Assembly: GCA_937129365.1 (NCBI GenBank) | Contig: CAKZNB010000049.1 | Span: forward strand, 133,498 to 197,497 | Direction: 5' to 3' | Length of the DNA: 64,000 nucleotides | Origin: an uncultured Flavobacteriales bacterium | GTDB taxonomy: Bacteria > Bacteroidota > Bacteroidia > Flavobacteriales_D > CAJJDF01 | In this document: in pieces, positions 1-64,000 of the stretch | Position numbering within the stretch: the first letter of the stretch is position 1 | Layout of the letters: every line of letters begins with the position of its first letter | The notes under the pieces: model-generated | What the model saw: only the letters and a program-made list of their open reading frames with translations | The model's database searches: none | Told to the model about the DNA's origin: nothing | Made by a program: the position numbers and the translations under genes

Positions 1-516
1 AGTTTGTGCGAAAAATCTGTTCCTAAAGAGTTTCCGCCTGATGCATTGAAATACGAATTAGAAAATTCGTGCAAGGTGTTGGGTATAAAACAAGAAAATG
101 TAACTATATTTAGCTATGAGGTGAGGGAATTTCCAAAATATAGGCAAGAGATTTTAGAAGATTTAGTCAAGCTTAATAAGCAAATTAAGCCTGATTTAGT
201 ATTTCTTCCTTCTTCAAGTGATATACACCAAGATCACTTTACAATATATCAAGAAGGAGTGAGGGCGTTTAAGTTTTGTAATTTATTGGGTTATGAGATG
301 CCTTGGAATAATTTTTCTTTCTCTTCATCAATATATGTTGTTGTTAGTAAGGATAATATAAACAAAAAAATAGCTGCAATTGATGAGTATGAAACTCAAA
401 AATTCAGACCCTATAGTGGTGAAGAATTTGTAGTTTCTTTGTCAAAATTGAGGGGGATTCAAATAAAAGAGACTTATGCAGAATCATTTGAGCTGATAAG
501 ATGGATAGTAAAATAA
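1..516 (+). CDS. PIG-L/LmbE-family sugar deacetylase (5' end outside window)
   Basis: The frame is open from base 1; the track lists 4..516 from an internal TTG. C-terminal part of a PIG-L-like fold including [17 protein letters not shown]. Overlaps the next gene by 16 nt and sits in a glycan locus. Confidence 0.7.
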
Positions 517-1469
517 AAGTAAAAAATATATTAGAATACTTCGAGAAGTTTAACTTTTCGATGCATCCTCATGGAGCTACTGTCAATAATTTAATTGATG
601 GACCAAGGGATGTTTTTAATGCGGAATCTAATAATGTAACTTTTTTATCTAATAAATTAATAGATACTGCTGAGAGTGTAGTTGAAAATTGTAAGGCTTC
701 TTTGATTTTTTTAAGTAAAGAGATTTATGATAAAGTAAAAGATAAGAACCTTAATTTTTCAATCGTTATAAGTAATGATCCTAAAAAAGAAATGATTACT
801 TGTCTGACGGAGTTTTTTAGTGACAAAAGCACATGTTATATAAGCGAGAAGTCTGAGATTATGAATGGAGCTATTATTGGTAAAAACGTATCAATAGGAG
901 CTTTTTCATTTATAGACTCAAATGTTATAATAGGAGATAACTCGATTGTAGAGGAGGGTGTGATTATTAAGAACTCTACGATTGGTAACAACTGTATAAT
1001 TAAATCAAACTCAGTTATTGGAAATTCTGGATTTGGATTTTCTAAAAATGAAAAAGGTGAACAAGTTGAATTTCCTCATTTTGGTAGAGTACTTATAGGT
1101 GATAGTGTACAAATAGGAAGTAACACTTGTGTTGATAGGGGAGCACTTAGCGACACTGTAATAAAAGATGGAGTTAAGGTTGATAATTTGGTTCATATTG
1201 CTCACAATGTAGTAATAGGTGAAAATTCATTAATTATTGCAAATTCTTTAATTGGAGGGAGTACAATTATTGGCAAAAATTGCTGGGTAGCTCCAACTGC
1301 TACTATTAAGAATGGAATTAATATTGGTGATAATTGCCTTATTGGAATGGCAAGTGTTGTAACCAAAAACATAGAGAGCGATCAAATTATTGCAGGTTCG
1401 CCAGGAATTAATATTCAAGATTTCAAGAAATGGTCTAGTTTTAAAAAAGATATTATTAAAAAAATGTAG
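501..1469 (+). CDS. LpxD-like hexapeptide-repeat N-acyltransferase (UDP-amino-sugar acyltransferase)
   Basis: 322 aa. Long run of left-handed beta-helix hexapeptide repeats (IGxN..IG..) after an LpxD-like N-terminal domain. Polysaccharide-locus context. Confidence 0.8.
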
Positions 1470-1476
1470 TTTCCTT

Positions 1477-2958
1477 TTATCTTCTGAATACTCTTGAAAT
1501 AGCTGTGTTGATTATCCTATTAATCTCTAATGACATTTTTGTAAAATATAATACTACTATAAAAACGGTCACCATTATAAAAGATTTGCCAATTATATTT
1601 AAGAATGGGTTTTCTATTGTTATAAATGTTCCTAAAAATAAAACGAGTGTAATAAGGCCCCCCACAAAGAGGTGTCTAAAATTTATTGAGTTCATTTTTA
1701 ATTTGTTGTATACCACAATACTAGTTACACTGTTGTAAAGAAAAATGGAAATTGCAGTTGCAACAGCCGTTCCAACAATTCCATATTCAGTAATAAAATA
1801 CCAATTAGTTAGGATAGCTATTATTGCTAAGAAAGGTGTAAGAAAAATATTCCACTTGTAATATTTTGAATATTGAATTATTTCGAAATTTATTCCTACC
1901 GCTAAATCAAACAGTTTGGACAAACCAATAAAAAACACCACATATTTTCCTTCAACATAATTGTCCCCATTAGGAATAATGCTAAAAATGGAATCTATAT
2001 TTCCCCAAATCAAAATAAAGATTATTCCACCAAGTATCAATAAATTAATAGCAGATTTTTTAAATAAATCCTCCACTTTATGATTTTCTCCATCAGCCAG
2101 ATATTTGGATATTAATGGGATGGTTAATTGGATAACAGGTCTCTTTGGTATTTCAATAACTACTCCCATAAAAAAAGCAATGGTATAGATACCCACCTTA
2201 CCAAGACTCTCAGTTATAGATCCAATCATTAACGTGTCAATTTGTGCCACAATAACACCGCTTAAGCTTCCAAAAACTACATAAGATGAATAGATTGAAA
2301 ACCCTTTGAATTTCTTATTTTTATTGAATCCAAATTTAATTTTATAAGGATTTTGATAGAAATAATATATTGCCAGTATTATTACATTTAATATGTGTAG
2401 TGTAATATAAAATATAAGGAGTGTGTTAAAATTGATAAGCCCAGTTGTGTAAAGGATGACCAAGCCAATAAGATAAAGTCTTGAGACTACACTCTTTAAA
2501 AAATTAGATAAAATAATTTGAGTCTTAATGGTAAGGAGTGATTCAAATAAATTTAAATACACATAATGAAAAACCATACCAGGCAATAGATATATGATAT
2601 TTGCTAAATAGGGTGAGTCTTTAAAAAAGTAATCGTCAATCCACCCTTTTAACATTAAACTTGCTATGGTAAATATTATTAAAATGAAGAGAGGTAATAG
2701 TATAACAAAGGTTAGAAATTGATTTTTTTCCTTCTCATTATTTACAAAATAATGGTAATAGCGGTATACAGCGCTTCCAAAGCCCATAAGAACAAATGGA
2801 AAAATTATTAATGAAATTGCATTAAGCGTTTTAATTGTTCCAATTTCTTCTTGAGAAAGGTACTTTGTTTGGATATAGAGAATCCCAAAAGCAGCAATAA
2901 CAATTCCCAAAAAGTTTATTATGGTAACGGCTGCACTTTTATTTGTGATAACTCCCAT
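1477..2958 (-). CDS. Wzx-type oligosaccharide flippase (MOP superfamily polysaccharide biosynthesis protein)
   Basis: 493 aa, about 12-14 hydrophobic helices throughout, typical length and position in a glycan locus. Confidence 0.8.
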   Translation of the reverse strand: MGVITNKSAAVTIINFLGIVIAAFGILYIQTKYLSQEEIGTIKTLNAISLIIFPFVLMGFGSAVYRYYHYFVNNEKEKNQFLTFVILLPLFILIIFTIASLMLKGWIDDYFFKDSPYLANIIYLLPGMVFHYVYLNLFESLLTIKTQIILSNFLKSVVSRLYLIGLVILYTTGLINFNTLLIFYITLHILNVIILAIYYFYQNPYKIKFGFNKNKKFKGFSIYSSYVVFGSLSGVIVAQIDTLMIGSITESLGKVGIYTIAFFMGVVIEIPKRPVIQLTIPLISKYLADGENHKVEDLFKKSAINLLILGGIIFILIWGNIDSIFSIIPNGDNYVEGKYVVFFIGLSKLFDLAVGINFEIIQYSKYYKWNIFLTPFLAIIAILTNWYFITEYGIVGTAVATAISIFLYNSVTSIVVYNKLKMNSINFRHLFVGGLITLVLFLGTFITIENPFLNIIGKSFIMVTVFIVVLYFTKMSLEINRIINTAISRVFRR

Positions 2959-2960
2959 TC

Positions 2961-4274
2961 TTATTTTTTATATTTTTTTGCTACTGCTCCCAAGGTAGTA
3001 GTATTGAATTTATTTTTATCAATTTGAACTAAAAGGTTGGAGTAAAAAATCCTCCATTCAGGATTTAAATACTCACTGATAAAGGTGTTGTGCCAGTTAA
3101 ACACTAAAGTTCCATTCCATTTTTCAACTTCATTAATCATAGAGTTAGCTTCAATTTTTGCTTCTGACACCGAAACTCCCATATAGTTTTCGAAAGCTAA
3201 CGAACAATCCATAATAGTGAGTGGTATTTCTAAAAAATTATAGGGCGTGTCATTTTCAAAATCATATAAATAAAACGGATTACAAATTCCATTTCTGAAA
3301 CCTATTTGCTCCTGAAAGCCAAGAGAAGTGTCATATTCTAGTCCTGATTGTTCAATTATTGAAGGAGTTTTTGACATGTCCCATTGTAGGAAATGAAATC
3401 TATTTCCGAGGATTGGGTTATTAATTCTTGAACTCAATTGATTTAAATCCCCCATAAATTCTTTTTCAATATCATGAGTTCTATAGCTTCCATGCAGTCC
3501 AATTTCAGAGTTATTACTAATTATTTTTTTAATAGATGAATTTATATAATTATTCGTTAAACTATAATCTGCATTTTTAATTTCTCCAACTTTGTTATCA
3601 TTTGTTAAAAAGAAAAATGTAGACTTTACTCCATATTTACTTTCAATATCAATAATATCCTCAATGTTTTTCCATGGTTGAAAAGGGGAAATACAATGAT
3701 TAATAAATTGGGATATACTTTTTCTGATTTTTTTGTTTTGTAATGAAATTCTTATTCTATGCTTCCAAGCAGAAGTCACCTCATCTATATCATGGGATAA
3801 GCATATGGTAAAACCATGATTAAAGTCTAATTTAATAGAATAGACTTTTTCAATGGCCGTTTTTAAAATATCAAAGTAGTAATTTACTAGAGGGTAATCA
3901 ACAAAGTTTAGTTTTTTTTGAAGACTCTCATTAAATTCGAACCTATCATGTTTGTCTCTTTTTTTACAATCAATTTCTTGTTTTCCGCTAAGTAAATAGA
4001 AACTTGCAGACAATATATCGTAGTTTATAATACATTGATTATTAGAGCAATTAAGTATATCTCCGTTATCTTCATTATTAAATAAAAAGGGTATTTTTCT
4101 TTTGCTCCATTCTCTATAATATGGGCTTGAGCTTAACGAAGAGTTTGTGTTAATTATAATTTTAGCCTCAGAATTTTTATCGCCATTAAAATCTATATCC
4201 AACTCTTTAACCTTATCTAATTGATAAATAAGAGCAAAGTTCTTTAATATATAATTGAATTTATTCTGATTCAT
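2961..4274 (-). CDS. Polysaccharide deacetylase-like protein (NodB/CE4-superfamily-like)
   Basis: Track ORF is 2961..4340. I prefer the ATG at 4274 (MNQNKFNY...), which leaves a 126-bp divergent promoter region with pseB. The SHDIDEV and GLHGSY motifs resemble metal-dependent sugar deacetylases. The family call is tentative. Confidence 0.55.
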   Translation of the reverse strand: MNQNKFNYILKNFALIYQLDKVKELDIDFNGDKNSEAKIIINTNSSLSSSPYYREWSKRKIPFLFNNEDNGDILNCSNNQCIINYDILSASFYLLSGKQEIDCKKRDKHDRFEFNESLQKKLNFVDYPLVNYYFDILKTAIEKVYSIKLDFNHGFTICLSHDIDEVTSAWKHRIRISLQNKKIRKSISQFINHCISPFQPWKNIEDIIDIESKYGVKSTFFFLTNDNKVGEIKNADYSLTNNYINSSIKKIISNNSEIGLHGSYRTHDIEKEFMGDLNQLSSRINNPILGNRFHFLQWDMSKTPSIIEQSGLEYDTSLGFQEQIGFRNGICNPFYLYDFENDTPYNFLEIPLTIMDCSLAFENYMGVSVSEAKIEANSMINEVEKWNGTLVFNWHNTFISEYLNPEWRIFYSNLLVQIDKNKFNTTTLGAVAKKYKK

Positions 4275-4400
4275 AGTAAACAACTTGAATTTAATTCTTT
4301 TTGAATTGAAGACACTGTTTTTGAAATGTAATGTTAACAATATTTAGGTAAATAAGCGACTATATTAGTATATTTAGCACTTCGTAAAAAAAATGAATGT

Positions 4401-5417
4401 ATGTTAGATTTAAATAATAAATCAATTTTAATAACTGGAGGGACTGGATCTTTAGGAAAACAACTCACAAAAAGGATATTTACACAGTTTCCTAATGTTA
4501 AGAGATTAGTGATATTTTCTAGAGATGAGCAGAAACAATTTCAGATGGCTCAAGAATATCCTGGGTCTGAATATCCTGCAATTCGTTTTTTTATAGGCGA
4601 TGTAAGAGATAAAGATAGATTAGTTAGAGCTTTTCAAGGAGTGGAATACGTAATTCATGCAGCAGCTATGAAACACGTTCATTTAGCTGAGTTTAATCCA
4701 TCTGAATGTATAAAGACTAATGTGACTGGAGCAGAAAATGTAATATACGCTTCGCTTGAAACAGGAGTAAAAAATGTTGTAGCACTTTCTACAGATAAGG
4801 CTTGTGCACCAATTAATTTGTATGGGGCTACTAAGCTTACTTCTGATAAATTATTTGTTGCAGCAAATAATATAAAGGGATCAAATTCTATTAAGTTCTC
4901 TGTGGTAAGATATGGGAATGTAATGGGTTCAAATGGTTCTGTTATCCCATTTTTTCTTAAAAAGAAGAAGGATGGATTTCTTCCAATTACCGATCCTCAA
5001 ATGACTCGTTTCAATATATCATTGGATGGCGGAGTAGATATGGTAATGCATGCAATGGAAAATGCTTGGGGTGGTGAAATTTTTATTCCTAAAATTCCAT
5101 CATACAAAATTACTGATGTAGCTGTGGCTGTAGCACCAGAAATAGAACATAGAATTATAGGAATAAGACCAGGAGAAAAAATTCATGAAGAGATGATTAC
5201 TTCTTCAGATTCTTTTCTAACCTATGATATGGGTAAATATTATGTAATCCTTCCTAGCAGAACTAATTGGAGTTTGGAGGAATTTACTAATAAGTTTGGA
5301 GCTACTAAAGTTAAAGAAGGGTTTCAATATAACTCAGGTGATAATACTGAGTGGGAAACAGTAGATTCTTTGAGAAACTTAATTGTAAAACATGTTGATA
5401 GCGATTTTTCGGTATAA
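4401..5417 (+). CDS. pseB: UDP-N-acetylglucosamine 4,6-dehydratase (inverting), PseB/FlaA1-type
   Basis: 338 aa. N-terminal ILITGGTGSLGK Rossmann motif, FSRDEQKQ, IGDVRD and YGATK (YxxxK) motifs characteristic of PseB/CapD-short enzymes. Nonulosonic-acid genes are adjacent. Confidence 0.85.
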   Translation: MLDLNNKSILITGGTGSLGKQLTKRIFTQFPNVKRLVIFSRDEQKQFQMAQEYPGSEYPAIRFFIGDVRDKDRLVRAFQGVEYVIHAAAMKHVHLAEFNPSECIKTNVTGAENVIYASLETGVKNVVALSTDKACAPINLYGATKLTSDKLFVAANNIKGSNSIKFSVVRYGNVMGSNGSVIPFFLKKKKDGFLPITDPQMTRFNISLDGGVDMVMHAMENAWGGEIFIPKIPSYKITDVAVAVAPEIEHRIIGIRPGEKIHEEMITSSDSFLTYDMGKYYVILPSRTNWSLEEFTNKFGATKVKEGFQYNSGDNTEWETVDSLRNLIVKHVDSDFSV

Positions 5418-5418
5418 G

Positions 5419-5946
5419 TTAATCGTCCTTTAGTTTTGATATTATTAAAGAATCCCAATACTTGCCATCTTCAAAACAGTTTTGCCTTAAAGTTCCATCA
5501 ATTTTAAAATTGAATTTATTTTGGAAGAATGCTATTTTTTGAGAATCAAATTCATATAATTCCATCCAAATTTTATTTAAATTTAGGTTCTTAAATCCGT
5601 AATCAATTAAAAGCTTTGCTGCTTCATCAGTTCTTTTATCGTCTCCAATATATATCTTGTCTTCTCCAATATAGAATGAGAAATCACCTGACCTATTAAT
5701 CCAATTAATATACAAAATACCTGCCGCACCAATTGGTTCGTTTGTTTTTAAATCTACAATTACAAACATGTAATTAATGTGCTTAGTTTTTTTTAAACTC
5801 TCTAGCCATTGCTCCTGATCCATCAAAGATAACTCACGAACTTCCCTGAAATTTCTTCTGAAACTAGTCTCGTTCCTCCAATCTCTTAAGGTTTGTAAGT
5901 CCTCTTTTTCAACAGCTCTTAATCCAATTAGATTTCCTTTTATCAT
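5419..5946 (-). CDS. GNAT N-acetyltransferase, PseH-like (amino-sugar N-acetyltransferase of nonulosonate pathway)
   Basis: 175 aa. LRAVEKEDLQTLRDWRN start typical of the PseH/SpsD-like GNAT subgroup. Directly downstream of the NeuB-family synthase. Confidence 0.65.
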   Translation of the reverse strand: MIKGNLIGLRAVEKEDLQTLRDWRNETSFRRNFREVRELSLMDQEQWLESLKKTKHINYMFVIVDLKTNEPIGAAGILYINWINRSGDFSFYIGEDKIYIGDDKRTDEAAKLLIDYGFKNLNLNKIWMELYEFDSQKIAFFQNKFNFKIDGTLRQNCFEDGKYWDSLIISKLKDD

Positions 5947-5952
5947 AGCTTT

Positions 5953-7017
5953 CTAGTTTATTAATGATTTTGTTAAATGTTCCCCGGCTTCAATAGATTC
6001 TTTTAAAGTTTCCCCAATCACAATATCTTTCTGGTAAGGGTGAAGCCCATCTTCTGAGATTGGTCTTAAATATATTAAATCTTCTTCTGTTATAACATGA
6101 CCAGCAGATAAATCTTTATTTACCCTTATACATCTTCTTTGTACAAGTTGAGCATCCTCTTCATTTGGTTCAACTCTTTTTGTTCCATCTCCTAATGCTT
6201 TTAATAATTCATAGGACCTATCAACCATGTTTCTCCATGAAGTTGGATTCATAGCAAAAGCATGATCTGGTCCTTCTTGGTTATTATCATCAGTAAAGTG
6301 TTTTTCTATAATTCTTGCTCCATAAGCTATACTTCCTAGTGTAGTTGCATGTTTTTTTGTGTGGTCAGACAATCCTAGCATTACATCTGGATATTCTTTT
6401 TTAAATAAATTAAGCACATTTAAATTGCAATAATTAAAGTTTTCATCACTTCCAGAGTAGTTTGTGTTACATTGCATAAGAACCACATCTTTGGTTTTAG
6501 ATAGAACTAGGTCCATAACTCTTTTTACATCTTTCATATTAGAAGCACCTGTTGCAATAATTATCGGTTTTCCCTTTTCACAGATATATTCAATAATATC
6601 AAGCCAAGAAATATCTCCCGAACCAATTTTGTATAAATCTACATAAGGATCAACTAGATCTACAGATTCGTAATCATAAGGGCTTGTAAAGTAATCGATT
6701 CCTATTTTATTACATTCTTCTTTAAGAATTTTTGTCCAATCTTTTTGAATACTAGCATCTTCGTATACTTCAAACACTGATTTCTTCCATTTTGATTGAT
6801 GGGAAAGTTTACCTTTCATTTTATCAAAACCTACTTTGCTTACAATTTTATTTGCTTGAAAATTTTGAAATTTTGCAGCATCAGCACCTGCTTGTTTAGC
6901 TAAACGAATTAATTCTTTGGCTTTTTCAAGTGAGCCATTGTGATTTGCTCCAATATCAGCAATAAAATATAGTGAGTTAGAATCAATAGTTTTACTTCCT
7001 AATTTTATGCTATTCAT
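5953..7017 (-). CDS. Nonulosonic acid synthase (NeuB/PseI/LegI family)
   Basis: 354 aa. FIADIGANHNGSLEKAKELI and AKFQ motifs of the NeuB TIM barrel plus a C-terminal SAF-like domain. 4-nt overlap with the upstream gene. Confidence 0.85.
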   Translation of the reverse strand: MNSIKLGSKTIDSNSLYFIADIGANHNGSLEKAKELIRLAKQAGADAAKFQNFQANKIVSKVGFDKMKGKLSHQSKWKKSVFEVYEDASIQKDWTKILKEECNKIGIDYFTSPYDYESVDLVDPYVDLYKIGSGDISWLDIIEYICEKGKPIIIATGASNMKDVKRVMDLVLSKTKDVVLMQCNTNYSGSDENFNYCNLNVLNLFKKEYPDVMLGLSDHTKKHATTLGSIAYGARIIEKHFTDDNNQEGPDHAFAMNPTSWRNMVDRSYELLKALGDGTKRVEPNEEDAQLVQRRCIRVNKDLSAGHVITEEDLIYLRPISEDGLHPYQKDIVIGETLKESIEAGEHLTKSLIN

Positions 7018-7907
7018 GATGTATGATTTTTAATTATAGATTCAATCGTTTTATTTAGTGTAGGAAGTTTTCTTCCTGTTTCTATTTGGTATAATGAGCA
7101 ATCAAGCGATTGATCATTAGCTCTTTTAGCTCTTTTAGTAAAATCGGAGATAGATCCTTTATTTACGGAGGAAGTTTTTAGTTCTAGAGCCTTAATTAGT
7201 TTTATCCCAAACTCATATTTTGTGGATATTTCTGATCCAGAAATATGGTAAATACTTTTATCCATTTTGTTATCAATGATATGTTTTATCTCATTTCCTA
7301 AATCCCAAACAGAGATAGGGTTGAACTTCACATCATCAAAAAGATTGATTTCTTCTCCTTTTTTTACTGAATTTATAATCCATTCTACAAATCCAGATTT
7401 TGCAGGATTTAAGTTTAAACCCACTATTGTTGTTCTGATTATGGTATAATCTCTATCACTTGTTCTAAGAAAAAACTCCCCTAATTCTTTTGATTTTCCA
7501 TATACATTTTGAGGACTTACACAGTCTTTTTCAGATGCGTTATGAGTTTCAGATGAGAATACAGCATCTGTTGAAATATAAATTATTTTAATATGATTTT
7601 CTGTTGAATCTAACAATTTTTTTATCGAAACCCCATTTATATCAAAAGCTTCAATTGGCTCTTCGTTACAAGTATTTCCATTGGTAAGAGCACCACAATG
7701 AATTATTATATCAGGTTTGCTCCAAGCTATTAGTTCATTGTAATTTTTACTCTTTAAATCCCATGTTTTATAGTTTGAGTGAGACTTAAAAGAGCTTCCT
7801 CCCGTTGCAAATATTTCATAAAAAGGAGATAATTGGGATGCTAAATTGGCTCCGAGCATCCCAGATGCTCCAGTAATTAAAATTTTTTTATTTCCTTTAT
7901 TATTCAA
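7014..7907 (-). CDS. Extended-SDR NAD(P)-dependent sugar reductase/epimerase (RmlD-like)
   Basis: 297 aa. ILITGASGMLG Rossmann motif and YGKSK (YxxxK). ATGA-type overlap with the synthase gene. Confidence 0.7.
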   Translation of the reverse strand: MNNKGNKKILITGASGMLGANLASQLSPFYEIFATGGSSFKSHSNYKTWDLKSKNYNELIAWSKPDIIIHCGALTNGNTCNEEPIEAFDINGVSIKKLLDSTENHIKIIYISTDAVFSSETHNASEKDCVSPQNVYGKSKELGEFFLRTSDRDYTIIRTTIVGLNLNPAKSGFVEWIINSVKKGEEINLFDDVKFNPISVWDLGNEIKHIIDNKMDKSIYHISGSEISTKYEFGIKLIKALELKTSSVNKGSISDFTKRAKRANDQSLDCSLYQIETGRKLPTLNKTIESIIKNHTS

Positions 7908-7910
7908 TAT

Positions 7911-9110
7911 TTAGTTTTTTTTAAACTCATTTAAAGTTTTCTTCAAAATATCAGCTTGAACTTTAGCTTCCTCTAAATCCCAATAATTCGTTTTCATTTG
8001 AATCATTCTTTTTTGTAAGAATTCTGCATTTGGACATAAGCCTGCCTCATATTTTTGTGTAATACCGGGGTAATGTTGAATTTTTTGGATAAATAAATCT
8101 TCTTCGTAGGTTAATTTCCAAGCTGCATAATATCCATCTCCACCATTTTTTTGGAATAAATCTCTGAACTTATACCAGTCAAACTCTGGGTTATCTGTAT
8201 TAAGAATCATGCTATATCCCCAGTAAGAATTTACGCAATAATCAGGTGTGTGTTGTTTTGTAACCAAATCACTTCCTTCAATAGCTTTGTCAAATAACTC
8301 AGCTACTTTCATTCTAATTCCAACTAATTCTTCTATCCTTTCCAATTGTCCAAGCATTACTGCAGATTGAACTTCTGACATGCGGTAATTGTACCCAACA
8401 GAAATATGTCTTGTATAATTTGGGTCTTGAATATCATTTCTTGTAATTTTTGCTTGTTTTCCACTAACACCGGCATATCCTAATGAGGTGAATCTTCTTG
8501 CAGTATCAGCATATTCAGGATTGTTTGTAGTTAACATACCACCTTCACCACATGATATATGCTTGCTGGCTTGAAAGCTGTAACTTGAAAAATCCCCAAA
8601 CGTACCTACTAATTTGTTTTTGTAGTATCCAAGAAAACATTCTGCATTATCTTCAATAAGGTGTAGGTTGTATTCTTTACATATTTCTAAAATCTCATCA
8701 TATTCGGGAGATAACCCGTAAAGAGCTACAGTAATTATAGCTTTAGTTTTTGGAGTGATTTTATCTCTAATAGATTTTGGATCTATATTAAATGTATTGA
8801 TATCAACATCAGCAAATACTGGAACAGAATTATTTTGCAATACACACAATGAAGTACTTGCCATAGTTAGAGGTGGTACAATAACTTCGTCTCCTTCTTT
8901 TACACCCAATGCATGTAAAGCTGTGTGCATTGTAGCTGTTCCATTTACATGACTGATTGAATATTCGTATTCAAAAATTTCAGTAAATTTTGCTTCCATT
9001 CTATTTGTAAAAGTTCCGTTTTTAGAAGTAGCAAACTCATTATCAAGTGCTTCTAAAACGTATTTTCTTTCTAAGTCAGATATTCTTTTCATGTTATTTG
9101 TACATTTCAC
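7911..9110 (-). CDS. DegT/DnrJ/EryC1/StrS-family PLP-dependent sugar aminotransferase
   Basis: 399 aa. Conserved aminotransferase core including the SFQASKHIS lysine region. Longer C-terminal tail than classical PseC. Confidence 0.85.
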   Translation of the reverse strand: MKCTNNMKRISDLERKYVLEALDNEFATSKNGTFTNRMEAKFTEIFEYEYSISHVNGTATMHTALHALGVKEGDEVIVPPLTMASTSLCVLQNNSVPVFADVDINTFNIDPKSIRDKITPKTKAIITVALYGLSPEYDEILEICKEYNLHLIEDNAECFLGYYKNKLVGTFGDFSSYSFQASKHISCGEGGMLTTNNPEYADTARRFTSLGYAGVSGKQAKITRNDIQDPNYTRHISVGYNYRMSEVQSAVMLGQLERIEELVGIRMKVAELFDKAIEGSDLVTKQHTPDYCVNSYWGYSMILNTDNPEFDWYKFRDLFQKNGGDGYYAAWKLTYEEDLFIQKIQHYPGITQKYEAGLCPNAEFLQKRMIQMKTNYWDLEEAKVQADILKKTLNEFKKN

Positions 9111-9834
9111 TTCTCTTTACAGTGTTATTTATAAGAGAAATTTCTGGTTTATTTTTTAATAGTTTATATATATCCTGAGGAGTAAAAATTCTGTCCTCAT
9201 TATAAAGTTCATTGTATATTGCCTGAGTATAATTTAAATCTTCTTTGGTATCAATAGTCCACCTATGAAAAGATAAATTTACATCATTTGCTATGTTTTG
9301 AACCTTGAACTCATTTATGTTTTTGTGAATATATTGAGTTACGTGTTCTTTTTCAAAGTCTGAGTCAGCTTTTTTTTTTGATTTTTCTAAAGCTTTAAAA
9401 GTCAGCACTTCTACATCAAGCCCTTCAGGGAAAGTTGCTGGGTTATTGTTGCAGACAAAATCCAATTCTTCATTTATCAATAATGATATAGCTTCATCGA
9501 TTAAATTAGCATCTTTAAAAGGGTCGTCAGCAGTAATTCTTACAACAATATCAGCATCATGTTTTTTTGCGCAATCGTAATATCTTTTCAGCACATTTTC
9601 TTCAGAACCTCTAAAGTAACTAACCATGTTGTCCTTTGCCCATTTCTCAATAGAATCATCATTTTTATTGGTGGTAGTGGCAATAATTGTATCATCAATT
9701 AACTTTGATACTTTAAGTCTATCAACTACATGAGCTATCAGAGGTTTTTCAGCCAATTCCAAAAAAATTTTATTTGGAAGCCTTGTTGATCCTGTTCTAG
9801 CCTGTATTATTGCTGCTGTTTTCATGGCTTCCAT
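9094..9834 (-). CDS. Cytidylyltransferase (CMP-nonulosonate synthetase / SpsF-NeuA family)
   Basis: 246 aa. AIIQARTGSTRLPNK N-terminal nucleotide-binding motif typical of the CTP_transf_3 family. Overlaps both neighbours. Confidence 0.75.
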   Translation of the reverse strand: MEAMKTAAIIQARTGSTRLPNKIFLELAEKPLIAHVVDRLKVSKLIDDTIIATTTNKNDDSIEKWAKDNMVSYFRGSEENVLKRYYDCAKKHDADIVVRITADDPFKDANLIDEAISLLINEELDFVCNNNPATFPEGLDVEVLTFKALEKSKKKADSDFEKEHVTQYIHKNINEFKVQNIANDVNLSFHRWTIDTKEDLNYTQAIYNELYNEDRIFTPQDIYKLLKNKPEISLINNTVKRSEMYK

Positions 9835-10700
9835 TTTGATGGATTTAATAAATCTGTGTTCTTAACTTTTAATGTATTGATGGAATCTAAAATTTTATTT
9901 TGGTTGTTAATATCTAGTGAGTTAAGATTTTGTTTTAATTGGGATACATTATCAACTCCTATCAATACGTAATCAATTAGGTTTTGGTTAACTACATAAT
10001 TCAAACAAATTGAACCAACTGTTTCATTGTATTTTTTTGAAAAATCTCCAATTGAATTAAGTTGAGGTTTTAGTTCAGAAATATTACCAGTAAGTGTTTC
10101 AGGATTTTTAAAAAATAGACCTTGTAAAAAAACCGATCTTGTATGTACTTCAATTCCTTTTTGTTTCATTAATTCAAGTGATTTTCCTCTTAAATTAGAA
10201 TTGTCAAGAATATTAAATGGAAGCTGAATTATCTCTATTAAATCATTTTTTAATACTTCGTTTATTTCTTCATTGTTATAAACTGAAACACCAAATTTTA
10301 ATATTTTGCCTTCTTTCTTTAATCTGCTAATATCTTCTTCAAATAATGGAAAGTATTCTTCGTAATCACTAAACGAGTGAAATAGATAGCCGTATAAATA
10401 GTTTAAATTTAATGTGTTTAAATTAGCTACAATACGCTCATATAAATTTTTAGGCAAATCTTTTCTAGAGGGAGAAAACTTAGTTACCACCTCAAATTTA
10501 TTCCCAGAATCCTTAATGTACTCCCCAATTCTTGATTGAGAATCGCCATATGCCTCGGCTGTATCTAATAAACTAACATTATTGAGAAAAGCATAATCTA
10601 AAATTTCTTTTATTTTTTCTTTAGATGGTTTTCCTTCATTATTATTTATTCCGTAATTAAGTCCAAATTGAACAGTGCCAAGAATAAATTTATTAGTCAT
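9822..10700 (-). CDS. Aldo/keto reductase
   Basis: 292 aa. GTVQFGLNYGI start and DTAEAYG motif of the AKR family. First gene of the minus-strand operon. Confidence 0.85.
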   Translation of the reverse strand: MTNKFILGTVQFGLNYGINNNEGKPSKEKIKEILDYAFLNNVSLLDTAEAYGDSQSRIGEYIKDSGNKFEVVTKFSPSRKDLPKNLYERIVANLNTLNLNYLYGYLFHSFSDYEEYFPLFEEDISRLKKEGKILKFGVSVYNNEEINEVLKNDLIEIIQLPFNILDNSNLRGKSLELMKQKGIEVHTRSVFLQGLFFKNPETLTGNISELKPQLNSIGDFSKKYNETVGSICLNYVVNQNLIDYVLIGVDNVSQLKQNLNSLDINNQNKILDSINTLKVKNTDLLNPSKWKP

Positions 10701-10853
10701 TTAATATCTGGTATAAAGTGTTAGTCTATAGCGGAGTAAATATATTTTGTTTAAATATTGAAAAATATTATTTGCTCCTTAACAAAAATACTATATTTTT
10801 TGATTTAGAGAAGAAATTATTTATTTTTACTTGTTATCAAAAAGCTACTATTC

Positions 10854-12653
10854 TTGAATAAAATCCACATTGTCTTAAGACCATTAACCAAAGTTGAAAA
10901 CGAAAAATTAGTATTTAATTTAGAGGTTAATGACAGGGTTATTTCAGTTGATGAATCTTATTTAGAATTTAGTAAAGTTGAGTTGATTGAGGTTCCTACT
11001 CAAGTCAAAAAAGACATACTGGATAATTGTTTTGCTGAGGTTCTTAATTTTCCAACATCTAAATTAGATGGAGTTGAGGTTAAAGAAAGATTTAAATTTA
11101 AAGAGATAAACTATTGGTACTATTTTAAGTTTTCCGTTTTCAATACTTATTTTCCTGTAGAGTTTGATAGTCAAATTATTGAATATGTTTTGAGTGAATC
11201 AAGTTTTTTAGTTGAAGATGAATTCATCATCTATTCTTTGAATAATTTGAATCGTGAAAAATCAGTGTGTATAACACCAGCTTCAAAAAAGAAAAAATCA
11301 GGAGTATTAAACTTAATTGGGTTTTCAGTTGTATTCTTCTTTAGGTTTTTAATAGGATTTTTTCAATCCATTTTTATATTTAATAAAACACATGTCTTTT
11401 TAAAATGGCCCTTTGTCAAATCTAAAATTATTAACCCTGACGATATAACAAAGAAAATATATGGGAATATCATTGTTGAGTATGCTACACTAGAAATGAA
11501 CAAAAATAAAAAGTTTGCTTTCGTTTCAGATGTTTTTTTACCAAATAAATCTGGCGAAAAATATAAACTGAACCAAGTGATTAACCGTTATACAATGAAA
11601 TCTTTTTATTTAGAGTTTTTTCTTGTAATATCCCTTTTTAATCCCTTTTTCTGGTTAAAATTCAGGAAATTTTATCAAAAAATGAAATATGCCTTTTTAG
11701 TAAAAGATAAGGAATCTAAATCGAACGTAATTTTCAAGATTTTTAATTCTAAAAAGAAAATGATTTATGTTCTTTTTTGGAGAGAAGAAAGTTTTAAAAC
11801 TCTATTATTTTTCAAGAAAAAATTAAAAACATTAGGTACAGTATCAGAATATGATTTTAATAATGCCTCTCTTTATAGAGCAGCTTTGGTTAAAGGATTA
11901 AAAGTTGTTGCTGTTCAGCACGGAACTGTTCATGATAGACATATGCACTATGTTTTTACTCAAAATGATAAAGATTCGGTTTTGATTCCAACTTCGACTA
12001 TTGTTTGGGGAGATTATTGGAAAGAGGTTCTAAAAAAAAACTCTATTTATACGGATGATAATTTAGAAGTTTTAGGTCAATTAAGGACTGATGTGATTCA
12101 TAAAATTCAAGATAAATATCCTGCGAGTTCTGATTTTTCTATTTTGTATGTCTCCAGTGGAATTGAATTGGGACTAGATACGAGAGGAATGATGATAAGA
12201 GAAGTAATGAAGTTATGTAATTTGTTTCCTGACATTAGGTTTTTCGTTAGACCCCATCCCAATGAATTTGACGCAGAAGAATATTACAGTAAAATTGCTA
12301 ATGAATATGGTGTTACAAACTATACATTAGACACTGATGATTTGTATGTTAGTTTGAATCGGCATCAGGTTGTGATGATTTATGATAGCACAGTGGGAGG
12401 AGAGGCTATATATTTTGACAAAACAGTAATTATTATGGATTATCTGGATAATGATAAATCTAACTACTCTGTTTATTCTTCAATTTTTCACAAAGGGAAA
12501 AATGTGAATGAGATAGCAGCCTTAATAGCTAAGATTAAAAATAAAGAGTTAATCAGCGATAAAGAAGAGCGTGCAAAATTCATTAAAGAATATGTATACA
12601 AGATTGATGGTGAAACAACAAAAAGGTATGTAGACTTTATTGAAAAAAGTTAA
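10854..12653 (+). CDS. Hypothetical membrane-associated protein; candidate GT-B-like glycosyl (nonulosonate?) transferase
   Basis: 599 aa, TTG start. Central hydrophobic segments. The C-terminal half has VQHGTVHD and RPHPNE (HP-type) motifs reminiscent of capsule/sialyl-type transferases. The function is inferred only. Confidence 0.5.
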   Translation: MNKIHIVLRPLTKVENEKLVFNLEVNDRVISVDESYLEFSKVELIEVPTQVKKDILDNCFAEVLNFPTSKLDGVEVKERFKFKEINYWYYFKFSVFNTYFPVEFDSQIIEYVLSESSFLVEDEFIIYSLNNLNREKSVCITPASKKKKSGVLNLIGFSVVFFFRFLIGFFQSIFIFNKTHVFLKWPFVKSKIINPDDITKKIYGNIIVEYATLEMNKNKKFAFVSDVFLPNKSGEKYKLNQVINRYTMKSFYLEFFLVISLFNPFFWLKFRKFYQKMKYAFLVKDKESKSNVIFKIFNSKKKMIYVLFWREESFKTLLFFKKKLKTLGTVSEYDFNNASLYRAALVKGLKVVAVQHGTVHDRHMHYVFTQNDKDSVLIPTSTIVWGDYWKEVLKKNSIYTDDNLEVLGQLRTDVIHKIQDKYPASSDFSILYVSSGIELGLDTRGMMIREVMKLCNLFPDIRFFVRPHPNEFDAEEYYSKIANEYGVTNYTLDTDDLYVSLNRHQVVMIYDSTVGGEAIYFDKTVIIMDYLDNDKSNYSVYSSIFHKGKNVNEIAALIAKIKNKELISDKEERAKFIKEYVYKIDGETTKRYVDFIEKS

Positions 12654-12654
12654 A

Positions 12655-13407
12655 CTATTTCTGTGCAATAATAAAATACCAACTCATTAATAGTGGTCCA
12701 GAACGCTGAATTTTAGTTCCGTTTTTTAACTCCTCTGTGTAAGTTTGCATATGAGAATGCTCAGGCTTTGCTAACTCAATGTCAATTTCAAAAGGAATAA
12801 ATTGAAATTTTGTGTACCCTCTTTCAGCAAAAAAATGTTTGATTTTAGGTAATGAATATATATTATAAAAAGTTTTATTGCTTGGAGTATCCGTACTTTC
12901 GTTCTCAAACTCACTCAATTCAATTTTACAGTCAACTAAGCCATCATAGAATAGTGATGAGAATGCAAGCCAATTAGAGTTTAACTTGGTCAGTTCTTCA
13001 AGAGGCTTTTCATACCCTGGAAGCCAAGATAGAGTTTGATAACTTATTATGCCATCGTATTTATTTGCTAATTTTTCGCGATCAAGTTTGTAAATGTCAC
13101 CAAATTCCAATTTGCACGAATCAATTTTTTCATTTTTAAAAAATAGATTTCCCTCTTCTACAAAATCATTGTTTATATCCAGTCCTAAATACTCACAATT
13201 AGGATAGAGTTTTTTCATGTAGTATAAATTGGAGCCTTTTCCGGTTCCAATATCCAATATTTTTTGGTTTGATTCAGAATCAATTATTTTAATTTTTTCA
13301 AGCCATTCACAAAACTTAACCGTACTTCTGTAAGGTGTTTTAAACTGTCTATTGAAATAATCGTCATTATAACTCTTAGTCCATTCTTCTGTTCTTTGTT
13401 TTGTCAT
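12655..13407 (-). CDS. Class I SAM-dependent methyltransferase
   Basis: 250 aa; ILDIGTGKGSN motif I. Confidence 0.75.
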   Translation of the reverse strand: MTKQRTEEWTKSYNDDYFNRQFKTPYRSTVKFCEWLEKIKIIDSESNQKILDIGTGKGSNLYYMKKLYPNCEYLGLDINNDFVEEGNLFFKNEKIDSCKLEFGDIYKLDREKLANKYDGIISYQTLSWLPGYEKPLEELTKLNSNWLAFSSLFYDGLVDCKIELSEFENESTDTPSNKTFYNIYSLPKIKHFFAERGYTKFQFIPFEIDIELAKPEHSHMQTYTEELKNGTKIQRSGPLLMSWYFIIAQK

Positions 13408-13474
13408 TTCTTGTTTATTTTACGCTCCTAAGTTACTAAAGTTAAAATTATGAAAACAAAAAGTTAGATTACTA

Positions 13475-15121
13475 TCAAATGATTTTATAAACAAAAATTG
13501 ATTTAGATTCATCTTTGAATTCCTTAAGTATTTGTAGTCTCTGGTTTTTATTTGTATTAATAGATACTGCCGAGAAAATATATTGACAATTCATTTGTAA
13601 CAACAAGTCATAATTGAAATCAAGATTTTCTATTTTTTCATTATTTAATTTATCTGGATTTGAACCCAACTCAGCAGAGAAACCATAACACCTAGATCCC
13701 CAATTATCAAAATTAGTTTTGATGACTTGATTTTTTTCTAATTCATTTTTAATAATCCTCCTGAATCTATGTTTGTAAGAAAGAGGATAGCTAGTAATGT
13801 AGCCATCGATAGTGTAAAAACCATTGTATTGTGCAACTGCTGGATGGAATCCAACGCTGATTACTTTGTAGGTTTTTATATCCTTATCAATTGCGTTTTT
13901 TACATTTTCAAATAAATTCTCCGCATAAAAGGATTTAAAAGTTGAGTTCTTATTTCCATAATTAACAATAAACTCATTGTTATAAAAAGCAAAAATTAAT
14001 TGAAAAGCAATGAAAAAAGCAGCAAATTTTTTGCCCCATTTATATTTAGTAATAATTTCTTTAAGTGATATAAATAATAAAATATACCAGCAAATACTAT
14101 GTAGAAAATGAAACCGCTGGAATTGTAGAGGTATAACTTTCATTATCCTTTCGTTTAATGAGTTGATTGGGCCATAATGAATAAACCCATAAAAAATAGA
14201 AGAAAGACCTATAAACAAAAGAAGTTTGACTAATATAGAATTTACTTTTTTGGATAAAATTTGTTTAGTCAACACAAAAAATACAGGAAAAATTATCAGT
14301 AAATTTAAACTTCGAGCGTGGTGTTGATTGAATAGGAATTGAATAATAGATTTCTTTATTGCTTTAAAAAAACTGATTGATTCTGAGTGAAATTCTACTC
14401 TGTGAGAAACTATATTGTTTTCAAATAGAAAAGTATATATCAAGGGATAATGACTTATTAAGTAAGATATTCCTAGTAGAAATATCCCTAAGAGAAAAAA
14501 AAATGATTTTTTCTTTCTGATTAATAAATCAGTTAGCCATATTATTCCTAAAACTATAATAAGAAAGACTCCTACTAAAATTAAAGAAGATGAAAATGCA
14601 TAAAAAACAATAAGTAACCAGTTGTAAATTTTTATGTTTCCATTTCTAAGATTAAACAACGCAAATAATACTAATGGGATCCCTGCAACACTCATCATAT
14701 AGGACCAAAATGGTAAAATAGAAAATGCCAAAGAACACATGATAAGAATAAAGTGCTGGTTTTTGTTGACAGAGAATTGATTTTTTAAAAGTAAATACAT
14801 TCCCAAAAAGGCTATAAGAGCCATTAAGACTCTGTTTACTAAATACCCCCAATACATTCCAAAAGCATTGAAAATAAGCAGGGAAAAATCATACGAAGCC
14901 ATAATAGATGAAGAAGGAATCCCATTCATTACTTGAGGAATGTTTACTCCAGTTTCTGGAAAAACCATCCCATTATTCACTAGTATTTTTACATAAGGCA
15001 CATTAGCATCTAAATTATCTATTATCTGCACATAAGAATCTTTACCTGTTATTATAAATAATAGATAATATAGTATGATAATTCCAAAAGAGATTATCAG
15101 ATATTTATTAGATGATTTCAT
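13475..15121 (-). CDS. Polytopic membrane protein, GT-C-like (resembles DUF6044-type proteins of Bacteroidota glycan loci)
   Basis: 548 aa. About 10 TM helices in the N-terminal two thirds plus a soluble C-terminal domain. Divergent from a GT2 gene. Confidence 0.65.
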   Translation of the reverse strand: MKSSNKYLIISFGIIILYYLLFIITGKDSYVQIIDNLDANVPYVKILVNNGMVFPETGVNIPQVMNGIPSSSIMASYDFSLLIFNAFGMYWGYLVNRVLMALIAFLGMYLLLKNQFSVNKNQHFILIMCSLAFSILPFWSYMMSVAGIPLVLFALFNLRNGNIKIYNWLLIVFYAFSSSLILVGVFLIIVLGIIWLTDLLIRKKKSFFFLLGIFLLGISYLISHYPLIYTFLFENNIVSHRVEFHSESISFFKAIKKSIIQFLFNQHHARSLNLLIIFPVFFVLTKQILSKKVNSILVKLLLFIGLSSIFYGFIHYGPINSLNERIMKVIPLQFQRFHFLHSICWYILLFISLKEIITKYKWGKKFAAFFIAFQLIFAFYNNEFIVNYGNKNSTFKSFYAENLFENVKNAIDKDIKTYKVISVGFHPAVAQYNGFYTIDGYITSYPLSYKHRFRRIIKNELEKNQVIKTNFDNWGSRCYGFSAELGSNPDKLNNEKIENLDFNYDLLLQMNCQYIFSAVSINTNKNQRLQILKEFKDESKSIFVYKII

Positions 15122-15289
15122 ATCTAAATACTAAGAATTTATAAAAATAGAGAATAAATAATTGAATCAAAATTTAAGTTAGCTCTATTCATTCGGCAAA
15201 CTTATTAGGTTTAATGGATTTTATCAAAAGTATTTGTAAAGTGATTTAATAAGATTTAACTTTACCATTAATAATTTAAATAACATTCT

Positions 15290-16282
15290 ATGTTTTCAAT
15301 TTCAACTATAACGCCAGTATATAAAGGAGAGAAGTATGTTTCTGAACTGGTTGAAGAAATTGAAATTGTTAGAAACAATTGGAATGAAAAGTATGAAGGG
15401 CTTAAGTTAGTAGAATCAATATTTGTTATTGATGATGCATCAGATAAATCTTTAGAAATACTTTCAAAGATTTCTGAAACAAAAGATTGGGTTCATGTAA
15501 TTGAATTATCAAAAAACTTTGGTCAACATCCCGCTACTGTTTCTGGAATACTTCATTCAGTTGGTGATTGGGTTGTAACATTGGATGAAGATTTGCAGCA
15601 TAGTCCCGATTATATTGATGAGTTAATACTTAAGGCGCTTGAGAGTAACCAAGATATTTGCTATGCTAAATCAATTGATAATACTCACAATTCATTTGTA
15701 AGAGACAAAATCTCATCACTTTTTAAAAGTATAATAGCTTATTTATCAGGGGATAAAAACATAAAAAAGTATAATAGTTATAGAGTCATTAGAGGAAATA
15801 TAGCTAGGGGAGCAGCTTCAATAGCTGGTCACGGAAGTTATTTTGATATTGTACTTAGTTGGTTTACAAGTAGATCTATTACTCATGAAATTCCCATGGA
15901 AGATGATAGAAATCAAACCGGAAATGGAAAGAGTGGTTATTCAGTTATTCAATTAATAAAACACGGTAAAAGAATGATAATGACTTCTAAAGTCAAGTTT
16001 TTAAGGCTAGGTATTATTATCGGTGGAATAGCATTTTTAGCAAGTATTTTGTTATCCTTTTATGCAATATATGCCAGAATGAATAATGCTGGAGCTATTG
16101 AAAATCAGGGCTGGGCTTCACAAATATTAGCAACTGTTTTCTTTGGTGGATTAACTATATTATTAGTTGGATTTGTTTTAGAATCTGTTTCTGATATTCT
16201 ATTAACTAGCAAGGGTAAACCTAATTTTTTTGTAGTTGATAGGTCATCTGATACAGAACTCAAAAAGATATTGAAAAAATAG
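15290..16282 (+). CDS. Family 2 glycosyltransferase, polyprenyl-phosphate sugar synthase type (GtrB/ArnC/DPM1-like)
   Basis: 330 aa. VIDDASDKS and TLDEDLQH (DxD) motifs. Two C-terminal TM helices. Confidence 0.85.
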   Translation: MFSISTITPVYKGEKYVSELVEEIEIVRNNWNEKYEGLKLVESIFVIDDASDKSLEILSKISETKDWVHVIELSKNFGQHPATVSGILHSVGDWVVTLDEDLQHSPDYIDELILKALESNQDICYAKSIDNTHNSFVRDKISSLFKSIIAYLSGDKNIKKYNSYRVIRGNIARGAASIAGHGSYFDIVLSWFTSRSITHEIPMEDDRNQTGNGKSGYSVIQLIKHGKRMIMTSKVKFLRLGIIIGGIAFLASILLSFYAIYARMNNAGAIENQGWASQILATVFFGGLTILLVGFVLESVSDILLTSKGKPNFFVVDRSSDTELKKILKK

Positions 16283-16283
16283 A

Positions 16284-17213
16284 ATGTATTATTACTATTC
16301 CAAAAATATTAATGGAGACAATGTTGGAATTATCCATTTTGGAATTGGCTTGCTAGGTAAATCGATTCAAAATAATATTTTTCAAGGACATTTTTTTGAT
16401 ACTGTCGAAAGTTCTAACTATAGAATTCATTGGGAAGATAATGAAGCTATAATTAGAAAAAACATTACAAATAGTTTTGAATCTAATAAAGCATTGTTGA
16501 ATAAATGCAGTAGAGTATATGTTATATGGAGTGCCGGAAAAATTGGATTTTCAGCAACTAATGAGGAAGCTAATTTGCAATTAGTTTCTTTTAAAAACAT
16601 TGTATCTCATTTATCTTTTTTGTTAAAAAATATTTCGGTCAAGACTAAATTTACACTTTTAGGTTCAGCGGGAGGATTATTTGAAGGTCAAATCTCTGTT
16701 TCAAGTATTACTGAACCCCGCCCAATAAGACCCTATGGTATAATGAAGTTAAATGAAGAGGAATTTCTTAAGGGTAATGATCTGTTTAATGCTATAGAGA
16801 TATGCAGAATAAGCTCAGTCTACTCTGTTAATAAGAGTAATGGAAGAAAGGGCTTAGTTCAAGTATTGGTTGAAAATGGAATTTTAAATAAAGAAACCCA
16901 TATTTTTGGTGATGAAAATACACTTAGAGATTATGTTTTAGATGATGATATCGCAAAATATATTGTATCAATAATATTCAACGATAGTACCACAAGTGAA
17001 ATAAGTTTTTTAATAAACGGGAAACCAAGTTCTATCTTTGAAATAAGAAAATTAATAGAACATATATTGAATAAGAAGCTTTACATAGTCAACTCGACTA
17101 GAAAGGCAAATTCTAAGAATATCAGCTTTAATAGTAATATATCTGCAAAAAACTTTCATTCAAGTAACTATAGTGCTAATATTGCAAAATTTATAATCAA
17201 TTTTAACAGATAA
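16284..17213 (+). CDS. SDR-fold NAD-dependent epimerase/dehydratase-like protein (divergent)
   Basis: 309 aa. GIIHFGIGLLGKS glycine-rich start and YGIMK (YxxxK). 1-nt gap to the GT2 gene. Confidence 0.55.
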   Translation: MYYYYSKNINGDNVGIIHFGIGLLGKSIQNNIFQGHFFDTVESSNYRIHWEDNEAIIRKNITNSFESNKALLNKCSRVYVIWSAGKIGFSATNEEANLQLVSFKNIVSHLSFLLKNISVKTKFTLLGSAGGLFEGQISVSSITEPRPIRPYGIMKLNEEEFLKGNDLFNAIEICRISSVYSVNKSNGRKGLVQVLVENGILNKETHIFGDENTLRDYVLDDDIAKYIVSIIFNDSTTSEISFLINGKPSSIFEIRKLIEHILNKKLYIVNSTRKANSKNISFNSNISAKNFHSSNYSANIAKFIINFNR

Positions 17214-17214
17214 T

Positions 17215-17970
17215 ATGGACAGTCTTTATTACCGTGAATACTATAAGCTAGAAAGGAATCATTGGTTTTTTCAAGTAAGAGCTAAAATAATAATGACTCA
17301 TATTGAATCAATTCTTGAGAAAAATGGAAGTTGTAAAATTTTAAATATTGGGCCTGCAACTGGTTACACATCAGAGCTCCTAGAAAAGTATGGAGAAGTT
17401 TTATCAGTTGAGTATGATAATGAATGTTATGAATTTGTAAAAGAGAAATTAGATATCAAAATAATACAAGGAACTATTCTGGATTTGGATTTTGAGGATA
17501 ATTCTTACGATTTGGTATGTGCTTTTGATGTTATTGAGCATGTTGAAGATGATCAATTAGCTGTTGATGAAATGAAGAGAGTTTGCAATAATGATGGATT
17601 TGTTGTGGTTACTGTTCCTGCGTTTCAATCATTGTGGAGTAAACATGATGAAATAAACCATCATTTCAGAAGATATAAAAAGAAACCATTATTAAATCTT
17701 TTTAATGATAAGGATGGAATTGAATATAACACTTATTTTAACTTCTTTTTGTTTCTGCCAATTGCTTTAATAAGAATAATTTCATACCGTATTTTAAGAA
17801 AAAGATTTAATAAAAATGAAGAGCAAACTGGTTCTGATTTAGAAATTGGTAATAGTTCTTTTGTTTCAAAAATAATGTATTTCATTTTTTCTATGGAACT
17901 TCCATTTATAAGAAAAAGATTGAAATTACCTTTTGGAGTATCTCTACTTGTCTCTTGGAAAAAAAAGTAA
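17215..17970 (+). CDS. Class I SAM-dependent methyltransferase with C-terminal hydrophobic tail
   Basis: 251 aa. ILNIGPATGYTS motif I, FDVIEHVEDD, hydrophobic C-terminal segment. Confidence 0.8.
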   Translation: MDSLYYREYYKLERNHWFFQVRAKIIMTHIESILEKNGSCKILNIGPATGYTSELLEKYGEVLSVEYDNECYEFVKEKLDIKIIQGTILDLDFEDNSYDLVCAFDVIEHVEDDQLAVDEMKRVCNNDGFVVVTVPAFQSLWSKHDEINHHFRRYKKKPLLNLFNDKDGIEYNTYFNFFLFLPIALIRIISYRILRKRFNKNEEQTGSDLEIGNSSFVSKIMYFIFSMELPFIRKRLKLPFGVSLLVSWKKK

Positions 17971-17974
17971 TTTT

Positions 17975-18871
17975 TTATTTAGAAAGTTTACCTAGCACAT
18001 ACCCAATCATCTTATCCACAGTTTTTTTATAATCCTTGCTGTATTGTTTAAGATGTCTGTTGGCAATTATTGCACAGATAGTTGCAGTTTTATGTCCCAT
18101 CATGCCTCCTAGAGCATACAATGCTGAAGTTTCCATTTCAAAATTCATCATTTTCAATCCATTGAATTCAAAATTAGCTAATTGTTCGTTGAGGTTTTTT
18201 TGCTTGGTTTGTACCCTTAATACTCGTCCTTGAGGACCATAAAACCCATTTCCAGTAATGGTAATTCCAGAGCTAGCTTTTTCTTTCAGTAAGTCAATCA
18301 ATTCAACGTTTCCCTGAGAAATATAGGGCTTTACAGTGGCAACACTCCAATTTACTTGCGAGAAAAATGCTTTTTCAATATCCAGTTCTACCTCGCTTGA
18401 AAGATGCTTATAAAAACCAGCCAACCCATCAAATCCCAATCCAAAATCTGAAACCACATAGCTATCCACAGGTATGTTGGGTTGCAAAGCCCCAGAAGTT
18501 CCAATTCTAATAATTGTTAGAGATTTTTTCTCTTTTTTAATTTTACGAGTCTGCAAATCGATATTCACCAAAGCGTCTAATTCATTGATAACTATATCAA
18601 TATTATCTGCTCCAATTCCTGTAGATAATGCCGAAATTCGTTTTCCTTTGTAAGTCCCAGTATGGGTTACAAACTCCCTATTGGCTACTTTATGCTCAAT
18701 GTTGTCAAAGTATTTTGATATTTGCTCCACTCTACCTTGGTCACCAACAATCAACACAGTATCTGCAAGTTGATGTGGCAATAAATGAAGATGAAATATA
18801 CTTCCATCATCATTTATTACTAATTCAGATTCCTCAAGCGGAAGCTCTGACTCATTTAAGGTAGCATCCAT
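17975..18871 (-). CDS. Nucleoside phosphorylase (PNP/UDP family 1)
   Basis: 298 aa; IRIGTSGAL and FEMETSALY motifs. Confidence 0.8.
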   Translation of the reverse strand: MDATLNESELPLEESELVINDDGSIFHLHLLPHQLADTVLIVGDQGRVEQISKYFDNIEHKVANREFVTHTGTYKGKRISALSTGIGADNIDIVINELDALVNIDLQTRKIKKEKKSLTIIRIGTSGALQPNIPVDSYVVSDFGLGFDGLAGFYKHLSSEVELDIEKAFFSQVNWSVATVKPYISQGNVELIDLLKEKASSGITITGNGFYGPQGRVLRVQTKQKNLNEQLANFEFNGLKMMNFEMETSALYALGGMMGHKTATICAIIANRHLKQYSKDYKKTVDKMIGYVLGKLSK

Positions 18872-18877
18872 AAATTA

Positions 18878-19612
18878 TTATTTATCTAATGTGCTAAATA
18901 CTTTTTTCAAAATATCTGTAACCCTTGCAGCTGGGTCTTTTCTTATTTTATTTTCTTCAATAGCCATCATTGTGAATAAACCATCTACAGCTTTGTTAGT
19001 TACATATTGATCAAGATCTGGGTTTACTTTTCCCTTCCCGTGAATAAAATCCATTGCATTATATTTACTCACAATTGGATTCCAATATTTAGTCAACTCT
19101 ACTTTTTCGATTGAGTTTTTTGCAACTGGAGAAAAAGCTTCAATTAATCTTTGTGTAGTTTTTTTCTTCAAAAAGTTTGTTGCTGCACCTTCACCACCTT
19201 TTAATATTTCAAACCCATCTTGAATACTCATACTCTTAATAGCATCCAAAAAAATAGGAGTGGCTTTTGCAGAAGCATCCTCAGCAGCTCTATTTAGTGT
19301 AGTTTCAAATGTTGCGATTTGATTTTGAAATAGACCTTTATCAGTCAAAAAGTTTTTTACTTGAATTGCATCTTCAGGAAAAGGAAGTTTGATTAAGTTA
19401 TTTCCATTAAATCCATCTAATTTTGAAGTTAATGCCGTAGAATTATTAATTGCAACGCCTAAAGCCTCTTTCAATCCAGAAATAACTTCCGTATTCGTTA
19501 ATCCAGTTTCACTTCCCTCAGTAGGGATTAAAATTTCACCTGCTACTTGTTTTGCTACATCACATGAGTGTATTGTAAATAGGGCTACTGCTAATATTAT
19601 TATCTTTTTCAT
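18878..19612 (-). CDS. Lipoprotein of unknown function (DUF4197-like)
   Basis: 244 aa. Signal peptide plus Cys (IHSC). SGLKEALGVAI ... IKLPFPED pattern as I recall it for DUF4197. Confidence 0.65.
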   Translation of the reverse strand: MKKIIILAVALFTIHSCDVAKQVAGEILIPTEGSETGLTNTEVISGLKEALGVAINNSTALTSKLDGFNGNNLIKLPFPEDAIQVKNFLTDKGLFQNQIATFETTLNRAAEDASAKATPIFLDAIKSMSIQDGFEILKGGEGAATNFLKKKTTQRLIEAFSPVAKNSIEKVELTKYWNPIVSKYNAMDFIHGKGKVNPDLDQYVTNKAVDGLFTMMAIEENKIRKDPAARVTDILKKVFSTLDK

Positions 19613-19802
19613 TCTAAGTTGTTTTGTCTGTACTATTCAATTATTGTACCAAATTACTAAAATACTTTGTGATGGCTTGTTTACCTCTTTCAATTTTATA
19701 CACAAATAGTCATAGTTTTTCAATTTCATCAGTCAAAAAGACATTTTAAAAACAAAATTAATGACAAAACGTCTTGTTTTCAGTGTTTTATCCATTTGGT
19801 TT

Positions 19803-19810
19803 TAGTTTTG
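19803..19810 (+). promoter_or_regulatory. Candidate Bacteroidota -7 box (TAGTTTTG = TAnnTTTG) upstream of clpB
   Basis: Exact match to the TAnnTTTG consensus 35 nt upstream of the clpB ATG. No well-spaced -33 TTTG was seen. Confidence 0.3.
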
Positions 19811-19844
19811 ATGCTTATAGATTGAATTCAAAAAAAGATATAAA

Positions 19845-22430
19845 ATGAATCCAGAAAAATTTACAATAAAAACACAAGAAGCTTTACAAGAAGCTCATCA
19901 TATAGCAGAAAACAACGGACACCAATTGATTGAAAATGGGCATTTGCTCCTTGGTTTGATTCAAGTGGACACCACTATTTTACCTTTTATGTTAAAGGAA
20001 GAAAATGTTGATGTACTTTCTTTTGAGAATGAGGTAAAATCTTTGGTAGAAACATACCCTAAAGTTTCAGGAGGAAACATTCAACTTTCTTCGGGAACTG
20101 CTAAAGTATTATCAAATGCACAACAATTTGCCACAAAAATGGAAGATGAATTTGTGTCATTAGACCATCTCCTTTTTGCGTTAAGCGAAAGTAGAGACCG
20201 AGTTTCTGATATTTTGAAAAATAATAACCTAACAACAAAACAACTTAAAAGACACAGTATGGACTTAAGAAATGGAGATAAAGTAACTTCTCAGTCTCAG
20301 GAAGATACTTATAAATCTCTCGAAAAATATGCCAATAATTTGAACGAAATGGCAAAAACTGGAAAATTAGATCCAGTAATAGGACGAGACGAAGAAATAA
20401 GAAGAGTACTTCAGATATTATCGAGAAGGACAAAAAATAATCCCATATTAATTGGAGAACCAGGAGTTGGTAAAACAGCGATTGCCGAGGGAATTGCCCA
20501 CAGAATTATAAGCAATGATGTGCCAGAGAATTTACAATCGAAACAACTGTATTCTTTAGATTTGAGTGCCTTGGTTGCAGGGGCAAAATTCAAAGGAGAA
20601 TTTGAAGAAAGGCTAAAAGCAGTGGTGAAAGAAGTAACCAAAAGCGAAGGAGAAATTATCCTATTTATAGACGAGATTCATACGCTAGTTGGTGCTGGTG
20701 GCGGACAAGGAGCAATGGATGCTGCCAATATTTTGAAGCCAGCTTTGGCTCGTGGAGAACTACGTTCAATTGGTGCAACTACCTTGGATGAATACCAAAA
20801 ACATTTTGAAAAAGACAAAGCTCTGGAAAGAAGATTTCAAAAAGTATTGGTGGATGAACCGACTACGGAAGATGCGATTTCGATATTAAGAGGGATTAAA
20901 GAAAAGTACGAAAATCACCATAAGGTGATGATTTTGGACTCAGCAATTATTTCTGCAGTAGAATTGTCTCAACGCTATATTTCAGATAGATTTTTGCCAG
21001 ATAAAGCCATTGATTTGATTGATGAGGCTTCTTCGAAATTGAGAATGGAAATAAACTCTAAACCCGAAGAGCTGGATGAAGTAGATAGAAAAATAATGCA
21101 ATTGGAGATTGAACGTGAAGCAATTAAGAGAGAGAAAGATAAGAAGAAGCTGGATCAACTGAGTGAAGATATTGCCAATTTGAAAGAGAAATCTCAAGAA
21201 TTGAGGGTGCAATGGCAAAGTGAAAAAGATGCGATTGAGAAAATTCAAAGTGCCAAAGAAGAGATTGAAAACTTGAAATTTGAGGCTGAAAGAGCTGAGC
21301 GTGAAGGAGATTTTGAGAAAGTAGCTGAAATTCGTTACGGAAAAATCACTCAGCTTCAACAAGAAATGGAGGAAGGAAAAGCCAAATTGAATGCTATTGA
21401 AAGTAAAGTGATAAAAGAAGAAGTGGATGTAGAAGACATTGCCGATGTGGTGAGCAAATGGACTGGAATTCCTGTGAACAAAATGTTGGCAAGTGAACGA
21501 GAAAAATTACTACAATTGGAATCCGTACTTGAAAATAGAGTAGTGGGACAAGAAGATGCTGTGGAAGCAGTGAGTGATGCAATACGAAGAAGTAGAGCAG
21601 GAGTGCAGGATGAAAAAAAGCCGATTGGTTCATTCATTTTCCTAGGAACTACAGGAGTTGGAAAAACAGAATTGGCAAAAACGCTAAGCGAATATTTGTT
21701 CAATGACGAAAACTCCATGACTCGAATTGATATGAGTGAATACCAAGAGAAACATGCAGTTTCCCGATTGGTGGGAGCTCCTCCAGGCTATGTTGGTTAC
21801 GAAGAGGGCGGACAATTGACCGAAGCTGTGCGAAGAAAGCCTTATTCTGTAATTCTGTTGGATGAAATTGAAAAAGCACATTCTGATGTGTTCAATATCT
21901 TGCTACAAGTATTGGATGATGGACGATTAACTGACAACAAAGGAAGAGTAGTAGATTTTAAAAACACCATTATCATCATGACTTCGAATATTGGTTCGCA
22001 CATTATTCAGGCAAATTTTGAAGGGATAGAGGAAAGTAACAAAGAGGAAATTGAGCGGAAAACAAAACTGGAAGTGTTTGATTTATTGAAGAAATCTGTC
22101 CGACCAGAGTTCTTGAACAGAATTGACGAAACGATTATGTTTCATCCTTTAACTCGAGAAAACGTAACCAAAATTACCAAGATTCAATTGGAATTATTGG
22201 CAAAGCGATTACAAAAAAATGGATTGCAAATTTCTACAACTCCCGAAGCTATTGAGTGGCTAGCTCAATTGGGTTACGATCCACAATTTGGAGCAAGACC
22301 AATTAAACGAGTTATCCAGAAAAAAGTGATGAACGAATTGTCAAAAGAAATTCTGTCAGGAAAAATAGACTCCGAAGAACCTATAATTATCGATAGTTTT
22401 GAGAACGATATTGTGTTTAGGAAAGGCTAA
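19845..22430 (+). CDS. clpB: ATP-dependent chaperone/disaggregase ClpB
   Basis: 861 aa. Clp N-domain, two AAA+ modules (GEPGVGKT and GTTGVGKT Walker A), long coiled-coil M-domain. Confidence 0.97.
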
Positions 22431-22466
22431 ATCATTTGTGTAATTAAAAGATAAAGGAATTGAATC

Positions 22467-22512
22467 AAAACAGAAAGCCGAACAATGAATTCATTGTTCG
22501 GCTTTCTGTTTT
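22467..22512. terminator. Bidirectional intrinsic terminator between convergent clpB and the fasciclin gene
   Basis: Perfect 23-bp palindrome AAAACAGAAAGCCGAACAATGAA/TTCATTGTTCGGCTTTCTGTTTT, flanked by an A-run and a T-run. Confidence 0.85.
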
Positions 22513-22570
22513 GGATTTATTCTTTAATAATCAATTTTGGATTATTAAATGTAAATGATATGTCCAATTA

Positions 22571-23563
22571 TTATGGTAATAATACTTCATTAATAAGGTG
22601 AACCACTCCGTTTGTTGCATAGTTATCAGTTCCTGAAATTCCTACAGTAGTTGAACTTCCACCTGTTAAAGTAGTTCCAGTTGCATTGAATGTTAAGTCA
22701 GTTCCTTGAAGTGTGTTTATCACTTGTCCGTCAGATAATTGTCCTGCTTGAACAGTTCCGTTGGCTACATGGAAAGTTAATACTGATGTTAAAGTGGTAT
22801 TATCAATGTCACTAATTGCGTTCCATGCAGGATTTGTTGCTAATAAGTTTACAAACGCAGTATTTGATGGTGCAAAAACTGTATAGAAGTTACCATTTGA
22901 ACCGTCAAAAGTAGTTACTAAACCGGCTTCGCTAAGTGCAACAACTAAACTGTCAAGTCCAGCAGCTACTGCTAACTGAGAAATTGATTGTGTTGGTACT
23001 GTAGAAGGTATAGCTGGTACCAATACTTGGTCAACTACGTGAATTACACCATTTGATGCTGCTACATCCGTAGCTGAAACTGGGATTCCTGTTCCTGTTG
23101 TAGCGTTTACGTCAATTGTTACGCTTCCTGTTGTATTAATTTTGAATGTGAATCCTGACAATGTGTTTACGAAGTTTCCGTCTACAATATCAGCAGCCAT
23201 CACTTTACCATCCAATACATGGTATTTTAAAACAGTTGTTAATAAAGCATTATCAATATCACTGATACTATTCCAAGCTGGGTTAGTACCTAATAAAGTT
23301 ACGAAAGCTGCGTTTGTAGGAGCGAAAACAGTGAAAGGCCCAGAACTTGCTCCTTGGAAAGTAGAGACTAAGTTTGCTTCTGTTAGGGCTATAGCTAGGC
23401 TATCAAATCCTTGAGCAATAGCCACATCAATTATATCACCCTGAGCTGGAGCTGGAGTTGGAACCGGAACCGGATCGGTTGTTTCATCTTCTTTCTTACA
23501 AGATGCTAAAATTAGGCTTCCTGCTAATAGCAAGAATGATACTTTTAAAGTTAATTTTTTCAT
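22571..23563 (-). CDS. Fasciclin (FAS1) domain lipoprotein, two FAS1 repeats
   Basis: 330 aa. Lipobox LASC. Two internally repeated FAS1 units (TVFAPTNAAF.. / TVFAPSNTAF.., each ending NGVIHVxD/NGVVHLI). Confidence 0.85.
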   Translation of the reverse strand: MKKLTLKVSFLLLAGSLILASCKKEDETTDPVPVPTPAPAQGDIIDVAIAQGFDSLAIALTEANLVSTFQGASSGPFTVFAPTNAAFVTLLGTNPAWNSISDIDNALLTTVLKYHVLDGKVMAADIVDGNFVNTLSGFTFKINTTGSVTIDVNATTGTGIPVSATDVAASNGVIHVVDQVLVPAIPSTVPTQSISQLAVAAGLDSLVVALSEAGLVTTFDGSNGNFYTVFAPSNTAFVNLLATNPAWNAISDIDNTTLTSVLTFHVANGTVQAGQLSDGQVINTLQGTDLTFNATGTTLTGGSSTTVGISGTDNYATNGVVHLINEVLLP

Positions 23564-23891
23564 GATTTATTTGTTTAATGTTTTTATTAATGCTTCGAAG
23601 ATATGTCAAAAATATTTTTGTTTCACAATTTTATAAAAAGATTAAACAAAATAATTTTTATCTTTTTAAAATATGATTAATAGTTCAATAAAAATTTTAT
23701 TGGTTAAAGTATTGTAATTACTGAAAAAATGAAAGTTTTACTGCTTTTTTAATCTTCTTTTTTTAGAAGAATATTTTTTTATTTTTTTCAAAATTTGTCA
23801 AATAGACCTCTTAATTCGATTCAATTTTGATGAAAAAAGTTTATTATGAATTAACGAAAGATATTTTTCCAATAATTTTAATCTATTATCT

Positions 23892-24323
23892 TTATTTTTC
23901 AATCTCTATTTCTCCAGTTTCAGTAACTTTTAATAAATAGTTTGAGGAATCAATATTTTCGAGTTTGTAATCATAATAATGATAATTAAACTCTTTGATT
24001 ATTAAAAGATTATAATCTAGTGTTGTATATAATTTTCTCTTAGTAGAATTATAGCCTTCGTCAAGTATTTCTTTTTTTCTCACAAAGTAGATAGGGTGTT
24101 CTTTTATTACAGAATCATTTTTGAAAACACAAATATTTCGTTTAATAGCATTATTCAAATCATATTCTTTGATTCTAAATTCAATAGAATCATTAAGTCT
24201 AATGTGGTCTAGAAATTCTTTTTCGTCTATTTTTTTCTTTTTTACTCCGTTTTTTTCCTCAGACTCTTGAAGACAAGACGAGAAGATGGTTAAAGTAAAT
24301 AAGAATAGATAGGTTTTCTTCAT
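23892..24323 (-). CDS. Hypothetical lipoprotein
   Basis: 143 aa, signal peptide with FSSC lipobox, no recognisable domain. Confidence 0.5.
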   Translation of the reverse strand: MKKTYLFLFTLTIFSSCLQESEEKNGVKKKKIDEKEFLDHIRLNDSIEFRIKEYDLNNAIKRNICVFKNDSVIKEHPIYFVRKKEILDEGYNSTKRKLYTTLDYNLLIIKEFNYHYYDYKLENIDSSNYLLKVTETGEIEIEK

Positions 24324-24330
24324 TAGGTTT

Positions 24331-24951
24331 TTATTTTCTCTGGAAACTCATTTCAAAAGGAGTTCTATTTAGTATCGAATTTCCTAATGTCAATTCATCT
24401 GCATAAGCAAGTTCATCACCTACTGCTACGCCTCTAGATAGGATAGAAGTTTTGATTCCTGTTTCTTCAATTTTTTTGTAAATATAAAAATTAGTAGTAT
24501 CACCTTCCATGGTTGCACTTAAAGCAAAAATCAATTCTTTAGTTTCATTGGTTTTTACTTTTGTCACCAATTCTTCTATTTTCAGATCATTTGGACCAAT
24601 TCCGTCCATTGGGGAGATTAGTCCGCCCAGCACATGGTACACTCCTTTAAACTGAAGAGTGTTTTCAATTGCCATTACATCTCTTACATCTTCTACAACA
24701 CAAATAAGTGAATGGTCACGATTTGGGTTTGAACAGATTTCACATACAGTAGAATCTGCAATGTTTTGGCATTTAGAACAATATTGAATATCGCTTTTTA
24801 ATTTAAAAATTGCTTTTGCCAGGTCTTCAATATCTTCAGGATCTTGTTTAAGTAGGTGAAGCACAAATCGTAAGGCACTTCTTTTGCCAATGCTTGGTAA
24901 TGAAGAAAATTCTTCAACTGCTTGTTCTACTATTTTCGAAGGAATATTCAT
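24331..24951 (-). CDS. recR: Recombination protein RecR
   Basis: 206 aa; HhH N-terminus, C4 zinc finger CSKC..CEIC, Toprim domain. Confidence 0.95.
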
Positions 24952-25074
24952 ATTTGTAAAGATAAAAAGTTTGAATTGAAAAAAATCTTATTTAGAATAA
25001 TCTTTCAATCTCTATTTTGTTCAAGTTAGTTTCTTTATTTTTGGATATCATAATACAATGAAAACAAACAAATA

Positions 25075-26136
25075 ATGAGAAAAATAATCTATCTTCTTTT
25101 ACTGGTTGGGATTGCAGCATGTAGCTTAGGAGAAAAATCTACCAAAAATAATAGTAAAAACATGAATCAAACTGAACTAAAGTCCCCAATAGGAAAAGCA
25201 TTTGGTTTTTATAATGTTGAAAATTTATTTGATACAATTGATAGTAAGTATACTATAGATGAGCAGTTTTTACCTTCTTCAGAGAAAGCTTGGAATACTA
25301 AAAAGTATTTTGAAAAATTGAACAATTTAGCAAAAGTGATTACTGCTATTGATAAGAAGTTGCCAATATTCATGGGGTTTGCTGAAATTGAAAATAAACT
25401 AGTAATTCAGGATTTGATTACGAATACAAACTTAAGAGAAGGAAATTATGGGATAGTTCATCATGAAAGCCCTGATAAACGAGGAATCGATTTGGGATTA
25501 ATTTATCGTAAGGAGTATATGAAGATTTTAAAAACTCAAAACATAAGAGTTAAAATAGCTTCTGAGCCAGATTTTGCAACCAGAGATATTATTTATGCAA
25601 AAGGGGAGTTAGCAGATAATGACATTATTCATATCTTTCTAAATCATTGGTCTTCAAGAAGAAGTGGGCAAGTAGAATCTGAATACAAAAGAGTGAGAGC
25701 AGCCACAATATTGCGTCAACAAGTAGATGTTTTGTTAGAAGAAGATCCTATGGCAAAAATTGTGATCATGGGAGATTTTAATGATTACCCAACTAACAAA
25801 AGCATCTATGTAACACTTAATGCCAAGGGAACACCCGATTTTAGTAATGGGCAATTATTTAATATGGCTTACAAATTAGAGAAAGAAGATAAAGGAACTT
25901 ACAACTATCGAGGAGATTGGGGAATGTTGGATCAGATGATAATTAGCAAAGGATTGTATAGTCCAGAGAAAGGAGTGGAAGTTTCGTATGACCAATGCTT
26001 AGTTTTGAGGAAAGAGTGGATGCTATATACCGATAAAAAATATGGAGACCAAAAACCTAGCAGAAGTTACGGAGGTCCAAAGTATTATGGAGGATATTCT
26101 GATCACCTTCCAATTTATTCAAAATTTGAAAAATAA
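25075..26136 (+). CDS. Endonuclease/exonuclease/phosphatase (EEP) family lipoprotein
   Basis: 353 aa. Lipobox AACS, FYNVENLFD N-terminal EEP motif, C-terminal GYSDHLP. Confidence 0.8.
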   Translation: MRKIIYLLLLVGIAACSLGEKSTKNNSKNMNQTELKSPIGKAFGFYNVENLFDTIDSKYTIDEQFLPSSEKAWNTKKYFEKLNNLAKVITAIDKKLPIFMGFAEIENKLVIQDLITNTNLREGNYGIVHHESPDKRGIDLGLIYRKEYMKILKTQNIRVKIASEPDFATRDIIYAKGELADNDIIHIFLNHWSSRRSGQVESEYKRVRAATILRQQVDVLLEEDPMAKIVIMGDFNDYPTNKSIYVTLNAKGTPDFSNGQLFNMAYKLEKEDKGTYNYRGDWGMLDQMIISKGLYSPEKGVEVSYDQCLVLRKEWMLYTDKKYGDQKPSRSYGGPKYYGGYSDHLPIYSKFEK

Positions 26137-26139
26137 AAT

Positions 26140-26511
26140 ATGGGACTTTTTAATTTTGGTTCATCTAAAAAAAACGAAATGAACTGGCATAGATTAAATT
26201 CTATGGAAGATTTAGATGCTGCAGTGAAATTATCTTTTGAAAAACCTGTTATGCTATTCAAGCACAGTACAAGATGTTCAATAAGCTCAATGGCACTAAA
26301 CAGAACTGAGAGTGGTTGGAATTTATCTGAAGATAAGGTAGTTCCCTATTATTTAGATTTAATTGCTCATAGAGATGTATCTGATGCTATTGCTGATAAG
26401 TTGAATGTATTTCATCAATCGCCACAAATGATTTTGGTAAAAAATGGGGAGGCCGTTATGGATGCTTCTCATAACGAAATAAGAGTGGAGTTGGTAAAAA
26501 AGGCTCTTTAA
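26140..26511 (+). CDS. ytxJ: Bacillithiol-system redox-active protein YtxJ (thioredoxin-like, DUF2847)
   Basis: 123 aa. LFKHSTRCSIS single-Cys TxxC-like motif typical of YtxJ. Confidence 0.8.
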   Translation: MGLFNFGSSKKNEMNWHRLNSMEDLDAAVKLSFEKPVMLFKHSTRCSISSMALNRTESGWNLSEDKVVPYYLDLIAHRDVSDAIADKLNVFHQSPQMILVKNGEAVMDASHNEIRVELVKKAL

Positions 26512-26518
26512 TTGAATT

Positions 26519-26552
26519 TTATAAAAGTTGTTATTCCTGCGAAGGCAGGAAT
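26519..26552. repeat. REP-like hairpin repeat, copy 1 (TTATAAAAGTTGTTATTCCTGCGAAGGCAGGAAT)
   Basis: Perfect 8-bp hairpin ATTCCTGC-GAAG-GCAGGAAT. A near-identical copy lies at 26847..26880. Confidence 0.8.
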
Positions 26553-26846
26553 CTTCGTGAATTAGTTGATGCTCGTTTTATCAGATTCTCTGTTTTCTTT
26601 TGGCTTGAACCAAAAAGAAACAAAAGTTCAAGACTTATTTTCAATTGTCTTTAAATATCTACAATTAAATCCCTCCTCAAAACCCAATCCCTGATAAGTT
26701 TAGAGTGTTTAATTGTTGGTTTTGAGGATTAACCTTTTGGTTTATTAATTGGGTATGTAGTTCAAGGATTTCTTTCACAAAGCCATCACACAATTTAATT
26801 GTGAATTTATACGAAATTAAAAAGAAATCGAGAAGAATATTCTCTG

Positions 26847-26880
26847 TTATAAAAGTTGTCATTCCTGCGAAGGCAGAAAT
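26847..26880. repeat. REP-like hairpin repeat, copy 2 (TTATAAAAGTTGTCATTCCTGCGAAGGCAGAAAT)
   Basis: Direct repeat of 26519..26552 with 2 mismatches. Lies 20 nt past the stop of the minus-strand thioesterase gene. Confidence 0.8.
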
Positions 26881-26900
26881 GATAGATGAATAGATTGGGT

Positions 26901-27317
26901 CTAATTTTGTTTTTTTCCAACAAACACAGTCAATCTTCCAGTAGAAACCAATTTTTCTTCCTCGTTAGTAATATTAACTTGCCACACATGGGTAGTTTTT
27001 CCTTTGTGGACTATTACAGCTTTTGCATACACAAACCCAGAACGGACAGCTCGTATGTGATTGATATTCAAATCCAATCCTGAAGAAAATGCAATTTCGT
27101 TATCTATTAATAAATGAGAACCAATACTTCCTAATGTCTCAATTAAAGCAGCTGAAGCACCGCCATGCATAATTCCCATAGGTTGGTGAGTTCTATTATC
27201 CACAGACATTTTACCACAGATATAATCTTCGCCTATTTCGGTGTATTCAATTCCTAAAGTCTCCATCATGGTATTTTTGGAAGAAGCATTCAATTGTGAT
27301 AAATCAGTGTTTTTCAT
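26901..27317 (-). CDS. Hotdog-fold acyl-CoA thioesterase (PaaI/YbdB family)
   Basis: 138 aa. HQPMGIMHGGASAAL motif. 4-nt overlap with rsmE. Confidence 0.85.
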   Translation of the reverse strand: MKNTDLSQLNASSKNTMMETLGIEYTEIGEDYICGKMSVDNRTHQPMGIMHGGASAALIETLGSIGSHLLIDNEIAFSSGLDLNINHIRAVRSGFVYAKAVIVHKGKTTHVWQVNITNEEEKLVSTGRLTVFVGKKQN

Positions 27318-28003
27318 AGTAAATTATAATGTGTGCAAGCAACAATAGCAGCAGTTTCGGTTCTCAATCTGGTTTCGCCCAAAGATAATTCATTAAATCC
27401 AGCTTGTTTTGCCAAGTCTATTTCTTTGGGAGTGAAATCTCCTTCGGGACCAATTAAAATAAGAGTAGATTTAGTTGAGGGTAGAGCATAAGAAAGTAAA
27501 TTTTTTTTCTCTCCATTTTCTTCGCAATGTGCAATGTATTTATTTGTAGAATTATCTTTTAGTAATTCTTTAAAAGTAATTATAGGATTCAACACAGGTA
27601 AATGAAAACTCTTGGATTGTTTCCCGGCAGAAACAATAATTTTCTCCATTCTTTCAGCTTTCAGTACTTTCCGCTCAGAGCGTTCGCAGAGGATAGGAGT
27701 AACTTGAGAAATGCCAATTTCGGTAGCTTTTTCTAGAAAAAACTCCATGCGGTTGTTGTTTTTGGTAGGAGCAATGGCAATGTGCAAATGGTTGTGTTGA
27801 AGAAAACTCTGTTTACTTTTTATAGCAACATGGCTTTTTTTTGAGCCAATTTGAGTGAGTTCACATTCAAATAAATCGCCAGTTCCATTCATTATCCATA
27901 TAGAATCACCTACTTGCTTTCTCAGTACTCTTGTGACATGAGTATGTTCTTCTTTTTCAAGAAAAAGTTCTGTTTCTATTTTGGGATTGTAGAATAATTG
28001 CAT
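27314..28003 (-). CDS. rsmE: 16S rRNA (uracil1498-N3)-methyltransferase RsmE
   Basis: 229 aa. MQLFY start, PUA-like N-domain, SPOUT C-domain with LIGPEGDF. Confidence 0.9.
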   Translation of the reverse strand: MQLFYNPKIETELFLEKEEHTHVTRVLRKQVGDSIWIMNGTGDLFECELTQIGSKKSHVAIKSKQSFLQHNHLHIAIAPTKNNNRMEFFLEKATEIGISQVTPILCERSERKVLKAERMEKIIVSAGKQSKSFHLPVLNPIITFKELLKDNSTNKYIAHCEENGEKKNLLSYALPSTKSTLILIGPEGDFTPKEIDLAKQAGFNELSLGETRLRTETAAIVACTHYNLL

Positions 28004-28004
28004 G

Positions 28005-28128
28005 GTAACGCAAAGATGGGGATTTTTTCATTAGTCGTTCACCTGTAGCCATTAAAACTCAGTCTTTTTTTTAAATTTATCTTGATATTATTGGTCCCAA
28101 AGTCTTTGAATAAGCGTCTGTTTTAGTG
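28005..28128. repeat. Degenerate attC-like palindrome (element Z) between the GNAT stop and the rsmE start
   Basis: On the + strand GTAACG-CAAAGA-TGGGGA (28005-28022) pairs imperfectly with TCCCA..TCTTTG..GTT (28095-28122). TTAGTG at 28123-28128 is complementary to CACTAA at 28664-28669. Much weaker than elements A and B. Confidence 0.3.
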
Positions 28129-28659
28129 ATGCTTATTTTTTATTATAAGTTTTTTGTCACACCAATACCAGACTACATCTTCACCTCCAGGTTCATAAGG
28201 CGCAAATTTATCAAATTCCATCCCAACTTTTTCCATAACTTTTATAGATGCTTTATTTTCCTTCATAGCAATTGCTATTATCTGTCTTAATTCGAGTTTA
28301 TCAAATCCATATGTTAAAATTGCTTGAGATGCTTCTGTTGCAAAACCCATCCCCCAATATTGAGGGGAGAATCTATAACCAAGATCAATTTCATCAAATT
28401 CAGGTAGATACGCTAAACCAGCCCAGCCAACAAAATGCATTCCATTTTTTAGAAAGGTAGCCCATCTTCCGTATCCATAATTCTCATAGTCGTTAATTCT
28501 TGTTTTTATTGCCTGTTCCATTTCTTCTAAAGATTCAACCAGAGGTTCTCCTGTGTACTTTTGTACATCAGAATTAGAATGCAACTTAAAAAGTTCCTCT
28601 TTATCATCTAAGGTGATTTTCCTTAATAATAATCTCTTTGTTTCTATCAAAATTTTCAT
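28123..28659 (-). CDS. GNAT-family N-acetyltransferase (RimJ/RimL-like, Acetyltransf_3-type)
   Basis: 178 aa. ETKRLLLRKITLDD start and QYWGMGFATEA acetyl-CoA region. Confidence 0.85.
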   Translation of the reverse strand: MKILIETKRLLLRKITLDDKEELFKLHSNSDVQKYTGEPLVESLEEMEQAIKTRINDYENYGYGRWATFLKNGMHFVGWAGLAYLPEFDEIDLGYRFSPQYWGMGFATEASQAILTYGFDKLELRQIIAIAMKENKASIKVMEKVGMEFDKFAPYEPGGEDVVWYWCDKKLIIKNKHH

Positions 28660-28665
28660 TTTTCA

Positions 28666-28857
28666 CTAACGGTTGGTATAAGAAACGTAGGGCAGGGTAA
28701 AAGTACTATCGTTTCGGTTTATTACTTAGCTAAATATAAATATTTTGCTTTTATCTTATCGATTTTAAATGCCAAATTTTATATTTGGCGGACTTTGTAA
28801 ATAAACACAGACCTTTAGGCAAGCCAAGAATGCCCTATGTTTTTTATACATTGTTAG
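28666..28857. repeat. attC-like structured palindrome, element A (192 bp)
   Basis: + strand CTAAC(28666-70)...GTTAG(28853-57). Long imperfect stem of 5 bp, a 5x3-nt internal loop, 6 bp, G-T, 4 bp, G-T, 7 bp. Conserved core hairpin GCCAAAT-N5-ATTTGGC followed by GGAC. Confidence 0.6.
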
Positions 28858-29934
28858 CTAAAGTACTTTTTTCGTTAATATTGTATATAATCTATGGTTG
28901 ATGTAATAATTTCCTGTTCCTAATTTCTGTTTTATTAGGATTCCATCTTTCGATAATCTATTCAAATAGTTTCCTGCTGTTATTCTTGATACTCCTAAAT
29001 CTCTTTCTATAAATTCAATTTTAGTGTATGGATGTTGAAATAAATTATTCAATAAATCTTGACTATAAAATTTATAATTATCTCTAATTAAGTGTTTGTA
29101 CTCAAGCATTAGAACTTGAATTTCTTTAATTAATATAATTGTTTGTTTAGCAGTTTGTTCAACTGCTTTGATGATATAAATTAACCAATTTTCCCAATTA
29201 TCTGTAATTCTAACTTCTTGTAATAATTCGTAGTATTTCACCTTATTTTGAATAATGTATCGACTCAGGTAAAGTATTGGTAAGTCTAGTAAATCTTTCA
29301 TTACAAGGTATAGTACATTAATTATTCTTCCTGTTCTTCCGTTTCCGTCATAAAATGGATGAATACTCTCAAATTGAAAGTGAATAATAGCCATTTTAAC
29401 AATTGGGTCAAAATCAGATAAATCATCATCATTGATGAATGTTTCAAGATTAGACATTAAGTTCTTAATAGTGTCATAGTCTTGAGGAGGAGTGTATACA
29501 ACTTCTCCCGTTGTTGCATTTTTTAAAGCAGTACCTGGAACTTTTCTAAATCCAGCATTGTTTTTTTCAAGCTCAGATTGAATTTGAATTATATCGTTGT
29601 TTGTTAATATATTTCTCTTGGAGATTAATGAGTAGCCAGTTTTTAATGCTGATATATAATTTTGAACCTCTTTAGCATCCAATGACTTCAATCCATCTAA
29701 GTTTAATTCAGCTTTGTAAAGATCATCGTGAGTTGTAATGATGTTTTCAATTTCAGAACTATCTTTAGCTTCCTGAAGTCCTAAAGTATTGATTAGTATA
29801 CTCTCGTTAGGAATACTTGAAACTAAACCTTTTAATTCGGCTAGTGCTCTGTGAGCTTCGTTAAGCTTTTTTAAAACACGTTTTGTTTCAATATCTTTTG
29901 TAAGAGGTAATTTTTCAAGCTTGAAATTATTCAT
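28858..29934 (-). CDS. Fic-family protein (AMPylase-type, N-terminal inhibitory helix, C-terminal winged helix)
   Basis: 358 aa. Catalytic HPFYDGNGRTGR, N-terminal SSEIEN matching the (S/T)xxxE(G/N) auto-inhibition motif, C-terminal GVSRITAGNYLNRLSKDGIL wHTH. Confidence 0.92.
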   Translation of the reverse strand: MNNFKLEKLPLTKDIETKRVLKKLNEAHRALAELKGLVSSIPNESILINTLGLQEAKDSSEIENIITTHDDLYKAELNLDGLKSLDAKEVQNYISALKTGYSLISKRNILTNNDIIQIQSELEKNNAGFRKVPGTALKNATTGEVVYTPPQDYDTIKNLMSNLETFINDDDLSDFDPIVKMAIIHFQFESIHPFYDGNGRTGRIINVLYLVMKDLLDLPILYLSRYIIQNKVKYYELLQEVRITDNWENWLIYIIKAVEQTAKQTIILIKEIQVLMLEYKHLIRDNYKFYSQDLLNNLFQHPYTKIEFIERDLGVSRITAGNYLNRLSKDGILIKQKLGTGNYYINHRLYTILTKKVL

Positions 29935-29936
29935 AA

Positions 29937-30056
29937 TGATAAGAAAATCTATTTTTCTTTACAAAGATAGTTCTTTTGATAAGAAATATTAATTTTCTTT
30001 ACATATAAAATATATGTGATAAGATTTTAAGTTAATCTTTACATTCAATTTTTCTA
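29937..30056. repeat. Three exactly phased 40-bp direct repeats (iteron/operator-like) abutting the Fic start codon
   Basis: Units are 29937-76, 29977-30016 and 30017-56. Each is TGAT-AAGAxx-N7-xxTCTT-TACA on the + strand. The inner 6-N7-6 inverted repeat is kept by paired changes in unit 3 (AAGATT/AATCTT versus AAGAAA/TTTCTT). Confidence 0.8.
29962..29969 (-). promoter_or_regulatory. Candidate -7 box TATCTTTG (TAnnTTTG) for the Fic gene, inside repeat unit 1
   Basis: Exact consensus match on the minus strand about 28 nt upstream of the Fic ATG. Confidence 0.35.
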
Positions 30057-30075
30057 GGGTGCTTCCGTATTTTAG

Positions 30076-30272
30076 CTAACGTCTCGGCTATGATTAGTAC
30101 GGGAATTAAAAGTAGTGAACTTTCGATTAAGCACTTAGCCAAAACTTTTTATTTTGTTTTAATTTTTTCATTTTAAAAGCCAAATCAAAAGATTTGGCGG
30201 ACATTATAAAAACACACTAAACTTTGGATTAAACACTAAAACCCGTATTAATTATAGCCATTGTTGTGTGTA
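30076..30272. repeat. attC-like structured palindrome, element B (~195 bp)
   Basis: + strand CTAAC(30076-80)...GTTGTGTGTA(30263-72). Same stem architecture as element A but with different stem sequences. Same core hairpin GCCAAATC-N4-GATTTGGC followed by GGAC. Confidence 0.6.
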
Positions 30273-30276
30273 GTAC

Positions 30277-31695
30277 TTAGTCTTTACCTTTAATTATTCT
30301 AACATCATCTTGATAGTTATATCTAATAGCACCTTTTTCCAGTTTCATACCTTGGTTTCCAGTTATATCATCTGTAATTGGCCCAACATTATGCAACATA
30401 AAATCGAGATGATTGTATCTTTCGTTTGCAACAAGATTTGAGAAATTTATTTCATCAGAATAAAATCTTTGATTAGAACTTGTCTTTATCTCAATAACAC
30501 CAAAGGTATCTAAACTTGTGTTTTTGAATTCATAATCGTGTTCCCAAAAATAAGTTCCACCTTTTTCCATATGAAGTTTTCCACCTGATTTGCCATCCTT
30601 TCTTTTTGGAAAGCAGATAAATTTTGTTCCTACTTTCTGAGTTTGATTTGGTTTAATACACAAAGGGAATTCTGTATCTGCGTAAAGACTTTCTATCGGA
30701 AAGAAAAATACTAATTGCTTTGAAGTTAGTACTTCTATACTTTCTATATAAACATTCTGCTTACCATCATTAATAATGCTGATTTCGATTATAGGTTCAG
30801 TTATTTTTTGTTTTTTTCTATTCAGTAGTAAATCAATTTTCTTAGGTTCTTTAAACCAATGAAATTTATTTTTGTGTTCAAAGATTTGATGTCTTAAAAT
30901 AATTTTGTCTTTATTATTTATGGGTATCTTTTCTGAGTTTTCCTCTACATTAATAAAAATCTCCTGTGTTACAGTTAAACCGTTATGGTCTTTGAACTCC
31001 TTAAGATAATTAGAAAAAGGTGGTAATTCTGGACTTAATGTATTCAACATAGCAGACAACAACATCGCAATCTCGAAATTATTTTCTTGTGAAATAGATT
31101 CATAATAAAATGAAGATTTTGCTAATTGTCTTGATTCTTGAAAGGCATAATTACGTTTTGTATGACTCCAGTATCCTTTTCCAATGACAAGTAAGACATC
31201 AATAGCTGGATGAGTATGAAATTCCGAATCATATTTTTTTATACGTTCTATTTCATTCTCTTTTGTCATATCGGATGCATAGGCAAAAAGAACTCTAATC
31301 GGTCTTTTTTGACCTTTGGAATCAAACTTTTTAAGAAGGTTAAATTTCTTAATAGTACTTTTTATTTCCGTTGCGTTTATTGTTGATTTTACTTCAAAAG
31401 CGTAGCGACAACTTTCAATGGGAAAAACTCCAACATTTGAGCTTAACATAGCTTTAGGAAGTGAATCCTCGTTATATATAATTAAATCTGTTTCTGCTGA
31501 TAAACTTCCATTGCCATCGGCAATTTTTCCATTTCCTATATTCCATTTGCGAGGAAGGTATTTTAAGAAAAAGTCACTTAGATGTTCTTCTTTAACTTTT
31601 CCTTTAAGCCCATCGTGTTCTATTGAAGAACCTAAATTAGCAGATTCTACTAAAGTATTTATGTTGTTCAATAAGACTTTTAATACAGGTGTCAT
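30277..31695 (-). CDS. Hypothetical protein with N-terminal PD-(D/E)xK nuclease-like domain (DUF6602-like) and unknown C-terminal domain
   Basis: 472 aa. D70 (ETDLIIY) ... E101-V-K103 (AFEVKS) spacing typical of the restriction-endonuclease fold. The C-terminal ~240 aa have no motif I recognise. Confidence 0.6.
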   Translation of the reverse strand: MTPVLKVLLNNINTLVESANLGSSIEHDGLKGKVKEEHLSDFFLKYLPRKWNIGNGKIADGNGSLSAETDLIIYNEDSLPKAMLSSNVGVFPIESCRYAFEVKSTINATEIKSTIKKFNLLKKFDSKGQKRPIRVLFAYASDMTKENEIERIKKYDSEFHTHPAIDVLLVIGKGYWSHTKRNYAFQESRQLAKSSFYYESISQENNFEIAMLLSAMLNTLSPELPPFSNYLKEFKDHNGLTVTQEIFINVEENSEKIPINNKDKIILRHQIFEHKNKFHWFKEPKKIDLLLNRKKQKITEPIIEISIINDGKQNVYIESIEVLTSKQLVFFFPIESLYADTEFPLCIKPNQTQKVGTKFICFPKRKDGKSGGKLHMEKGGTYFWEHDYEFKNTSLDTFGVIEIKTSSNQRFYSDEINFSNLVANERYNHLDFMLHNVGPITDDITGNQGMKLEKGAIRYNYQDDVRIIKGKD

Positions 31696-31887
31696 TATTT
31701 TTGATGTTCGTTTGGTGTATTACACACAACTTGTTTGTATGCGGAAGTTAAGAAAAATACTTTGTAATTAGCTAGTACACATGGTGTAATATATGTTTTT
31801 ATTTATTTTTTAGTACATTTGATAGGTGCTGATTAGCGCACTCAATCGGATGTAAACGTCACCTTTATGAAAATAGAAAATTATTTA

Positions 31888-32412
31888 TCAATCTTTTTTC
31901 TTCCTTTTCCTCCATTTAAAATTTCGGTTGTTTATCAGAACTAATCTAAGTGAAACAAAAAGAGTGTTGGTGTTTTTAAAGGTATCAAAAGGGGTTAGAA
32001 TATTATACCCAATCTGTAGGTGAGCCAAAGAAATTTTGTACCCAATGGTAGGGGAAAGCCCAATTCGATTTTGGTCAAAGTTGGATTTAAACACCAAGTT
32101 TCCTCCGTAGGTTAAATCTAACCTGCCTTTCTTTTGCCAATACCCAGCCGAAAATCCCAAAATGTTTTCTGTAAGGTTGTAATCAAAACCTACATTAAAA
32201 GCATGAGTTGTAGGTTTTATCAATTTCACTGCCTTTCTCTGAAACTCATAACCTAATTCTAAGTTATTGTATTTTCCTCTTTGTAACCCAATGTAAGGAC
32301 CACTTTTGGTGATTTTTACCAAGGGGTCTTTTTTGTATAAACTAGCTTCTAACCCTTGAGAAAAAGAATTAGTGCCGAGTATAGCTAAACAGATAAAAAA
32401 GAAAATTCTCAT
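31888..32412 (-). CDS. Hypothetical outer-membrane beta-barrel-like protein
   Basis: 174 aa, signal peptide, alternating beta-strand pattern, basic C-terminal tail. Confidence 0.5.
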   Translation of the reverse strand: MRIFFFICLAILGTNSFSQGLEASLYKKDPLVKITKSGPYIGLQRGKYNNLELGYEFQRKAVKLIKPTTHAFNVGFDYNLTENILGFSAGYWQKKGRLDLTYGGNLVFKSNFDQNRIGLSPTIGYKISLAHLQIGYNILTPFDTFKNTNTLFVSLRLVLINNRNFKWRKRKKKD

Positions 32413-32505
32413 AAAGTGAAATTACTGAAACTGTGTATTTGTAAACGGTAAATTTAGTTGTTATATTTATTGTTCATTAAATAATTAACCTAAAAACAAC
32501 AAATT

Positions 32506-32709
32506 ATGGCAATTTTAAAAGTAATAGAAGTATTAGCAAATTCAGAAAAAAGCTGGGAAGATGCAACCAGAAAAGCAGTAAAAGAGGCTTCAAAAACAGT
32601 AAAAAACATCTCATCAGTATATGTGCAAGAACAAAGTGCAGTAGTAGAAGGAGGTGAGGTAAGTGAATTTAGAGTAAATGTGAAAATTACCTTTGCGGTG
32701 TACAAGTAA
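32506..32709 (+). CDS. Dodecin-family flavin-binding protein
   Basis: 67 aa. VIEVLANSEKSWEDATRKAVKEASKTVKNI ... FRVNVKITF pattern of dodecins. The antisense ORF 32490..32705 is a shadow. Confidence 0.8.
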   Translation: MAILKVIEVLANSEKSWEDATRKAVKEASKTVKNISSVYVQEQSAVVEGGEVSEFRVNVKITFAVYK

Positions 32710-32787
32710 TTTAAACTTCTATTTTATTTTGAAAAGCTTTAAGATTTATTCTTAAAGCTTTTTCTATTTATTCCTTACTTTTGTACC

Positions 32788-33465
32788 ATGCGCATAGATA
32801 TTCTAACGATACTGCCACAATTACTTGAAAGTCCATTTTCGGATTCTATACTCAAACGAGCTCAAAACAAAGGATTGGTTGAATTACACCTGCATGATTT
32901 GAGGAGTTACTCAACCAACAAACACAAAAAAGTGGATGATTATGCTTTTGGTGGTGGAGCAGGCATGGTAATGACTATTCAGCCAATTGCCGATTGTATT
33001 GAAAAACTGAAATCTGAGAGAGAGTATGACGAAATTATGTACATGACTCCTGATGGGGAAGTGTGGAATCAACAAACTGCCAACACAATGTCTATGTATA
33101 ACAATGTGATGTTACTTTGTGGACACTATAAAGGGATTGATGAGAGAATAAGAGAGAAATACATTACGAAAGAAGTTTCTATTGGGGATTATGTACTTTC
33201 TGGTGGAGAATTAGCAGCAGCAGTAGTTTCCGATTCATTGATTCGATTGATACCAGGAGTTTTGAATGATGAGACCTCTGCATTGACTGATTCATTTCAA
33301 GATAATCTGTTGGCACCACCAGTTTACACTCGTCCAGCTAATTATGAGGGTATGGAAGTGCCATCAGTATTGCTTTCTGGGAATTTTAAGGAGATCGAAA
33401 AATGGCGAAATAAAAAGGCTCTGGAACGTACTAAAACCCGTAGGCCAGACATTTTGGAGGATTGA
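32788..33465 (+). CDS. trmD: tRNA (guanine37-N1)-methyltransferase TrmD
   Basis: 225 aa. MRIDILTI start, SPOUT knot motifs ([21 protein letters not shown]). Confidence 0.95.
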
Positions 33466-33578
33466 TTTTAGAAAAACTTCAAAAAAATAAGAAAAAAACG
33501 TATATTGTATAGCTTATTTACAAAATAATATTTGTAATATTGCAGTCCGAAAATTGAGGAGATAAACACAATATAGTT

Positions 33579-33935
33579 ATGAATTTAGTTAACGATTTAC
33601 ACAAAGAATTAGGAACGGCTCACAATCTACCAGAATTTAGCTCTGGAGATACTATTGCTGTAACATATAAAATTAAAGAAGGAGACAAAGAAAGACTTCA
33701 GGTTTTTCAAGGAATTGTTATCCAAAAAAGAGGAGGAAATAATACACCTACTGAAACATTTACCGTAAGAAAAATGTCAGGAACTGTAGGAGTAGAAAGA
33801 ATTTTCCCGATGGCTTCTCCACTTATTGAAGAAGTGAAAGTGTTGAAGAAAGGTAAAGTAAGAAGATCAAGAATTTTTTACCAAAGAGAGAGAACAGGAA
33901 AATCAGCTAGAATTAAAGAAAAAAAGAGATTTTAG
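33579..33935 (+). CDS. rplS: 50S ribosomal protein L19
   Basis: 118 aa. FSSGDTIAV ... [11 protein letters not shown] ... VRRSRIFY. Classic trmD-rplS synteny. Confidence 0.95.
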
Positions 33936-33968
33936 TATTTCATATATTTTAATTTCAATCAAGAAAAG

Positions 33969-34003
33969 ACCTCATTCCGTAAGACTCGGAGTGAGGTTTT
34001 TTT
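33969..34003 (+). terminator. Intrinsic terminator after rplS
   Basis: ACCTCATTCCG-TAAGACT-CGGAGTGAGGT (11-bp stem with one G-U) followed by T7. Confidence 0.85.
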
Positions 34004-34047
34004 ATGACCGTTCGTGTAATTTTTCTTATTGATTAAACTTTTTGAAA

Positions 34048-34055
34048 TACTTTTG
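34048..34055 (+). promoter_or_regulatory. Candidate -7 box TACTTTTG with TTG at 34029-31, upstream of the OM barrel gene
   Basis: Exact TAnnTTTG match. A TTG lies 16 nt upstream. 82 nt before the ATG. Confidence 0.35.
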
Positions 34056-34136
34056 TCTAAGTTTCATAATCAAAGTAAAGGAACTAAAAAAGTAAATCGT
34101 CAAACAGGCAATTTACAAAACAATAATTAAATAGAG

Positions 34137-36932
34137 ATGCAAAAACTGTTTACCCTACTATTTTCAATAATCACAGTTGCCTCTTTTTCCCAAATGGGAA
34201 GAGTAGGAGGAATTGTAATCGATAAATCTGAGCAAGAGCCGATAATTGGAGCTACTGTATTTATCAAAAGTACTTCTCTTAAAAAAGGGATGTCAACTAA
34301 CGAAAGAGGATTGTTTTTCTTTGATTCTATTCCTTACGGAGAATATACCATTGAAATATCAGCTGTAGGTTTCACCAAAATTGAAAAAAAAATAACAGTA
34401 GATGAACCAAGAAATTTTGTTGGTAAAACTGAAATGGAAGTTTCTACTACACAATTAAAAACTTTAAAAGTAGAAGAGAAACAACCTCTTGCAGTAATGA
34501 AAGGAGACACGACTGAATATAATTCGAGTGCTTATAAAACTAACAAAGATGCATCTGCTGGGGATTTGGTTGAAAAAATGCCAGGAATTACCAACAAGAA
34601 TGGACAAATAAATGCTCAAGGAGAACAAGTAAAACAAGTGTTAGTGGATGGTAAGCCTTATTTTGGGCAAGATCCAAAATCTGCGATGAGTAATATTCCT
34701 GCTGAGGTGGTTCAGAAAATACAAGTATTTGATGATGAAAGTGATGAGAGTAAAGCTACTGGATTGAAAGATGGAAATACTACAAAAACCATTAATATCA
34801 TTACAAAACCAGAATACAGAAATAGTAAATTTGGGAATGTGTATGCTGGATACGGAACTGATAACCGATACAATGCAGGAGGAAACTATAACATTTTTAA
34901 TGGAGATCAGCGTATGTCTTTTGTTGGGTTATTCAATAATGTGAATCAACAGAATTTCTCAAGTGAAGATTTGGTGGGAGTTACTGCTGGTTCTGGAAAA
35001 AGGAGATGGGGAAATAGGGGAGCAATACGAGCCAACTCCAATAGTTTTATTGTTCCTCAACAAAATGGAATCGCACAAACAGCTGCAGGTGGAATTAATT
35101 TTCAAGATACTTGGGGAAAGACAGAATTTATAGGGAGTTATTTTTACAATAACACTCAAACTGATGCTTTAGAAAACAAAGTGCAGACTTATTTTTCTAA
35201 CAGAGAAGATAATCAGCTGTATGAAGAAACAGACTCAAGCTATACACAAGACGCTAACAGGAAGCTTTCTATACAAGTAAAACATCAATTTAATAAGAAA
35301 AGTTCACTAACACTTAGAGCAAATGGAAGTATGCAAATTAACTATGGTGAGGCTTTTACCAAAGGATTGACCTCTTTTGGTTCTAGTTCAATTAATCAAT
35401 TATCCAGAGATTTCAATTCAGATTTATTGGGGTACAATTCTAACGCGAGGTTATTTTATAATTATAGGTTTAAGAAAAGAGGAAGGTCATTTTTTGTGAT
35501 GGCTACCAATCAGTTAAATGGGAGTGATGGAGTGAGTAATTTATTTTCTACTGAGAATGATTTTACAAACCCAATTGACACACTGAATCAACAATCTAAG
35601 TTAAATACCAGAACAAACTCTTATGGTGGAAAAATAAGATATACTGAGCCTGTTGGGAAAAGTGGAGGAGTGATGTTTGATGTGGATATGGAAAAAACAG
35701 AAGGAAAAACAGATAATATTGCCAATAGTTTTTCGGTTTCTGATGATGATTATACCTTTTTGATGCCACAGTTTTCTTCGCAATTTACCTCTGATAATTT
35801 TACTCAAGGGTATTCTTTTGGATATAGGTTTTTTAGTAAAAAGGTGTTCTCTTTTATAAGAGCCAAATATCAAGTGACTGATTTAAAAACAAATAGTGTG
35901 TTTCCTGCTGCAGCAAATACGCAAAACACATTTCAAGCAATTTTGCCATTTGGGATGATAAAGTATACAATTTCCAGAAGTAAACATGTGTTTTTTATGT
36001 ACCGAACTTCTACGGATGATCCAAGTGTAAATCAATTACAGAATTTTTTAGATAATTCCAATCCGTTGCAATTACAGATAGGAAATGATGATTTGGCTCA
36101 GAATTATACGCATAGATTAATGACGAGATATATCTCTACTAATACAAAAAAAGCAACCACTTTTTTTATAATGGGGAGTTATAGTTTTTCTAATAATTAC
36201 ATTAGCTCAACAGCTGACTTTTATAGGAATGATACAACTATCAATGGAGTATTTCTTGAAAAAGGAAAGATATTGAATAGCTATGCAAACCTTTCTGGTT
36301 TTCAAAGTTTAAGACTGTATACTTCTTACGGAATGCCAATTAAATTTTTGAAAAGTAACCTGAATCTTGATGGAGGAGTTTCCTATAACCGAACTCCATC
36401 TTTAGTAAATAATGAAAAAATATTAGCTAACTCAACTGAGTATGAGGCAGGAGCTGTGGTGAGTAGTAACATTAGCGAGAATGTAGATTTTACTTTGTCA
36501 GGAAGAGCTACTGTCAATTCTATTTCTAATCAAAATGGAGATGGAAACTCTATGTTCTTGAATCAAGAATACAAAGCAAAGATTACCTTAACAATGCCCG
36601 ATAGATTTATTTTTAGAACACAAGCAAGTTATCAAATGAATTCTGGATTTAGTGATGCATTAGGAGTTAATTTTTTGATGTGGAATGCTTCCATAGCAAA
36701 GAAAATTTTTAAAAGTAAGAAAGGTGAAATTAGCTTAGGAGTGTATGATGTGTTGAATCAAAATGACCAATTGAGTGTGACTACTAGTAACACCTATGTG
36801 GAGCAATTGAGATCTCGTTCTTTGCAGAGATATGCATTATTGACTTTCCGTTATACGTTCAGACAATTTAAGAAAGCCAAAAAAGATCCTATGGATCAGT
36901 TTTACAGAAGAGGAGGAAAACCTAGACGATAA
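34137..36932 (+). CDS. Outer-membrane beta-barrel protein with N-terminal carboxypeptidase-regulatory-like domain (TonB-dependent-receptor-like, OMP_b-brl_3 type)
   Basis: 931 aa. Signal peptide, CarbopepD_reg-like GIVIDKSEQEPIIGATVFI..GEYTIEISAVGF, plug-like region, long barrel ending ..LTFRYTF. Confidence 0.8.
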   Translation: MQKLFTLLFSIITVASFSQMGRVGGIVIDKSEQEPIIGATVFIKSTSLKKGMSTNERGLFFFDSIPYGEYTIEISAVGFTKIEKKITVDEPRNFVGKTEMEVSTTQLKTLKVEEKQPLAVMKGDTTEYNSSAYKTNKDASAGDLVEKMPGITNKNGQINAQGEQVKQVLVDGKPYFGQDPKSAMSNIPAEVVQKIQVFDDESDESKATGLKDGNTTKTINIITKPEYRNSKFGNVYAGYGTDNRYNAGGNYNIFNGDQRMSFVGLFNNVNQQNFSSEDLVGVTAGSGKRRWGNRGAIRANSNSFIVPQQNGIAQTAAGGINFQDTWGKTEFIGSYFYNNTQTDALENKVQTYFSNREDNQLYEETDSSYTQDANRKLSIQVKHQFNKKSSLTLRANGSMQINYGEAFTKGLTSFGSSSINQLSRDFNSDLLGYNSNARLFYNYRFKKRGRSFFVMATNQLNGSDGVSNLFSTENDFTNPIDTLNQQSKLNTRTNSYGGKIRYTEPVGKSGGVMFDVDMEKTEGKTDNIANSFSVSDDDYTFLMPQFSSQFTSDNFTQGYSFGYRFFSKKVFSFIRAKYQVTDLKTNSVFPAAANTQNTFQAILPFGMIKYTISRSKHVFFMYRTSTDDPSVNQLQNFLDNSNPLQLQIGNDDLAQNYTHRLMTRYISTNTKKATTFFIMGSYSFSNNYISSTADFYRNDTTINGVFLEKGKILNSYANLSGFQSLRLYTSYGMPIKFLKSNLNLDGGVSYNRTPSLVNNEKILANSTEYEAGAVVSSNISENVDFTLSGRATVNSISNQNGDGNSMFLNQEYKAKITLTMPDRFIFRTQASYQMNSGFSDALGVNFLMWNASIAKKIFKSKKGEISLGVYDVLNQNDQLSVTTSNTYVEQLRSRSLQRYALLTFRYTFRQFKKAKKDPMDQFYRRGGKPRR

Positions 36933-37010
36933 TTGTAAAGTCTGTTATTTTATAGATTAAGATTGATTTGAATAATTAAATTATTTACCTTTGTGTAAAG
37001 AAATTTTACA

Positions 37011-37220
37011 ATGAAATTAGCACTTATAGCCATAGCACTTTTGGGATTAGGAATAGCAGGAATGGCTATTAAAATGTTTTTTAATAAAGGATATTTGGAG
37101 AAATCTTGTGCTAGTGCAAGCCGAATGTTTGATGAAGAAGGGGATGGAAGCTGCCAGTTTTGTGGAGCTACCGAAGACGAAAAGTGTAAAGCAGAGGATA
37201 TGCCTACCCCGGTGAAATAA
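37011..37220 (+). CDS. Small membrane-anchored Cys-rich protein (hypothetical)
   Basis: 69 aa. N-terminal TM helix, C-x15-CxxC-x7-C pattern. Competes with antisense ORF 37047..37250, which lacks such features. Confidence 0.45.
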   Translation: MKLALIAIALLGLGIAGMAIKMFFNKGYLEKSCASASRMFDEEGDGSCQFCGATEDEKCKAEDMPTPVK

Positions 37221-37968
37221 TTTGTTGAGGTATTGGCTCAATAACTTCAATGGTATCTTCTAGGAATTCTTCCTGTGGAATTTCAAACCCTACAAAAAGT
37301 ATATAAAGTCCCACTCCTAACATAATTAGCCCTATGCTAATTCCGATTATTTGTAAAACTTTTGGTTTTATGTATTGTTGTAATTTACTGGCAAAGTAAA
37401 TTTTTAATACATCTACAGCGAACATCATACCTAGTGTTGCACTAAAGAAAATGATGATTCCTTGATTGTCAAGGTGTAATTTTTTGATACTAGAGGTACA
37501 TACAACTATCCAAAATACAAGTACTGAAGGATTTAGAGAATTAAGAGCTATTCCTTTCATCAAGTTTCCAATGTAATTCACTTTTATCTCATCAGGGATA
37601 TTTAGGGATTCGAGGTTATCGAGTATTTCATCTTCTTTGTCTTCCTCACATTCTTCATCACAATTATTAAAATCTACTTTTGGTGGTTTAAGATTTTTTA
37701 TAATCGAAAATATCCCAAAAATGATGAAAATAGCTCCAAAAATATAGTTTATCCAAGTGTATTTATTTAAGTATTCAAGTGCTTTGGATGCACTGAAAAG
37801 GGCTAAGAATAAATAGATTAAATCACTTAGCAGAACACCAACTTCCATTAGCATGGCAGCTTTAAATCCTTTTCTGAGACTAGTATTTATTAGCTCAAAA
37901 AAAACTGGGCCTAGTGAGAAACTAAGAACAAATCCTAAAATAAGTGCTGTGGTAATTATATCAAACAT
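37204..37968 (-). CDS. LysE-family amino-acid/metabolite exporter with acidic loop insertion
   Basis: 254 aa. LysE-type helices. Unusual CDEECEEDKEDE loop. 8-nt overlap with the GH3 gene upstream. Confidence 0.7.
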   Translation of the reverse strand: MFDIITTALILGFVLSFSLGPVFFELINTSLRKGFKAAMLMEVGVLLSDLIYLFLALFSASKALEYLNKYTWINYIFGAIFIIFGIFSIIKNLKPPKVDFNNCDEECEEDKEDEILDNLESLNIPDEIKVNYIGNLMKGIALNSLNPSVLVFWIVVCTSSIKKLHLDNQGIIIFFSATLGMMFAVDVLKIYFASKLQQYIKPKVLQIIGISIGLIMLGVGLYILFVGFEIPQEEFLEDTIEVIEPIPQQIISPG

Positions 37969-39493
37969 CCCCTAAATTTAGAAAATTTTCCCATTTCTTG
38001 TGGAGTTCTCCTTTAATAACTCTTGGAAATTTAATTTGTGCTCCTTTTTTACCAATATAATCAAGAAACCCATAAAATTTATTGGTTGGAATATGTTCTA
38101 TAAATACTTCCTTTAATGCTGAAGTTCTTTCAGTAGCATAATCATCATTCAATTTACATAAGTGAGTATCTAGTATTTGTTTGAATTTTTCTTTATCAAA
38201 TGTATCGTCTGAGCCTACATACCATTTGTGAGCAAATAAATTTTCATAAGCAAAAGCTGTTACCGTAAATTCCGGAATTTTTATTTCCATTTCACTGCAA
38301 GTAAGTTCCAGAGCTTTATTCATGTTATCCACAGATAAATGTTCTCCGCAAATTGTTAAATAATGCTTGGTTCTGCCAGTGATAATAATTTCGCAATTTT
38401 CTTTATCTATAAATTGAATAGTGTCTCCCAAAATATATCTCCATGAACCTGAGCAAGTTGACAATACAATAGCGTAATTGGTATTTTCTTTTACTTTATC
38501 AACTGTAATTATTTCAGGATAACTTACTAGCTCTCCATCTTGATTAAAATTATCATCGTTAAAAGGAATAAACTCAAAGAAAATCCCATTATTGAGCATC
38601 AATTTGAGGGGAGTTTCTTGACCATAACTAATTGCCATAAAACCCTCTGATGCTAGGTAGGTTTCCATGTATTCAATTTTTTTGCTTAGTAGTTTTTCAA
38701 AATTCTCTTTGTAAGGCCCAAAAGCAACACCGCCATGAACAAGCACCCTAAATTCTGGCCATATATCATGGATAGAATTAAGGTTATACCGTTCTATTAT
38801 TTTCTCTAATAAAATCTGAATCCAAGAAGGAATGCCGGCAATAATCCCAATATTCCAATTTGGGGCTTGTTCCACCATTTTTTCAATTTTCAAATCCCAA
38901 TCTGTAATGTCTGTAATTTCCTTTTCGGGCTTGTAGACTACATTCATAAAACCCGGCAGATTTGCATTTATGATTCCACTTAAATCTCCTTCTTTTCGTT
39001 TGTCAATTTTTGTAAGAGAAGTTGAACCTCCTACGCCCAATATACTTGTGTCAAAAAATTCTTTTGGGAAATCGAAGTTATTTAAATTTTGAATTTGTCT
39101 CAAACTAGCTCTTCTTATTTTTCTTAATAGTGAGCGAGAAACAGGAAGGTATTTACTTGGACTACCAGAAGTTCCAGAGCTAAGAGCAAATTTATTTATT
39201 ACTCCAGGCCATGCTACATCTTCTTTGCCTTCAAGGGTTTTGTTCCACCATTTGTCAAACATCGAATCGTAATCGTGTATAGGTACAAAACGCTGGTAGG
39301 TTACCAAAGGATCATCTGAGGCTAAAATTTTATTAAATCTGTAGGATTTACCAAATTCGGTGTCTTTTGCTCTTCTAAGCAATCGTTTTAAAGCTCTTCG
39401 CTGAAGTTGGATAGGAGATTTATTCTCTTTCCTTGTACCAATTTTATTGGTTCGTTTAAGTACGTTTTGTAATATATTTCCTTTTACAGCCAA
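37961..39493 (-). CDS. GH3-family acyl-acid amido synthetase-like protein (GH3 auxin-responsive promoter family)
   Basis: 510 aa, TTG start (an in-frame TAG lies immediately upstream). ALSSGTSGSPSKYLP adenylation motif. Family-typical N-terminus ..QRRALKRLLRRAKDTEFG. Confidence 0.85.
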   Translation of the reverse strand: MAVKGNILQNVLKRTNKIGTRKENKSPIQLQRRALKRLLRRAKDTEFGKSYRFNKILASDDPLVTYQRFVPIHDYDSMFDKWWNKTLEGKEDVAWPGVINKFALSSGTSGSPSKYLPVSRSLLRKIRRASLRQIQNLNNFDFPKEFFDTSILGVGGSTSLTKIDKRKEGDLSGIINANLPGFMNVVYKPEKEITDITDWDLKIEKMVEQAPNWNIGIIAGIPSWIQILLEKIIERYNLNSIHDIWPEFRVLVHGGVAFGPYKENFEKLLSKKIEYMETYLASEGFMAISYGQETPLKLMLNNGIFFEFIPFNDDNFNQDGELVSYPEIITVDKVKENTNYAIVLSTCSGSWRYILGDTIQFIDKENCEIIITGRTKHYLTICGEHLSVDNMNKALELTCSEMEIKIPEFTVTAFAYENLFAHKWYVGSDDTFDKEKFKQILDTHLCKLNDDYATERTSALKEVFIEHIPTNKFYGFLDYIGKKGAQIKFPRVIKGELHKKWENFLNLGDV

Positions 39494-39565
39494 CTATGAA
39501 TTTAATAATGGTTTGTTAAATATACCATTACCATATCAAAAATCAAATCTCTTATTTAATTAAAA

Positions 39566-39603
39566 CAAAAAAATAGCCCTTTCAACTGAAAGGGCTATTT
39601 TAA
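39566..39603 (-). terminator. Intrinsic terminator after the 187-aa gene (structurally bidirectional)
   Basis: ATAGCCCTTTC-AACT-GAAAGGGCTAT, an 11-bp perfect stem flanked by A7 and T4. Confidence 0.8.
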
Positions 39604-39607
39604 AAAT

Positions 39608-40171
39608 TTATTTAGTGGGTTCTTTACCCCCATCAAGATAATCTTGTAAGTTTTTTAATTCATTCCATTTTCCTTCATATGCAAGCAAAGCCTGCTTAGA
39701 CCAAGTATCAGGTTTATGAAGAAGAAATCGATCTCCTCCATTTTTTAAAATAGTTTGTAGTCTAGAAACAGGAGCTTTAGCCAACTGATTCCAGGTTGAA
39801 ATGCCATCTTTGTTTAATAATTCTTCAATTTTAGGACCTATTCCTTCTACTATTTTCAAATCATTTTCTTTAATGGTTTTTCCTAAAGCAAGTTTTGCAT
39901 TATTGCTATCAAAGTTAGATTCAAAACTACTAGTCATAGGTTCTTCTGCGATTCGTGAGGAAGGCATGTGCGTAGATTGAATTTTTGTGGCTGTAGTATT
40001 GTTAAGTTGTCTTTTAAGCTCTTCATTTGATTTGTAGCAAGCGTCCAATGATTTTTTCATTGTTGCAAGTTTCATGCTTTTCATTAATCTTCCAATCAAA
40101 AATCCTAGAAGTGCGGCAATGATTAATGCTAAAAGGACATAAAATAAATCAGTGTAAAATCTCTCTGGCAT
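39608..40171 (-). CDS. Membrane-anchored protein with C-terminal helix-hairpin-helix-like domain (hypothetical)
   Basis: 187 aa. N-terminal TM helix, coiled segment, C-terminal LKIVEGIGPKIEELLNKDGI HhH-like motif. Confidence 0.55.
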   Translation of the reverse strand: MPERFYTDLFYVLLALIIAALLGFLIGRLMKSMKLATMKKSLDACYKSNEELKRQLNNTTATKIQSTHMPSSRIAEEPMTSSFESNFDSNNAKLALGKTIKENDLKIVEGIGPKIEELLNKDGISTWNQLAKAPVSRLQTILKNGGDRFLLHKPDTWSKQALLAYEGKWNELKNLQDYLDGGKEPTK

Positions 40172-40177
40172 GGCTTA

Positions 40178-41149
40178 TTATTTAATTAAACTGAATATTA
40201 CCTTTCTGTTTCTTGCTTTATCCAAATCATCAGATTGAGGCGATTGCGAAGATGAACCTTTGGTTCTTAAATTTCTCGGATTCATTTTGTGCTCTTTGAT
40301 TAGGTATCTTTTTACCATTTCAGCTTTTTCTCTTCCTACGCTCTTGATATCATAATCAGCATCACTATATCCTTTAATCTCGATAATTCCTTCAGGATTT
40401 TGTTTAAAATACTTAGTAAGATATTTAAAATATCTCTCCATTTCGCTAGTTGTGTTAACATAATCAGAGTTTGGAGCATAATACATAGTGTATTTTCTTT
40501 TTACTTTTCTAAGTACAGCAGCATCTACATTTGAATGATTAGTTTCAGTTGCGGAAGTCACTGGTTCTTCAATTGGTTCAATAGTCTCTACAATAATTTC
40601 TGTTGTGTCTTCATCAATGAGTTCAGGAGAAACTATTGAATAACTTAAAGCACCTATTGTGGTATTATCCTCTGTATACAATTCCTGAACTTCTTGAGAG
40701 CTTGTGGTGATTTTTTCACTATTTACACCATAATTTGTTATTAAAAAACTCTTTAGAGATTCAGATCTTTCTAAAGCAATTTTTGAATTACTTGGTTCAG
40801 ATTTAGAAAATAGTCCTTCAATGTTTAAAGTTTTTTGATCATTATTGTTCAAGAATTCAGCCAACTTAGCAAAATCACTAGAAAAAGAATCGGGAACAGT
40901 TATTTCACTTTTTCCTCTAGAAAAACTTATATTTTGATTATTTGAGATAGAAAAAGATTCGCCATCACTTATTGTGAATAGTGGCTTTTCCATTTTTATA
41001 AGGATTGGGTCAATTGTATCTTGGATTTCAGTAATTGGTTCGCAATCTCCACAATTTTTTCTAATCTTACATACGTACCAATAACTGTTTCCGGCAATCC
41101 AACCAATAAGAAGGAATATTAATAGAAATATAATGCCTCTCTTACCCAT
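40178..41149 (-). CDS. OmpA-family peptidoglycan-binding protein, membrane anchored
   Basis: 323 aa. N-terminal TM. C-terminal OmpA_C-like IEIKGYSD...ARNRKVIFSLIK. A second degenerate OmpA-like repeat lies mid-protein. Confidence 0.7.
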   Translation of the reverse strand: MGKRGIIFLLIFLLIGWIAGNSYWYVCKIRKNCGDCEPITEIQDTIDPILIKMEKPLFTISDGESFSISNNQNISFSRGKSEITVPDSFSSDFAKLAEFLNNNDQKTLNIEGLFSKSEPSNSKIALERSESLKSFLITNYGVNSEKITTSSQEVQELYTEDNTTIGALSYSIVSPELIDEDTTEIIVETIEPIEEPVTSATETNHSNVDAAVLRKVKRKYTMYYAPNSDYVNTTSEMERYFKYLTKYFKQNPEGIIEIKGYSDADYDIKSVGREKAEMVKRYLIKEHKMNPRNLRTKGSSSQSPQSDDLDKARNRKVIFSLIK

Positions 41150-41249
41150 AACTTTTTTCTTATTTTACATAGCAATATTAATTTAGTATTACTGATAATG
41201 CAAGATTTTTATATATTACACCAACGAATTACCTTTATTGTTTATTAAA

Positions 41250-42674
41250 ATGCAATTTATGCAGAAATCAATTACTTTTTTTCAGGCTCTTATTCCCGTT
41301 TTGGTTTTAATGTCTTTGCTTGCTTTCAATATTTTTGTCAAAAAAGGAGAATGGTTAGGAGATTACTCCAATCAGTATATTTTGCTTTTTTCTGGTTTTG
41401 TAGCTTTTGTTATTGGATTGATTTACAAAGTTCGTTTGCGAAAAATATGGGCAGAAGTTTACGAAAATCTCAAGAGTGTTTTTATCCCAATTATTATCTT
41501 GGCATTGGTAGGAGCATTAACTGGAGCTTGGCTTATTAGTGGAATTATCCCAGCAATGGTGTACTATGGATTAAACATTTTGAGTCCAGAAATTTTTCTT
41601 CCAGCATCAGTCATTATTTCGGCAATTTTATCGCTTGCAACAGGAAGTTCTTGGACTACCACAGCCACAGTTGGTATTGCATTAATTGGAATAGGAACTG
41701 CTATGGGTATTTCAGCAGGAATGATTGCAGGAGCAGTAATTTCTGGAGCTTATTTTGGGGATAAATTATCTCCATTGAGTGACACCACAAACCTTGCACC
41801 CGCAATGGCTGGAACAGATTTGTATACTCATATAAAATATATGACTTATACTACAGTGCCAAGCATTGTAGTTACACTTATTGTGTTTTCAATTTTGAGT
41901 TTTACAATAGAAACAAAAGGAGATGCAGATATTGATTCTATATTGAATTCTATTGGTAGTTATTTTACTATTACTCCTTGGTTATTTATGGTTCCTAGTG
42001 TGGTTGTATTGTTAATTTTATTAAAAGTAAAACCAATTTTAGCTCTATTTTCTGGAGTTGCATTAGCTATGGTTTTTGCTTATTTTTTTCAACCTCAAAT
42101 GATAACTAATAATTTAGAGAGTGAAGGTTGGTTAGGTTTTTTAGGAGAAACATTATTTCTTGAAAATAGCATTGAAACTAAAAGTGATTTGTTGAATGAA
42201 TTGTTTGTTTCTAAGGGAGTTGTTGGGATGATTTCTACGATCCTGTTGATTTTATCTGCCATGATTTTTGGAGGAATAATGGATGGAGTAGGAGCTTTAT
42301 CCAAAATTACTGAAGTATTATTAAAAGGAGCTAAAACAGTATTTGGATTATTTACAAGTACCGTGTTAAGTTGCTTGGGATTAAATGCAATCGCATCCGA
42401 TCAATATTTGGCAATTGTAATTCCTGGACGTATGTACCGAAAAGCTTATGCGGATAGAGGCCTAGCCCCAGAAAATTTGAGTAGAACATTGGAAGATTCT
42501 GGAACTGTAACCTCAGTGCTTATTCCTTGGAATACCTGTGGAGCTTACCAATCGAGTGTACTTGGGGTAGGAGTTGCAGAATATTTTTTCTTTGCAATTT
42601 TTAATTGGATAAGCCCAATTGTAACGCTTGTTTTTGCCTATTTTATTATAAAAATTAGAAAATTGGTAACTTAA
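41250..42674 (+). CDS. nhaC: Na+/H+ antiporter NhaC family
   Basis: The track ORF starts at TTG 41238. The first ATG is 41250 and the next is 41259. About 12 TM helices with NhaC-type motifs (GSSWTTTATVGIAL, SPLSDTTN). Confidence 0.88.
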   Translation: MQFMQKSITFFQALIPVLVLMSLLAFNIFVKKGEWLGDYSNQYILLFSGFVAFVIGLIYKVRLRKIWAEVYENLKSVFIPIIILALVGALTGAWLISGIIPAMVYYGLNILSPEIFLPASVIISAILSLATGSSWTTTATVGIALIGIGTAMGISAGMIAGAVISGAYFGDKLSPLSDTTNLAPAMAGTDLYTHIKYMTYTTVPSIVVTLIVFSILSFTIETKGDADIDSILNSIGSYFTITPWLFMVPSVVVLLILLKVKPILALFSGVALAMVFAYFFQPQMITNNLESEGWLGFLGETLFLENSIETKSDLLNELFVSKGVVGMISTILLILSAMIFGGIMDGVGALSKITEVLLKGAKTVFGLFTSTVLSCLGLNAIASDQYLAIVIPGRMYRKAYADRGLAPENLSRTLEDSGTVTSVLIPWNTCGAYQSSVLGVGVAEYFFFAIFNWISPIVTLVFAYFIIKIRKLVT

Positions 42675-44230
42675 TCTACCAAATAAAAACTCTTAGCATT
42701 TCTTCCTTTTCCAATTCTTATCGCTTTATTAAAGTTGAAAAAATTATACTCTTCAAGTCCGCCATTTTCATATTCTGCCCAAATGTACTCATCAGAAGCT
42801 GAATACATAAAATACTCATAAGTAATCCCTTCCTTCTCAGCTATCTGCCCTTTTTTTATGGCTTCTCTTGCATGTTTGTATTCATTTTGAGTACAAGTTA
42901 GTTTTACTCCTTTGTTGTTTTCAAAAAGCAAGATAAATTCATAGTTATTATCTGCTCTATTTTTATAAGAATAAGCCCCAAATACAAAAGGTTGTCCATT
43001 TTTATAAGTAAAACGAAAACTCTCATATCCATTTTTCATTTCGTCAATAAGTGTGTCATCTTCATTGTATAAAAACATCACACCGTTTTTAATACAGTAA
43101 TTCCATTGGGCTAAAGTGTCTTTAAATTCAATGTTAGAGGTAGAGTAGGCTTTGCTTGCAGTAAAATAAAGCGATTCTTTTTTTAGCTTGTTTCCATTGA
43201 GCGATTGATAGTAGTTTGAATAAAATCCGCCAATAGAATTTTTGAATTTTACCATCTCCATAAATACAGAATTTGTAACCCATAATGTGTCTCCTTCTCT
43301 ATATAAATAGAAATTTGAAGCTATTGGATAATTAGTCAGAAATTTATCTTTTTCACCCTTAAATTCCATTGTAGTAAAATTGATTTTAGCAGGATTAAAT
43401 TCTTGATATTGAACATACGCAGTGTCATATTTTAGCTGAATTTTTCCATACACTTTGTGAGTATAATTAGATACTAAAGGAAAAGAAGCGTCAAAAGTAG
43501 AATGAGAAAATAAGGTGTAAAAGTCTCCTTTTTGTTGCAAAAATAAATGTCCAAATGGAGATGAATTTTTATTTAATAAATTTATCTGTCTACCATTTCT
43601 AGAAAATTTTCCCACAAAGTAATTATAAGAAATAGCTGATTTATATTCAGCTATTCTAGATTTTAATTCTTCATTTAATTGCTCCCTTCGCTCTTTATTT
43701 CTAATGTTTTTATAAATTGAATCGATCATCAAAATACTATCTGTAAACAATAAATCTCGCTGAGATTGCAGAAAGGATTGTGAATAAATTACCGAATCAA
43801 ACCCATAAAAAAAAGCATACGAATTATTATCAAAAACTCCCTGTGGAGTATTGTTGAAGCGTACCATGTTATTGTCTTCGTTTAAAAAACGATAAAAACA
43901 AGTATCCGAATAATCCTCGTTAGTAATAACAAAACTAGTATCAGTTATAAGCTCATAATCGCACTCAATTGTTTTTGAGTTTTGATCCGAATTAAGAAAA
44001 ATCTTTAGGTTTTTTAATTCCTCTTTTTCATAGCTGAAAGTTACTCTGCACTCAGAATCTGATTCAAAAAAAATAGTACCACATTCTCTTGTTCTTAAAT
44101 CAAATAATGAAAGTGTTTTTCCAATTATTTTTTTGTTTTGTTTTCTAACTTTTATGGTGCCATTTGTGAGTTGAGTATTTCCTAAAAACACAACAAGAAT
44201 AAAAAATATTGAAAATAAATATCTAACCAT
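42671..44230 (-). CDS. Hypothetical secreted protein (last gene of the ECF-sigma operon)
   Basis: 519 aa. Signal peptide followed by GTIKVRKQNKK. No recognisable domain. 3-nt gap to the upstream gene. Confidence 0.6.
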   Translation of the reverse strand: MVRYLFSIFFILVVFLGNTQLTNGTIKVRKQNKKIIGKTLSLFDLRTRECGTIFFESDSECRVTFSYEKEELKNLKIFLNSDQNSKTIECDYELITDTSFVITNEDYSDTCFYRFLNEDNNMVRFNNTPQGVFDNNSYAFFYGFDSVIYSQSFLQSQRDLLFTDSILMIDSIYKNIRNKERREQLNEELKSRIAEYKSAISYNYFVGKFSRNGRQINLLNKNSSPFGHLFLQQKGDFYTLFSHSTFDASFPLVSNYTHKVYGKIQLKYDTAYVQYQEFNPAKINFTTMEFKGEKDKFLTNYPIASNFYLYREGDTLWVTNSVFMEMVKFKNSIGGFYSNYYQSLNGNKLKKESLYFTASKAYSTSNIEFKDTLAQWNYCIKNGVMFLYNEDDTLIDEMKNGYESFRFTYKNGQPFVFGAYSYKNRADNNYEFILLFENNKGVKLTCTQNEYKHAREAIKKGQIAEKEGITYEYFMYSASDEYIWAEYENGGLEEYNFFNFNKAIRIGKGRNAKSFYLVD

Positions 44231-44233
44231 TAG

Positions 44234-45220
44234 TTATTTGACTATTGGGTATTGATAGTACTCGTCTAGTGAACTTGTCCATAATCTTTTGGAATAGCCA
44301 ACTTGTTTTCGGGAATAAAAAGTATAGTTTTTTCTATTGTCTCTAAACTTTATTTTATTCATTTTACGAGCTATTTTTCCTGTATGGATTTCTCCAGCAG
44401 GCGAATTTAATACAAATAATGAGTCTTTTTTTATCTCAAAACCAACATAATACCTATCTCTGGAATTTTGAATTAATATTGCTTTTCTGCACAATTGACT
44501 CTCAAAGTTGAGATACAAATTATAACGATTTCCATCAATTTTTGACCCTAATTTATAATGCCCAAAGGGTCTAGAAGTTTTATAGTTTCTTTCTAATTGT
44601 GCTACTAAGCTCGTAAATAGGCAATATTTGTAGTTTTTTGAACTTGCGCAGAAAAATTGATTTTGCCTTAAATTAACTAAGGTAATAGTATCATATTCAG
44701 AAACATACTCATAAGTTTTATAAAAATAACTAAAAGTACCTGTGTCACTGTTGATTATAACAGATTCATCAAGTGTTATTTGTCCAGTTTCTCGGTTTCT
44801 AATCTGAAAATGGGTATTAGTAATTGTATCAATTCTGTAACTGTTGGTTACATCAAGAAAAGCATATTTTACCTGATACACTGATAGTTTATTGTTTTTT
44901 ATTTTTCTGTTTATTTTCTTCCAAAAATCTTCAGGTCTTTTTTTAGCAAGCCGTTTGTTTCTTTTGTTTATTCCCGAAGAAAATATGTACAAAGAATCAT
45001 TATTAAAAAATACATTGTTGTACCAATATCCATTTTTTCTCTCGCTAAATTGAGGCAGAATACTGTCTACAAATCTGGTTTCAACAAAGCTAGAATCCCA
45101 GGTTTTGGTGGTGTAAAAACTAGTATCATATTGTACCTTTCGCACTCGCAGTATATTCCCTTCCTGTGCACTTGCACAGAAGGAAATAAGGAACAATATG
45201 ATACATAGTTTTGTTTTCAA
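44234..45220 (-). CDS. Hypothetical secreted protein (ECF-sigma operon)
   Basis: 328 aa. Signal peptide followed by GNILRVRKVQYD, similar to the start of the downstream protein. Confidence 0.6.
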   Translation of the reverse strand: MKTKLCIILFLISFCASAQEGNILRVRKVQYDTSFYTTKTWDSSFVETRFVDSILPQFSERKNGYWYNNVFFNNDSLYIFSSGINKRNKRLAKKRPEDFWKKINRKIKNNKLSVYQVKYAFLDVTNSYRIDTITNTHFQIRNRETGQITLDESVIINSDTGTFSYFYKTYEYVSEYDTITLVNLRQNQFFCASSKNYKYCLFTSLVAQLERNYKTSRPFGHYKLGSKIDGNRYNLYLNFESQLCRKAILIQNSRDRYYVGFEIKKDSLFVLNSPAGEIHTGKIARKMNKIKFRDNRKNYTFYSRKQVGYSKRLWTSSLDEYYQYPIVK

Positions 45221-45226
45221 CTTGTG

Positions 45227-46936
45227 TTATGATTTAAGTAATTTTTTTATTTCTGAAGTAGTTTTGTCTTTCACATCAAACACTATCATTCTGAAAGTGT
45301 GTGATTTACTTCTTTTGTCAATGTTTTTGAACTCACTTGGTTTAGCAACAGCAATCATGCCATTTTCTGTGACTCCCCAAAGAGCATTTTTTCTTCTTGG
45401 GTTAAAGGGCATTCTCGCCATTCTAGCAAAATCTAATGGGTAACAAGCGTTGGTTGATTTTTCGATTAAATCTAGCTTAGAAAAACTCAATTCCTCGCCA
45501 GTAGTTTCGTCTACATAATTTGCGTTTACCATCATTCCACTTGGTGGTTTTACGGGGTAATCTGCATTCCAAGTTCCAAATTTCCTGATTTTAAATACGC
45601 GTTGCATTTCTGCTGTACTTGTCTGTTGCACTGTCATGTTTCTTTTCATGGCTTGCAGAGTTCTTTCTCTAGCTTCTTGTTGTTTAGCATATTTTTCTTT
45701 AAGCTTCGCCAATTTCTTTTCTTCTACTTTTTGGGCAGCCACTTTATCCTTCAATTTGGTTTCATATTCTCCAAATTTCTGTTTAAATTTTTTAATTGCC
45801 ACTTCATAATCTTCGCCTTCTAACACAGGAGTTACGGCAATTTCTTCTTTTCTATCATCCTTTATTAATTGAATGATGTAATCTCCTTTTTTCTCTTTCA
45901 GTTTAATGTCATTCCATGTAACTTGGTAGGTGTCATCAGGTAAATCTTGGTTGCCAGTTACTTCAAAAATAGTTCCTGAATACACTACTAACTCTGGATA
46001 TTCCCCGTCAATTACATCAATTTTAAAATTCTTTTTTTCCTTGTTTGCTTTTTTGGGTTTACGAGGTTTAGTTTCTTTAATTGTTGTTACTTCCTTTTTA
46101 ATTACCTCAATTTTTTCTTCTACAAGTTCAATTTCAGATGGAGTTTCATCAATTGGATATTTGGTATCTACAATTCTTATCTCAACAGAGTTTGTGTCTG
46201 CAATTGCAATTTCAGGTTTTATTTCTTTTGTTACAGAAATAGAATCCTTCCCTTCATAATCCCATTTTCTTTTTTCTTCATCCAAATAATAGATGTTGAA
46301 TTTTGGGTCAGGATTTTTGGTGTGCATACAAATCACAAAGTTTTTTTCAGGAGTAATTTTCAGTCTTTTTCCATTCTGAAAACCTCTAATCTCCATCATG
46401 CCAGCCGATTCAAAAATATGTTTCTCGCCAAGTGTGTCATAATCCATAGGAATTCCACTTAAAAATATATCTGCTTGATCATGAAACTCTCGGTATTGTA
46501 CTTCTACTTCTCCCTCCACAATATTTCCTTCTTCATCCATAAAAGCACCTTTAGGTATGGTAATTTCTGTTCCGGTGTGGTGTTTTATTTTTCCACCCTT
46601 ATCAGCATTCACAAAATAGGATTCTTTCTTAATATCCAATTCAGGAATTGGTGGATTTACAAAAGGTTTTTCTTCAGTAGAATCAACTTGCTCAACAACG
46701 GTTAAAGTTTCTTGTGCTTCAGTAGTAGCTGTGTTTTCTTGTGTTCCAACATAAATTCCAGTAGCAATAGCTATAGCAGCTATTCCACCAACAAACCAGC
46801 TCATTTTACTGCCGTTTGGCTTGGGAGAAGTTGCACCTGCACCTCCAACTTTGCTCATCAAAGACCCAAAGTCTTTAGTCGCATTTATTTCATCACTGGC
46901 AAGTGGTTTTCTGTCAATATTTACTTTTCTTTTCAT
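45227..46936 (-). CDS. Single-pass membrane protein, putative anti-sigma factor/sensor
   Basis: 569 aa. Short cytoplasmic N-terminus, one TM (WFVGGIAAIAIATGIYVG), large external domain with a K/E-rich coiled coil. Lies 28 nt downstream of the ECF sigma gene. Confidence 0.5.
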   Translation of the reverse strand: MKRKVNIDRKPLASDEINATKDFGSLMSKVGGAGATSPKPNGSKMSWFVGGIAAIAIATGIYVGTQENTATTEAQETLTVVEQVDSTEEKPFVNPPIPELDIKKESYFVNADKGGKIKHHTGTEITIPKGAFMDEEGNIVEGEVEVQYREFHDQADIFLSGIPMDYDTLGEKHIFESAGMMEIRGFQNGKRLKITPEKNFVICMHTKNPDPKFNIYYLDEEKRKWDYEGKDSISVTKEIKPEIAIADTNSVEIRIVDTKYPIDETPSEIELVEEKIEVIKKEVTTIKETKPRKPKKANKEKKNFKIDVIDGEYPELVVYSGTIFEVTGNQDLPDDTYQVTWNDIKLKEKKGDYIIQLIKDDRKEEIAVTPVLEGEDYEVAIKKFKQKFGEYETKLKDKVAAQKVEEKKLAKLKEKYAKQQEARERTLQAMKRNMTVQQTSTAEMQRVFKIRKFGTWNADYPVKPPSGMMVNANYVDETTGEELSFSKLDLIEKSTNACYPLDFARMARMPFNPRRKNALWGVTENGMIAVAKPSEFKNIDKRSKSHTFRMIVFDVKDKTTSEIKKLLKS

Positions 46937-46964
46937 TTTATTATTGGTGTTTACTTTGTGTATT

Positions 46965-47534
46965 CTAGTTATTTAATTTTTGCATTTTTTTGATTACTCT
47001 GTGCGTTTTTACTTTTGCATTATTCTCAGTCAACTCAAGGATTTCTGCAATTTCTTTAAAACTTCTTTGTTCAAAAAATCTCATTTCGATCAGTTCTATT
47101 TCATTGTCTTCAAGCTCACTTAGTGCATTTATTAAGTCCTGATTTCCAATAGAAACTGGCACATCAATTTCTTCCGAAAGCTGTTCCAAATATTCGGTTT
47201 GCACATTTAGAGTAGGGGACTTAGATTGATTTTTAAGAAACTGATACGTTTCACTTTTGGCAATTCGGTACAACCATGAGCTAAATTTGAATCCCATAAA
47301 TTTGTACTTTTTGATGTTAGTCATAGCTTTTATAAAAACCTGCGAAGTAACATCTGCCGCATCTTCTTTGCTATCCATTCGTTGGTAGGCATACCTAAAA
47401 ATAGCTTCGTAATGTTTGTCGTATAGTTTCTCAAAGGCTTTTAAATCCTTTTGAGCAGCTTTTATCCAAGAGTCTTCCAGAGAATCTGTCTTGGTTTGTT
47501 GCGTTATAGGTTGGGTAATACTCATTGAATTCAT
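46965..47534 (-). CDS. ECF-type RNA polymerase sigma-70 factor
   Basis: 189 aa. Region 2 (FEKLYDKHYEAIFRYAY..DVTSQVFIKA) and region 4 HTH (SFKEIAEILELTENNAKVKTHR). Confidence 0.9.
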   Translation of the reverse strand: MNSMSITQPITQQTKTDSLEDSWIKAAQKDLKAFEKLYDKHYEAIFRYAYQRMDSKEDAADVTSQVFIKAMTNIKKYKFMGFKFSSWLYRIAKSETYQFLKNQSKSPTLNVQTEYLEQLSEEIDVPVSIGNQDLINALSELEDNEIELIEMRFFEQRSFKEIAEILELTENNAKVKTHRVIKKMQKLNN

Positions 47535-47555
47535 TTTAATTCGGTATTAAGTTAT

Positions 47556-47623
47556 AAAAAAAGAGTAGAAGCTGGGCGATACCGCAGTATCTATTTATTC
47601 ACTTGCCCTTGCTCCCAACTTCC
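47556..47623 (-). promoter_or_regulatory. Terminator-like stem-loop plus U7 in the 5' leader of the ECF sigma gene (attenuator or small-RNA terminator candidate)
   Basis: Minus-strand RNA GGAAGUUGGG...(inner GAUAC-UGCG-GUAUC)...CCCAGCUUCU-ACUC-U7. All 10 outer pairs form only on the minus strand (2 G-U). Ends 22 nt before the ATG. Confidence 0.45.
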
Positions 47624-47714
47624 CTCTTACATACTATAACGCGAAGTGGTGGATTGGTTACATGATTCTATTTAAAAATTTTGAGTTAAATATTTTTCAC
47701 TAATTTTAATCTCG

Positions 47715-48518
47715 ATGAGAGTCTTTATTTCCATATTATTAATAATTCTATTTATTTCTTCTTTTTCTCAAGATACCTTAGTTGAAACTGAATTAGTGTT
47801 GACAAAAAAAGAAAGAAGGGTAGAGAAAAGGTTTGTGCATCCTAAAAGTGTATTTATTCAAGTTGGTTCAGCTATGTTTGCCAATAAAGTAAAAATGTCA
47901 AGAGAGAATGATGTTTTTCAAAGAAGTTTTTTTATGTATAGTGCTTTAAATTTTTCACTAAAAGCTGAAATTGGAACAAAAAATAATTTTTTTTATGAGA
48001 TAGGATGTAACTATAATACCTATGATGAATTTTATATTTTAAAGGATATTGGATTTTACACTGCAAAAAGACATGCTTTTAATTCTTTAAATTTCCATGG
48101 AGGATATGGAAAACGAATTATCTTAAAGAACAACATTAATTTATTTAATGTGCAAATTGGTGGTTCTATAGGTTTTAATTTAAAAAGCCCTGTCAAATCT
48201 AATTCTATTGATAATAATGAGCCTATTTATGCTTCTAGAAATCCTTTTGTTTTCGGAGATAAACCAAGTACAGTTAGGAGAGTATTTCCCACAATTTATA
48301 TTGAGATAAGTAAAGATATTAGAGTTTACAAACGATTTTATGTAACGATGAGTTATAGATATGACCAAGGTTTTATATCTACATATCAGCAAAAATTTAG
48401 ATACGTCAATAATTCATCAGAAACTGAAGAGGTAGATAATAATATTACAGGAACTGCTCATTCTTTAATGTTTGGTTTTAAATACAGATTCTTACCCAAA
48501 AAATACCGTAAAAACTAA
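47715..48518 (+). CDS. Hypothetical outer-membrane beta-barrel protein
   Basis: 267 aa. Signal peptide, alternating strands, C-terminal ..LMFGFKYRF aromatic terminus. Confidence 0.55.
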   Translation: MRVFISILLIILFISSFSQDTLVETELVLTKKERRVEKRFVHPKSVFIQVGSAMFANKVKMSRENDVFQRSFFMYSALNFSLKAEIGTKNNFFYEIGCNYNTYDEFYILKDIGFYTAKRHAFNSLNFHGGYGKRIILKNNINLFNVQIGGSIGFNLKSPVKSNSIDNNEPIYASRNPFVFGDKPSTVRRVFPTIYIEISKDIRVYKRFYVTMSYRYDQGFISTYQQKFRYVNNSSETEEVDNNITGTAHSLMFGFKYRFLPKKYRKN

Positions 48519-48928
48519 ACTTTCCATTCCTTCCCATTCCGATAAACAGTTCCTTTAAACAAAGCCACTTTTTCATTATTTTGATTAAGAATAGTAATAG
48601 AGTAAATTCCAATTTTAGAAGTCAGACTTTCTTCAACTACTTGAGTTTTCAATATATTTCCAGCTTTTACTGGTTTGGTGTGCGAGATAGAAGTTTCAAT
48701 AGAAACGGATTGTATTCCATGTCCGTTTGCTGAGAAAGCCAAAGCACTATCTGCCAGTGAATAAGTAATTCCTCCATGGGCGATGCCAAATCCATTAAGC
48801 ATTTCTTCCCGCACAGTTAATTGCAACACAACGGCCCCTGCTTTTTCTTCAATGCGTTCAATCCCGAGCCATTTACTAAATGGATCGTTGTTGAACATCT
48901 TGTCTATGACTGTGGTTACTTTGCTCAT
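48515..48928 (-). CDS. PaaI-family hotdog thioesterase
   Basis: 137 aa. NGFGIAHGGITYSLADSA motif. 4-nt overlaps at both ends. Confidence 0.85.
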   Translation of the reverse strand: MSKVTTVIDKMFNNDPFSKWLGIERIEEKAGAVVLQLTVREEMLNGFGIAHGGITYSLADSALAFSANGHGIQSVSIETSISHTKPVKAGNILKTQVVEESLTSKIGIYSITILNQNNEKVALFKGTVYRNGKEWKV

Positions 48929-51321
48929 TTTTCTACTCCCATTTCTGAGATTTTATTCAAATAACTGGTAGTTGATTTTAAACTTTTTACGTACTTAGGT
49001 TTAGGGTCTAGACTCACAGCCTTGGTGTAATCCACTTCTGCACGAGTTAAATTTCCCATACTAAAATAGGTATTTCCTCTTTTGTAGTATAAAGAAGCAT
49101 CATTAGGCTTTGCCTTCAATTCTTCGTTTATTTCTTTGAGAATTGCTTTTTGATCCTCCATTTTCTTTTCCTGCGGAGTAGGACTTCTAACTAATTTCAT
49201 TTCGTCAATCAATCGAGTTGCTCCTGCGTATTTATCAATCACAAACAATACATAGCGAATATCAACAGTGATATTTCTGCAAATTTCTTCGCTAAACATA
49301 ATGTCACTCATGGTACTTTCCCAACTACGGTCAAAGTTTATTCCGATTAACTCTCCTTTTGCATTAAGCACCGGGCTTCCAGAGTTACCTCCAGTAGTAT
49401 GATTGGAACCAGTGAAACAAATTACCAAGTCGTTGTTTGTATTTCCATACATCCCATAATCTTTATTCTTGATTAGATTTATCAATTTTTCTGGCACATC
49501 AAATTCATCATTTCCAGGAATGTATTTTTCCATAATTCCCTCAGCAGTCGTAAAGTATTTATATTCCATTCCGTCTTTAGGGGCAGAACCTTCTATTTGT
49601 CCGTAAGAAACTCTTAAGGTTCCATTTGCATCATACCAATATTTTTCGGTAGGGAAAGCAATTTGAATAGCTTTAGAGTATTCTTTCATTAATGCTCCAA
49701 CTTTATCTTTGTGGGTAAAGTAAGAAGGTAAAATGGTGTTGTTCCATTTTTTGTAAAAATCCCTTACCATAATGTATGCAGGGTCTTTTTTAATTTTTTT
49801 TATATTTCTTGAATTTGGTTTGTTCAATCTTTTCAATAGTTTCCCGTCATTCAATAGCATTGATTTATCAAACATGGTATTTATTTTACCATCTACAGTA
49901 GATGGAGTTACACCAGGATGATATTTTTTTTGAACATTTTTGATAGCAACAGGATACATATTCATCCACATATTCTTTTCAAATTCATTCTGGTTAGATT
50001 TAATGTAACTCTTGTAGCTTTTCTTTAATTTTTCTAATTCATCTTCCCATTTTCCAGCTTCTTTTAGCTTTTCTTCAGCTTCTATCACTCTTACAAAATT
50101 ACCAATGTAACCCAATGTTCTTGGCCCAGAATAAATCATTTCGATAAAATAATCGAAAGCTCGTTGGTCTTCAATGTTAGATTCGTAAAGACTTTTTAAC
50201 TGAGGCAATAAATTTCCATATTGAGCTTTGAGAGTTGCATTGTTGTTGATTCGTTTTGTAAACTCTTTCTCTTTGGCTCTCTTTTTTTCAAGTGCTTTTT
50301 CTCTTATCAATCCAAAGTTTTGTCCTTTCCATTTTTTCCAAGCATTACTCACTCTCGATTGGTAAGAAGCATATTTTATTCTCAATTCCTCACTTTGTTT
50401 CATGGTAGCGTTTATCACTTCAAGCGATTTATCTCTCATCAAAATTCTAGCTGGGTTACTTCTGTTAATCGTTTGGTCTACCGCATAAGAAGATAAAAAC
50501 TGTTGAGTTCTTCCAGGAAATCCATACACCATCGAAAAATCTCCTTTTTTCACTCCTTTAAGAGAAATTGGGAAGAAATGTTTTGGAGAATAAGGCATAT
50601 TATCTTTTGAATAATCAGCAGGTTTATTGTCTTTATTTGCATAGATTCTGAACACTGAAAAATCTCCAGTATGCCTTGGCCACACCCAGTTATCCGTATC
50701 AAATCCAAATTTACCAATAGCAGAGGGTGGTGCTCCCACTAACCGAACATCCGTAAATCTTTCTATCACAAATGCAAAATATTTATTTCCATAATTGAAA
50801 GGCTTAATTTTTACCAAATACTTTGTTCCTTGCACCAATTCTTTAGTAATTGATTCTGATTTTCTTTTGATAAAAGCCTCTTCGCTTTCTCCATTTGCCT
50901 TTGTTCCGCCTAGCATTTTTGAAGTAACGTCATCAATTCGCACAATAAAATCAACATATAAATTTTTACTTTGTAGTTCTTCTTCAAAACTTTTTGCCCA
51001 AAATCCATCTCTCAAGTAGTTTTTCTCAACCGAACTGTGGCTTGCAATTTGCCCATACCCACAATGATGGTTGGTAAATAACAATCCTTTGCTCGAAACC
51101 ACTTCCGAAGTACAACCTCCGTTAAAGTGAGCCACAGCATCTTTCATACTCGAATTATTTACGGAATAAATATCCTCAGCAGAAATCACCATTCCTTTGG
51201 ATTGCATATCGCTCAAGTTCAATGCTTTAATCAGGTTTGGGAGCCACATTCCCTCGGTGGCAAGAGCCTGAGAAGAAATAAATACAATGGAAACGAAAAA
51301 TAGGATTCTTTTTAAACTCAT
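48925..51321 (-). CDS. S46-family dipeptidyl-peptidase (DPP7/DPP11-like) with C-terminal TPR tail
   Basis: Track ORF runs to TTG 51345. I prefer ATG 51321 (MSLKRILFF.. signal peptide). EGMWLP N-terminal motif, catalytic GGNSGSPV, C-terminal TPR-like YYKRGNTYFSMGNLTRAEVDYTKAVSLDP. Confidence 0.9.
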   Translation of the reverse strand: MSLKRILFFVSIVFISSQALATEGMWLPNLIKALNLSDMQSKGMVISAEDIYSVNNSSMKDAVAHFNGGCTSEVVSSKGLLFTNHHCGYGQIASHSSVEKNYLRDGFWAKSFEEELQSKNLYVDFIVRIDDVTSKMLGGTKANGESEEAFIKRKSESITKELVQGTKYLVKIKPFNYGNKYFAFVIERFTDVRLVGAPPSAIGKFGFDTDNWVWPRHTGDFSVFRIYANKDNKPADYSKDNMPYSPKHFFPISLKGVKKGDFSMVYGFPGRTQQFLSSYAVDQTINRSNPARILMRDKSLEVINATMKQSEELRIKYASYQSRVSNAWKKWKGQNFGLIREKALEKKRAKEKEFTKRINNNATLKAQYGNLLPQLKSLYESNIEDQRAFDYFIEMIYSGPRTLGYIGNFVRVIEAEEKLKEAGKWEDELEKLKKSYKSYIKSNQNEFEKNMWMNMYPVAIKNVQKKYHPGVTPSTVDGKINTMFDKSMLLNDGKLLKRLNKPNSRNIKKIKKDPAYIMVRDFYKKWNNTILPSYFTHKDKVGALMKEYSKAIQIAFPTEKYWYDANGTLRVSYGQIEGSAPKDGMEYKYFTTAEGIMEKYIPGNDEFDVPEKLINLIKNKDYGMYGNTNNDLVICFTGSNHTTGGNSGSPVLNAKGELIGINFDRSWESTMSDIMFSEEICRNITVDIRYVLFVIDKYAGATRLIDEMKLVRSPTPQEKKMEDQKAILKEINEELKAKPNDASLYYKRGNTYFSMGNLTRAEVDYTKAVSLDPKPKYVKSLKSTTSYLNKISEMGVEK

Positions 51322-51467
51322 AATTTTTTTGATTTTGTGAAACAAATATAATGAAACTCTAAGTTTTTATTAGTTTAGTATCTAATGGAAAATAATTTAT
51401 TTTGTAATCAATTATTATTGAACTTACAAAATAGAAATTGTACTTTTGAAGCTAGTCAAAAATTACC

Positions 51468-52142
51468 ATGTTTAAATTTGCTTTTTTATTAGGAATAGTT
51501 TTTATCTGTTTCAATATTATTTGGTTTCTATTTTCAACTTTGCTCAAGGCAATTTTAGGAAAAACTGGTAATGTAGAAAAATATATTTTGAGAATTTCTC
51601 AGAGTTATTTTTTGGCTTCGGTTGCTGCACTTGCCACTATTAATTATTCTTGTCCTATTTATTCAATAGGTGGTTTAGTTGTGTTGGGTTCAATTATTTT
51701 GTTTTTATACCTTATTAATAAAATTGAACAAAGGAGAAAAGTGATGCAATTTAACATGCAATTGAATAAGGATTATGTGAGTTTTAATAGTTCTACTCTC
51801 AAGTATGATGTTATTATTGCAATACTTACAGTCTGTTTTTATATCTATGCTTCCTACTATCCATCGTGTGTGCAGAACGGTGTAAATGATTGGTTGTATG
51901 CTTCTATTAATAGTCTATACAATGCTTTTTTTATTGGTTGGATAATTGGAATTATTGGCGTGTTTTTTATAATCAGTATCTTTATGAAAGGATTTATCTC
52001 TTTTCAGTTGATTTACAGACAGTTTTCTGAGATGATTAACGGAAAAAAAGCTCCGGCATTTGACGAGAATGAAGGATTTACTGATTTTGAAATCGTAGAA
52101 GAGGATGATGAGTCCGATCATTATATTGAAGATAAAGAATGA
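51468..52142 (+). CDS. Hypothetical integral membrane protein with acidic C-terminus
   Basis: 224 aa, about 5 TM helices. ATGA overlap with the next gene. Confidence 0.55.
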   Translation: MFKFAFLLGIVFICFNIIWFLFSTLLKAILGKTGNVEKYILRISQSYFLASVAALATINYSCPIYSIGGLVVLGSIILFLYLINKIEQRRKVMQFNMQLNKDYVSFNSSTLKYDVIIAILTVCFYIYASYYPSCVQNGVNDWLYASINSLYNAFFIGWIIGIIGVFFIISIFMKGFISFQLIYRQFSEMINGKKAPAFDENEGFTDFEIVEEDDESDHYIEDKE

Positions 52143-53278
52143 CAAACCACTGGGAAAAACACAAGTACATAGCCAAAACCTTAAAGGGATTGGAAGAGCC
52201 ATTAAAAGCAGAATTAGCTGAAATTGGAATTGGTAAATGCCGAGTTACAAATAGAGCAATTGAGTTTCATGCAACAAAAGAACAGCTGTACAAAGCCAAT
52301 TATTTATTCAGAAACGCCATCAATATTTTAAAACCTTTGTACCAATTTACTGCAATAAACGAGCAGGAATTATACGATAGAGTAAAAGAATTTGAATGGG
52401 AAAACATCTTTGGATTAGAAAAGACTTTTGCAATTTCACACTCTGTAAATTCAGATATTTTTACTCATTCTCAATATATTTCTTTAAAAACTAAGGACGC
52501 AATTGTAGATAGATTCAGAGATAAATTCAACAGTCGACCAAGTGTTGACCCTAAGCAACCTGATGTAAAATTTAATTTATTTATCAGAGGCGAAAAATGC
52601 TCTATTTTATTAGATACTTCTGGAGATGCTTTGTTCAAAAGAGGATACCGAATAGAAACTAACCAAGCACCGCTAAATGAAGTAATGGCTGCGGGTTTAA
52701 TTTCTCTTTCGGGTTGGGATAAAAATTCTACTTTGGTAGACCCAATGTGTGGTTCGGGAACTATTTGTATTGAAGCTGGGATGATGTTGTGTAATATTCC
52801 TGCAGGTTATTACCGTACAGATTTTGGTTTTTTCAATATGGAGGATTTTGATTTAGACTTGTGGAAGAAAGTAAGAAACGAAGCCAAAGACAAGATTGAT
52901 TTACGAAAAGGAATTACCATTTATGGTTCGGATTTAGCTATGAAATCAATCCGTATTTCTCAGAAAAATTTGGATAATGTGCCCGATTTAAAACGAATTA
53001 TAAGATTTAAAGGACAGGATGTGTTGGATATGTCTGCACCAGATGAAAAAGGAACCATGATAATTAATCCCCCCTACGGAGAAAGAATCTACAAAGATGA
53101 AGTAGCCATTCTTTATCAAAGATTAGGCGAGCATCTTGAGGAAGAATTCAAAGGATATACTCTAGGAATTTTAAGTTCTAATAAAGAAGCATTAGATTTA
53201 ATTCATTTAGATAAACAACGAAAAGTAGATTTAATGAATGGTTCTATTGAATGTGATTATAGGATTTATACGGTGTAG
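52139..53278 (+). CDS. THUMP-domain class I SAM-dependent RNA methyltransferase (RlmL/RlmK N-terminal-module-like)
   Basis: 379 aa. THUMP N-domain, DPMCGSGT motif I, NPPYGER motif IV. Confidence 0.88.
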   Translation: MTNHWEKHKYIAKTLKGLEEPLKAELAEIGIGKCRVTNRAIEFHATKEQLYKANYLFRNAINILKPLYQFTAINEQELYDRVKEFEWENIFGLEKTFAISHSVNSDIFTHSQYISLKTKDAIVDRFRDKFNSRPSVDPKQPDVKFNLFIRGEKCSILLDTSGDALFKRGYRIETNQAPLNEVMAAGLISLSGWDKNSTLVDPMCGSGTICIEAGMMLCNIPAGYYRTDFGFFNMEDFDLDLWKKVRNEAKDKIDLRKGITIYGSDLAMKSIRISQKNLDNVPDLKRIIRFKGQDVLDMSAPDEKGTMIINPPYGERIYKDEVAILYQRLGEHLEEEFKGYTLGILSSNKEALDLIHLDKQRKVDLMNGSIECDYRIYTV

Positions 53279-53463
53279 ATTATTAAATGTGTTTTAGGGA
53301 TTAAGGGAGATGACTGAAAAAGTAAAAGTCACCCACCTAACCTCCCTCAAGGGGGGAAAAATTAAAATACCATAATTATTTATCTAGCTTCTTTTTTAGC
53401 AAATATTAACACCATAAAATCAAATACTTTCGTTTCTTTGCAGGAGATAACACAACTTATATA

Positions 53464-54804
53464 ATGAATAAATTTCTTTTAATCGCCCTTTCTTTTTTAT
53501 CCTCAACTATAATTTTTTCTCAAAAAGAGGATAACTTAATTGATGGAACTATCGGAGTTATAGGTAATAAAGTGATTCTTCATTCCGAAATTGAATCACA
53601 ATTAGTACAGGCAAAGCAAGAAGGATATGATTTAGGTGCTGACGCAAGATGCTTGGTGTATGAGCAAGTTATGTTTCAATCTTTATTGATGTACCAGGCT
53701 GATGTAGATAGTATTGAAATTTCTGCTGAGCAAGTGAATGGAGAATTGAATAACAGAATTAGATATTTTGAAAACCAAATTGGTGGAAGAAAAAAGCTAG
53801 AAGAATTTTACGGAAAATCAATAGAAGAAATAAAGGCAGAATTTTATACTACGATTGAAGACAGAATGAAAGCTGAGCAAATGCGAGGAAAAATTACTTC
53901 TGGAATTAATATTACTCCTTCAGAAGTAAAAAAATATTACAATAGCCTAAATCCTGACAGTATTCCTTTGGTAGGTTCAAAAGTTGAAGTGGCACACATT
54001 ACAATAGCACCAAAGGTTTCTGAATCTGAAAAAGCAGCTACAAAAGCTAAATTAGAAAAATGGAGAACTGAAATTTTGAGTGGAGAGAGAACTTTCTCAA
54101 CTACTGCAGTATTATATTCAAACGACCCGGGAAGTAGAGGAGATGGTGGTGAATTTGATTGGGTAACAAGAGGAACTTTTGTTCCAGAATTTGATAGAAT
54201 TGCTTTTAGTATCAAGGAAGGAGAGGTTTCTCAGGTATTTGAAACTGAATACGGGTTTCATATTTTAGAATTATTTGAAAGAAGAGGGGACCAATATAGA
54301 GGAAGGCATATTTTATTGATTCCAAAAATAAATGAAAGTGAGGTTTACAAAGCAAAATTAAAATTAGATAGTATCTCCAATCTAATCAAAACAGGAGTTT
54401 ATACCTTTGAAGAAGCTGCGAAAAAGTTCTCTGACGATAAAGAAACAAGATACAATGGAGGATTGATTTACAACCAACAAGGAGGTTCGTCATTATTTGA
54501 AATGAATGAATTGGATAAGCAAATTTTCTTAATTATTGATGATTTGAAAGAAGGGGAATACTCAAGTCCAACATTATCTCAATCTAGAGAAGGTAAATTT
54601 TATCAAATTGTGAAGCTTAAAACCATCACTAAACCTCACAAAGCAAATCTTAAAGAGGATTATCAATTGATATTGCAAAGTGCTACTAATGATGCAAGAT
54701 CTGAGGCTGTAAAAGAATGGATTAAAGATAAATCTAAATCAACTTACATCAAATTACACCCAGATTATATGGGTTGTGAATTTGTTCAGGATTGGATAAA
54801 ATAA
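53464..54804 (+). CDS. SurA-like periplasmic chaperone / PpiC-type peptidyl-prolyl isomerase
   Basis: 446 aa. Signal peptide, SurA_N-like region, parvulin domain (FSNDPGSRGDGGEFDWVTRG..YGFHILE). Confidence 0.88.
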   Translation: MNKFLLIALSFLSSTIIFSQKEDNLIDGTIGVIGNKVILHSEIESQLVQAKQEGYDLGADARCLVYEQVMFQSLLMYQADVDSIEISAEQVNGELNNRIRYFENQIGGRKKLEEFYGKSIEEIKAEFYTTIEDRMKAEQMRGKITSGINITPSEVKKYYNSLNPDSIPLVGSKVEVAHITIAPKVSESEKAATKAKLEKWRTEILSGERTFSTTAVLYSNDPGSRGDGGEFDWVTRGTFVPEFDRIAFSIKEGEVSQVFETEYGFHILELFERRGDQYRGRHILLIPKINESEVYKAKLKLDSISNLIKTGVYTFEEAAKKFSDDKETRYNGGLIYNQQGGSSLFEMNELDKQIFLIIDDLKEGEYSSPTLSQSREGKFYQIVKLKTITKPHKANLKEDYQLILQSATNDARSEAVKEWIKDKSKSTYIKLHPDYMGCEFVQDWIK

Positions 54805-54882
54805 AGAACAAAGTTTTTTTATTGGAACAAACCCAATTCTTTTTCTATTTTTACGTTCAAACTTTTCAAGAACAAGTAAACT

Positions 54883-55848
54883 ATGACTCAATTTAATTCC
54901 GATGCCGAAGCTATTGACCATTTGGTGGTTAAATATGGCGAACTTAACAAAGAGATTAGCAAAGTAATTATTGGTCAGGATGATGTAATTGAAAAAGTAC
55001 TAATCGCCATTTTGAGTAACGGGCACAGTTTGTTAGTTGGAGTTCCTGGATTGGCTAAAACTTTATTAGTAAACACTATATCTGAAGTATTGGGATTAAG
55101 CTTCAATCGTATCCAATTTACTCCAGATTTAATGCCTTCGGATATTGTAGGGTCTGAAATTTTGGATGAATCTCGAAATTTTAAGTTTGTAAAAGGACCA
55201 CTTTTTGCCAACATTATTTTGGCAGATGAGATTAACAGAACACCTCCAAAAACACAATCTGCATTACTTGAAGCCATGCAAGAAAGAGCTGTAACAGCAG
55301 CTGGTGCAACTTACAAATTGGATAAACCATTTTTTGTGTTGGCAACTCAAAACCCAATAGAACAAGAAGGAACTTACCCACTACCAGAAGCTCAGCTGGA
55401 TAGATTTATGTTTAATATTTGGGTAGACTACCCAACTTACGAAGAGGAATTATCGATTGTAAAAGCTACTACAGCAAACCACACAGTTCAGCTAAATAAT
55501 GTGTTGACTGGAGAAGAAATTTTGTTTTATCAAAACCTAATCAGTAAAATTCCTGTGGCTGACAATGTAATGGAATACGCAGTGAAATTAGCTTCTAAAA
55601 CCAGACCAAATACAGGTCATTCAACAGAAATGGTGAATAAATATTTATCTTGGGGAGCTGGGCCAAGAGCTTCACAATATTTAATAATTGGAGCCAAAAC
55701 TCATGCAGCAATCAAAGGGAAATACTCCCCAGATATTGAGGATGTGCAGGTAGTTGCGGAATCAATTCTTAGACACAGAATTGTAAGGAATTACATTGCT
55801 GAGGCTGAAGGATATTCAATTGAAAGGATTATTAAAGAATTGTTATAA
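54883..55848 (+). CDS. MoxR-family AAA+ ATPase
   Basis: 321 aa. GVPGLAKT Walker A, ILADEINR Walker B, MoxR-typical C-terminal lid. Confidence 0.92.
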   Translation: MTQFNSDAEAIDHLVVKYGELNKEISKVIIGQDDVIEKVLIAILSNGHSLLVGVPGLAKTLLVNTISEVLGLSFNRIQFTPDLMPSDIVGSEILDESRNFKFVKGPLFANIILADEINRTPPKTQSALLEAMQERAVTAAGATYKLDKPFFVLATQNPIEQEGTYPLPEAQLDRFMFNIWVDYPTYEEELSIVKATTANHTVQLNNVLTGEEILFYQNLISKIPVADNVMEYAVKLASKTRPNTGHSTEMVNKYLSWGAGPRASQYLIIGAKTHAAIKGKYSPDIEDVQVVAESILRHRIVRNYIAEAEGYSIERIIKELL

Positions 55849-55940
55849 TCCCTTAATTCAAAAACTATTCTTGATATAGAACCTTACAAAGAGCAACTTA
55901 CCTTCGTTATTTATCGTATATTTAGCATACAATAAACTCA

Positions 55941-58900
55941 ATGAAGCAGTTACTATTTTTTTTATTCCTTTCTCTTTCCATTTTGGGATTTTCTCAAAAC
56001 AATAAAGTCTATAATTTTATCGAAAATAATGGACAGTGGAATAAGAATGTTCAGTATAAAGCAGAATTAAACGGAGGTTATTTATATTTAGAAAACAACC
56101 AATTGACCTATGATTTTTATGATGAAGATGGGTTGGAAAAATACTTTCATGCTCATCATCACAAAGAACCTAGAAAAGAATTGGATAGGCTTGATTGTCA
56201 TTCTTATAAAGTAGAATTTATTGGGGGTAATTCAACTCAAATAATTCCAAGAAAAAAGCAAAAAACTTATTACAACTATTTTTTAGGTTCCGATAAAACC
56301 AAATGGGCGAGTAGAGTTGGTAGTTATGAAGTGATTAATTATCAGAATATGTATAACCAGATTGATTTGGTGTTTTATTCCGCTTCAAAATCCCTCAAGT
56401 ATGATTTTAATGTAAAACCTCAAGGAAATCCTTCACAGATTAAATTTAAGTATAAAGGAGTTAATTCTATTGACTTGTCAAAGGGAAGGTTGATTATCAA
56501 AACCTCTGTAAATAAAGTAATTGAAGATAAACCGTATGCTTACCAAACCATAAATGGAGTGATAACTAAAGTGGAATGTAACTATACGTTGAAGAATGGT
56601 GTGGTAGGCTTTGAATTTCCAAACGGCTACAACAAAAATCTTGATTTAGTAATTGACCCAACTTTAATATTTTCTACTTTCTCAGGTTCAACTTCAAATA
56701 ACTTTGGATACACAGCAACTTTCGATAGAGATGGATTTTTGTATTCTGGGTCCACAGCTTTTGGCGGTACTTATCCTACAACCACAGGAGCTTATGATAG
56801 ATCATTTAATGGAGGAATTGTAGATGTGGCGATTTCAAAATATGACACTACTGGAATGACGATGGTTTATTCCACTTTTGTAGGTGGTTCAAGTGATGAA
56901 TTGCCTCATAGTATGATTACTAATTCCAACGATGAATTGTTTGTTTACGGGACCACTAGTTCTCTTGACTTTCCATACACGACTGGGTGTTATGATTCAA
57001 TTTTTAACGGAGGAACAGCTCTTAATTTAACTTCAGGATTGGGGGTTAACTTTATTAATGGTTCAGATATTTTTGTTATTCGTTTAAGTCAGCCTGGCGA
57101 TAGTTTAATGGGAGGAACTTTGGTAGGAGGAAGTGGAAATGATGGCTTAAACTCTTCATCTACAAACGATTTACGATATAACTATGCAGATGAAGTTCGA
57201 GGAGAAATCGAAATTGATAAGAACAACAATATTTATGTAGTTTCTTGCACTCGATCTTTGAATTTTCCAGTTTCTGGTTCAGCATTTCAGCGAATGCATG
57301 GAGGTTCTGATTTGGATGGAGTGGTTTTCAAGATGGATAATAAACTAACTACCATGATTTGGTCTTCCTATTTAGGAGGAAATGGAGATGATGCAGCTTA
57401 TTCGCTTGCTCTTGATAAAAATGACAATGCGTATGTGGCTGGAGGGACCAATTCGAGTGATTTTATAAAATCACCAGATGCAATTGATACCACCTACAAC
57501 GGTGTAAGGTGTGATGGTTTTATTACCAAAATAAATACAACGGGCTCTGTTGTTCTTCGGTCAACTTATTACGGTACAGATTTATATGATCAAATTTATT
57601 TTATAGAATTAGATAGGAAAGACAGTGTGTATGTATTTGGTCAAACCGATAAAATGGATTCTTCTTTTATAAAAAATGCTGCTTACTTTACTTTTAATAG
57701 CGGACAATTTATTACCAAAATGTCTTCAGATTTAGACACAATCGAGTGGTCAACGGTGTTTGGTTCTGGAGGTGGAGGACCTAATATTTCGCCCACAGCT
57801 TTTTTGGTGGATGTATGTAATAAAATCTATTTATCAGGTTGGGGAGGAACTACCAATCAATTTGGAACTACTAACAATGCTATTGCAACAACTGGTATGG
57901 ATACTACAGCAGGAGCTTTTCAAACAACTACTGATGGAAGTGATTTTTATCTTATGGTTCTTGAAAGTGATGCCTCTAATATTGTATATGGTTCTTATTT
58001 TGGAGGAAATGTAAGTGCAGAACATGTAGATGGCGGAACGAGTAGATTTGATAGAAATGGTAGAATGTATCAATCAGTATGTGCAGGATGTGGATTTAAT
58101 TCTGATTTTCCTATAAAACCTTCTCCCGGAGCAGTTTCAGCAACTAATGGGAGTAGCTGTAATAATGGAGTTTTTAAATTTGATTTCAACCTACCGATTA
58201 CTCTTGCCGATTTTGATGTGACTCCTTTTTTATGCAAAGGAGACACTACTTTTATTATTAATAGAAGTGTAAGAGGTACCTCTTTTCTTTGGAATTTTGG
58301 AGATGGAAATTTTTCTACTGCTGTCACCCCGTTTCATGTATATACCAATGCGGGAACCTACACTATAACTTTGGCAGTAGCTGATACAACTGCTTGTAAT
58401 TTTTCTGATACCATACGAAAGCAAGTAACAATTTTATCAGATTCTTCTTGGACATTGACTAATGATACGATTTGTGATAGTAGTTTCAAACAAATTGGGT
58501 TTCTTCCCTCATCAGATCCTTTAATTACTTATATTTGGTCACCCTCAACTGGATTAAGTGATACAACTATTTCAAATCCTGTTGCTTCGCCTGCCAACAC
58601 TACAACCTACACGTTGTTAGTTTCAAATGGAATTTGTACTGATACTCTTCAACTAACTGTTGTTGTGACCAAACTGAGGTTGTATGTTCCAACTGATACT
58701 ACACTTTGTGTTGCAGGAACTCCTATCAGTATAACAGCCAATGCTTTTGGTAGTACAAATTATTTTCAATGGTCATCTAATCCAAATTTTACTGACACTA
58801 TTAACAGTACAATTTTGAATCCAACACTAACTGTTTCACCAACTTCTTCTCAAGTGTATTATATTAGAATAGGTAACAATGGTTGCTATTTAGAAGATAG

Positions 58901-59687
58901 TGTAAGGGTTTCGGTGTTTGCTACTTCATTAACTATTCTTGGTCCTACGGGAATTTGTTTGGGAGATACTATTGTTTTATCTGTGGTAAATTCTACTGGC
59001 GATACTTTGACTTACGATTGGAACCCAAATCCCGAAATTATTTCAGGAGATTTTACTGATTCTATCCTTACGAGTCCCAATGCTACAACAGTTTATTCAG
59101 TTACAGCAACAAATTCTCAAGGATGCGTTGTTACGCTTACTCATAGAGTGTATGTGTCACCATTACCCACATTACCAATATTTGCTAATGCTGATAAAGA
59201 CACCATTTTTGCTGGAGAAACAGTCCAATTAAGTGTACTTCCAAATGGCTTTTCATATTTATGGTCTCCAGGAGGGACTTTAAGTAGTACAACTGCCCAA
59301 AACCCTACCGCAAATCCTACAAGCACAACAACTTACGGAGTTAGAGTAAGCGATAGCGGGTGTGTTAGAACTTCTGATGTAACTATTGTTGTGATTGATG
59401 TAATTTGCGGACCTCCAGATTTATATGTGCCAAATGCATTTACTCCAAATGGAGATGGTGATAATGATGTGCTTTATGTTCGTGGAAATAACATTACAGA
59501 TATGACTTTGAGAATATATCACCGTTGGGGAGAAAAAGTGTTTGAATCTACTAATCAATCCAAAGGTTGGGATGGAACTTACAAAGGCAAAGAATGTGAC
59601 CCAGCAGTATTTGTGTATTACCTTGATGTTACTTGTAGAGGTGGTGAAACCTATCAAGAGAAAGGAAATATTACTTTGATTAGATAG
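55941..59687 (+). CDS. Giant T9SS substrate: SBBP beta-propeller repeats, PKD domain, Ig-like repeats, C-terminal type-B (CHU_C/gliding-motility-associated) sorting domain
   Basis: 1248 aa. Signal peptide, repeated ..FGG..D.A..I..D..GN.Y..G.T.S.DFP.. units, PKD (FLWNFGDGNFS). C-terminus LYVPNAFTPNGDGDNDVLYV...GWDGTYKGK...VYYL. Confidence 0.88.
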   Translation: MKQLLFFLFLSLSILGFSQNNKVYNFIENNGQWNKNVQYKAELNGGYLYLENNQLTYDFYDEDGLEKYFHAHHHKEPRKELDRLDCHSYKVEFIGGNSTQIIPRKKQKTYYNYFLGSDKTKWASRVGSYEVINYQNMYNQIDLVFYSASKSLKYDFNVKPQGNPSQIKFKYKGVNSIDLSKGRLIIKTSVNKVIEDKPYAYQTINGVITKVECNYTLKNGVVGFEFPNGYNKNLDLVIDPTLIFSTFSGSTSNNFGYTATFDRDGFLYSGSTAFGGTYPTTTGAYDRSFNGGIVDVAISKYDTTGMTMVYSTFVGGSSDELPHSMITNSNDELFVYGTTSSLDFPYTTGCYDSIFNGGTALNLTSGLGVNFINGSDIFVIRLSQPGDSLMGGTLVGGSGNDGLNSSSTNDLRYNYADEVRGEIEIDKNNNIYVVSCTRSLNFPVSGSAFQRMHGGSDLDGVVFKMDNKLTTMIWSSYLGGNGDDAAYSLALDKNDNAYVAGGTNSSDFIKSPDAIDTTYNGVRCDGFITKINTTGSVVLRSTYYGTDLYDQIYFIELDRKDSVYVFGQTDKMDSSFIKNAAYFTFNSGQFITKMSSDLDTIEWSTVFGSGGGGPNISPTAFLVDVCNKIYLSGWGGTTNQFGTTNNAIATTGMDTTAGAFQTTTDGSDFYLMVLESDASNIVYGSYFGGNVSAEHVDGGTSRFDRNGRMYQSVCAGCGFNSDFPIKPSPGAVSATNGSSCNNGVFKFDFNLPITLADFDVTPFLCKGDTTFIINRSVRGTSFLWNFGDGNFSTAVTPFHVYTNAGTYTITLAVADTTACNFSDTIRKQVTILSDSSWTLTNDTICDSSFKQIGFLPSSDPLITYIWSPSTGLSDTTISNPVASPANTTTYTLLVSNGICTDTLQLTVVVTKLRLYVPTDTTLCVAGTPISITANAFGSTNYFQWSSNPNFTDTINSTILNPTLTVSPTSSQVYYIRIGNNGCYLEDSVRVSVFATSLTILGPTGICLGDTIVLSVVNSTGDTLTYDWNPNPEIISGDFTDSILTSPNATTVYSVTATNSQGCVVTLTHRVYVSPLPTLPIFANADKDTIFAGETVQLSVLPNGFSYLWSPGGTLSSTTAQNPTANPTSTTTYGVRVSDSGCVRTSDVTIVVIDVICGPPDLYVPNAFTPNGDGDNDVLYVRGNNITDMTLRIYHRWGEKVFESTNQSKGWDGTYKGKECDPAVFVYYLDVTCRGGETYQEKGNITLIR

Positions 59688-59824
59688 CTAAATCATCCTT
59701 TTGGGTGATATATTGAATAGCTTTTTTATAATAACTTTGAGTTTATTAAATATAGTTAATTGGCAACCATAAGTAATTGACAATGGTTATATTTACAACT
59801 TACAACAACAGTTTTTAATTTCCA

Positions 59825-62800
59825 TTGAAAAAAACTATTAAGCATATAATTTTTCTGTTATTTGGAATTCTTTTGTTTTTTAATAACAATAGTTTTTCAA
59901 CCCATTTAATGGGTTCAACACTTTCTTATTCATGTATTGGGCCAAATCAATACACTGTAACTTTTAAAGCTTATAGAGATTGTGGAGGAATAGCAATGCC
60001 GTCTTCATTTTTAATCTCATACAGTGGTTGCGGAAACACTGGTAGTTTAACTGCAACACAAATAAGTAGTGCTGATATTACACCAGTTTGCCCAAGCAAA
60101 TCTAGTAATTGTGGCGGAGGAACTGGACCAATAGGAGTAGAAGAATACATTTTTCAAGGAACAGTAACTGTTCCTGCTGGTTGTTCAAATATTTTATTTT
60201 CTGTTTCATCTTGTTGCCGAAATGGAAGTGTCACAAATATTACAAGTCCAAGTACAAATGGGTTTTACACAAGCTCATTACTTAACAACACTATTAGTCC
60301 TTGCAATAGTTCTCCAATATTTGCCTCAGCACCAACACTTTTTGCCTGTGTTAATCAACCAGTTTCTTTTCAACAATTAGCAACCGACCCTGATGGAGAT
60401 GTTTTGGTATATTCTCTGACCAACTGTAGGCAAACTACAGGAACTAGTGTAACTTATGGGGGCGGTTTTAGTGGAGCCTCTCCATTAACAACTCCTGTAA
60501 CTATAAATCCAAGTACAGGAGATTTATCTTTCACACCTAATTCGATTCAAATCGCAACAGTTTGTGTACTTGTAGAAGAATTTAGAGGTGCGGTTAAAAT
60601 AGGAGAAATAGTCCGAGATATGCAGATTGTAGTTCGAAACTGTTTCAACGCTTTACCTTCACTATCTGGAATAAATGGTGCATCTGGTGTCTATAGTACC
60701 AATATTTGTGAAGGAGCGCCACTTTGTTTTAATGTAAATGCTTCAGATACTAATTCTGCAGATAATCTAACAATGACTTTTTCTGGAATTATACCTGGGT
60801 CAACATTTACGCAATCTGGAACTGGTAATAATAAAACAGGAACTTTTTGTTGGACTCCACCAATAGGTTCTGTTGGTTCATATGTGTTTTCTGTTTTAGT
60901 TAATGATGATGCTTGTCCTATCATTGGGCAAAACTCAAAAACTTATACAGTTAATGTAGTTGCAAATTCCAATCCACCTATTGTTGCTAGTTCTGATGTA
61001 ACATTATGCGAAGGTAATTCTACAACACTTACAGCCACAAATGTAGCTCCAACAATAACCTGGTCGCCCTCATTGGGGCTCTCAACAACATCTGGAACTT
61101 CAACAACTGCAACTCCACTTTCAACTACAACTTATACAGCAACTGCAATTTATGCCGATGGTTGTCGATCCTCGGATGATGTAGTTTTAACTATTAATCA
61201 GGCTCCTACCACATTAATTACTCCCACATCTGCTAATGTCTGCCCAGGAGGTAATTTTACATTAACAGGCACAACAAATAGTACTGGAATGAGTTTCAGC
61301 TGGACTAGGTTAAACCCTTTTGCTATAGGGTTAGGGAGTGGAACAGTTTCTGGAACTTCTTCTACAATAGTTGTAACTGTCCCAACTACTCCTGGCACAT
61401 ATAATTTTAGATTAAGAGTCACAAATCCTATCTCAGGCTGTGTTTCTGAAGTTACCGTTCCACTAACAGTAGGTTCCGCTCCTCCATTAGGTAGTTGTGT
61501 CAATATATATGTTTCTCCTTCAGGATCATCTTCAGCAGCTGGTTCACAAGCAAACCCCACAAATTTGCCTGAAGCTCTTACTAGGAGTGCTTGTCAAAAT
61601 GCAGTTATAAAAATGGCTATGGGAACTTATAATTTCAGTAACCCTATCAATATTCCAAGCTTTGTAACTATTGAAGGAGGATTTAATCCTACTACTTGGG
61701 TAAAAACGAGTCAAGCTGGTGCCACTACAATAAATAGAAATACATTAAACCCTGAAGGAGTAACTAACGCTCGGAGGCTAGTTATGTTTTATGGGAATAG
61801 TGTTTCTGGATTTAGATTTCAAGACATTACAATAACTACCTCTGCTGCAAATCAAAGTGGCATGTCCACTTACGGAGTGCATTTAACATCTTGCTCTAAT
61901 TATGATTTTGTAAGAACGCAAATATTACCAGGAAATGCTTCTGCTGGTCAAGCAGGAGGAACTGGCCCAACAGGTGGATTTTCTGGTGGTACCGGACAAC
62001 ATGGGTCCAACTTCTCTACTTCTACTTCGGCTCAGGTAAATGGTGGAGCAGGAGGAGCTGGATGTAATAGTTCGGGCTCAGGAGGGAATGTATGTACCGC
62101 TCCAGGAATAAACAGGGGTTGTAATGGTTTTTCAGGGGGAGGGTCAGCCCTTTATTGGCGAGGAAGTGGTGGTGGTGGTGGTGGTGGTGGTGGTAACGAA
62201 GATAGAGATGGAGGAAGAGGAGGTTATGGAGGATCAATTGCTGCTGGAGGTGGGTTTGCAGGTAGGTCTCAAAATAATCAACCAGGTCCTGGACCAGGAT
62301 GTAGAAGTTTTGGAAACTGGTTTGGGAATGAAACCGGATGCATAAGTTCTGTATCATCAACTAGCACTGAATCTGGAAGATGTGGTAGAACTGGTATAAA
62401 TGGACAAAATGGGACTATAGGAGTTCTTGGTAGTGTAGGTACTTATGGAGTATTTTATACACCAGGTGGACAAGGTGGACAAGGAGGAAGAGGTCAAGGT
62501 GGTCAAGGCGGGTCAGGAGGAGGAGGAGGTGCAGGAGCTGATGGGTTTTTATGTGCTGATGGTACAGGTGCAGGAGGAGGAGGAGGAGGAGGAGGAGGCT
62601 GTGGAGGATATGGTGGTCTTGGTGGTCGTGGTGGTGGTGGTAGTTTTGGATTGTATTTAGTTTCTAATGGGACAAACGGGATCGTTTCACAAAGTTATAT
62701 TAATGCAGGAACAGCAGGTGCTGGTGGAAATGGAGGAACTGGTAGAATAGGTACAAATGGAGGCCTTGGAGGGAACGGAGGAAATGGAGGTACAAGTGGA

Positions 62801-64000
62801 GGTTATGGAGGAGATGGAGGAAGAGGAGGAAATGGAGGAAGAGGGGGGAATGGGGGGAATGGAAGAGCTGGTGTTTCAATTGATGTTTATAGGGTAAGTG
62901 GATCTTTATTAACAACTCAGGTTACTACTTTTAATCTTGCTGGTCAATCTACTATCAATGTTTCTAATGTTAATTGTACCCAGACTAATGTAAATTACTC
63001 AACAGCCTCTCCAAATTCATGGGACTTTGATAGGGTTACTAATTTTGCAACACCAGCAACATCTGGAGCAACAACCTCTGCAAATACACAATATTCTCAA
63101 ATAGCTAGGTATACAGTTTCTAGTGGTGCTGATATTTATGAAGGCTTTCATAATATTTCTTTTACTGGTTCGGTTGCTCCAGAAATATCAACAAGTGCAG
63201 ATTCTATAGGTGTTGATACATTTCAACTTTGTCAAGGAGATTATGCAACTTTTGCAAGTGTTTCTTCTGGATTAACTTATATCTGGAATTTTAATGGGGC
63301 AATTGCAAATCCTGGATCTGGAATTCAAGTAGTTCCTTCCACACAATTTAATACTCCAGGATTTTATACCATCACACTAAGAACAACAAACGATTGTTGT
63401 GGGCTTTCTCCTACCAAAACAATTTATCTTTATGTAGATGTATTACCAACTGTATTTGCATCTGGAGCTGGATCTATTTGTGAAGGGGATAATAGAACTT
63501 TAAGTTTATTTGGTTTAACTGCTAGTGATAGTGTTGTTTGGTCTCCCATTACAAGTATTGTTTCTTCAACATCAACATCAACATCAAAAACTATTACGGT
63601 TAGTCCGTCAACAACTACAACCTATACTGCATCTATTTATACAAAAATAACTACAAATGGCGTAACAAGATTAAGTTGCCCTATTAGTCGACCTCTTACA
63701 ATAACAGTGAGTCCTAATCCTATTCTTAGCATGTCATCAACACAAGTTATTTGTAATAATGATGGTACTTCAACAGCAACTATAAGTTCAGGAGGAGGTT
63801 TATATAATTTTGTATGGTCAAATGGAGGCACCACATTTAATACAACTACATCAACCATTACAGGTTTAGGTGTAGGAAAATATGTTGTAACTGCGACAAA
63901 TACTATTACAGGTTGCTCTGTTACAGATTCTGTTGATGTTCTTCCCTCAGCTTTAGCTCCTACTATAGTTCTTCAAAGTTCTACACCTGCAACTTGTGGT
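59825..64000 (+). CDS. Giant cell-surface adhesin-like protein, 3' end beyond window (at least 1392 codons); not in the supplied ORF track
   Basis: Frame 2 is open from the stop at 59816-18 to the window end. TTG start gives signal peptide LKKTIKHIIFLLFGILLFFNNNSFS. N-terminal HLMGSTLSY..YTVTFKAYRDCGG motif typical of Bacteroidota type-B-sorted giants. Ig-like repeats, beta-helix-like YVSPSGS..GTYNF, glycine-rich tract. Confidence 0.85.
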   Translation, partial: MKKTIKHIIFLLFGILLFFNNNSFSTHLMGSTLSYSCIGPNQYTVTFKAYRDCGGIAMPSSFLISYSGCGNTGSLTATQISSADITPVCPSKSSNCGGGTGPIGVEEYIFQGTVTVPAGCSNILFSVSSCCRNGSVTNITSPSTNGFYTSSLLNNTISPCNSSPIFASAPTLFACVNQPVSFQQLATDPDGDVLVYSLTNCRQTTGTSVTYGGGFSGASPLTTPVTINPSTGDLSFTPNSIQIATVCVLVEEFRGAVKIGEIVRDMQIVVRNCFNALPSLSGINGASGVYSTNICEGAPLCFNVNASDTNSADNLTMTFSGIIPGSTFTQSGTGNNKTGTFCWTPPIGSVGSYVFSVLVNDDACPIIGQNSKTYTVNVVANSNPPIVASSDVTLCEGNSTTLTATNVAPTITWSPSLGLSTTSGTSTTATPLSTTTYTATAIYADGCRSSDDVVLTINQAPTTLITPTSANVCPGGNFTLTGTTNSTGMSFSWTRLNPFAIGLGSGTVSGTSSTIVVTVPTTPGTYNFRLRVTNPISGCVSEVTVPLTVGSAPPLGSCVNIYVSPSGSSSAAGSQANPTNLPEALTRSACQNAVIKMAMGTYNFSNPINIPSFVTIEGGFNPTTWVKTSQAGATTINRNTLNPEGVTNARRLVMFYGNSVSGFRFQDITITTSAANQSGMSTYGVHLTSCSNYDFVRTQILPGNASAGQAGGTGPTGGFSGGTGQHGSNFSTSTSAQVNGGAGGAGCNSSGSGGNVCTAPGINRGCNGFSGGGSALYWRGSGGGGGGGGGNEDRDGGRGGYGGSIAAGGGFAGRSQNNQPGPGPGCRSFGNWFGNETGCISSVSSTSTESGRCGRTGINGQNGTIGVLGSVGTYGVFYTPGGQGGQGGRGQGGQGGSGGGGGAGADGFLCADGTGAGGGGGGGGGCGGYGGLGGRGGGGSFGLYLVSNGTNGIVSQSYINAGTAGAGGNGGTGRIGTNGGLGGNGGNGGTSGGYGGDGGRGGNGGRGGNGGNGRAGVSIDVYRVSGSLLTTQVTTFNLAGQSTINVSNVNCTQTNVNYSTASPNSWDFDRVTNFATPATSGATTSANTQYSQIARYTVSSGADIYEGFHNISFTGSVAPEISTSADSIGVDTFQLCQGDYATFASVSSGLTYIWNFNGAIANPGSGIQVVPSTQFNTPGFYTITLRTTNDCCGLSPTKTIYLYVDVLPTVFASGAGSICEGDNRTLSLFGLTASDSVVWSPITSIVSSTSTSTSKTITVSPSTTTTYTASIYTKITTNGVTRLSCPISRPLTITVSPNPILSMSSTQVICNNDGTSTATISSGGGLYNFVWSNGGTTFNTTTSTITGLGVGKYVVTATNTITGCSVTDSVDVLPSALAPTIVLQSSTPATCG
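62168..62191 (+). repeat. In-frame trinucleotide microsatellite (GGT)8 encoding Gly8
   Basis: Read directly; in frame with the 59825 ORF. Confidence 0.95.
62573..62596 (+). repeat. In-frame trinucleotide microsatellite (GGA)8 (plus GGC) encoding Gly9
   Basis: Read directly; in frame with the 59825 ORF. Confidence 0.95.

Follow-up and report, generated by a model that had tools for sequence, protein, structure and literature searches.

Three minus-strand genes, ORF472, SoFic and GNAT, occupy the interval between the core genes omp and rsmE in the window (the whole 64-kb stretch of DNA analysed here), and the block is read in the same direction as omp and rsmE (Table 1). The C-terminal region of ORF472 is of unknown function, and the gene's start codon lies 35 nt past a G|TT. 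SoFic is a known family of single-gene anti-phage systems; the leader of the SoFic cassette, judging from its sequence, probably serves this cassette as operator or promoter. In function, the array stores a small set of accessory genes, largely directed against phages; two of its cargo genes are predicted to act in phage defence. The 157-bp spacer between omp and the array showed no resemblance to the attC family or to attI hairpins, and conspecific strains with different cassettes have it in identical form.

Table 1. Features of the omp-rsmE interval and its core flanks, with positions in the window
Feature	Position	Strand	Description
omp	31888..32412	-	174-aa OMP-like ORF; core flank; directly adjoins rsmE in relatives
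omp-array spacer	31731..31887	-	157 bp, from omp stop codon to first crossover point
Array 5' junction	31721..31730	-	G|TTGTGTGTA; post-G bases belong to cassette 1; 10/10 complementary to E1 R'' box
ORF472	30277..31695	-	DUF6602 / PD-(D/E)xK, NucC-like nuclease N-terminal domain
Cassette 1	30080..31729	-	1650 bp; ORF472 and site E1
E1	30078..30265	-	attC-like site, 188 nt; AAC (30265-30263)...GTT (30080-30078)
SoFic cassette leader	29936..30016	-	two 40-nt repeats, inverted repeat inside each
SoFic	28858..29934	-	SoFic-type Fic protein; Fic_N, Fic, SoFic-like_C; PADLOC SoFic E=5.6e-119
Cassette 2	28670..30079	-	1410 bp; SoFic and site E2
E2	28668..28855	-	attC-like site, 188 nt; AAC (28855-28853)...GTT (28670-28668)
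GNAT	28123..28659	-	Acetyltransf_3; start codon 10 nt past G|TT of E2
GNAT-rsmE spacer	28004..28122	-	last ~35 nt are the conserved rsmE leader, present in relatives too
rsmE	27314..28003	-	16S rRNA methyltransferase; core flank

E1 and E2 are homologous imperfect palindromes that start 12 and 3 nt past the stop codons of ORF472 and SoFic, respectively; the window contains no further copy. In E1, the outer stem is 18 bp long and contains two G·T wobbles on the plus (bottom) strand, and the inner hairpins of the two sites (GCCAAAT-N6-ATTTGGC at 30179-30198 in E1 and GCCAAAT-N5-ATTTGGC at 28771-28789 in E2) are the only occurrences of the core GCCAAAT-N5/6-ATTTGGC in the 64 kb, where 0 are expected by chance. 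The 7 variable bases past each GTT showed perfect complementarity to those that precede the next downstream site's AAC. At junction 1, GTTGTGTGTA (31730-31721) matched TACACACAAC (30272-30263) at 10/10 positions, exactly as the preliminary description had claimed for ORF472. At the SoFic junction, for which 7/7 had been claimed, GTTAGCTAAA (30080-30071) matched TTTAGCTAAC (28862-28853) at 10/10, and the 5' end of cassette 2, TTAGCTAAA with the G included, is complementary to TTTAGCTAAC at 10/10 positions. Given the base composition of the window, a match of the 7 variable nt has a probability of about 1.4e-4 per junction.

Of the three cassettes originally proposed, each with a palindrome behind its ORF, those of ORF472 and SoFic proved complete, and the third palindrome is absent. 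We found no attC-like site 3' of GNAT, where the MFE was only -5.8/-8.6 kcal/mol and there was neither a family match nor a long stem. The third boundary match (TTAGTGA vs. TCACTAA, 7/7) overlaps the stop codon and is 2 nt out of register with the AAC that follows. In the GNAT-rsmE spacer, only TCACTAA (28122-28128) could be an R'' remnant. GNAT is part of the inserted block, though its 3' site is missing, and the site 5' of GNAT is not the same in one conspecific strain. The omp-rsmE region has received two complete cassettes, carrying the NucC-like nuclease protein and SoFic, together with a GNAT gene that has no 3' site. As stated previously, no integrase is in view: tblastn with IntI1 revealed no recombinase gene within the 64-kb window.

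Variation of the locus among relatives and sister strains

In the closest relatives, whose omp is 84% and 69% identical, omp directly adjoined rsmE, the two genes being 123 bp and 1 bp apart. Conspecific metagenome contigs with flanks about 99% identical carry other cassettes between omp and rsmE. The insertion position is empty in relatives and differently filled in sister strains. One contig carries omp, ORF472 and GAPS4a+b in that order, with ends GTTGGCTGTA/TACAGCCAAC matching at 10/10; another has a different ORF, of >849 aa, behind SoFic, and a third has an SDR cassette ahead of GNAT. The three genes are therefore not in fixed synteny, an arrangement that the preliminary description had linked to an ordinary repeat family. 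From population variation only, we infer that the cassettes at the window locus may be mobile.

Three strain comparisons placed breakpoints at the E1 centre, just past the E2 R'' and 3 nt before the GNAT start codon, none of which is predicted by pure G|TT exchange. In strain L128, the site behind ORF472 changes identity exactly at its centre. Two cross-species comparisons ended at R''. These cross-species ends, together with the unpredicted strain breakpoints, indicate that homologous recombination between conserved portions of the sites also shapes the arrays or that the crossover rules are not fully classical.

The site family, its cassettes and a linked recombinase

A genome scan with the core motif returned at least 120 loci, nearly all in Flavobacteriaceae. 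We identified 277 site matches with nhmmer, lying in co-oriented arrays with a spacing of 0.5-4 kb, as well as lone copies at some loci. The inverse core was present as AAC in 210/224 sites and as GTT in 219/227. Among the at least 120 loci, the R' flank matched the R'' of the next site at a mean of 5.08/7 positions, with at least 6 matches at 72 of 114 junctions and 46 perfect ones, compared to a mean of 2.54 for same-site pairs and 2.36 for random pairs (2.2% with at least 6 matches, only 0.3% perfect). This ORF-linked complementarity within co-oriented arrays is at odds with the scatter over arbitrary intergenic sites that had been considered earlier. The remaining 42 of the 114 junctions, mostly long intervals, had no match; these long intervals probably contain a short-class site missed by the profile.

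Two site classes, of ~125 nt and ~188 nt, were distinguished. The ~125-nt class has a different inner hairpin in place of the inner palindrome, and it shares both the arrays and the matched ends with the 188-nt class, whose best conserved portion is GCCAAAT-N5/6-ATTTGGC. Read on the sense strand, the inner hairpin with the T-runs behind it looks like an intrinsic terminator. The consensus stem comprises 16 pairs, and compensatory double changes occur in 11 of these; stem analysis revealed no extrahelical (bulged) bases in the sites. The earlier remark that the sites are longer than classical attC sites agrees with our findings. Two bottom-strand G·T wobbles are conserved (63/70 and 68/70 sequences), and in 156/191 sites the bottom strand folds more stably than the top strand (p=3e-23).

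Each unit consists of a single compact ORF and one site. Among the 72 cassettes with matched ends at the at least 120 loci, the ORF was co-oriented in 60/66, with medians of 32 nt from G|TT to start codon and 15.5 nt from stop codon to AAC. The 68 cargo proteins represented 70 different Pfam families, including GmrSD, SLATT, Schlafen/AlbA_2, NACHT, SoFic and a beta-lactamase. In Cellulophaga algicola DSM 14237, one cassette is duplicated, and the 100% identity spans 707 bp, from the upstream ..CCG|TT to its own site's ..ACG|TT; cassettes common to different species (L058/L071 and L055/L084) span R' to R'.

Searching with IntI1 by tblastn, we recovered full-length relatives (30-34% identity) beside arrays, and a tyrosine recombinase with an attI-like G|TT site is physically linked to arrays in at least 10 genomes. 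In 10/10 arrays examined that have a full-length recombinase gene, the array starts directly past the stop codon of this Xer-like, co-oriented gene; complete arrays begin 40-110 bp past it, where a G|TT with a 7-nt flank was 9-10/10 complementary to the R'' of the first cassette in 7/7 full-length cases. The attI-like site is a hairpin plus the G|TT that bears the first cassette's flank. Three complete genomes chosen by recombinase only (C. algicola, Formosa sp. Hel1_31_208 and Maribacter sp. MJ134) have the same platform, with 5-11 sites within 10 kb and near-perfect offset pairing. NCBI names the linked protein 'site-specific tyrosine recombinase/integron integrase'. By sequence and structure it is nearest to archaeal XerA (4a8e, 5hxy); it has an extra ~70-aa N-terminal domain, and its match to TIGR02249 scores below the cut-off and falls in two pieces. 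Since ~43 residues are missing where VchIntIA has the additional domain, the protein is not a canonical IntI. In IntI, this domain reads the extrahelical bases of attC sites. Its role is attributed to Messier & Roy 2001 in the relevant passage of PMC9668308.

Interpretation, alternatives and known systems

We conclude that the 3.9-kb block is very probably an orphan array of two, possibly three, mobile cassettes, part of an integron-like system widespread in Flavobacteriaceae and present in some other Bacteroidota. The offset complementarity, the co-oriented arrays, the recombinase linked to arrays elsewhere and the turnover of cargo at this locus together strongly favour the integron-style reading first proposed. 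Because the linked recombinase lacks the additional domain and the sites lack extrahelical bases, we regard the system as integron-like in its working and not as a demonstrated member of the integron family.

The unit is a compact, usually promoterless ORF followed by a recombination site of ~125 or ~188 nt. Besides the inverse core AAC...GTT, this site has a short, asymmetric spacer that is unpaired, a stem of 16-18 bp in which compensatory changes vary the sequence, and a terminal region with a conserved small hairpin. In the mechanism that the sequences suggest, the bottom strand (the plus strand of the window) would fold as single-stranded DNA, and a tyrosine recombinase, presumably the linked one, would exchange strands at or immediately beside the invariant G|TT; cassettes would leave as circles and re-enter at another site's G|TT. 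A crossover at this position would explain why the 7 nt past GTT find their complement in the 7 nt ahead of the next site's AAC and not in the site that contains them. In complete elements, the recombinase gene would lie upstream of the array in the same orientation, and the primary insertion site would be the hairpin and AATTG|TT just past its stop codon; the main clade appears to include a conserved ~125-aa zinc-ribbon gene beside the recombinase, transcribed divergently. For the array in the window, a recombinase encoded elsewhere in the genome, if still present, would act in trans.

Could the array be an ordinary CALIN with merely long attC sites, a canonical IntI with its additional domain being encoded elsewhere and the adjacent Xer-like gene being incidental? 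The inverse core, offset complementarity, bottom-strand bias and cassette anatomy are all classical, the NCBI name of the linked protein points the same way, and the Bacteroidetes portions of the IntegronFinder papers record lone integrases (In0). However, the consistent start of arrays past the Xer-like gene, with the first cassette's flank at the G|TT there, is hard to call incidental, the encoded protein lacks the additional domain and matches TIGR02249 poorly, and tblastn gave no other IntI1-like match in about 140 loci. The sites, moreover, lack the features that this domain reads, and we consider such a CALIN very improbable. Slightly less probable again are double-stranded Xer/dif-like modules in which the crossover falls in the inner palindrome and the outer palindrome is accessory. 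That palindrome, with its two inverted 7-bp arms flanking a spacer, looks like a classical tyrosine-recombinase core site, and no other part of the 188-nt class is as well conserved; the recombinase is nearest to Xer enzymes, and the L128 site switches exactly at its centre. Yet the ~125-nt class does without the palindrome in the same arrays, and with a central crossover one would expect pairing between the left stem of site n+1 and the right stem of site n, whereas stems pair within the site and only the outer 7 nt are offset. The duplicated C. algicola cassette ends at the outer GTT on both sides, and the strand specificity of the G·T wobbles points to folding as a single strand. Least probable, and already contradicted, are REP/MITE- or terminator-like repeats with no role in mobility, whose boundary matches would be by-products of repeat insertion: these would account for many-copy intergenic palindromes, lone copies and a terminator-like hairpin with T-runs, but not for strict co-orientation with one ORF per interval, complementarity that spans the ORF, whole ORF-plus-site units duplicated or common to different species, linkage to a recombinase and attI-like site, or cargo that changes from strain to strain between identical core flanks.

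In agreement with the earlier suggestion that such arrays are undescribed in Flavobacteriia, our literature search found no published description of integron-like arrays of this kind in marine Flavobacteria. The Bacteroidetes passage of IntegronFinder 2.0 (PMC9024848) records earlier only In0 and one complete integron (Salinibacter ruber) and does not mention arrays in Flavobacteriaceae.

The window resembles a CALIN in several ways: it has at least 2 sites, its cassette cargo lies between core genes, and it contains no recombinase gene for at least 27 kb in either direction. CALINs are defined by matches to the attC covariance model, from whose family the window sites are set apart by structure. 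The 'reverse' integrons of Treponema and related groups have the integrase gene upstream of the array and oriented like the cassettes, as in the flavobacterial arrays, but they have a bona fide IntI with the additional domain and classical attC sites. A preprint (bioRxiv 10.1101/2020.05.09.085589) mentions 'reverse' integrons, and PMC3607928 mentions chromosomal integrons of Treponema. Enzymes of the Xer family (archaeal XerA; bacterial XerC/D) share the simple two-domain core without the IntI insertion. Their substrates are a single 28-bp double-stranded dif site or pdif sites that alternate in orientation, whereas the flavobacterial sites are long folded palindromes, co-oriented and one per cassette, and the enzyme carries an additional N-terminal domain.

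Sedentary chromosomal integrons (for example, the Vibrio cholerae superintegron with its VCR attC repeats) likewise have long, co-oriented, single-ORF and mostly promoterless arrays, in which assemblies break. In both systems, the sites are similar within a lineage, with an AAC...GTT inverse core, a bottom-strand folding bias and a G|TT crossover that yields a one-cassette offset, and the cargo is very diverse, mostly of unknown function, and includes anti-phage genes. In contrast, the flavobacterial recombinase has an extra ~70-aa N-terminal domain and no IntI additional domain, is co-oriented with the cassettes, has a stop codon that abuts the insertion site and is accompanied by a conserved zinc-ribbon gene. 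The flavobacterial sites measure 125 or 188 nt and not 57-141 nt, their R box pairs over 10 nt and not 7, and they have a continuous 16-18-bp stem, conserved G·T wobbles replacing the extrahelical bases and a conserved inner hairpin, in a host that belongs to Bacteroidota.

Two probable cassettes between the OMP-like gene and rsmE

The preliminary description read the three minus-strand genes between the OMP-like ORF (omp) and rsmE as an integron-style array of three gene cassettes. ORF472 and the SoFic gene are each followed by an attC-like site, E1 and E2, respectively. These sites are homologous, with ~60% identity and conserved blocks, and have in common an inner hairpin, GTCCGCCAAAT-N5/6-ATTTGGC, which has no other copy in the 64 kb and of which 0 copies are expected by chance. 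For both sites the predicted fold comprises an outer stem of 18–25 bp plus the inner hairpin, and predicted folding is better on the plus strand, i.e., the bottom strand relative to the genes. No further sites turned up elsewhere in the window, either with relaxed nhmmer settings or in a scan based on structure. The sole other result of the scans was a 93-nt near-perfect palindrome at 45118-45210, with AAC...GTT ends and a 15/16-bp stem, which is unrelated in sequence to the attC-like family and lies at the 5' end of an ORF called at 44234-45220 on the minus strand. Searching the whole window against Rfam 15 at the gathering score gave no match, and searching the region at E<=1 gave two chance-level matches only.

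Features of the window locus and of related loci (L-numbers are loci from other genomes or metagenome contigs; L137, Cellulophaga algicola DSM 14237; L139, Maribacter sp. MJ134; L126 and L128, conspecific strains)
Feature	Location	Strand	Remarks
OMP-like ORF, 174 aa	31888-32412	-	flanking gene
ORF472	30277-31695	-	N-terminus matches DUF6602 and PADLOC PD-DExK / NucC nuclease models
E1, 188-nt imperfect palindrome, AAC...GTT	30265-30078	-	3' of ORF472
SoFic-type Fic protein	28858-29934	-	PADLOC SoFic, E=5.6e-119
E2, 188-nt imperfect palindrome, AAC...GTT	28855-28668	-	3' of SoFic
GNAT acetyltransferase	28123-28659	-	
rsmE	27314-28003	-	flanking gene
Sites of the ~125-nt class, examples	L137; L138; L128:5224-5349; L126:13558-13683		
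Zinc-ribbon ORF	L137:9535-9915; L138:9529-9909; L139:9531-9908; also L082, L046, L111, L041		

Each site starts with a segment ending in AAC (R'') and ends with a segment beginning with GTT (R'), within which G|TT is the presumed crossover point. The bases after GTT had been claimed to pair with those before the AAC of the next downstream site rather than with those of their own site, and we observed this one-cassette offset at both junctions. At junction 1, GTTGTGTGTA (31730-31721) is the exact reverse complement of TACACACAAC (30272-30263), matching at 10/10; at junction 2, GTTAGCTAAA (30080-30071) is likewise the exact reverse complement of TTTAGCTAAC (28862-28853), and the 10/10 match exceeds the 7/7 described earlier. 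A match across the 7 variable nt has p ~1.4e-4 at the window's base composition. The third proposed cassette fared differently: no site-like sequence was found 3' of the GNAT gene, the TTAGTGA/TCACTAA match overlaps its stop codon, and folds of 28004-28135 and of the omp-ORF472 spacer contained no attC-like structure. Two cassettes, ORF472 and SoFic, are retained from the three-cassette array, and GNAT is left without a 3' site. We conclude that GNAT arrived together with the inserted block, and it may be a cassette whose site was deleted. No GNAT or ORF472 homologues were present in the other arrays examined.

The leaders between G|TT and the start codon measure 35, 146, and 10 nt for ORF472, SoFic, and GNAT, respectively. 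The SoFic leader contains two 40-nt direct repeats directly 5' of the start codon (window 29936-30016), each with an inverted repeat TGTAAAGAAA...TTTCTTATCA, which are possibly an operator for autoregulation via the protein's C-terminal HTH-like domain.

Turnover of the block in relatives and sister strains

In relatives whose omp is 84% and 69% identical to that of the window, omp adjoins rsmE, with 123 bp and 1 bp between them, and ORF472, SoFic, and GNAT are absent from the locus. The three genes are therefore not in fixed synteny, and these relatives display the empty site. The gap in a relative with 75% omp identity (L132-L134:8529-8892) contains, besides a tiny ORF, a ~100-nt attC-like palindrome, whose R'' ends in AAT and whose R' is GTTACTC; this suggests that the omp-rsmE gap is an insertion hot spot that was hit independently in that relative.

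We also compared conspecific strains, using metagenome contigs that encode identical omp or rsmE proteins and have flanks ~99% identical to those of the window. Some of these contigs have the same arrangement as the window. One carries omp-ORF472-[GAPS4a+GAPS4b]-further cassettes, the ends of the two-gene cassette (GTTGGCTGTA/TACAGCCAAC) matching at 10/10; one has an SDR cassette before GNAT; and strain contig L126 has the same SoFic gene followed by a different, 126-nt site (13558-13683) and an ORF of >849 aa. Since the content differs between ~99% identical flanks and the site is empty in relatives, we conclude that the block is an insertion whose content is turning over within the species.

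Compared with the window, the sequence switches in L128 at the centre of E1, in L126 ~10 nt past the AAC of E2, and in L123, a further conspecific strain, 3 nt short of the GNAT start codon. The L128 site after ORF472 (2928-3116, compared with window 30078-30265) is a hybrid, with a left half identical to that of the window and a right half from another copy. Two cross-species homologies end at R''. Pure exchange at G|TT does not account for the L128 hybrid or for the site switch in L126. The odd switch points would be explained most simply by homologous recombination between conserved segments of the sites; alternatively, they may reflect rare top-strand events.

A family of sites and cassettes in Flavobacteriaceae

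Scanning one genome per species with the core motif yielded at least 120 loci. Among the matches listed, nearly all were from Flavobacteriaceae (including Maribacter, Winogradskyella, Aquimarina, Tenacibaculum, Polaribacter, Cellulophaga, Zobellia, Dokdonia, and Psychroserpens), with a few from Saprospiraceae, Cyclobacteriaceae, Crocinitomicaceae, and Cytophagales. Motif matches outside Bacteroidota (L003, L050, L052, L076, and L099) had no flanking similarity and were set aside as chance matches. An nhmmer profile of the site gave at least 277 matches, which lie on one strand per locus at a spacing of 0.5–4 kb, with up to 8 sites in 8 kb. Many site-bearing or recombinase-bearing contigs are only 0.7–5 kb long (L002, L006, L015, L026, L028, L035, L083, L095, L117, and others); short-read assemblies appear to break inside the arrays, so that their true size is underestimated.

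The ends of the sites are near-invariant (AAC in 210/224 and GTT in 219/227) and the adjoining 7 nt vary freely, a pattern to which both window sites conform; the consensus of R' is GTTR(G/T)N. From AAC to GTT the sites have a median length of 188 nt (range, 121–267 nt), with a second class of ~125 nt that has a different conserved inner hairpin, GAAAATTCC-N3/4-GGAATTTTC, and shares arrays with the 188-nt class. The inner hairpins of both classes have T-rich runs 3' on the sense strand, giving them a terminator-like look.

To examine the offset across loci, we compared the 7 nt after each GTT with the reverse complement of the 7 nt before the AAC of the next site. These flanks matched at a mean of 5.08/7, with 72 of 114 pairs at >=6/7 and 46 perfect. 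The R' and R'' flanks of the same site matched at a mean of 2.54/7 (>=6/7 in 8/191), and random pairs from different loci matched at 2.36/7 (>=6/7 in 2.2%). The non-matching junctions mostly span long intervals, in which a site of the short class was probably missed. The offset thus characterizes the whole family, as strand exchange at or next to G|TT would predict, the crossover position being resolved to the invariant GTT +/- 1 nt.

Duplicated and shared units are consistent with these boundaries. In the C. algicola DSM 14237 array, a 707-bp cassette occurs twice with 100% identity (L137:14953-15653 and 17976-18676); it contains a 156-aa ORF and a 188-nt site and extends from the ..CCG|TT of the upstream site to the ..ACG|TT of its own. 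Units shared between species also span R' to R', as in L058 (Nonlabens) and L071 or in L055 (Maribacter) and L084 (Zobellia). Cassettes with matched ends numbered 72; in 60/66 their longest ORF points the same way as the 3' site, with medians of 32 nt from G|TT to the start codon and 15.5 nt from the stop codon to AAC. The cargo is diverse (70 Pfam families among 68 proteins) and includes GmrSD, SLATT, Schlafen/AlbA_2, NACHT, SoFic, beta-lactamase, and endonuclease V.

We aligned the bottom strands of 70 diverse sites (alignment A2) and obtained a consensus fold with a continuous stem of 16 bp (16–18 bp) and no conserved bulge, as is also seen in E1 of the window. Compensatory double changes occur at 11 of the 16 stem pairs; one pair, for example, is CG in 26, AU in 25, and GC in 12. 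The bottom strand also carries two conserved G·T wobbles (63/70 and 68/70), which would be A·C mismatches on the top strand, and between the AAC/GTT box and the stem lies a spacer that is asymmetric and unpaired. The bottom strand was computed to be the more stable in 156/191 sites (p=3e-23). Stem covariation, bottom-strand wobbles, and the stability bias argue for a folded single strand as the putative active form, as in integrons, with the bottom strand as the one probably selected. The way in which the sites encode strand choice would differ from that in integrons.

We considered two other placements of the crossover. The L128 hybrid site prompted a model with crossover at the centre of the site. 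Against it, the ~125-nt class is without the inner palindrome, the stems pair within each site, the C. algicola duplicate ends at the outer GTT, and the G·T wobbles are strand-specific. The breakpoints at R'' prompted a model in which each cassette carries its site at the 5' end, which is contradicted by the C. algicola duplicate and the interspecies R'-to-R' units. We therefore retain G|TT as the probable position of exchange.

The linked recombinase and comparison with known systems

No IntI1-like gene was detected in the 64-kb window by tblastn. Using an IntI1 query sequence, tblastn identified recombinases beside arrays in at least nine loci; they are full-length (~375 aa) and 30–34% identical to IntI1. 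The gene lies upstream of the cassettes and is co-oriented with them in 7/7 full-length cases. A short hairpin and then G|TT follow 40–110 bp after its stop codon (7/7), and the next 7 nt are complementary (9–10/10) to the R'' of the first cassette, so this position qualifies as attI-like. A conserved form of the element, a GGATA...TATCC hairpin followed by AATTG|TT, was seen 40–60 nt after the recombinase stop codon in L137 (11125-11170), L138, L139, and L005. In a reciprocal test, we picked three complete genomes by their recombinase only (C. algicola, CP002453; Formosa sp. Hel1_31_208, LT629733; and Maribacter sp. MJ134, CP034570). All three contained the same platform of recombinase and attI-like site, followed within 10 kb by 5–11 sites whose offset pairing is near-perfect. 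In Maribacter sp. MJ134, the platform has as neighbours a CTnDOT-type integrase (Arm-DNA-bind_5), a relaxase, and a NikA-like gene (L139:4367-8538), and there it may lie next to or within an integrative mobilisable element.

The recombinase possesses the full set of catalytic residues and is named 'site-specific tyrosine recombinase/integron integrase' by NCBI. In NCBIfam it matches the XerA model NF040815 best, above the model cut-off. The integron-integrase model TIGR02249 scores 196–230 bits, below its cut-off of 265, and matches in two pieces with profile positions 179–238 missing. Compared with VchIntIA (2a3v), the recombinase has 26 residues where the integrase has 69, indicating absence of the IntI additional domain; among solved structures, it is closest to archaeal XerA (4a8e and 5hxy). 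Residues 1–68 form an extra N-terminal domain with a predicted beta-beta-alpha-beta-beta-alpha fold (block pLDDT ~58–88), which had no match in Pfam; a Foldseek search with the whole model was dominated by the catalytic core. Directly upstream of the recombinase in seven loci is a conserved, divergently transcribed zinc-ribbon ORF of ~125 aa with a CxxC...CxxxC motif and a C-terminal FFTHYWKN..YLFVYEYGF block. This ORF belongs to no Pfam or NCBIfam family and is absent beside the more divergent recombinases of L075 and L069.

Two other kinds of element were weighed. Xer/dif (pdif) modules have ~28-bp sites with XerC and XerD arms in alternating orientation, unlike the present sites of 125–188 nt in a single orientation, and the ~125-nt class is missing the inner palindrome. 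REP or MITE repeats, which the preliminary description had named as the alternative, are contradicted by the ORF-linked rather than randomly scattered, co-oriented sites, the ORF-spanning complementarity, and the duplicated or shared ORF-plus-site units. The integron-style reading itself gained support, since the offset, the cassette units, and a linked recombinase were all found at the level of the family. The block in the window is very probably an array of mobile gene cassettes.

Integrons are the standard example of gene capture in bacteria; they are defined by the IntI additional domain and by extrahelical bases in attC, and surveys describe them as essentially missing from Bacteroidota. 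For Bacteroidetes, the IntegronFinder 2.0 paper mentions only lone integrases from earlier work and one complete integron, in Salinibacter ruber (PMC9024848), and a 2024 preprint counts Bacteroidota among the clades previously without integrons. We found no published description of such arrays in the full-text literature open without subscription; an earlier description elsewhere is possible. On balance, we lean modestly towards reading these observations jointly as an undescribed second lineage of integron-like gene capture in Flavobacteriaceae and some Saprospiraceae, Cyclobacteriaceae, Crocinitomicaceae, and Cytophagales. Its parts would be a XerA-like recombinase that has a novel N-terminal domain but no IntI additional domain, a divergent zinc-ribbon partner gene, a hairpin attI right after the recombinase stop codon, and long attC-like sites that use G·T wobbles instead of extrahelical bases for strand choice; the window would hold an orphan array seeded at a chromosomal hot spot, with anti-phage genes.

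If this is true, Bacteroidota would have been deemed nearly integron-free because standard integron detection misses these arrays, and integron-finding software and genome assemblies of these taxa systematically miss or break such regions. Single-strand, structure-specific cassette recombination would have evolved more than once or would work with a much simpler enzyme, and there would be a new compact recombinase/site pair for study and engineering. Abundant marine heterotrophs would harbour a large uncatalogued accessory gene pool that includes phage-defence genes (SoFic, GAPS4, GmrSD, SLATT, and NucC-like nucleases).

The arrays behave like integrons in their G|TT offset, cassette duplication, interspecies sharing, and strain turnover. 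They share with integrons the inverse core AAC...GTT, a one-cassette offset with presumed crossover at G|TT, and cassettes of one ORF, usually promoterless and co-oriented with the 3' site. They differ in that the linked recombinase is without the IntI additional domain (around patch III), the sites are without L-box extrahelical bases, and the site length has a median of 188 nt (188 nt for each window site), compared with ~57–141 nt for attC. Integrase co-orientation is like that in the 'reverse' integrons of Treponema, whose enzymes, unlike those here, are true IntI. With two sites and the recombinase absent from the 64 kb, the window locus resembles a CALIN, provided that the sites count as attC. 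We conclude that the system as a whole is integron-like, although its recombinase is not an IntI and its sites are not classical, and that the window block is a putative integron cassette array in function with a CALIN-like layout.

Follow-up and report, generated by a model that had tools for sequence, protein, structure and literature searches.

Folded attC-like sites, probably belonging to mobile gene cassettes, in an uncultured Flavobacteriales bacterium and across Flavobacteriaceae

What is the long imperfect palindrome that fills the gap between two minus-strand genes of an uncultured Flavobacteriales bacterium, one for a GNAT acetyltransferase and one for a Fic protein? We studied this element, termed A, within a window of 64,000 nucleotides (the whole stretch of DNA that was analysed), and by comparison with related sequences. 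It is very probably the recombination site of a mobile gene cassette, similar to the attC sites of integrons and acting through its bottom strand. An initial annotation of the locus had proposed this reading, with an antisense RNA as its alternative.

The helix described there at 28666-28857 holds to the base. Its outermost part is CTAAC/GTTAG, followed inwards by an internal loop of GGTTG facing ATT and by the main stem, which reads GTATAA/TTATAC, a G-T pair, AAAC/GTTT, a second G-T pair and TAGGGCA/TGCCCTA. These two G-T pairs are, as claimed, the only non-Watson-Crick positions of the paired plus strand. The hairpin GCCAAAT-TTTAT-ATTTGGC and the GGAC that follows it are also confirmed, at 28771-28793. 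From AAC to GTT, element A measures 188 nt.

The same annotation expected the fold to be favoured on the strand antisense to the genes. We folded both strands with DNA and with RNA parameters, and under either set the plus strand is the more stable one. As DNA it reaches -24.7 kcal/mol (z -3.4, with 1 of 200 shuffles as good), against -19.6 kcal/mol (z -2.0) for the minus strand; as RNA, -55.3 kcal/mol (z -5.6, with 0 of 200 shuffles as good), against -41.0 kcal/mol (z -3.4).

The RNA values would also suit a structured non-coding or antisense RNA, read from the plus strand and regulating the flanking minus-strand genes. A consensus scan, however, shows no notable plus-strand promoter at element A, and the counts of predicted promoters and terminators are close to those in shuffled sequence. 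At the gathering threshold, Rfam gives no relevant match in the window or in 18 array loci of the family presented below; a search with elements A and B (its second copy) at E up to 10 returned nothing relevant either. Flavo-1 (RF01705) was rejected as a candidate, with 13.5 bits where 42 are required, and on the minus strand of element B only. The window holds no tRNA or tmRNA, and a search of a phage collection gave no match.

Element B directly follows the stop codon of a DUF6602 gene and measures 187 nt from AAC to GTT. Its ends (AACG ... CATTGTT) and its central hairpin are common to element A. Its stem, GGCTATGATTAGTACGGG / CCCGTATTAATTATAGCC, differs from that of A but has its two G-T wobbles in the same places. 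Searched with the family profile in relaxed, unfiltered mode, the window yields A and B and no third copy.

Outside the window, the element belongs to a large family. A scan for the hairpin pattern, with one genome per species, matched at least 120 stretches of DNA; the matches listed come almost entirely from Flavobacteriaceae, apart from a few in other Bacteroidota and a few unrelated ones due to chance. The genera include Maribacter, Winogradskyella, Aquimarina, Tenacibaculum, Polaribacter, Psychroflexus, Nonlabens and Dokdonia. With a profile built from 90 copies we then obtained at least 220 matches from 107 sources, the window and 106 loci; at least 177 of these matches are close to full length. 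The family has a median length of 196 nt, 4-nt flanks included. Copies follow one another at 0.45-4 kb, with up to six in 8 kb, and within one locus they are always co-oriented. Shorter variant sites of about 110-125 nt also exist in other loci; they are missing the central region of about 135 nt and are missed by the profile.

The structure is conserved while its sequence varies. An alignment of 142 distinct copies (A3) has as its consensus a 16-bp main stem and the central hairpin. Pairing holds in 95.9% of its cells and falls to 38-45% if the partners are shifted by 1-3 columns; shifting also lowers the covariation score from 0.438 to 0.03-0.07. On four of five measures none of 500 shuffles reached the observed value, and on the fifth, which counts the pairs with changes in both partners, 5 of 500 did. 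Such two-sided changes occur in 11 of the 16 stem pairs, and several positions use all four Watson-Crick pairs. The hairpin covaries as well, in columns 128-132 with 144-148.

The G-T asymmetry noticed in element A extends to the whole family. Of the 142 copies, 138 have G-U at the first wobble (columns 20-205) and 139 at the second (26-200). Over the 16 stem pairs we count 346 G-U cells against 14 A-C, and still 69 against 14 once the two fixed wobbles are set aside. Of 160 copies folded, 149 with RNA parameters and 137 with DNA parameters are more stable on the gene-antisense strand. Since the two G-T positions are nearly invariant, the asymmetry is a designed one and not the outcome of drift. 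These wobbles would fit an RNA structure equally well, and their conservation, with the strong covariation, counts in favour of the RNA alternative.

At the sequence level, AAC and GTT hardly vary, if at all, among the 142 copies, and the next base after GTT is almost always a purine. The 7-mer consensus of attC sites, RYYYAAC ... GTTRRRY, is only loosely matched (CACTAAC / GTTAGCT in element A). Elements A and B, like the family alignment, show an internal loop with 5-6 nt facing 3 nt. No conserved bulges, which would correspond to extrahelical bases, occur in the stem columns of the alignment. Given the absence of extrahelical bases and a length of about 190 nt, element A is not a canonical attC.

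A repeat of the MITE or REP type, spreading between genes and perhaps doubling as a terminator or insulator, could have a similar outline: terminal inverted repeats of about 19-29 nt surround some 135 nt, genomes carry many copies, which often break assemblies into short contigs, and a short T run follows the central hairpin on the gene-sense strand. However, this hairpin is not called by the terminator scan. The element ends show no target-site duplications, and the copies, instead of repeating an identical stem as simple propagation would have it, differ in their stems and covary. They are also strictly co-oriented with the genes, and the flanks are exchanged cassette by cassette, as described below. 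With its non-identical covarying stems, its uniform orientation within loci and no end duplication, the family can hardly be of this kind; we rejected the explanation as extremely improbable.

The arrangement of the genes points to cassettes. In the arrays, one site comes after each open reading frame (ORF) or ORF pair. With the loci oriented by their genes, 124 ORFs between neighbouring sites are in sense and 9 in antisense. Typically, no more than about 30 nt separate the end of an ORF from the site that follows, and 10-30 nt separate this site from the start of the next ORF. Cassette ORFs are diverse: among 150 of them, matches to 100 different Pfam families occur, and the cargo includes GNAT, Fic, GmrSD, Schlafen-AlbA, HNH, cytosine methylase and beta-lactamase proteins.

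The ends of neighbouring sites are related to each other. When the 4 nt just outside GTT are compared with those just outside the AAC of the following site, they prove to be exact reverse complements in 36 of 62 neighbouring pairs. The same match occurs in 4.6% of random pairs, and between the two ends of a single site in 4 of 161 cases. The complementarity runs over 11-12 nt, with a systematic G opposite T at position 8 on the gene-antisense strand; this G-T of the outer helix is a further fixed wobble. As for the 26 of 62 pairs without full complementarity, many are probably explained by intervening short-type sites that the profile misses. In integrons, the opening bases of a cassette find their partner in the inverse core of its own site and not in that of the adjoining cassette. 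Hall, Stokes and colleagues reportedly used the same end-complementarity relationship to locate the integron crossover in GTT. A regulatory RNA would leave this complementarity of cassette ends, centred on AAC/GTT, unexplained.

Both cassettes of the window follow the rule, with 11 of 11 positions complementary apart from the position-8 wobble (Table 1). In the Fic cassette, AGCTAAAGTAC is complementary to GTATTTTAGCT, with G28863 opposite T30071; in the DUF6602 cassette, GTGTGTAGTAC is complementary to GTATTACACAC, again with a G-T at position 8. Read in gene sense, on the minus strand, cassette 1 runs from G↓TTGTGT (31729; arrows mark the boundary) through DUF6602 to element B, and cassette 2 from G↓TTAGCT through Fic to element A, after which TTAGTGAAAAATG opens the GNAT gene. 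The 5' boundary of cassette 1 reads ACAAACAAG↓TTGTGTGTAATAC in gene sense and precedes the DUF6602 ATG by 29 nt. This upstream junction resembles the attI junction of another locus (L083). Further upstream, in 31731-31887, only the last ~15 nt are like the short-type sites.

Table 1 Features of the cassette locus, in positions of the window
Feature	Position	Strand	Remark
Whole block missing from the closest relatives	28004..31887	none	from comparison with relatives
Possible decayed or short site between GNAT and rsmE, GGTAACGC ... GTTTTAGTG	28004..28122	+	low confidence
GNAT acetyltransferase gene	28123..28659	-	ATG 8 nt from AAC of element A
Element A core	28668..28855	+	invariant AAC (28668-28670) to invariant GTT (28853-28855); nhmmer 111.9 bits
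Element A main (L-type) stem, left arm GTATAAGAAACGTAGGGCA	28676..28694	+	conserved G-T wobbles at G28682 and G28687
Central hairpin GCCAAAT-N5-ATTTGGC and GGAC	28771..28793	+	within the central region of ~135 nt
Element A main stem, right arm TGCCCTATGTTTTTTATAC	28831..28849	+	
Outer-helix half of Fic cassette, AGCTAAAGTAC	28856..28866	+	includes Fic stop codon (28858-28860)
Fic/DOC family gene, 358 aa	28858..29934	-	cargo of cassette 2
5' end (gene sense) of Fic cassette, GTATTTTAGCT	30068..30078	+	partner of 28856-28866
Element B core (AAC to GTT), attC-like site of DUF6602 cassette	30079..30265	+	nhmmer 156 bits
Outer-helix half of DUF6602 cassette, GTGTGTAGTAC	30266..30276	+	
DUF6602 gene, 472 aa	30277..31695	-	cargo of cassette 1
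GTATTACACAC and AAC, 5' boundary of cassette 1	31717..31730	+	upstream junction of the array

A candidate third site after GNAT (28000-28135) was rejected: it folds no better than shuffles (z -0.2 on the plus strand and +0.95 on the minus strand), and it fails to align with the short-type sites. The GNAT gene thus lies within the inserted block discussed next but without a convincing folded site, and its status as a cassette is uncertain. The neighbours of the array are rsmE, a thioesterase gene, brxC, recR, clpB, trmD and rplS. No recombinase is encoded within the 64 kb of the window, so the array, located between the housekeeping genes p174 and rsmE, is best read as a recombinase-less satellite, comparable to the 'CALIN' arrays of integrons.

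The window is part of a metagenome contig of 381 kb. The closest relatives found, whose rsmE is 65-70% identical, keep the order trmD, dodecin, p174, rsmE, thioesterase, brxC. In two of the three the p174 stop codon is 1 nt from the rsmE start, and in the third (L125) a gap of 380 nt separates them. GNAT, Fic, DUF6602 and sites of any kind are missing from all three. The whole block is therefore an insertion, and the relatives present the corresponding empty site.

Some cassettes are shared between genera. In two pairs of loci (L059 with L072, L057 with L066), cassettes about 95% identical reside in different genera and different contexts. The shared homology begins 2-3 nt before GTT and stops just past the next GTT, a pattern of flank exchange that places the crossover at the GTT triplet. 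A copy 89% identical to element B is carried by a megaplasmid of Flammeovirga, from the Cytophagia. Neither these cassette-sized blocks of homology nor the insertion relative to close relatives would be accounted for by a structured RNA.

Which enzyme could move the cassettes? We scanned 135 ORFs located upstream of arrays against Pfam, and the commonest families there are Phage_integrase and Phage_int_SAM_4, with 8 members. A single recombinase family of about 375 aa occurs in nine loci; in each of them its gene lies upstream of the first site and is co-oriented with the cassettes. After its stop codon comes a variable hairpin, followed by CCAATTG↓TT; the main arrays of the family begin at this point, directly downstream of the XerA-like recombinase. 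In six loci, 8-10 nt counted from GTT (5-7 nt beyond it) exactly complement the bases preceding the first site, making up an attI-like junction. Such a junction beside a recombinase is again left unexplained by the antisense or non-coding RNA, which we consider very unlikely on the whole. The attC-like reading, in turn, draws support from the second copy, from the covarying and co-oriented arrays with their AAC/GTT-centred ends, from the attI-like junction beside a tyrosine recombinase and from the empty site in relatives.

The recombinase passes the NCBIfam model NF040815 ('XerA / integron integrase') with 243 bits for a cut-off of 220. It does not reach TIGR02249 (integron integrase), with 196 bits against 265 and a match split in two. 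When it is aligned with VchIntIA/IntI4 (2a3v), 26 query residues (280-305) stand opposite 69 residues (180-248); its alignment to XerA-type structures is unbroken, and its best matches among solved structures are 4a8e and 5hxy. Judged from these alignments, the 375-aa protein lacks the IntI-specific insertion, and a different mode of site recognition must be assumed. Residues 1-105 have no Pfam match. Homologues, named 'site-specific tyrosine recombinase/integron integrase' at NCBI, are 67-82% identical across genera; such strong conservation could indicate another, housekeeping, role.

This protein invites a further alternative, in which recombination is real but uses ordinary double-stranded sites of the Xer/dif type, pdif-like or served by the housekeeping Xer enzyme, the hairpin being incidental or having another role. 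A XerA/XerC-like recombinase, devoid of an IntI domain and highly conserved across genera, would suit it. So would the attI-like site that adjoins the recombinase gene, as dif adjoins xerS in streptococci, and the inverted 14-bp sequences that bracket each gene. In duplex form, however, the sites do not have conserved inverted arms around the crossover. The outer arm is specific to each cassette, variable and yet complementary, and covariation in the main stem involves as many as four pair types at a position. Both helices vary freely with their pairing kept, which argues for recognition of shape and is the main argument against a duplex mechanism. Moreover, fixed G-T wobbles and an asymmetric loop of 5-6 nt versus 3 nt make no sense in duplex DNA. 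We regard this alternative as very unlikely.

For the attC-like reading we can propose the following mechanism. The gene-antisense strand, i.e. the plus strand in the window, would be single-stranded and fold into a structure of three parts. The two ends of the cassette itself, 11 nt plus AAC/GTT, would form an outer helix of 14 bp; the asymmetric internal loop would separate it from a second helix, the main stem of 16-19 bp. Together the two helices may imitate both arms of a Xer-type core site, with strand exchange taking place within the AAC/GTT triplet. The fixed G-T wobbles, which turn into A-C mismatches on the other strand, would mark the strand to be used. We infer the single-stranded nature of the substrate, the exact cleavage point and the role of the 375-aa recombinase as catalyst.

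The resemblance to integrons is extensive. As with attC sites, an imperfect palindrome follows each of the mostly single ORFs of a co-oriented array, only the AAC ... GTT ends are conserved, and the stem is maintained in structure and not in sequence. An unpaired spacer separates an R-type from an L-type helix, the gene-antisense strand folds better, and the start of a cassette complements the inverse core of its own site, which puts the crossover in GTT. The platform is also alike, with a tyrosine recombinase, an adjacent attI and satellite arrays devoid of a recombinase, and so is the cargo of accessory and defence genes.

There are clear differences nonetheless. IntI has a specific insertion of about 43 residues, whereas the recombinase found here goes without it and has an extra N-terminal stretch of about 105 aa. 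Its gene is co-oriented with the cassettes, and attI comes directly behind the stop codon; integron integrases are usually divergent. The sites span about 187-200 nt (some 210 nt with the outer helix), compared with 57-141 nt for attC. Their outer (R) helix has 14 bp instead of 7, and their central region is conserved across genera. Finally, strand choice in attC is given by extrahelical bases, in place of which the present sites have fixed G-T wobbles.

Other systems share part of these features. During integration of CTX-phi (an IMEX), XerCD inserts a folded single-stranded hairpin, which mimics a duplex core, at chromosomal dif. Its attP(+) is thus likewise handled by a Xer-type recombinase without the IntI domain, to the extent that hairpin use is accepted for the present family; but CTX-phi integrates phage genomes, whereas here the units are stacked single-gene cassettes with a target beside the recombinase gene. 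The pdif modules of Acinetobacter are small, bounded by Xer sites in inverted orientation, and shuffle between replicons. The family resembles them in having small gene modules bounded by inverted Xer-type sites. The pdif sites are, however, conserved 28-bp duplexes for XerC/XerD, whereas in the family a long hairpin joins arms that vary and covary, and each cassette has a single site. The recombinase recalls archaeal XerA and the archaeal integrons, with XerA-type proteins as its best structure matches and the NF040815 model passed. Unlike archaeal XerA, it is bacterial and has an added N-terminal region; TIGR02249 is not reached.

IntegronFinder 2.0 reported one complete integron in Bacteroidetes, in Salinibacter ruber M1, and an earlier study by the same authors only In0 elements (PMC9024848). 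We found no published description of the present arrays in the literature searched, most subscription journals lying outside that search; a large family in marine Flavobacteriaceae has apparently gone undescribed. To our knowledge, the prevailing view is that integrons are an essentially proteobacterial system and that attC recombination cannot do without the IntI-specific domain.

We are inclined, with some reserve, to go one step further and to see in these arrays a second kind of integron, widespread in marine Flavobacteriaceae and present in some other Bacteroidota. Its XerA-like recombinase would never have acquired the IntI domain, or would have lost it. It would act on folded single-stranded sites of about 200 nt in which G-T wobbles set the strand, and satellites, the array of the window among them, would be seeded at other places of the chromosome and on megaplasmids.

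If this is true, a dominant group of marine heterotrophs has a large gene-cassette system of its own, invisible to current tools, and with it a new source of cassettes for accessory, defence and resistance functions. The breaks of Flavobacteriaceae assemblies at these repeats would be accounted for. The G-T wobbles would represent a different way of encoding strand choice, and the family as a whole a natural experiment on how a simple Xer-type enzyme handles folded single-stranded DNA.

Three array loci from other genomes contain cassette sites of a second, shorter type of ~110-125 nt, laid out as TAAC-ACC-GTATATAAT ... GAAAGTCC-TCGC-GGACTTTC ... CCATATACAAAC-ACGTT and missed by the profile of the long type, to which elements A and B of the window belong. 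The central hairpin of element B is covered by a weak match to the Rfam family Flavo-1 (30158-30195, minus strand; 13.5 bits, with 42 needed). At the family threshold, Flavo-1 has no match in 18 array loci.

Features in the window and in array loci (L numbers) from other genomes.
Feature	Location	Remark
Short-type cassette site	L057 1560-1670	gene-sense coordinates
Short-type cassette site	L066 4960-5075	gene-sense coordinates
Short-type cassette site	L072 3270-3392	gene-sense coordinates
Divergent conserved ORF	L042 4262-4624	opposite strand, gene-sense coordinates
Divergent conserved ORF	L047 1406-1807	opposite strand, gene-sense coordinates
Divergent conserved ORF	L083 1239-1619	opposite strand, gene-sense coordinates
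Divergent conserved ORF	L113 1280-1669	opposite strand, gene-sense coordinates
attI-like region hairpin	L005, L042, L047, L056, L076, L089	right after recombinase stop codon
Two tandem 40-nt repeats, TGATAAGAAA..TTTTCTTTACA	window 29937-30016	inside Fic cassette
Two 34-nt direct repeats	window 26519-26552 and 26847-26880	mutual identity 94%
GGN-rich 9-nt periodic repeats, long run	window 61900-62900	close to window end
Two tandem near-identical 115-aa ORFs	L085 5604-6906	gene-sense coordinates
Element B relative	L137 9009-9200 = NZ_CP076130.1 628400-628602	89% identity to window element B

Just upstream of the recombinase gene in L042, L047, L083 and L113 lies a conserved, divergently transcribed ORF of 120-133 aa. 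It carries the motif CxxC..GRxDKK[FY]C..CKS, has no Pfam match and may serve the recombinase platform as an accessory factor. On the other side of the gene, the attI-like hairpin keeps a conserved base (GGATA...TATCC), and its upper stem shows covariation across genera. AATTGTT comes next, and the hairpin may be either a terminator or a part of the site.

The 40-nt repeats stand directly upstream of the Fic start codon and may represent a cassette-borne operator or promoter. Elsewhere in the window, the 34-nt repeats, each containing the hairpin ATTCCTGC-GAAG-GCAGGAAT, enclose ~330 bp of the interval separating brxC from the thioesterase gene and may form another small repeat family. The GGN-rich run would encode a glycine-rich repeat.

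No detectable sites separate the tandem 115-aa ORFs of L085, which share 94-96% identity with a cassette at 3285-3955 of L056. The close relative of element B comes from Flammeovirga kamogawensis, a member of the class Cytophagia, where it resides on a megaplasmid of 640 kb with partial site copies nearby in the same orientation. Together, this copy and its co-oriented partial neighbours suggest cassette transfer between classes.

Follow-up and report, generated by a model that had tools for sequence, protein, structure and literature searches.

SoFic proteins constitute a widespread single-gene anti-phage system whose product is toxic when overexpressed, and the way in which they are restrained in cells is partly known. 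In the 64-kb window analyzed here (the window being the whole stretch of DNA under study), a gene of this type is preceded by three phased inverted repeats that reach almost to its start codon, raising the question of whether these repeats serve as operators for the adjacent gene's own product, as sites for some other protein, or as RNA.

The Fic gene and the array at its start codon

The gene and the segments of its product that bear on this question are the following.

28858 to 29934, minus strand: gene of a SoFic-family class II Fic AMPylase, 358 amino acids (Pfam Fic_N, Fic and SoFic-like_C; PADLOC SoFic)
29326 to 29361, minus strand: intact catalytic motif HPFYDGNGRTGR, residues 192-203, fitting HxFx(D/E)GNGRxxR
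29743 to 29760, minus strand: inhibitory motif SSEIEN, residues 59-64, fitting (S/T)xxxE(G/N)
28888 to 29109, minus strand: C-terminal winged-helix domain, the putative DNA-binding part (Pfam SoFic-like_C, residues 276-349)
28954 to 28992, minus strand: predicted recognition helix VSRITAGNYLNRL, placed by alignment to the solved SoFic and EcSofic chains

Class II Fic proteins are defined by an N-terminal inhibitory helix, (S/T)xxxE(G/N), located within the same polypeptide as the catalytic core. The window's protein combines the core motif, an inhibitory motif in the same chain, the C-terminal winged helix that the initial annotation had proposed from the sequence (recovered here as Pfam SoFic-like_C), and full-length similarity to the SoFic type. 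The Pfam scores are 1.9e-18 for Fic, 2.3e-28 for Fic_N and 7.7e-18 for SoFic-like_C, the PADLOC SoFic model matches residues 3-354 at 5.6e-119, and the PDB matches are SoFic and EcSofic, at 1e-77 to 1e-79. The score against the NCBIfam equivalog is 370 bits, below the cut-off of 550 bits, and the protein is therefore assigned to the SoFic family and not regarded as an orthologue of SO_4266. The type members of this single-gene anti-phage family are S. oneidensis SoFic (SO_4266/mloA) and EcSofic, the two proteins to which the literature on anti-phage activity and on AMPylation of EF-Tu or another target is confined. Attempts to clone wild-type EcSofic behind a leaky promoter failed, which indicates that tight control is needed.

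Between the start codon and an attC-like element farther upstream lie the dyads and a promoter element.

29937 to 29963, minus strand: proximal dyad P, TGTAAAGAAAAATAGATTTTCTTATCA, an exact pattern match
29962 to 29969, minus strand: Bacteroidetes-type -7 promoter box TATCTTTG, read from the sequence
29977 to 30003, minus strand: middle dyad M, TGTAAAGAAAATTAATATTTCTTATCA, an exact match
30017 to 30043, minus strand: distal dyad D, TGTAAAGATTAACTTAAAATCTTATCA, an exact match

On the minus strand, which is the gene strand, the pattern TGTAAAGA-N11-TCTTATCA occurs without mismatch at 29937-29963, 29977-30003 and 30017-30043 with a start-to-start step of exactly 40 bp. These are the only three matches in the 64-kb window, while 100 dinucleotide-preserving shuffles gave a mean of 0.00 and a maximum of 0. 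Tandem Repeats Finder likewise delineates a period-40 array, at 29937-30024. Much of what had been noted at first sight was thereby reproduced, namely the three phased copies starting at 29937, 29977 and 30017, the inner 6-N7-6 repeats (AAGAAA/TTTCTT in units 1 and 2, AAGATT/AATCTT in unit 3), the gap of 2 nt that separates the end of unit 1 (dyad P, 29937) from the Fic ATG (29934), and the exact -7 box at 29962-29969. The proposed 40-bp unit holds as a step in the window, but the functional unit is better described as an imperfect palindrome of 27 bp, TGWWAAGAAAA-N5-TTTTCTTWWCA, with a spacer of 13 bp after it; its layout is 11-N5-11, or 8-N11-8 if the best-conserved bases are counted.

The -7 consensus of Bacteroidetes sigma-A promoters is TAnnTTTG. 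The final TG of the box TATCTTTG is at the same time the first TG of dyad P, and in the family alignment of the P flank the columns of the box are the most conserved of all, nearly invariant, with the consensus TAtCTTTG. Because this nearly invariant box sits between M and P, dyads D and M lie upstream of the gene's own promoter. With the start placed from the consensus (expected at about 29953-29958), dyad P would cover the inferred transcription start together with the whole short 5' leader, and dyad M would overlie the expected location of a -33 element. The inverted repeats, with P fused to the -7 box, thus overlap the core promoter of their own gene, as that promoter is assigned by consensus. 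A sigma-70 promoter scan was uninformative, with 21 weak matches against 12.9 expected in this AT-rich DNA. The match located in dyad P, TTGTAA-17-TATCAT, was discarded because the transcription start it implies would fall within the ORF.

Cassette boundaries around the Fic gene

The gene and its array are flanked by two attC-like sites.

30074 to 30269, minus strand: element B, a 196-nt attC-like site closing the upstream DUF6602 cassette (inverse core ACACAAC at 30263-30269, core GTTAGCT at 30074-30080)
28664 to 28859, minus strand: attC-like site of 196 nt closing the Fic cassette (inverse core AGCTAAC at 28853-28859, core GTTAGTG at 28664-28670)

As expected of attC sites, both have cores at either end and an imperfect hairpin between them, with cores such as AGCTAAC and GTTAGCT that fit RYYYAAC/GTTRRRY only loosely; most described attC sites are shorter than 196 nt. 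Single-stranded DNA folds pair the ends of each site in long hairpins (z = -2.7 for element B and -2.9 for the Fic-closing site), and the two sites are 72.5% identical over 120 nt (E = 6e-12). Cassettes excised and inserted at G/TT are recognized by an inverse core complementary to the GTT-heptamer at the 5' boundary of the same cassette. In the window this complementarity is exact for two different cassettes: ACACAAC is the exact reverse complement of GTTGTGT at the 5' edge of the DUF6602 cassette (31724-31730), and AGCTAAC, which overlaps the Fic TAG stop codon, is the exact reverse complement of GTTAGCT, the core of element B inside which the Fic cassette starts. Since element B is attC-like, the array and the Fic gene form a self-contained gene cassette.

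When a strict cassette-boundary test was applied to 80 loci, 11 passed (e.g. GTTAGCC with GGCTAAC), and many more carried TTTGGCTAAC after the stop codon. The modest pass rate is partly explained by the many short contigs and by the fact that not all relatives reside in cassettes; the agreement of two cassettes inside the window is the stronger evidence. A scan of 30 ORFs in the window for an integron integrase (IntI) or tyrosine recombinase gave no hit, and the context is at most a set of clustered attC sites that lacks an integrase. The GNAT gene downstream begins 5 nt after GTTAGTG and was considered as a third cassette, a candidate we rejected on finding no convincing attC after the gene and, at its stop codon, only a 6/7 match in CACTAAA.

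Conservation of the dyads and their pairing with the recognition helix

Inspection of Fic homologues, which the initial annotation had suggested as a check, located the same array upstream of more than 70 relatives (68-93% identity) in several phyla, with loci from Flavobacteriaceae, Bacteroidales, Melioribacteraceae, Chlorobiota, Hippea and others. Position, number and spacing of the dyads are kept, and beyond the array the further-upstream sequence differs between loci. A homologue of dyad P (≤3 mismatches in 16) is found in 72/72 scored relatives, and P abuts the ATG throughout the family, including in E. coli, Salmonella, A. vitis and S. oneidensis. Dyad M, 40-41 bp upstream of P, is kept in 71 of these 72 relatives, and D is the most degenerate of the three, with ≤3 mismatches in 50 of the 72; a fourth phased position is at background level (mean of 7.9 mismatches). 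The upstream regions of two relatives, from Pseudanabaena and Francisella (57-61% identity) revealed no clear array upon inspection. The step from P to M is 41 bp in 68/76 loci and that from M to D is 40 or 41 bp, so that the exact 40-bp phasing first reported applies to the window's close clade, whereas 41 bp is the family norm from P to M. By comparison, all sites scored with a fixed 8-N11-8 template matched that inner spacing. The fixed inner spacing, set against the 40-41-bp variation between dyads, identifies the 27-mer as the unit bound.

A metagenome scan with one dyad pattern yielded 75 matches, among which 33 are directly upstream of a Fic gene, 9 are at contig ends, ~10 are beside more distant Fic genes, ~15 are phased arrays whose Fic gene is truncated or missing, and ~5 are lone chance matches. 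Among these 75 matches, the array was followed by no other intact gene family. Together with the 72/72 relatives, the metagenome matches show the array to be co-inherited with the Fic gene and, apart from the ~5 lone matches, specific to that gene or its remnants. In one MAG the gene is present three times, each time on a different contig (L010, L025 and L030), and a viral contig (L168) bears two such dyads without a Fic gene.

This association bears on the designation of the repeats as iteron-like in the initial annotation. Directly repeated, evenly phased, AT-rich units of the protein-binding type are indeed the format of iterons, and the term can be retained in the loose sense of repeated sites of that type. 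We nevertheless consider it extremely improbable that the repeats are replication-origin iterons, or partition or recombination sites, with no bearing on the control of Fic expression. The array is joined without exception to the Fic start codon and promoter in more than 100 loci, the recombination sites of the cassette are the separate attC-like elements, and the surroundings in the window are chromosomal and of a housekeeping character (rsmE, trmD, rplS and polysaccharide synthesis genes). Rep, Par and recombinase genes were absent from the 30 ORFs scanned in the window, the neighbors of the array being DUF6602, GNAT, rsmE, trmD and rplS.

In distant relatives (EcSofic, S. oneidensis SoFic, Agrobacterium and Ilyobacter) the 27-bp geometry and its position against the ATG are preserved, and the half-site changes together with the recognition helix, giving 3-4 combinations on one geometry. 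The VSRITA-type helix is accompanied by the half-sites TGTAAAGA, TGATAAGA or TGTATAGA, the AKRQTAS-type helix (EcSofic, SoFic and A. vitis) by TGTCGATA, and the Ilyobacter helix ATRKTMT by ATGGTAAA. The covariation draws on a few deep clades and corresponds to ~3-4 independent changes. Relatives with the AKRQTAS helix, S. oneidensis included, possess in addition two distal dyads of the TGTAWAGA type, which a strict code of one helix for one half-site fails to explain.

These TGTAWAGA dyads, facing a different helix in the adjacent protein, hint at a reader encoded elsewhere, and the MAG with three gene copies demonstrates that paralogues can coexist. Both observations would suit dyads that are operators of a host-encoded regulator, or of a different SoFic paralogue, in place of the adjacent Fic protein. 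We regard this as distinctly unlikely. Array and gene travel together across phyla and contexts, even as a single-gene cassette, and each of those hosts would need to encode the factor in question; as the cassette bounded by the attC-like sites carries the Fic gene only, no other cassette-borne regulator is available. Moreover, the type of the proximal half-site tracks the helix type of the adjacent protein, and binding to their own promoters is known for the homologues CccR and SoFic. Cross-binding by a paralogue with the same helix would be compatible with autoregulation and is no true rival to it.

The repeats might instead be transcribed and act as RNA, either as a type III-like antitoxin or as leader hairpins controlling translation. 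In type III toxin-antitoxin systems a promoter in front of the array drives transcription of the repeats, a terminator precedes the toxin gene, compensatory changes preserve the structure of the repeat RNA, and an endoribonuclease of the ToxN/AbiQ type cuts this RNA. Such loci (ToxIN, CptIN and TenpIN) resemble the window in outline, a toxin gene being directly preceded by short tandem repeats, and a likeness of this kind had been pointed out in the initial annotation. Each unit can form a hairpin, the arms of unit 3 differ from those of units 1 and 2 in a complementary way, and dyad P is probably inside the 5' leader, where a hairpin beside the AUG is physically possible. The 136-nt RNA fold has z = -2.6 relative to shuffles, a value that carries no extra weight because any palindromic DNA site would give such a score. 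The statistics of mirror positions (63-70 distinct sites per dyad position) led us to reject an RNA hairpin or type III antitoxin: one-sided changes dominate, with 43 against 2 compensatory changes at positions 9-19 of P and 54 against 1 at positions 11-17. The paired change in the two arms of unit 3 is real in the window but atypical of the relatives, in which one-sided changes far outnumber compensatory ones. Hybrid dyads TGTAAAGA...TCTTATCA, the window's three among them, are mismatched at two stem positions, and half-site types mix freely.

The arrangement of the locus points in the same direction. The repeats are only three in number, with a degenerate distal one, and are interrupted by the gene's own promoter, the -7 box between M and P leaving D and M upstream of it. 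A search of 28500-31000 for terminator-like sites found none, and hence none between the array and the gene, in contrast to type III loci. The toxin is a Fic AMPylase that carries its own inhibitory helix SSEIEN, and not a ToxN/AbiQ-fold RNase able to process a repeat RNA. An Rfam scan of the whole window at the gathering threshold gave no match, and a tRNA scan of the window found nothing. The type III resemblance is accordingly abandoned, and a function of the repeats as RNA in either form appears very improbable.

Predicted autoregulation and its relation to known systems

The three 27-bp dyads over the promoter of this SoFic-type toxin gene are thus, with high probability, operators of the gene's own product, which most likely binds them through its DNA-binding tail and keeps its expression low. 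An autoregulatory array for the Fic winged helix was also the model favored in the initial annotation, and it is now supported by conservation of the array, its almost exclusive association with Fic genes or their remnants, the covariation with the helix and experiments on homologues.

In the mechanism we propose, a SoFic-type protein would dimerize through its N-terminal helix and present two C-terminal winged-helix domains, and one dimer would occupy each 27-bp dyad, in which the centers of the TGWWAAGA half-sites are 19 bp, or ~65 Å of B-DNA, apart. On P the dimer would sit over the -7 box and the transcription start and extend across the leader as far as the ATG, on M it would cover the upstream promoter region, and on D it would lie one step further upstream; with a step of 40-41 bp, near four helical turns, the three dimers would be on approximately one side of the DNA, and their binding could be cooperative. 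Bound dimers would block RNA polymerase, such that negative feedback would hold toxin expression low and buffer it at any landing site of the cassette. For the window's Fic protein, we infer the binding itself, the ratio of one dimer per dyad, repression as opposed to activation, and cooperativity.

This kind of control is already known. CccR of Yersinia pseudotuberculosis (YPK_0951) represses its own expression via inverted repeats in its promoter, with binding and repression established by EMSA, footprinting, a lacZ fusion and ITC, and the protein, which is 29% identical to SoFic over 45% coverage, must be dimeric to bind and has its DNA-binding helices 70 Å apart (PMC9755527). The 65-70 Å argument used above combines that paper with B-DNA geometry. 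Like the window's protein, CccR is a class II Fic protein in which the inhibitory helix and the dimer interface are N-terminal and the HTH is C-terminal, and as in the array its inverted repeats overlap the core promoter of its own gene, providing negative autoregulation of a toxic AMPylase. Unlike the window's protein, which is of the SoFic defense type, CccR is a secreted T6SS effector targeting FtsZ, and its operator is one pair of 10-bp repeats with 26 bp between them (10-N26-10) as opposed to three 27-bp dyads (8-N11-8) at a 40-41-bp step. Because the CccR footprint differs in layout, the assignment of one dimer to each 27-mer is not taken from experiment. The CccR operator and the window's half-sites resemble each other weakly, TGATAA being common to both.

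Dimeric S. oneidensis SoFic has been found to bind its own promoter DNA in a sequence-specific and dimer-dependent manner, most strongly in the 100 bp adjoining the ATG (bioRxiv 10.64898/2026.07.09.737422). The preprint shows binding only, autorepression having been shown for CccR (bioRxiv 10.64898/2026.07.09.737422; PMC9755527). In fragment F1 of S. oneidensis, the one best bound by SoFic, the position homologous to P is occupied by the dyad TGTCGATAAAAGAAGGTTTTTTTAAAC, and the presence of this dyad in the proximal fragment explains why the proximal 100 bp is bound best. The borders of the preprint's fragments split one upstream dyad in two, the uncut sequence of which is TGTATAGATATTGGTACTTTCTATACA. 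The S. oneidensis and E. coli loci resemble the window in the 27-bp dyad abutting the ATG and in the further dyads upstream, but they differ in the helix (AKRQTAS versus VSRITA), in the half-site (TGTCGATA / TGTTTAWA versus TGWWAAGA) and in the period (70 bp with a short 17-bp dyad between, versus 40-41 bp). Published work on SoFic and EcSofic left the operator motif undefined. Our analysis reveals no new principle, since autorepression by a Fic-HTH protein had been shown for CccR; it is the binding site that is newly spelled out for the SoFic family, as a testable operator consisting of a 27-bp dyad against the start codon, present in 2-3 copies at a fixed step, with a half-site that tracks the helix. 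The helix and half-site combinations also provide a natural set of orthogonal repressor/operator pairs.

Autoregulated type II toxin-antitoxin operons are alike in that feedback at palindromic operators over their own promoter keeps the toxic product low. Unlike these operons, the Fic cassette has no separate antitoxin gene, its DNA-binding domain is fused to the toxin, and the enzyme is restrained by an intramolecular inhibitory helix. Toxin-antitoxin cassettes of integrons are comparable as mobile, self-contained modules with a promoter of their own, and the attC-like flanks of the Fic cassette are as in chromosomal integrons. In Bacteroidota the gene thus travels between attC-like sites as a cassette of promoter and gene, predicted to be self-regulated, and such a cassette would let a toxic defense gene be expressed safely wherever it lands.

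A further idea, which we consider unlikely, is that the array is a docking platform storing about three SoFic dimers in a DNA-bound, enzymatically quiet (or deAMPylating) state, from which they would be released or switched at infection, for example by competition from phage DNA, nucleoid breakdown or phage-borne decoy dyads. CbFic2 is switched between AMPylation and deAMPylation when it binds DNA through a C-terminal HTH of this kind (PMC10628234). The dyads without a Fic gene on the viral contig L168 may be compatible with a docking platform, and if this reading were true, the operator would be part of the sensing switch of the defense system. Lastly, the extra dyads of other specificity in loci of the S. 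oneidensis type hint at cross-talk between SoFic paralogues.

The phased dyad array and its conservation upstream of Fic

The array is read in minus-strand orientation, the strand of the gene that it precedes:

29937-29963, minus strand: proximal dyad (P)
29977-30003, minus strand: middle dyad (M)
30017-30043, minus strand: distal dyad (D)
28858-29934, minus strand: Fic ORF, 358 aa, with Pfam domains Fic_N, Fic and SoFic-like_C (winged helix)

The three phased 40-bp repeats described in the initial annotation were recovered as TGTAAAGA-N11-TCTTATCA with a step of exactly 40 bp, and Tandem Repeats Finder also called a period-40 array there; the inner 6-N7-6 inverted repeats, the -7 box TATCTTTG (29962-29969) and the 2-nt gap between the last unit and the Fic ATG (29934) were likewise confirmed. 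An exact search revealed no further copy in the whole 64-kb window and none in 100 dinucleotide-preserving shuffles, while allowing up to three mismatches added two unrelated weak matches in the window, which is background level. Each 40-bp unit comprises a 27-bp imperfect palindrome, TGTAAAGAAAA-N5-TTTTCTTATCA, and a 13-bp spacer, with one half-site occurring in two variant forms, TGTAAAGA and TGATAAGA (jointly TGWWAAGA), as the halves of the palindrome. Bacteroidetes promoters have TAnnTTTG as their established -7 element. Judging from this consensus, P would extend over the -7 box, the start of transcription and the entire short leader, and M over the upstream promoter region.

In the encoded protein the Fic catalytic motif, HPFYDGNGRTGR, is intact, and SSEIEN represents the inhibitory motif of class II. 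Its PADLOC match is to the model for SoFic, an anti-phage system (5.6e-119), and the experimentally determined structures of SoFic and EcSofic match it at 1e-77 to 1e-79. With 370 bits it stays below the 550-bit cut-off of the NCBI equivalog and is thus a member of the family rather than an orthologue of SO_4266.

Scanning one genome per species revealed 353 stretches encoding relatives, the best 80 of which were examined (68-93% identity; Flavobacteriaceae, Bacteroidales, Cytophagales, Melioribacteraceae, Chlorobiota, Neomarinimicrobiota, Hippea and Muiribacteriota). The array is present upstream of the Fic gene in nearly all of these 80. Upstream sequence was long enough for scoring at 72 loci; there, with no more than three mismatches over 16 positions allowed, P was matched in 72/72, M in 71/72 and D in 50/72. 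At the fourth phased position mismatches average 7.9, a background value, and one locus only has a fourth site. Five dyads were seen at one locus (L068). All sites scored with a fixed 8-N11-8 template fit this inner spacing. Between P and M the step is 41 bp at 68/76 loci and 40 bp at seven, which form the window's clade; between M and D it is 40 or 41 bp. Conservation in the alignment peaks at the -7 box and across the left half of P (consensus TAtCTTTGTAAAGAAAA), and the sequence upstream of D varies between loci.

Conversely, metagenome contigs were scanned with TGTAAAGAAAA-N7-TTCTTATCA (20 specified bases), and no intact gene family other than Fic was seen behind the array among the 75 loci found.

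Table. What adjoins the motif at 75 metagenome loci
33/75: motif directly (29-170 nt) upstream of a Fic relative, same strand
9/75: motif at contig end
about 10/75: more distant Fic gene (28-70% identity), the near-palindrome being matched on the opposite strand
about 15/75: phased array with Fic ORF truncated or missing (e.g. L123, where the ORF ends after 16 codons)
about 5/75: lone motif matches within unrelated ORFs

DNA half-sites and their likely binder

In mirror pairs of the distinct D (n=70), M (n=64) and P (n=63) sites, one-sided changes that break complementarity predominate, outnumbering compensatory changes 43 to 2 at P positions 9-19, 54 to 1 at P positions 11-17 and 21 to 1 at M positions 7-21. 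Double changes are frequent only as TA/AT flips at positions 3-4, which correspond to the two half-site variants; these mix freely (in M, 32 hybrid TA/AT, 23 AT/AT and 11 TA/TA), and the window's three dyads are all hybrids with two mismatches each if folded as a stem. This pattern is expected of independent protein-read half-sites, not of a conserved hairpin. The joint change in both arms of the unit farthest from Fic, to which attention had been drawn, is indeed complementary in the window, but is put down to local coincidence or to a symmetric variant of the half-site. The suggested likeness to type III toxin-antitoxin loci was rejected in view of the mostly one-sided changes, the position of the promoter box between M and P, within the array, the lack of an Rfam match, and the lack of a terminator-like site between array and Fic gene. 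The iteron analogy was also discarded.

The model of an autoregulatory operator bound by the Fic protein is supported by conservation, specificity of association, covariation and experiments on homologues, and the adjacent Fic protein itself is the probable binder on two grounds. [quoted passage not shown] The S. oneidensis SoFic dimer, not the monomer, binds its own 300-bp upstream DNA, most strongly in the 100 bp adjoining the ATG, and leaves a composition-matched random fragment unbound; the preprint leaves the binding motif undefined (bioRxiv 10.64898/2026.07.09.737422). We find that TGTCGATAAAAGAAGGTTTTTTTAAAC, directly before the S. oneidensis ATG (Table S2 of the preprint), is a 27-bp dyad at the window's P position, and that two TGTATAGA-N11-TCTATACA dyads exactly 40 bp apart lie further upstream of this gene (mloA), the second being split in two by the preprint's F3/F2 fragment border.

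Second, the half-sites of more distant relatives, for which plasmids and E. coli chromosomes supplied the upstream regions, vary with the recognition helix.

Table. Recognition helices and operator dyads of Fic relatives
Window clade: helix VSRITAGNYLNRL; TGTAAAGA / TGATAAGA; three dyads, 40-41-bp step
Hymenobacter, Psychrobacter, V. vulnificus, Azotobacter: VSRITA-type helix; TGTAAAGA / TGTATAGA-type; in the last three, two dyads found, 40-41 bp apart
E. coli EcSofic: helix AKRQTASTYLKQL; TGTCGATAAAA-N5-TTTTATAAACA; dyads at -28, -98 and -168, the first stopping 1 nt short of the ATG
Salmonella IncFIB plasmid: helix blank (extracted ORF truncated); TGTCGAT / ATCGACA; dyad overlaps ATG
A. vitis pTi: helix AKRQAASVYLKSL; TGTCGAT / ATCGACA; dyad overlaps ATG
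Ilyobacter: helix ATRKTMTKYLRAL; ATGGTAAA-N11-ATTACCAT; two dyads, 69 bp apart
Acetobacter: helix IARQTAGKYLDQL; GTCAAAGAAA-N5-TTTCTTTGAC; one dyad seen

Dyad geometry and position are constant across these relatives while the letters track the adjacent protein's helix, the signature of a regulator co-evolving with its own operator, although the few deep clades amount to only three or four independent events. Loci with an AKRQTAS helix (S. oneidensis mloA and the metagenome loci L082, L085, L086, L090, L122, L124 and L143) carry TGTCGAT-type dyads beside the gene and, in addition, two distal dyads spaced by 40-41 bp and belonging to the other clade's operator type, TGTAWAGA; loose specificity, cross-regulation between paralogues or remnants of a replaced promoter are possible explanations.

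Upstream of EcSofic in E. coli UPEC129 (L167, 280-580) and at L166, 27-bp TGTCGATAAAA-N5-TTTTTTAAACA dyads alternate with 17-bp TGTTTAT-N3-ATCGACA dyads in a 70-bp periodic array, and no Shine-Dalgarno sequence precedes the ATG there. In E. coli strain S10, fic is annotated as frameshifted.

Proposed mechanism

One Fic dimer would occupy each 27-bp dyad, whose 8-mer half-site centres are 19 bp apart (~65 Å of B-DNA), near the 70 Å helix separation reported for CccR. Since the 40-41-bp step is near four helical turns, the dimers would lie on roughly the same DNA face, with P and M occluding the promoter and transcription start, D contributing affinity or cooperativity, and the toxic enzyme thereby held under tight negative feedback; repression rather than activation, cooperativity and stoichiometry are what we infer. 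Wild-type EcSofic is reportedly clonable only behind three lac operators, which fits tight control. In CbFic2, DNA binding via the homologous HTH toggles AMPylation/deAMPylation (PMC10628234), so operator occupancy and enzyme state may, by analogy, be coupled in SoFic. Autoregulation by Fic-HTH proteins is a known phenomenon; the new details are the definition of a SoFic-family operator, the phased three-dyad layout and the cassette context.

Cassette context and orphan arrays

30277-31695, minus strand: upstream cassette, 472-aa protein, first ~125 residues matching DUF6602
30074-30269, minus strand: element B, attC-like, 196 nt, upstream of Fic
28664-28859, minus strand: second attC-like element, 196 nt, after the Fic stop codon

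The two 196-nt elements share 72.5% identity over 120 nt, form long ssDNA hairpins (z = -2.7 for element B, -2.9 downstream), and each carries an inverse-core-like heptamer at the preceding gene's stop codon and GTTRRRY at the far end. In both the Fic cassette (5'-edge GTTAGCT, inverse core AGCTAAC) and the DUF6602 cassette (GTTGTGT at 31724-31730, ACACAAC) the two heptamers are exact reverse complements, a hallmark of integron gene cassettes, and in many relatives GTTAGCCAAAA lies upstream and TTTGGCTAAC follows the stop codon. The attC-like borders thus make the array and Fic a self-contained cassette of about 1.41 kb, which, unlike most cassettes, carries its own predicted regulated promoter. 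A scan of 30 window ORFs turned up no integrase, and the flanks are housekeeping genes of a Flavobacteriia-like chromosome; the region looks like a small attC cluster lacking an integrase. Some relatives lie outside a cassette context. The first ~125 residues of the upstream-cassette protein match PADLOC PD-(D/E)xK / NucC-like nuclease models (2e-31), the remaining ~350 have no Pfam match, and this may be a second defence cassette.

Three short contigs of one Melioribacteraceae MAG (L010, L025, L030) each carry the array and a Fic copy, and many other relatives lie on contigs only 1-4 kb long, which fits a repeated or cassette-borne, assembly-breaking element.

Orphan arrays (L123, 81-200; L121, 2280-2400; L116, minus strand, near 2950; and about a dozen further metagenome loci) retain phased dyads and promoter box, the Fic ORF behind them being shortened to a few codons or replaced, which suggests that the toxic gene is often lost and its control region left behind. 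The viral contig IMGVR_UViG_3300032323_002805 (L168) carries two SoFic-type dyads 41 bp apart (about 3948-4015, minus strand) at the upstream end of a ~580-bp non-coding stretch followed by a run of small genes, with no Fic gene over its 8.3 kb; these could be a remnant, a decoy or a borrowed operator.

Lastly, at the high-coordinate end of the window, GGN / GGAGGAAAx units are densely repeated in tandem over 62160-62860 (periods 3, 9, 18, 33 and 39; GC up to 0.41) and probably encode a glycine-rich repeat protein.

Follow-up and report, generated by a model that had tools for sequence, protein, structure and literature searches.

Integrons recombine via the folded bottom strand of their attC sites. 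Their integrases (IntI) contain a specific insertion that is held to be defining and necessary (PMC4889954; PMC9668308, where it is required for attC recombination). Surveys with IntegronFinder have found almost no integrons in Bacteroidetes (PMC9024848), and in the full-text literature accessible to us, which is incomplete, neither integrons nor cassette arrays turned up for the chromosomes of Flavobacteriaceae.

We analysed a 64-kb stretch of DNA from an uncultured Flavobacteriales bacterium, hereafter the window, which contains two structured elements, A and B. We consider it likely, with a probability of roughly 85%, that A and B serve as recombination sites resembling attC, within an integron-like system of gene cassettes in marine Flavobacteriales. 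This reading is directly supported by the fold of the elements and its covariation, by their strand asymmetry, by their arrangement in arrays, by a junction rule between neighboring elements, by the linkage to a recombinase and an attI-like site, and by the presence, absence, and replacement of cassettes at the locus. The two elements are homologues that can be aligned over ~190 nt. They lie 1.4 kb apart, each between minus-strand ORFs, and are the only copies that nhmmer detected in the 64-kb window. Their parts are as follows.

28668 to 28855, + strand: core of element A, from AAC to GTT, 188 nt
30078 to 30265, + strand: core of element B, from AAC to GTT, 188 nt, a member of the long subtype 'AB', for which the median is also 188 nt
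30086 to 30103, + strand: 5' arm of the outer (L-box) helix of B, GGCTATGATTAGTACGGG, pairing with 30242-30259 (columns 10-26/185-200 of alignment A2, see below)
30242 to 30259, + strand: 3' arm of the outer (L-box) helix of B, CCCGTATTAATTATAGCC, whose two T residues form the G·T wobbles
30138 to 30149, + strand: 5' strand of the inner helix of B, GCCAAAACTTTT, pairing with 30187-30198
30187 to 30198, + strand: 3' strand of the inner helix of B, AAAAGATTTGGC, whose last 7 nt alternatively pair with 30179-30185 (small hairpin)

On the + strand, the outer helix of B consists of 18 bp including two G·T wobbles. Beyond it lies an internal loop of 5x3 nt, followed by AAC (30078-30080) facing GTT (30263-30265). 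Element A has the same layout, with GTATAAGAAACGTAGGGCA pairing with TGCCCTATGTTTTTTATAC and both wobbles at the matching positions. A preliminary description of this DNA had claimed a common helix architecture for the two elements, and we confirmed both the sequence and the pairing as described, with equal wobble positions. The outer helix comprises 18-19 bp in A and B, with eight pairs changed on both sides and none broken. The stems had also been called entirely different, but about 10 of the 18 positions are common to A and B, and the positions T-A, A-T, both G·T, and T-A are invariant throughout the family. An 18-nt direct repeat described in B exists, with its second copy at 30220-30237 and not at 30217-30234. 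Likewise, the core hairpin proposed earlier, GCCAAAT/ATTTGGC (30179-30185/30192-30198), can pair, but a longer inner helix competes with it and covaries better. When folded with DNA parameters and compared with shuffled sequences, B and A gave z-scores of -2.95 and -3.31, respectively.

We assembled the larger alignment that the preliminary description had called for, with 41 distinct long-type copies (A2), and RNAalifold recovered two helices from it. Overall, 96.6% of the cells in A2 pair, compared with 73.1% in shuffles and 33-53% when the partners are slid against each other. Changes on both sides occur in 242 cells against 81 in shuffles, and none of 500 shuffles reached 242. The outer helix covaries: it pairs in 97.9% of cells and contains both-side changes in 11 of 16 pairs (e.g., AU18/CG17/GC6). 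The inner helix, formed across A2 by GCCAAAaCTTTT and AAAAGaTTTGGC, pairs in 94.9% of cells with both-side changes in 8 of 11 pairs. The small hairpin, in which the 3' strand of the inner helix finds another partner, keeps its pairing in 93.7% of cells and has weaker support. The suggestion, made earlier from structure-preserving divergence between A and B, that these elements are functional folded nucleic acids is thus supported by the covariation over 41 copies.

The outer helix is asymmetric between the two strands. Of the 41 long copies, 39 retain one G·T wobble and all 41 the other. The short type described below follows the same helix design, with the wobbles in 181/200 and 199/200 copies. 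No conserved bulge was found in the helix in either the 41-copy or the 200-copy alignment. Instead, the helix has the two near-invariant G·T wobbles and an asymmetric spacer of 5-6 x 3 nt. On the gene strand, the wobble positions become A·C mismatches. The more stable strand is the bottom strand, corresponding to the + strand of the window, in 392 of 402 short and 34 of 41 long elements. Conservation of the wobbles at fixed positions implies that selection acts on one strand. Since the well-folding strand is antisense to the cassette genes, folded DNA is favored over an mRNA structure.

The same data bear on the idea that the elements are structured RNA, acting either in cis on the cassette mRNAs, as a regulator or terminator, or as a small antisense RNA, with the arrays being gene-linked regulatory modules. 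Such a role would suit the gene-strand hairpin GCCAAAT-N6-ATTTGGC followed by TTTTAAAA, the A-run conserved on the + strand, and the retained pairing of the small hairpin. Against it, the wobbles turn into A·C mismatches in the sense RNA, the folding strand being the antisense one. The window has no Rfam match at gathering thresholds and only chance-level ones at E-values up to 10, a tRNA/tmRNA scan gave no match, and a scan of 28600-30320 for intrinsic terminators, which call for a G+C-rich stem before a T-run, returned no site, the small hairpin having G-C in three of its seven pairs and a tail of four T. An RNA role would also fail to account for the junction rule, for an attI-like site beside a recombinase, and for the presence or absence of cassettes, and we regard it as extremely unlikely as the main function, even if a secondary terminator role of the elements is possible.

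The elements belong to a large family. A scan that covered a single genome of each species, and used the 3' end of the short type as query, retrieved at least 120 stretches. All hosts among the matches listed were marine Flavobacteriaceae or unclassified Bacteroidota. HMM searches of these at least 120 loci identified 469 short elements ('T', with a median core of 125 nt) as well as 50 long ones ('AB', median 188 nt), at densities of up to 13 elements per 8 kb. Within any locus, all elements lie on one strand, with the short and long types intermixed. Among the short elements, 405/412 retain the AAC triplet and 410/412 the GTT triplet; AAC is also retained in 46/46 of the long ones. The extended integron consensus is rarely present (RYYYAAC in 31 and GTTRRRY in 33 of 447 elements), and the family consensus reads AAAAC-N7-AAC ... 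C-GTT-R-N5-(A/C)-ATT. In the gene orientation, an element begins with a variable 7-nt box and AAC (R''), a 3-nt spacer, and a helix arm of 16-19 bp (L''), continues with a variable center, and ends with the arm L', a spacer of 5-6 nt, and GTT with a 7-nt box (R'). The elements carry a strand-specific motif, TTAAGCAC, and the variable center of the long A/B subtype contains the second covarying helix. This second helix in the core, the antisense nature of the folding strand, and the role of A and B in bounding cassettes had not been seen in the preliminary description.

Outside the main host group, a Flammeovirga megaplasmid carries a copy 89% identical to B amid small co-oriented ORFs, which extends the family to Cytophagales. 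A search of plasmids with the long type matched two Cytophagales megaplasmids, and the same search with the short type gave no match. Viral contigs searched with the short-type pattern contained no copy. Genome assemblies tend to break at the elements.

Consecutive elements of an array are related at their ends. In 274 of 334 consecutive pairs (82%), the 6-7 nt following GTT of one element recur, as their reverse complement, immediately before AAC of the next element. The complementary run past GTT extends over 7 nt in 186 and over 6 nt in 88 of the 334 pairs, and it exceeds 7 nt in a single pair. As controls, complementarity of at least 6 nt was found in 1.5% of random pairs and in 2.5% of comparisons between an element's own two ends. 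This junction rule is the signature of integron cassettes and places the exchange at GTT. The window itself follows the rule, as listed below in the orientation of the genes.

31721 to 31730, - strand: upstream half-site, ...GCATACAAACAA then GTTGTGTGTA, the start of the nuclease cassette, a weak HMM match to model positions 126-154
30277 to 31695, - strand: ORF of cassette 1, 472 aa, DUF6602, closed by B, with an N-terminal PD-(D/E)xK, NucC-like nuclease domain
30263 to 30272, - strand: R'' box of B, TACACACAAC, complementary at 10/10 positions to the start of its own cassette, GTTGTGTGTA at 31730-31721
30071 to 30080, - strand: R' box of B, GTTAGCTAAA, complementary to the R'' box of A, the bases past the G being the start of the SoFic cassette
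28858 to 29934, - strand: ORF of cassette 2, 358 aa, a Fic protein, closed by A, full-length SoFic (PADLOC 5.6e-119)
28853 to 28862, - strand: R'' box of A, TTTAGCTAAC, within which the SoFic ORF ends at its TAG stop codon
28661 to 28670, - strand: R' box of A, GTTAGTGAAA, with the ATG of the GNAT ORF 1 nt further
28123 to 28659, - strand: ORF of probable cassette 3, a 178-aa GNAT acetyltransferase, directly after the R' box of A

Both boundaries in the window obey the junction rule at 10/10 positions each. Read along the minus strand, the array thus runs from the half-site (GTT at 31730) through the nuclease gene with B and the SoFic gene with A to the GNAT gene. The half-site resembles the 3' end of an element only, and a search for its 5' arm did not find one. 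PADLOC assigned the DUF6602 protein to PD_DExK (2e-31) and NucC (3e-16). No recognizable element follows the GNAT cassette, the 3' end of which, CATCACTAAAAC, resembles the expected R'' box, and the GNAT ORF is missing from the empty site of the relatives. The locus is surrounded by the core genes recR, rsmE, trmD, and rplS, and immediately upstream of the block lies a 174-aa gene that is conserved among marine Flavobacteriales from uncultured sources. Comparison with the relatives gave the following arrangements.

L213, L217, and L218: the 174-aa gene is followed directly by rsmE, with no elements
L214 to L216: the 174-aa gene is followed by an insert of ~365 nt with one degenerate element
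The window: the 174-aa gene is followed by the DUF6602 gene with B, the SoFic gene with A, and the GNAT gene
The co-occurring strains L007 and L008: the identical DUF6602 gene is followed by other cassettes

The segment 28004-31887 of the window is, in other words, a three-cassette block inserted between the 174-aa gene and rsmE, at a site that has changed repeatedly. Of the other metagenome contigs with the identical DUF6602 gene, one has a Fic gene with a different element of ~130 nt behind it, and another has the two-gene defense system GAPS4 and more elements of ~130 nt. Between the window and L007, the Fic cassettes share 98% identity as far as ~12 nt beyond AAC, where they continue into different element types. 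The copy of B in L008 is ~98% identical in one half and ~75% in the other, switching inside the conserved core. The breakpoints in L007 and L008 lie away from GTT, which suggests that homologous recombination between elements, or else events involving the other strand, also plays a part.

These two haplotype breakpoints, located within elements and not at GTT, might be taken as a sign that the elements are passive repeats of the REP/BIME type, with cassettes turning over only through homologous recombination after DNA uptake and without any site-specific recombination. The central parts of the elements are indeed conserved enough for homologous exchange. However, homologous exchange cannot make or keep complementary 7-nt boxes that end sharply at 7 nt, and the compensatory evolution of the helix, as well as the dedicated recombinase and attI-like site at the heads of arrays, would have no explanation, which leaves this account with a very slim chance of being correct. 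Miniature inverted-repeat transposable elements (MITEs), in which the arms of the outer helix would be terminal inverted repeats bound by a transposase, share with the present family the long inverted-repeat arms, the many dispersed copies, and the assembly breaks. Yet the arms vary freely while staying complementary, which is the opposite of terminal repeats recognized by a transposase, and there are no target-site duplications, the flanks being complementary to the neighboring element instead. The strict single orientation in arrays between ORFs and the lack of a linked transposase point the same way, making a MITE origin barely conceivable. The junction rule and the covariation led us to reject the MITE, terminator, and REP readings alike.

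The units delimited by the junction rule are compact. The 275 rule-obeying cassettes have a median interior of 666 bp, ~91% of which is covered by an ORF, and in 216 of them the longest ORF points the same way as the array. The ORFs typically start ~24 nt past GTT and stop ~14 nt ahead of AAC. A Pfam family is missing for nine of ten sampled cassette ORFs. Cassettes common to different species amounted to only six pairs at 70% identity or above, too few to trace their movements.

In eight loci, a tyrosine recombinase of ~385 aa is encoded upstream of the first element and co-oriented with the array. It matches the Pfam families PF00589 (Phage_integrase) and PF13495 (Phage_int_SAM_4) and scores 202-241 bits against the NCBIfam model NF040815, 'tyrosine recombinase/integron integrase' (cut-off 220). 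The nearest solved structures are archaeal XerA (4a8e, 5hxy), followed by VchIntIA (PDB 2a3v). The alignment with VchIntIA splits in two, with residues 182-246 of IntI facing ~22 residues of the recombinase and about 43 missing. Judging from this alignment, the recombinase lacks the IntI-specific insertion near patch III. With this insertion absent and the literature deeming it required, site recognition would have to work differently in this system.

The N-terminal ~95 aa of the recombinase had no match in Pfam. A single-sequence AlphaFold model of the recombinase was useless (pLDDT 36), and a model built from 20 sequences was confident for residues 1-178 only, predicting an N-terminal domain of beta-beta-alpha-beta-beta-alpha-beta topology. 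A structure search with this predicted domain returned only weak resemblance to HARP and XPB-DRD, folds that bind DNA by shape. We regard this likeness, which comes from a predicted structure, as a lead and not as a finding.

Downstream of the recombinase gene, 50-90 nt after its stop codon, all eight loci contain an attI-like site with the motif ...ATAWAAC-N2-3-GTT. The 6-7 nt past its GTT complement the R'' box of the first element in 8/8 loci and additionally in the locus L209. A reciprocal search starting from the recombinase led to the complete genome of Polaribacter sp. ALD11 (CP025119), where the next 10 kb contain 12 small ORFs along with at least 14 elements, the attI-like box matches at 10/10 positions, and most consecutive pairs follow the junction rule. 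In P. huanghezhanensis, the recombinase is followed by a short array of two elements. The recombinase is present in just 6 of the 24 loci that have at least 2 kb of upstream flank, and several of the remaining loci without it contain further element subtypes upstream that were missed by the HMMs. Walking outward from the attI-like motif was unsuccessful in L135, L137, and L129. Metagenomic homologues of the recombinase have the same attI-like motif after the gene. No elements were found on these metagenomic contigs because most contigs of close homologues end within ~250 nt of the gene. By tblastn, neither the window nor any of the related contigs L001-L008 gave a homologue of the recombinase.

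The preliminary description had proposed comparing A and B with attC sites, and this comparison holds in view of the arrays, the junction rule, the recombinase with its attI-like site, and the empty site in relatives. One might go further and assume that A and B are canonical attC sites recombined by a standard IntI encoded elsewhere, so that the window would be an ordinary CALIN. Several traits known from classic integrons would agree with this, namely the core of AAC and GTT, R and L boxes, the junction rule, and cassettes that are promoterless and co-oriented, and the recombinase does reach 200-210 bits with the integron-integrase model TIGR02249. This score, however, is below the cut-off of 265 bits, and the alignment with VchIntIA breaks exactly at the IntI-specific insertion. 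The extended RYYYAAC and GTTRRRY consensus is rare, conserved extrahelical bases are absent, and the core lengths are 125-188 nt. Together with the essential absence of integrons from Bacteroidetes in the IntegronFinder surveys cited above, these points make canonical attC sites very unlikely.

We therefore return to the reading of A and B as attC-like sites of an integron-like system. The mechanism would then be as follows, by analogy with integrons. The bottom strand, which is the + strand in the window, might fold into a hairpin in vivo when single-stranded, and the two G·T wobbles together with the asymmetric spacer would restrict a good hairpin to this strand. The catalyst would be the tyrosine recombinase found at the head of large arrays, a relative of Xer and IntI, which presumably cuts and exchanges strands at the AAC/GTT triplet, with the exact position of cleavage taken over from integrons. 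Units consisting of an ORF and an element would be excised as circular intermediates and could be reinserted at the attI-like site or at secondary GTT sites like that in the window.

Beyond the two elements, we lean slightly towards a broader view, in which marine Flavobacteriales and at least some Cytophagales possess a previously unrecognized lineage of integrons. This lineage would be characterized by an integrase without the insertion and with a possibly shape-binding N-terminal domain, by a strand choice coded by wobbles, by dozens of mostly orphan cassettes, and by distant sites colonized by anti-phage systems swapped between co-occurring strains, such as SoFic, the PD-(D/E)xK nuclease, and GAPS4. 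If true, gene capture of the integron type would be extended to abundant marine Flavobacteria by means of a different integrase architecture and a different coding of the strand, and the IntI insertion would not be the only way to recombine folded DNA. Current integron finders would then probably overlook many cassette genes, a large pool with anti-phage defense among them. The same lineage would explain why Flavobacteriaceae assemblies break at array loci, and it might offer a new pair of structure-specific recombinase and site for engineering.

How does this system compare with those already described? Chromosomal-integron attC sites, such as the VCRs of Vibrio cholerae, are likewise imperfect palindromes with an AAC...GTT core in which structure is conserved over sequence. 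In both cases, the R' box of each site is supplied by the next cassette, the bottom strand folds best, the site families are homogeneous per lineage, and the arrays consist of compact, co-oriented, and mostly orphan ORFs with defense genes among the cassettes. The present sites differ in having an R box of 10 bp without RYYYAAC/GTTRRRY and spacers of 3 and 5-6 nt, in deriving their strand asymmetry from two conserved G·T wobbles instead of extrahelical bases, and in their cores of 125-188 nt, with the TTAAGCAC motif and, in the long subtype, a second covarying helix. Their hosts, Flavobacteriales and Cytophagales, belong to groups from which integrons have been reported to be nearly absent.

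Like IntI and XerA, the recombinase of this system is a tyrosine recombinase, in which a core-binding domain of the SAM_4 type is joined to a complete catalytic domain. It differs from IntI in lacking the patch III insertion, in its additional N-terminal domain of ~95 aa, and in the co-orientation of its gene with the cassettes. The locus in the window resembles CALINs and attG insertions (bioRxiv 10.1101/2022.09.11.507474) in being a block without a neighboring recombinase, situated between core genes that are adjacent in relatives. Here, in contrast, a half-site similar to the 3' end of an element marks the left boundary, and no element follows the last cassette. Xer-dependent dif/pdif modules also combine a recombinase of the Xer family with small mobile gene modules. 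Whereas pdif sites are double-stranded, 28 bp long, and alternate in orientation, the sites described here are hairpin-forming elements of 125-190 nt in direct orientation, with variable but complementary boxes. On three defining counts, namely the IntI-specific domain, the RYYYAAC/GTTRRRY boxes, and the extrahelical bases, the system departs from integrons, yet in its working it is integron-like.

Two comparisons place breakpoints inside the elements themselves. The copy of B that adjoins GAPS4 on a contig of a co-occurring strain (L008, 2917-3121) is about 98% identical to window 30071-30272 in the gene-proximal half and about 75% identical in the other half, and the identity switches at the conserved core. 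Because of the position of this switch, the sequences suggest that the L008 copy of B is the product of homologous recombination between long-type elements. The Fic cassettes of the window and of a second co-occurring-strain contig, L007, are 98% identical and carry elements of different types (L007 12824-12981 versus window 28841-28862). Their similarity breaks about 12 nt beyond AAC, so that the break falls on the element's 5' edge and not on GTT.

The GNAT gene lies directly next to element A:

28123-28670, minus strand: GNAT ORF region, the ORF starting 1 nt past the R' box of A

The 3' end of this ORF, CATCACTAAAAC, is similar to the R'' box predicted for a cassette starting GTTAGTGAAA, and the empty site of relatives is without the GNAT gene. 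No element was found downstream of the GNAT ORF in the window. GNAT may represent a cassette that has lost its attC-like site.

Across all elements, the motif TTAAGCAC occupies fixed positions and occurs on the bottom strand only. One copy is present in about 54% of the short elements, and the long elements hold up to two, as in B:

30127-30134, bottom strand: TTAAGCAC, first copy
30229-30236, bottom strand: TTAAGCAC, second copy

The motif might serve to bind the extra domain of the recombinase or an accessory factor.

Three other kinds of repeat occur in the window:

26519-26552 and 26847-26880: 34-nt repeat, two copies 94% identical
29937-30016: tandem repeat of two 40-nt copies (TGATAAGAAA...TTTTCTTTACA), between the SoFic start codon and element B
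61900-62900: extended stretch of periodic 9-nt repeats of the GGN/GGT type

The 34-nt repeat, within which the hairpin ATTCCTGC-GAA-GGCAGGAAT lies, is a repeat family distinct from A and B. The 40-nt copies could be an operator or promoter of the SoFic cassette; each contains an AAGAAA/TTTCTT inverted motif. The periodic run probably codes for a repetitive glycine-rich protein.

Among the loci from the element scan and the metagenome contigs from the recombinase search (L009-L128 and L129-L139), many matches lie either about 100 nt or less from the end of a contig or on contigs that are short and of high coverage, and the recombinase-bearing contigs often end 50-250 nt past the recombinase gene. 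Short-read assemblies appear to be routinely broken by these cassette arrays.

The size range of the family exceeds the two modelled types, as shown by further subtypes at three scanned loci, among them one of about 55 nt and one with the arm GGCTATAATTCAGCGTGG (L104, about 3620-3680; L111 and L048, upstream of the first detected element). A close match to B was also found on a plasmid:

628400-628602 of NZ_CP076130.1 (plasmid p1 of Flammeovirga kamogawensis, L212): element sharing 89% identity with B

This element adjoins a different gene from that of B, and its host belongs to a different class of Bacteroidota. Such identity across classes implies horizontal spread of cassettes, or else an element type of unusual conservation.
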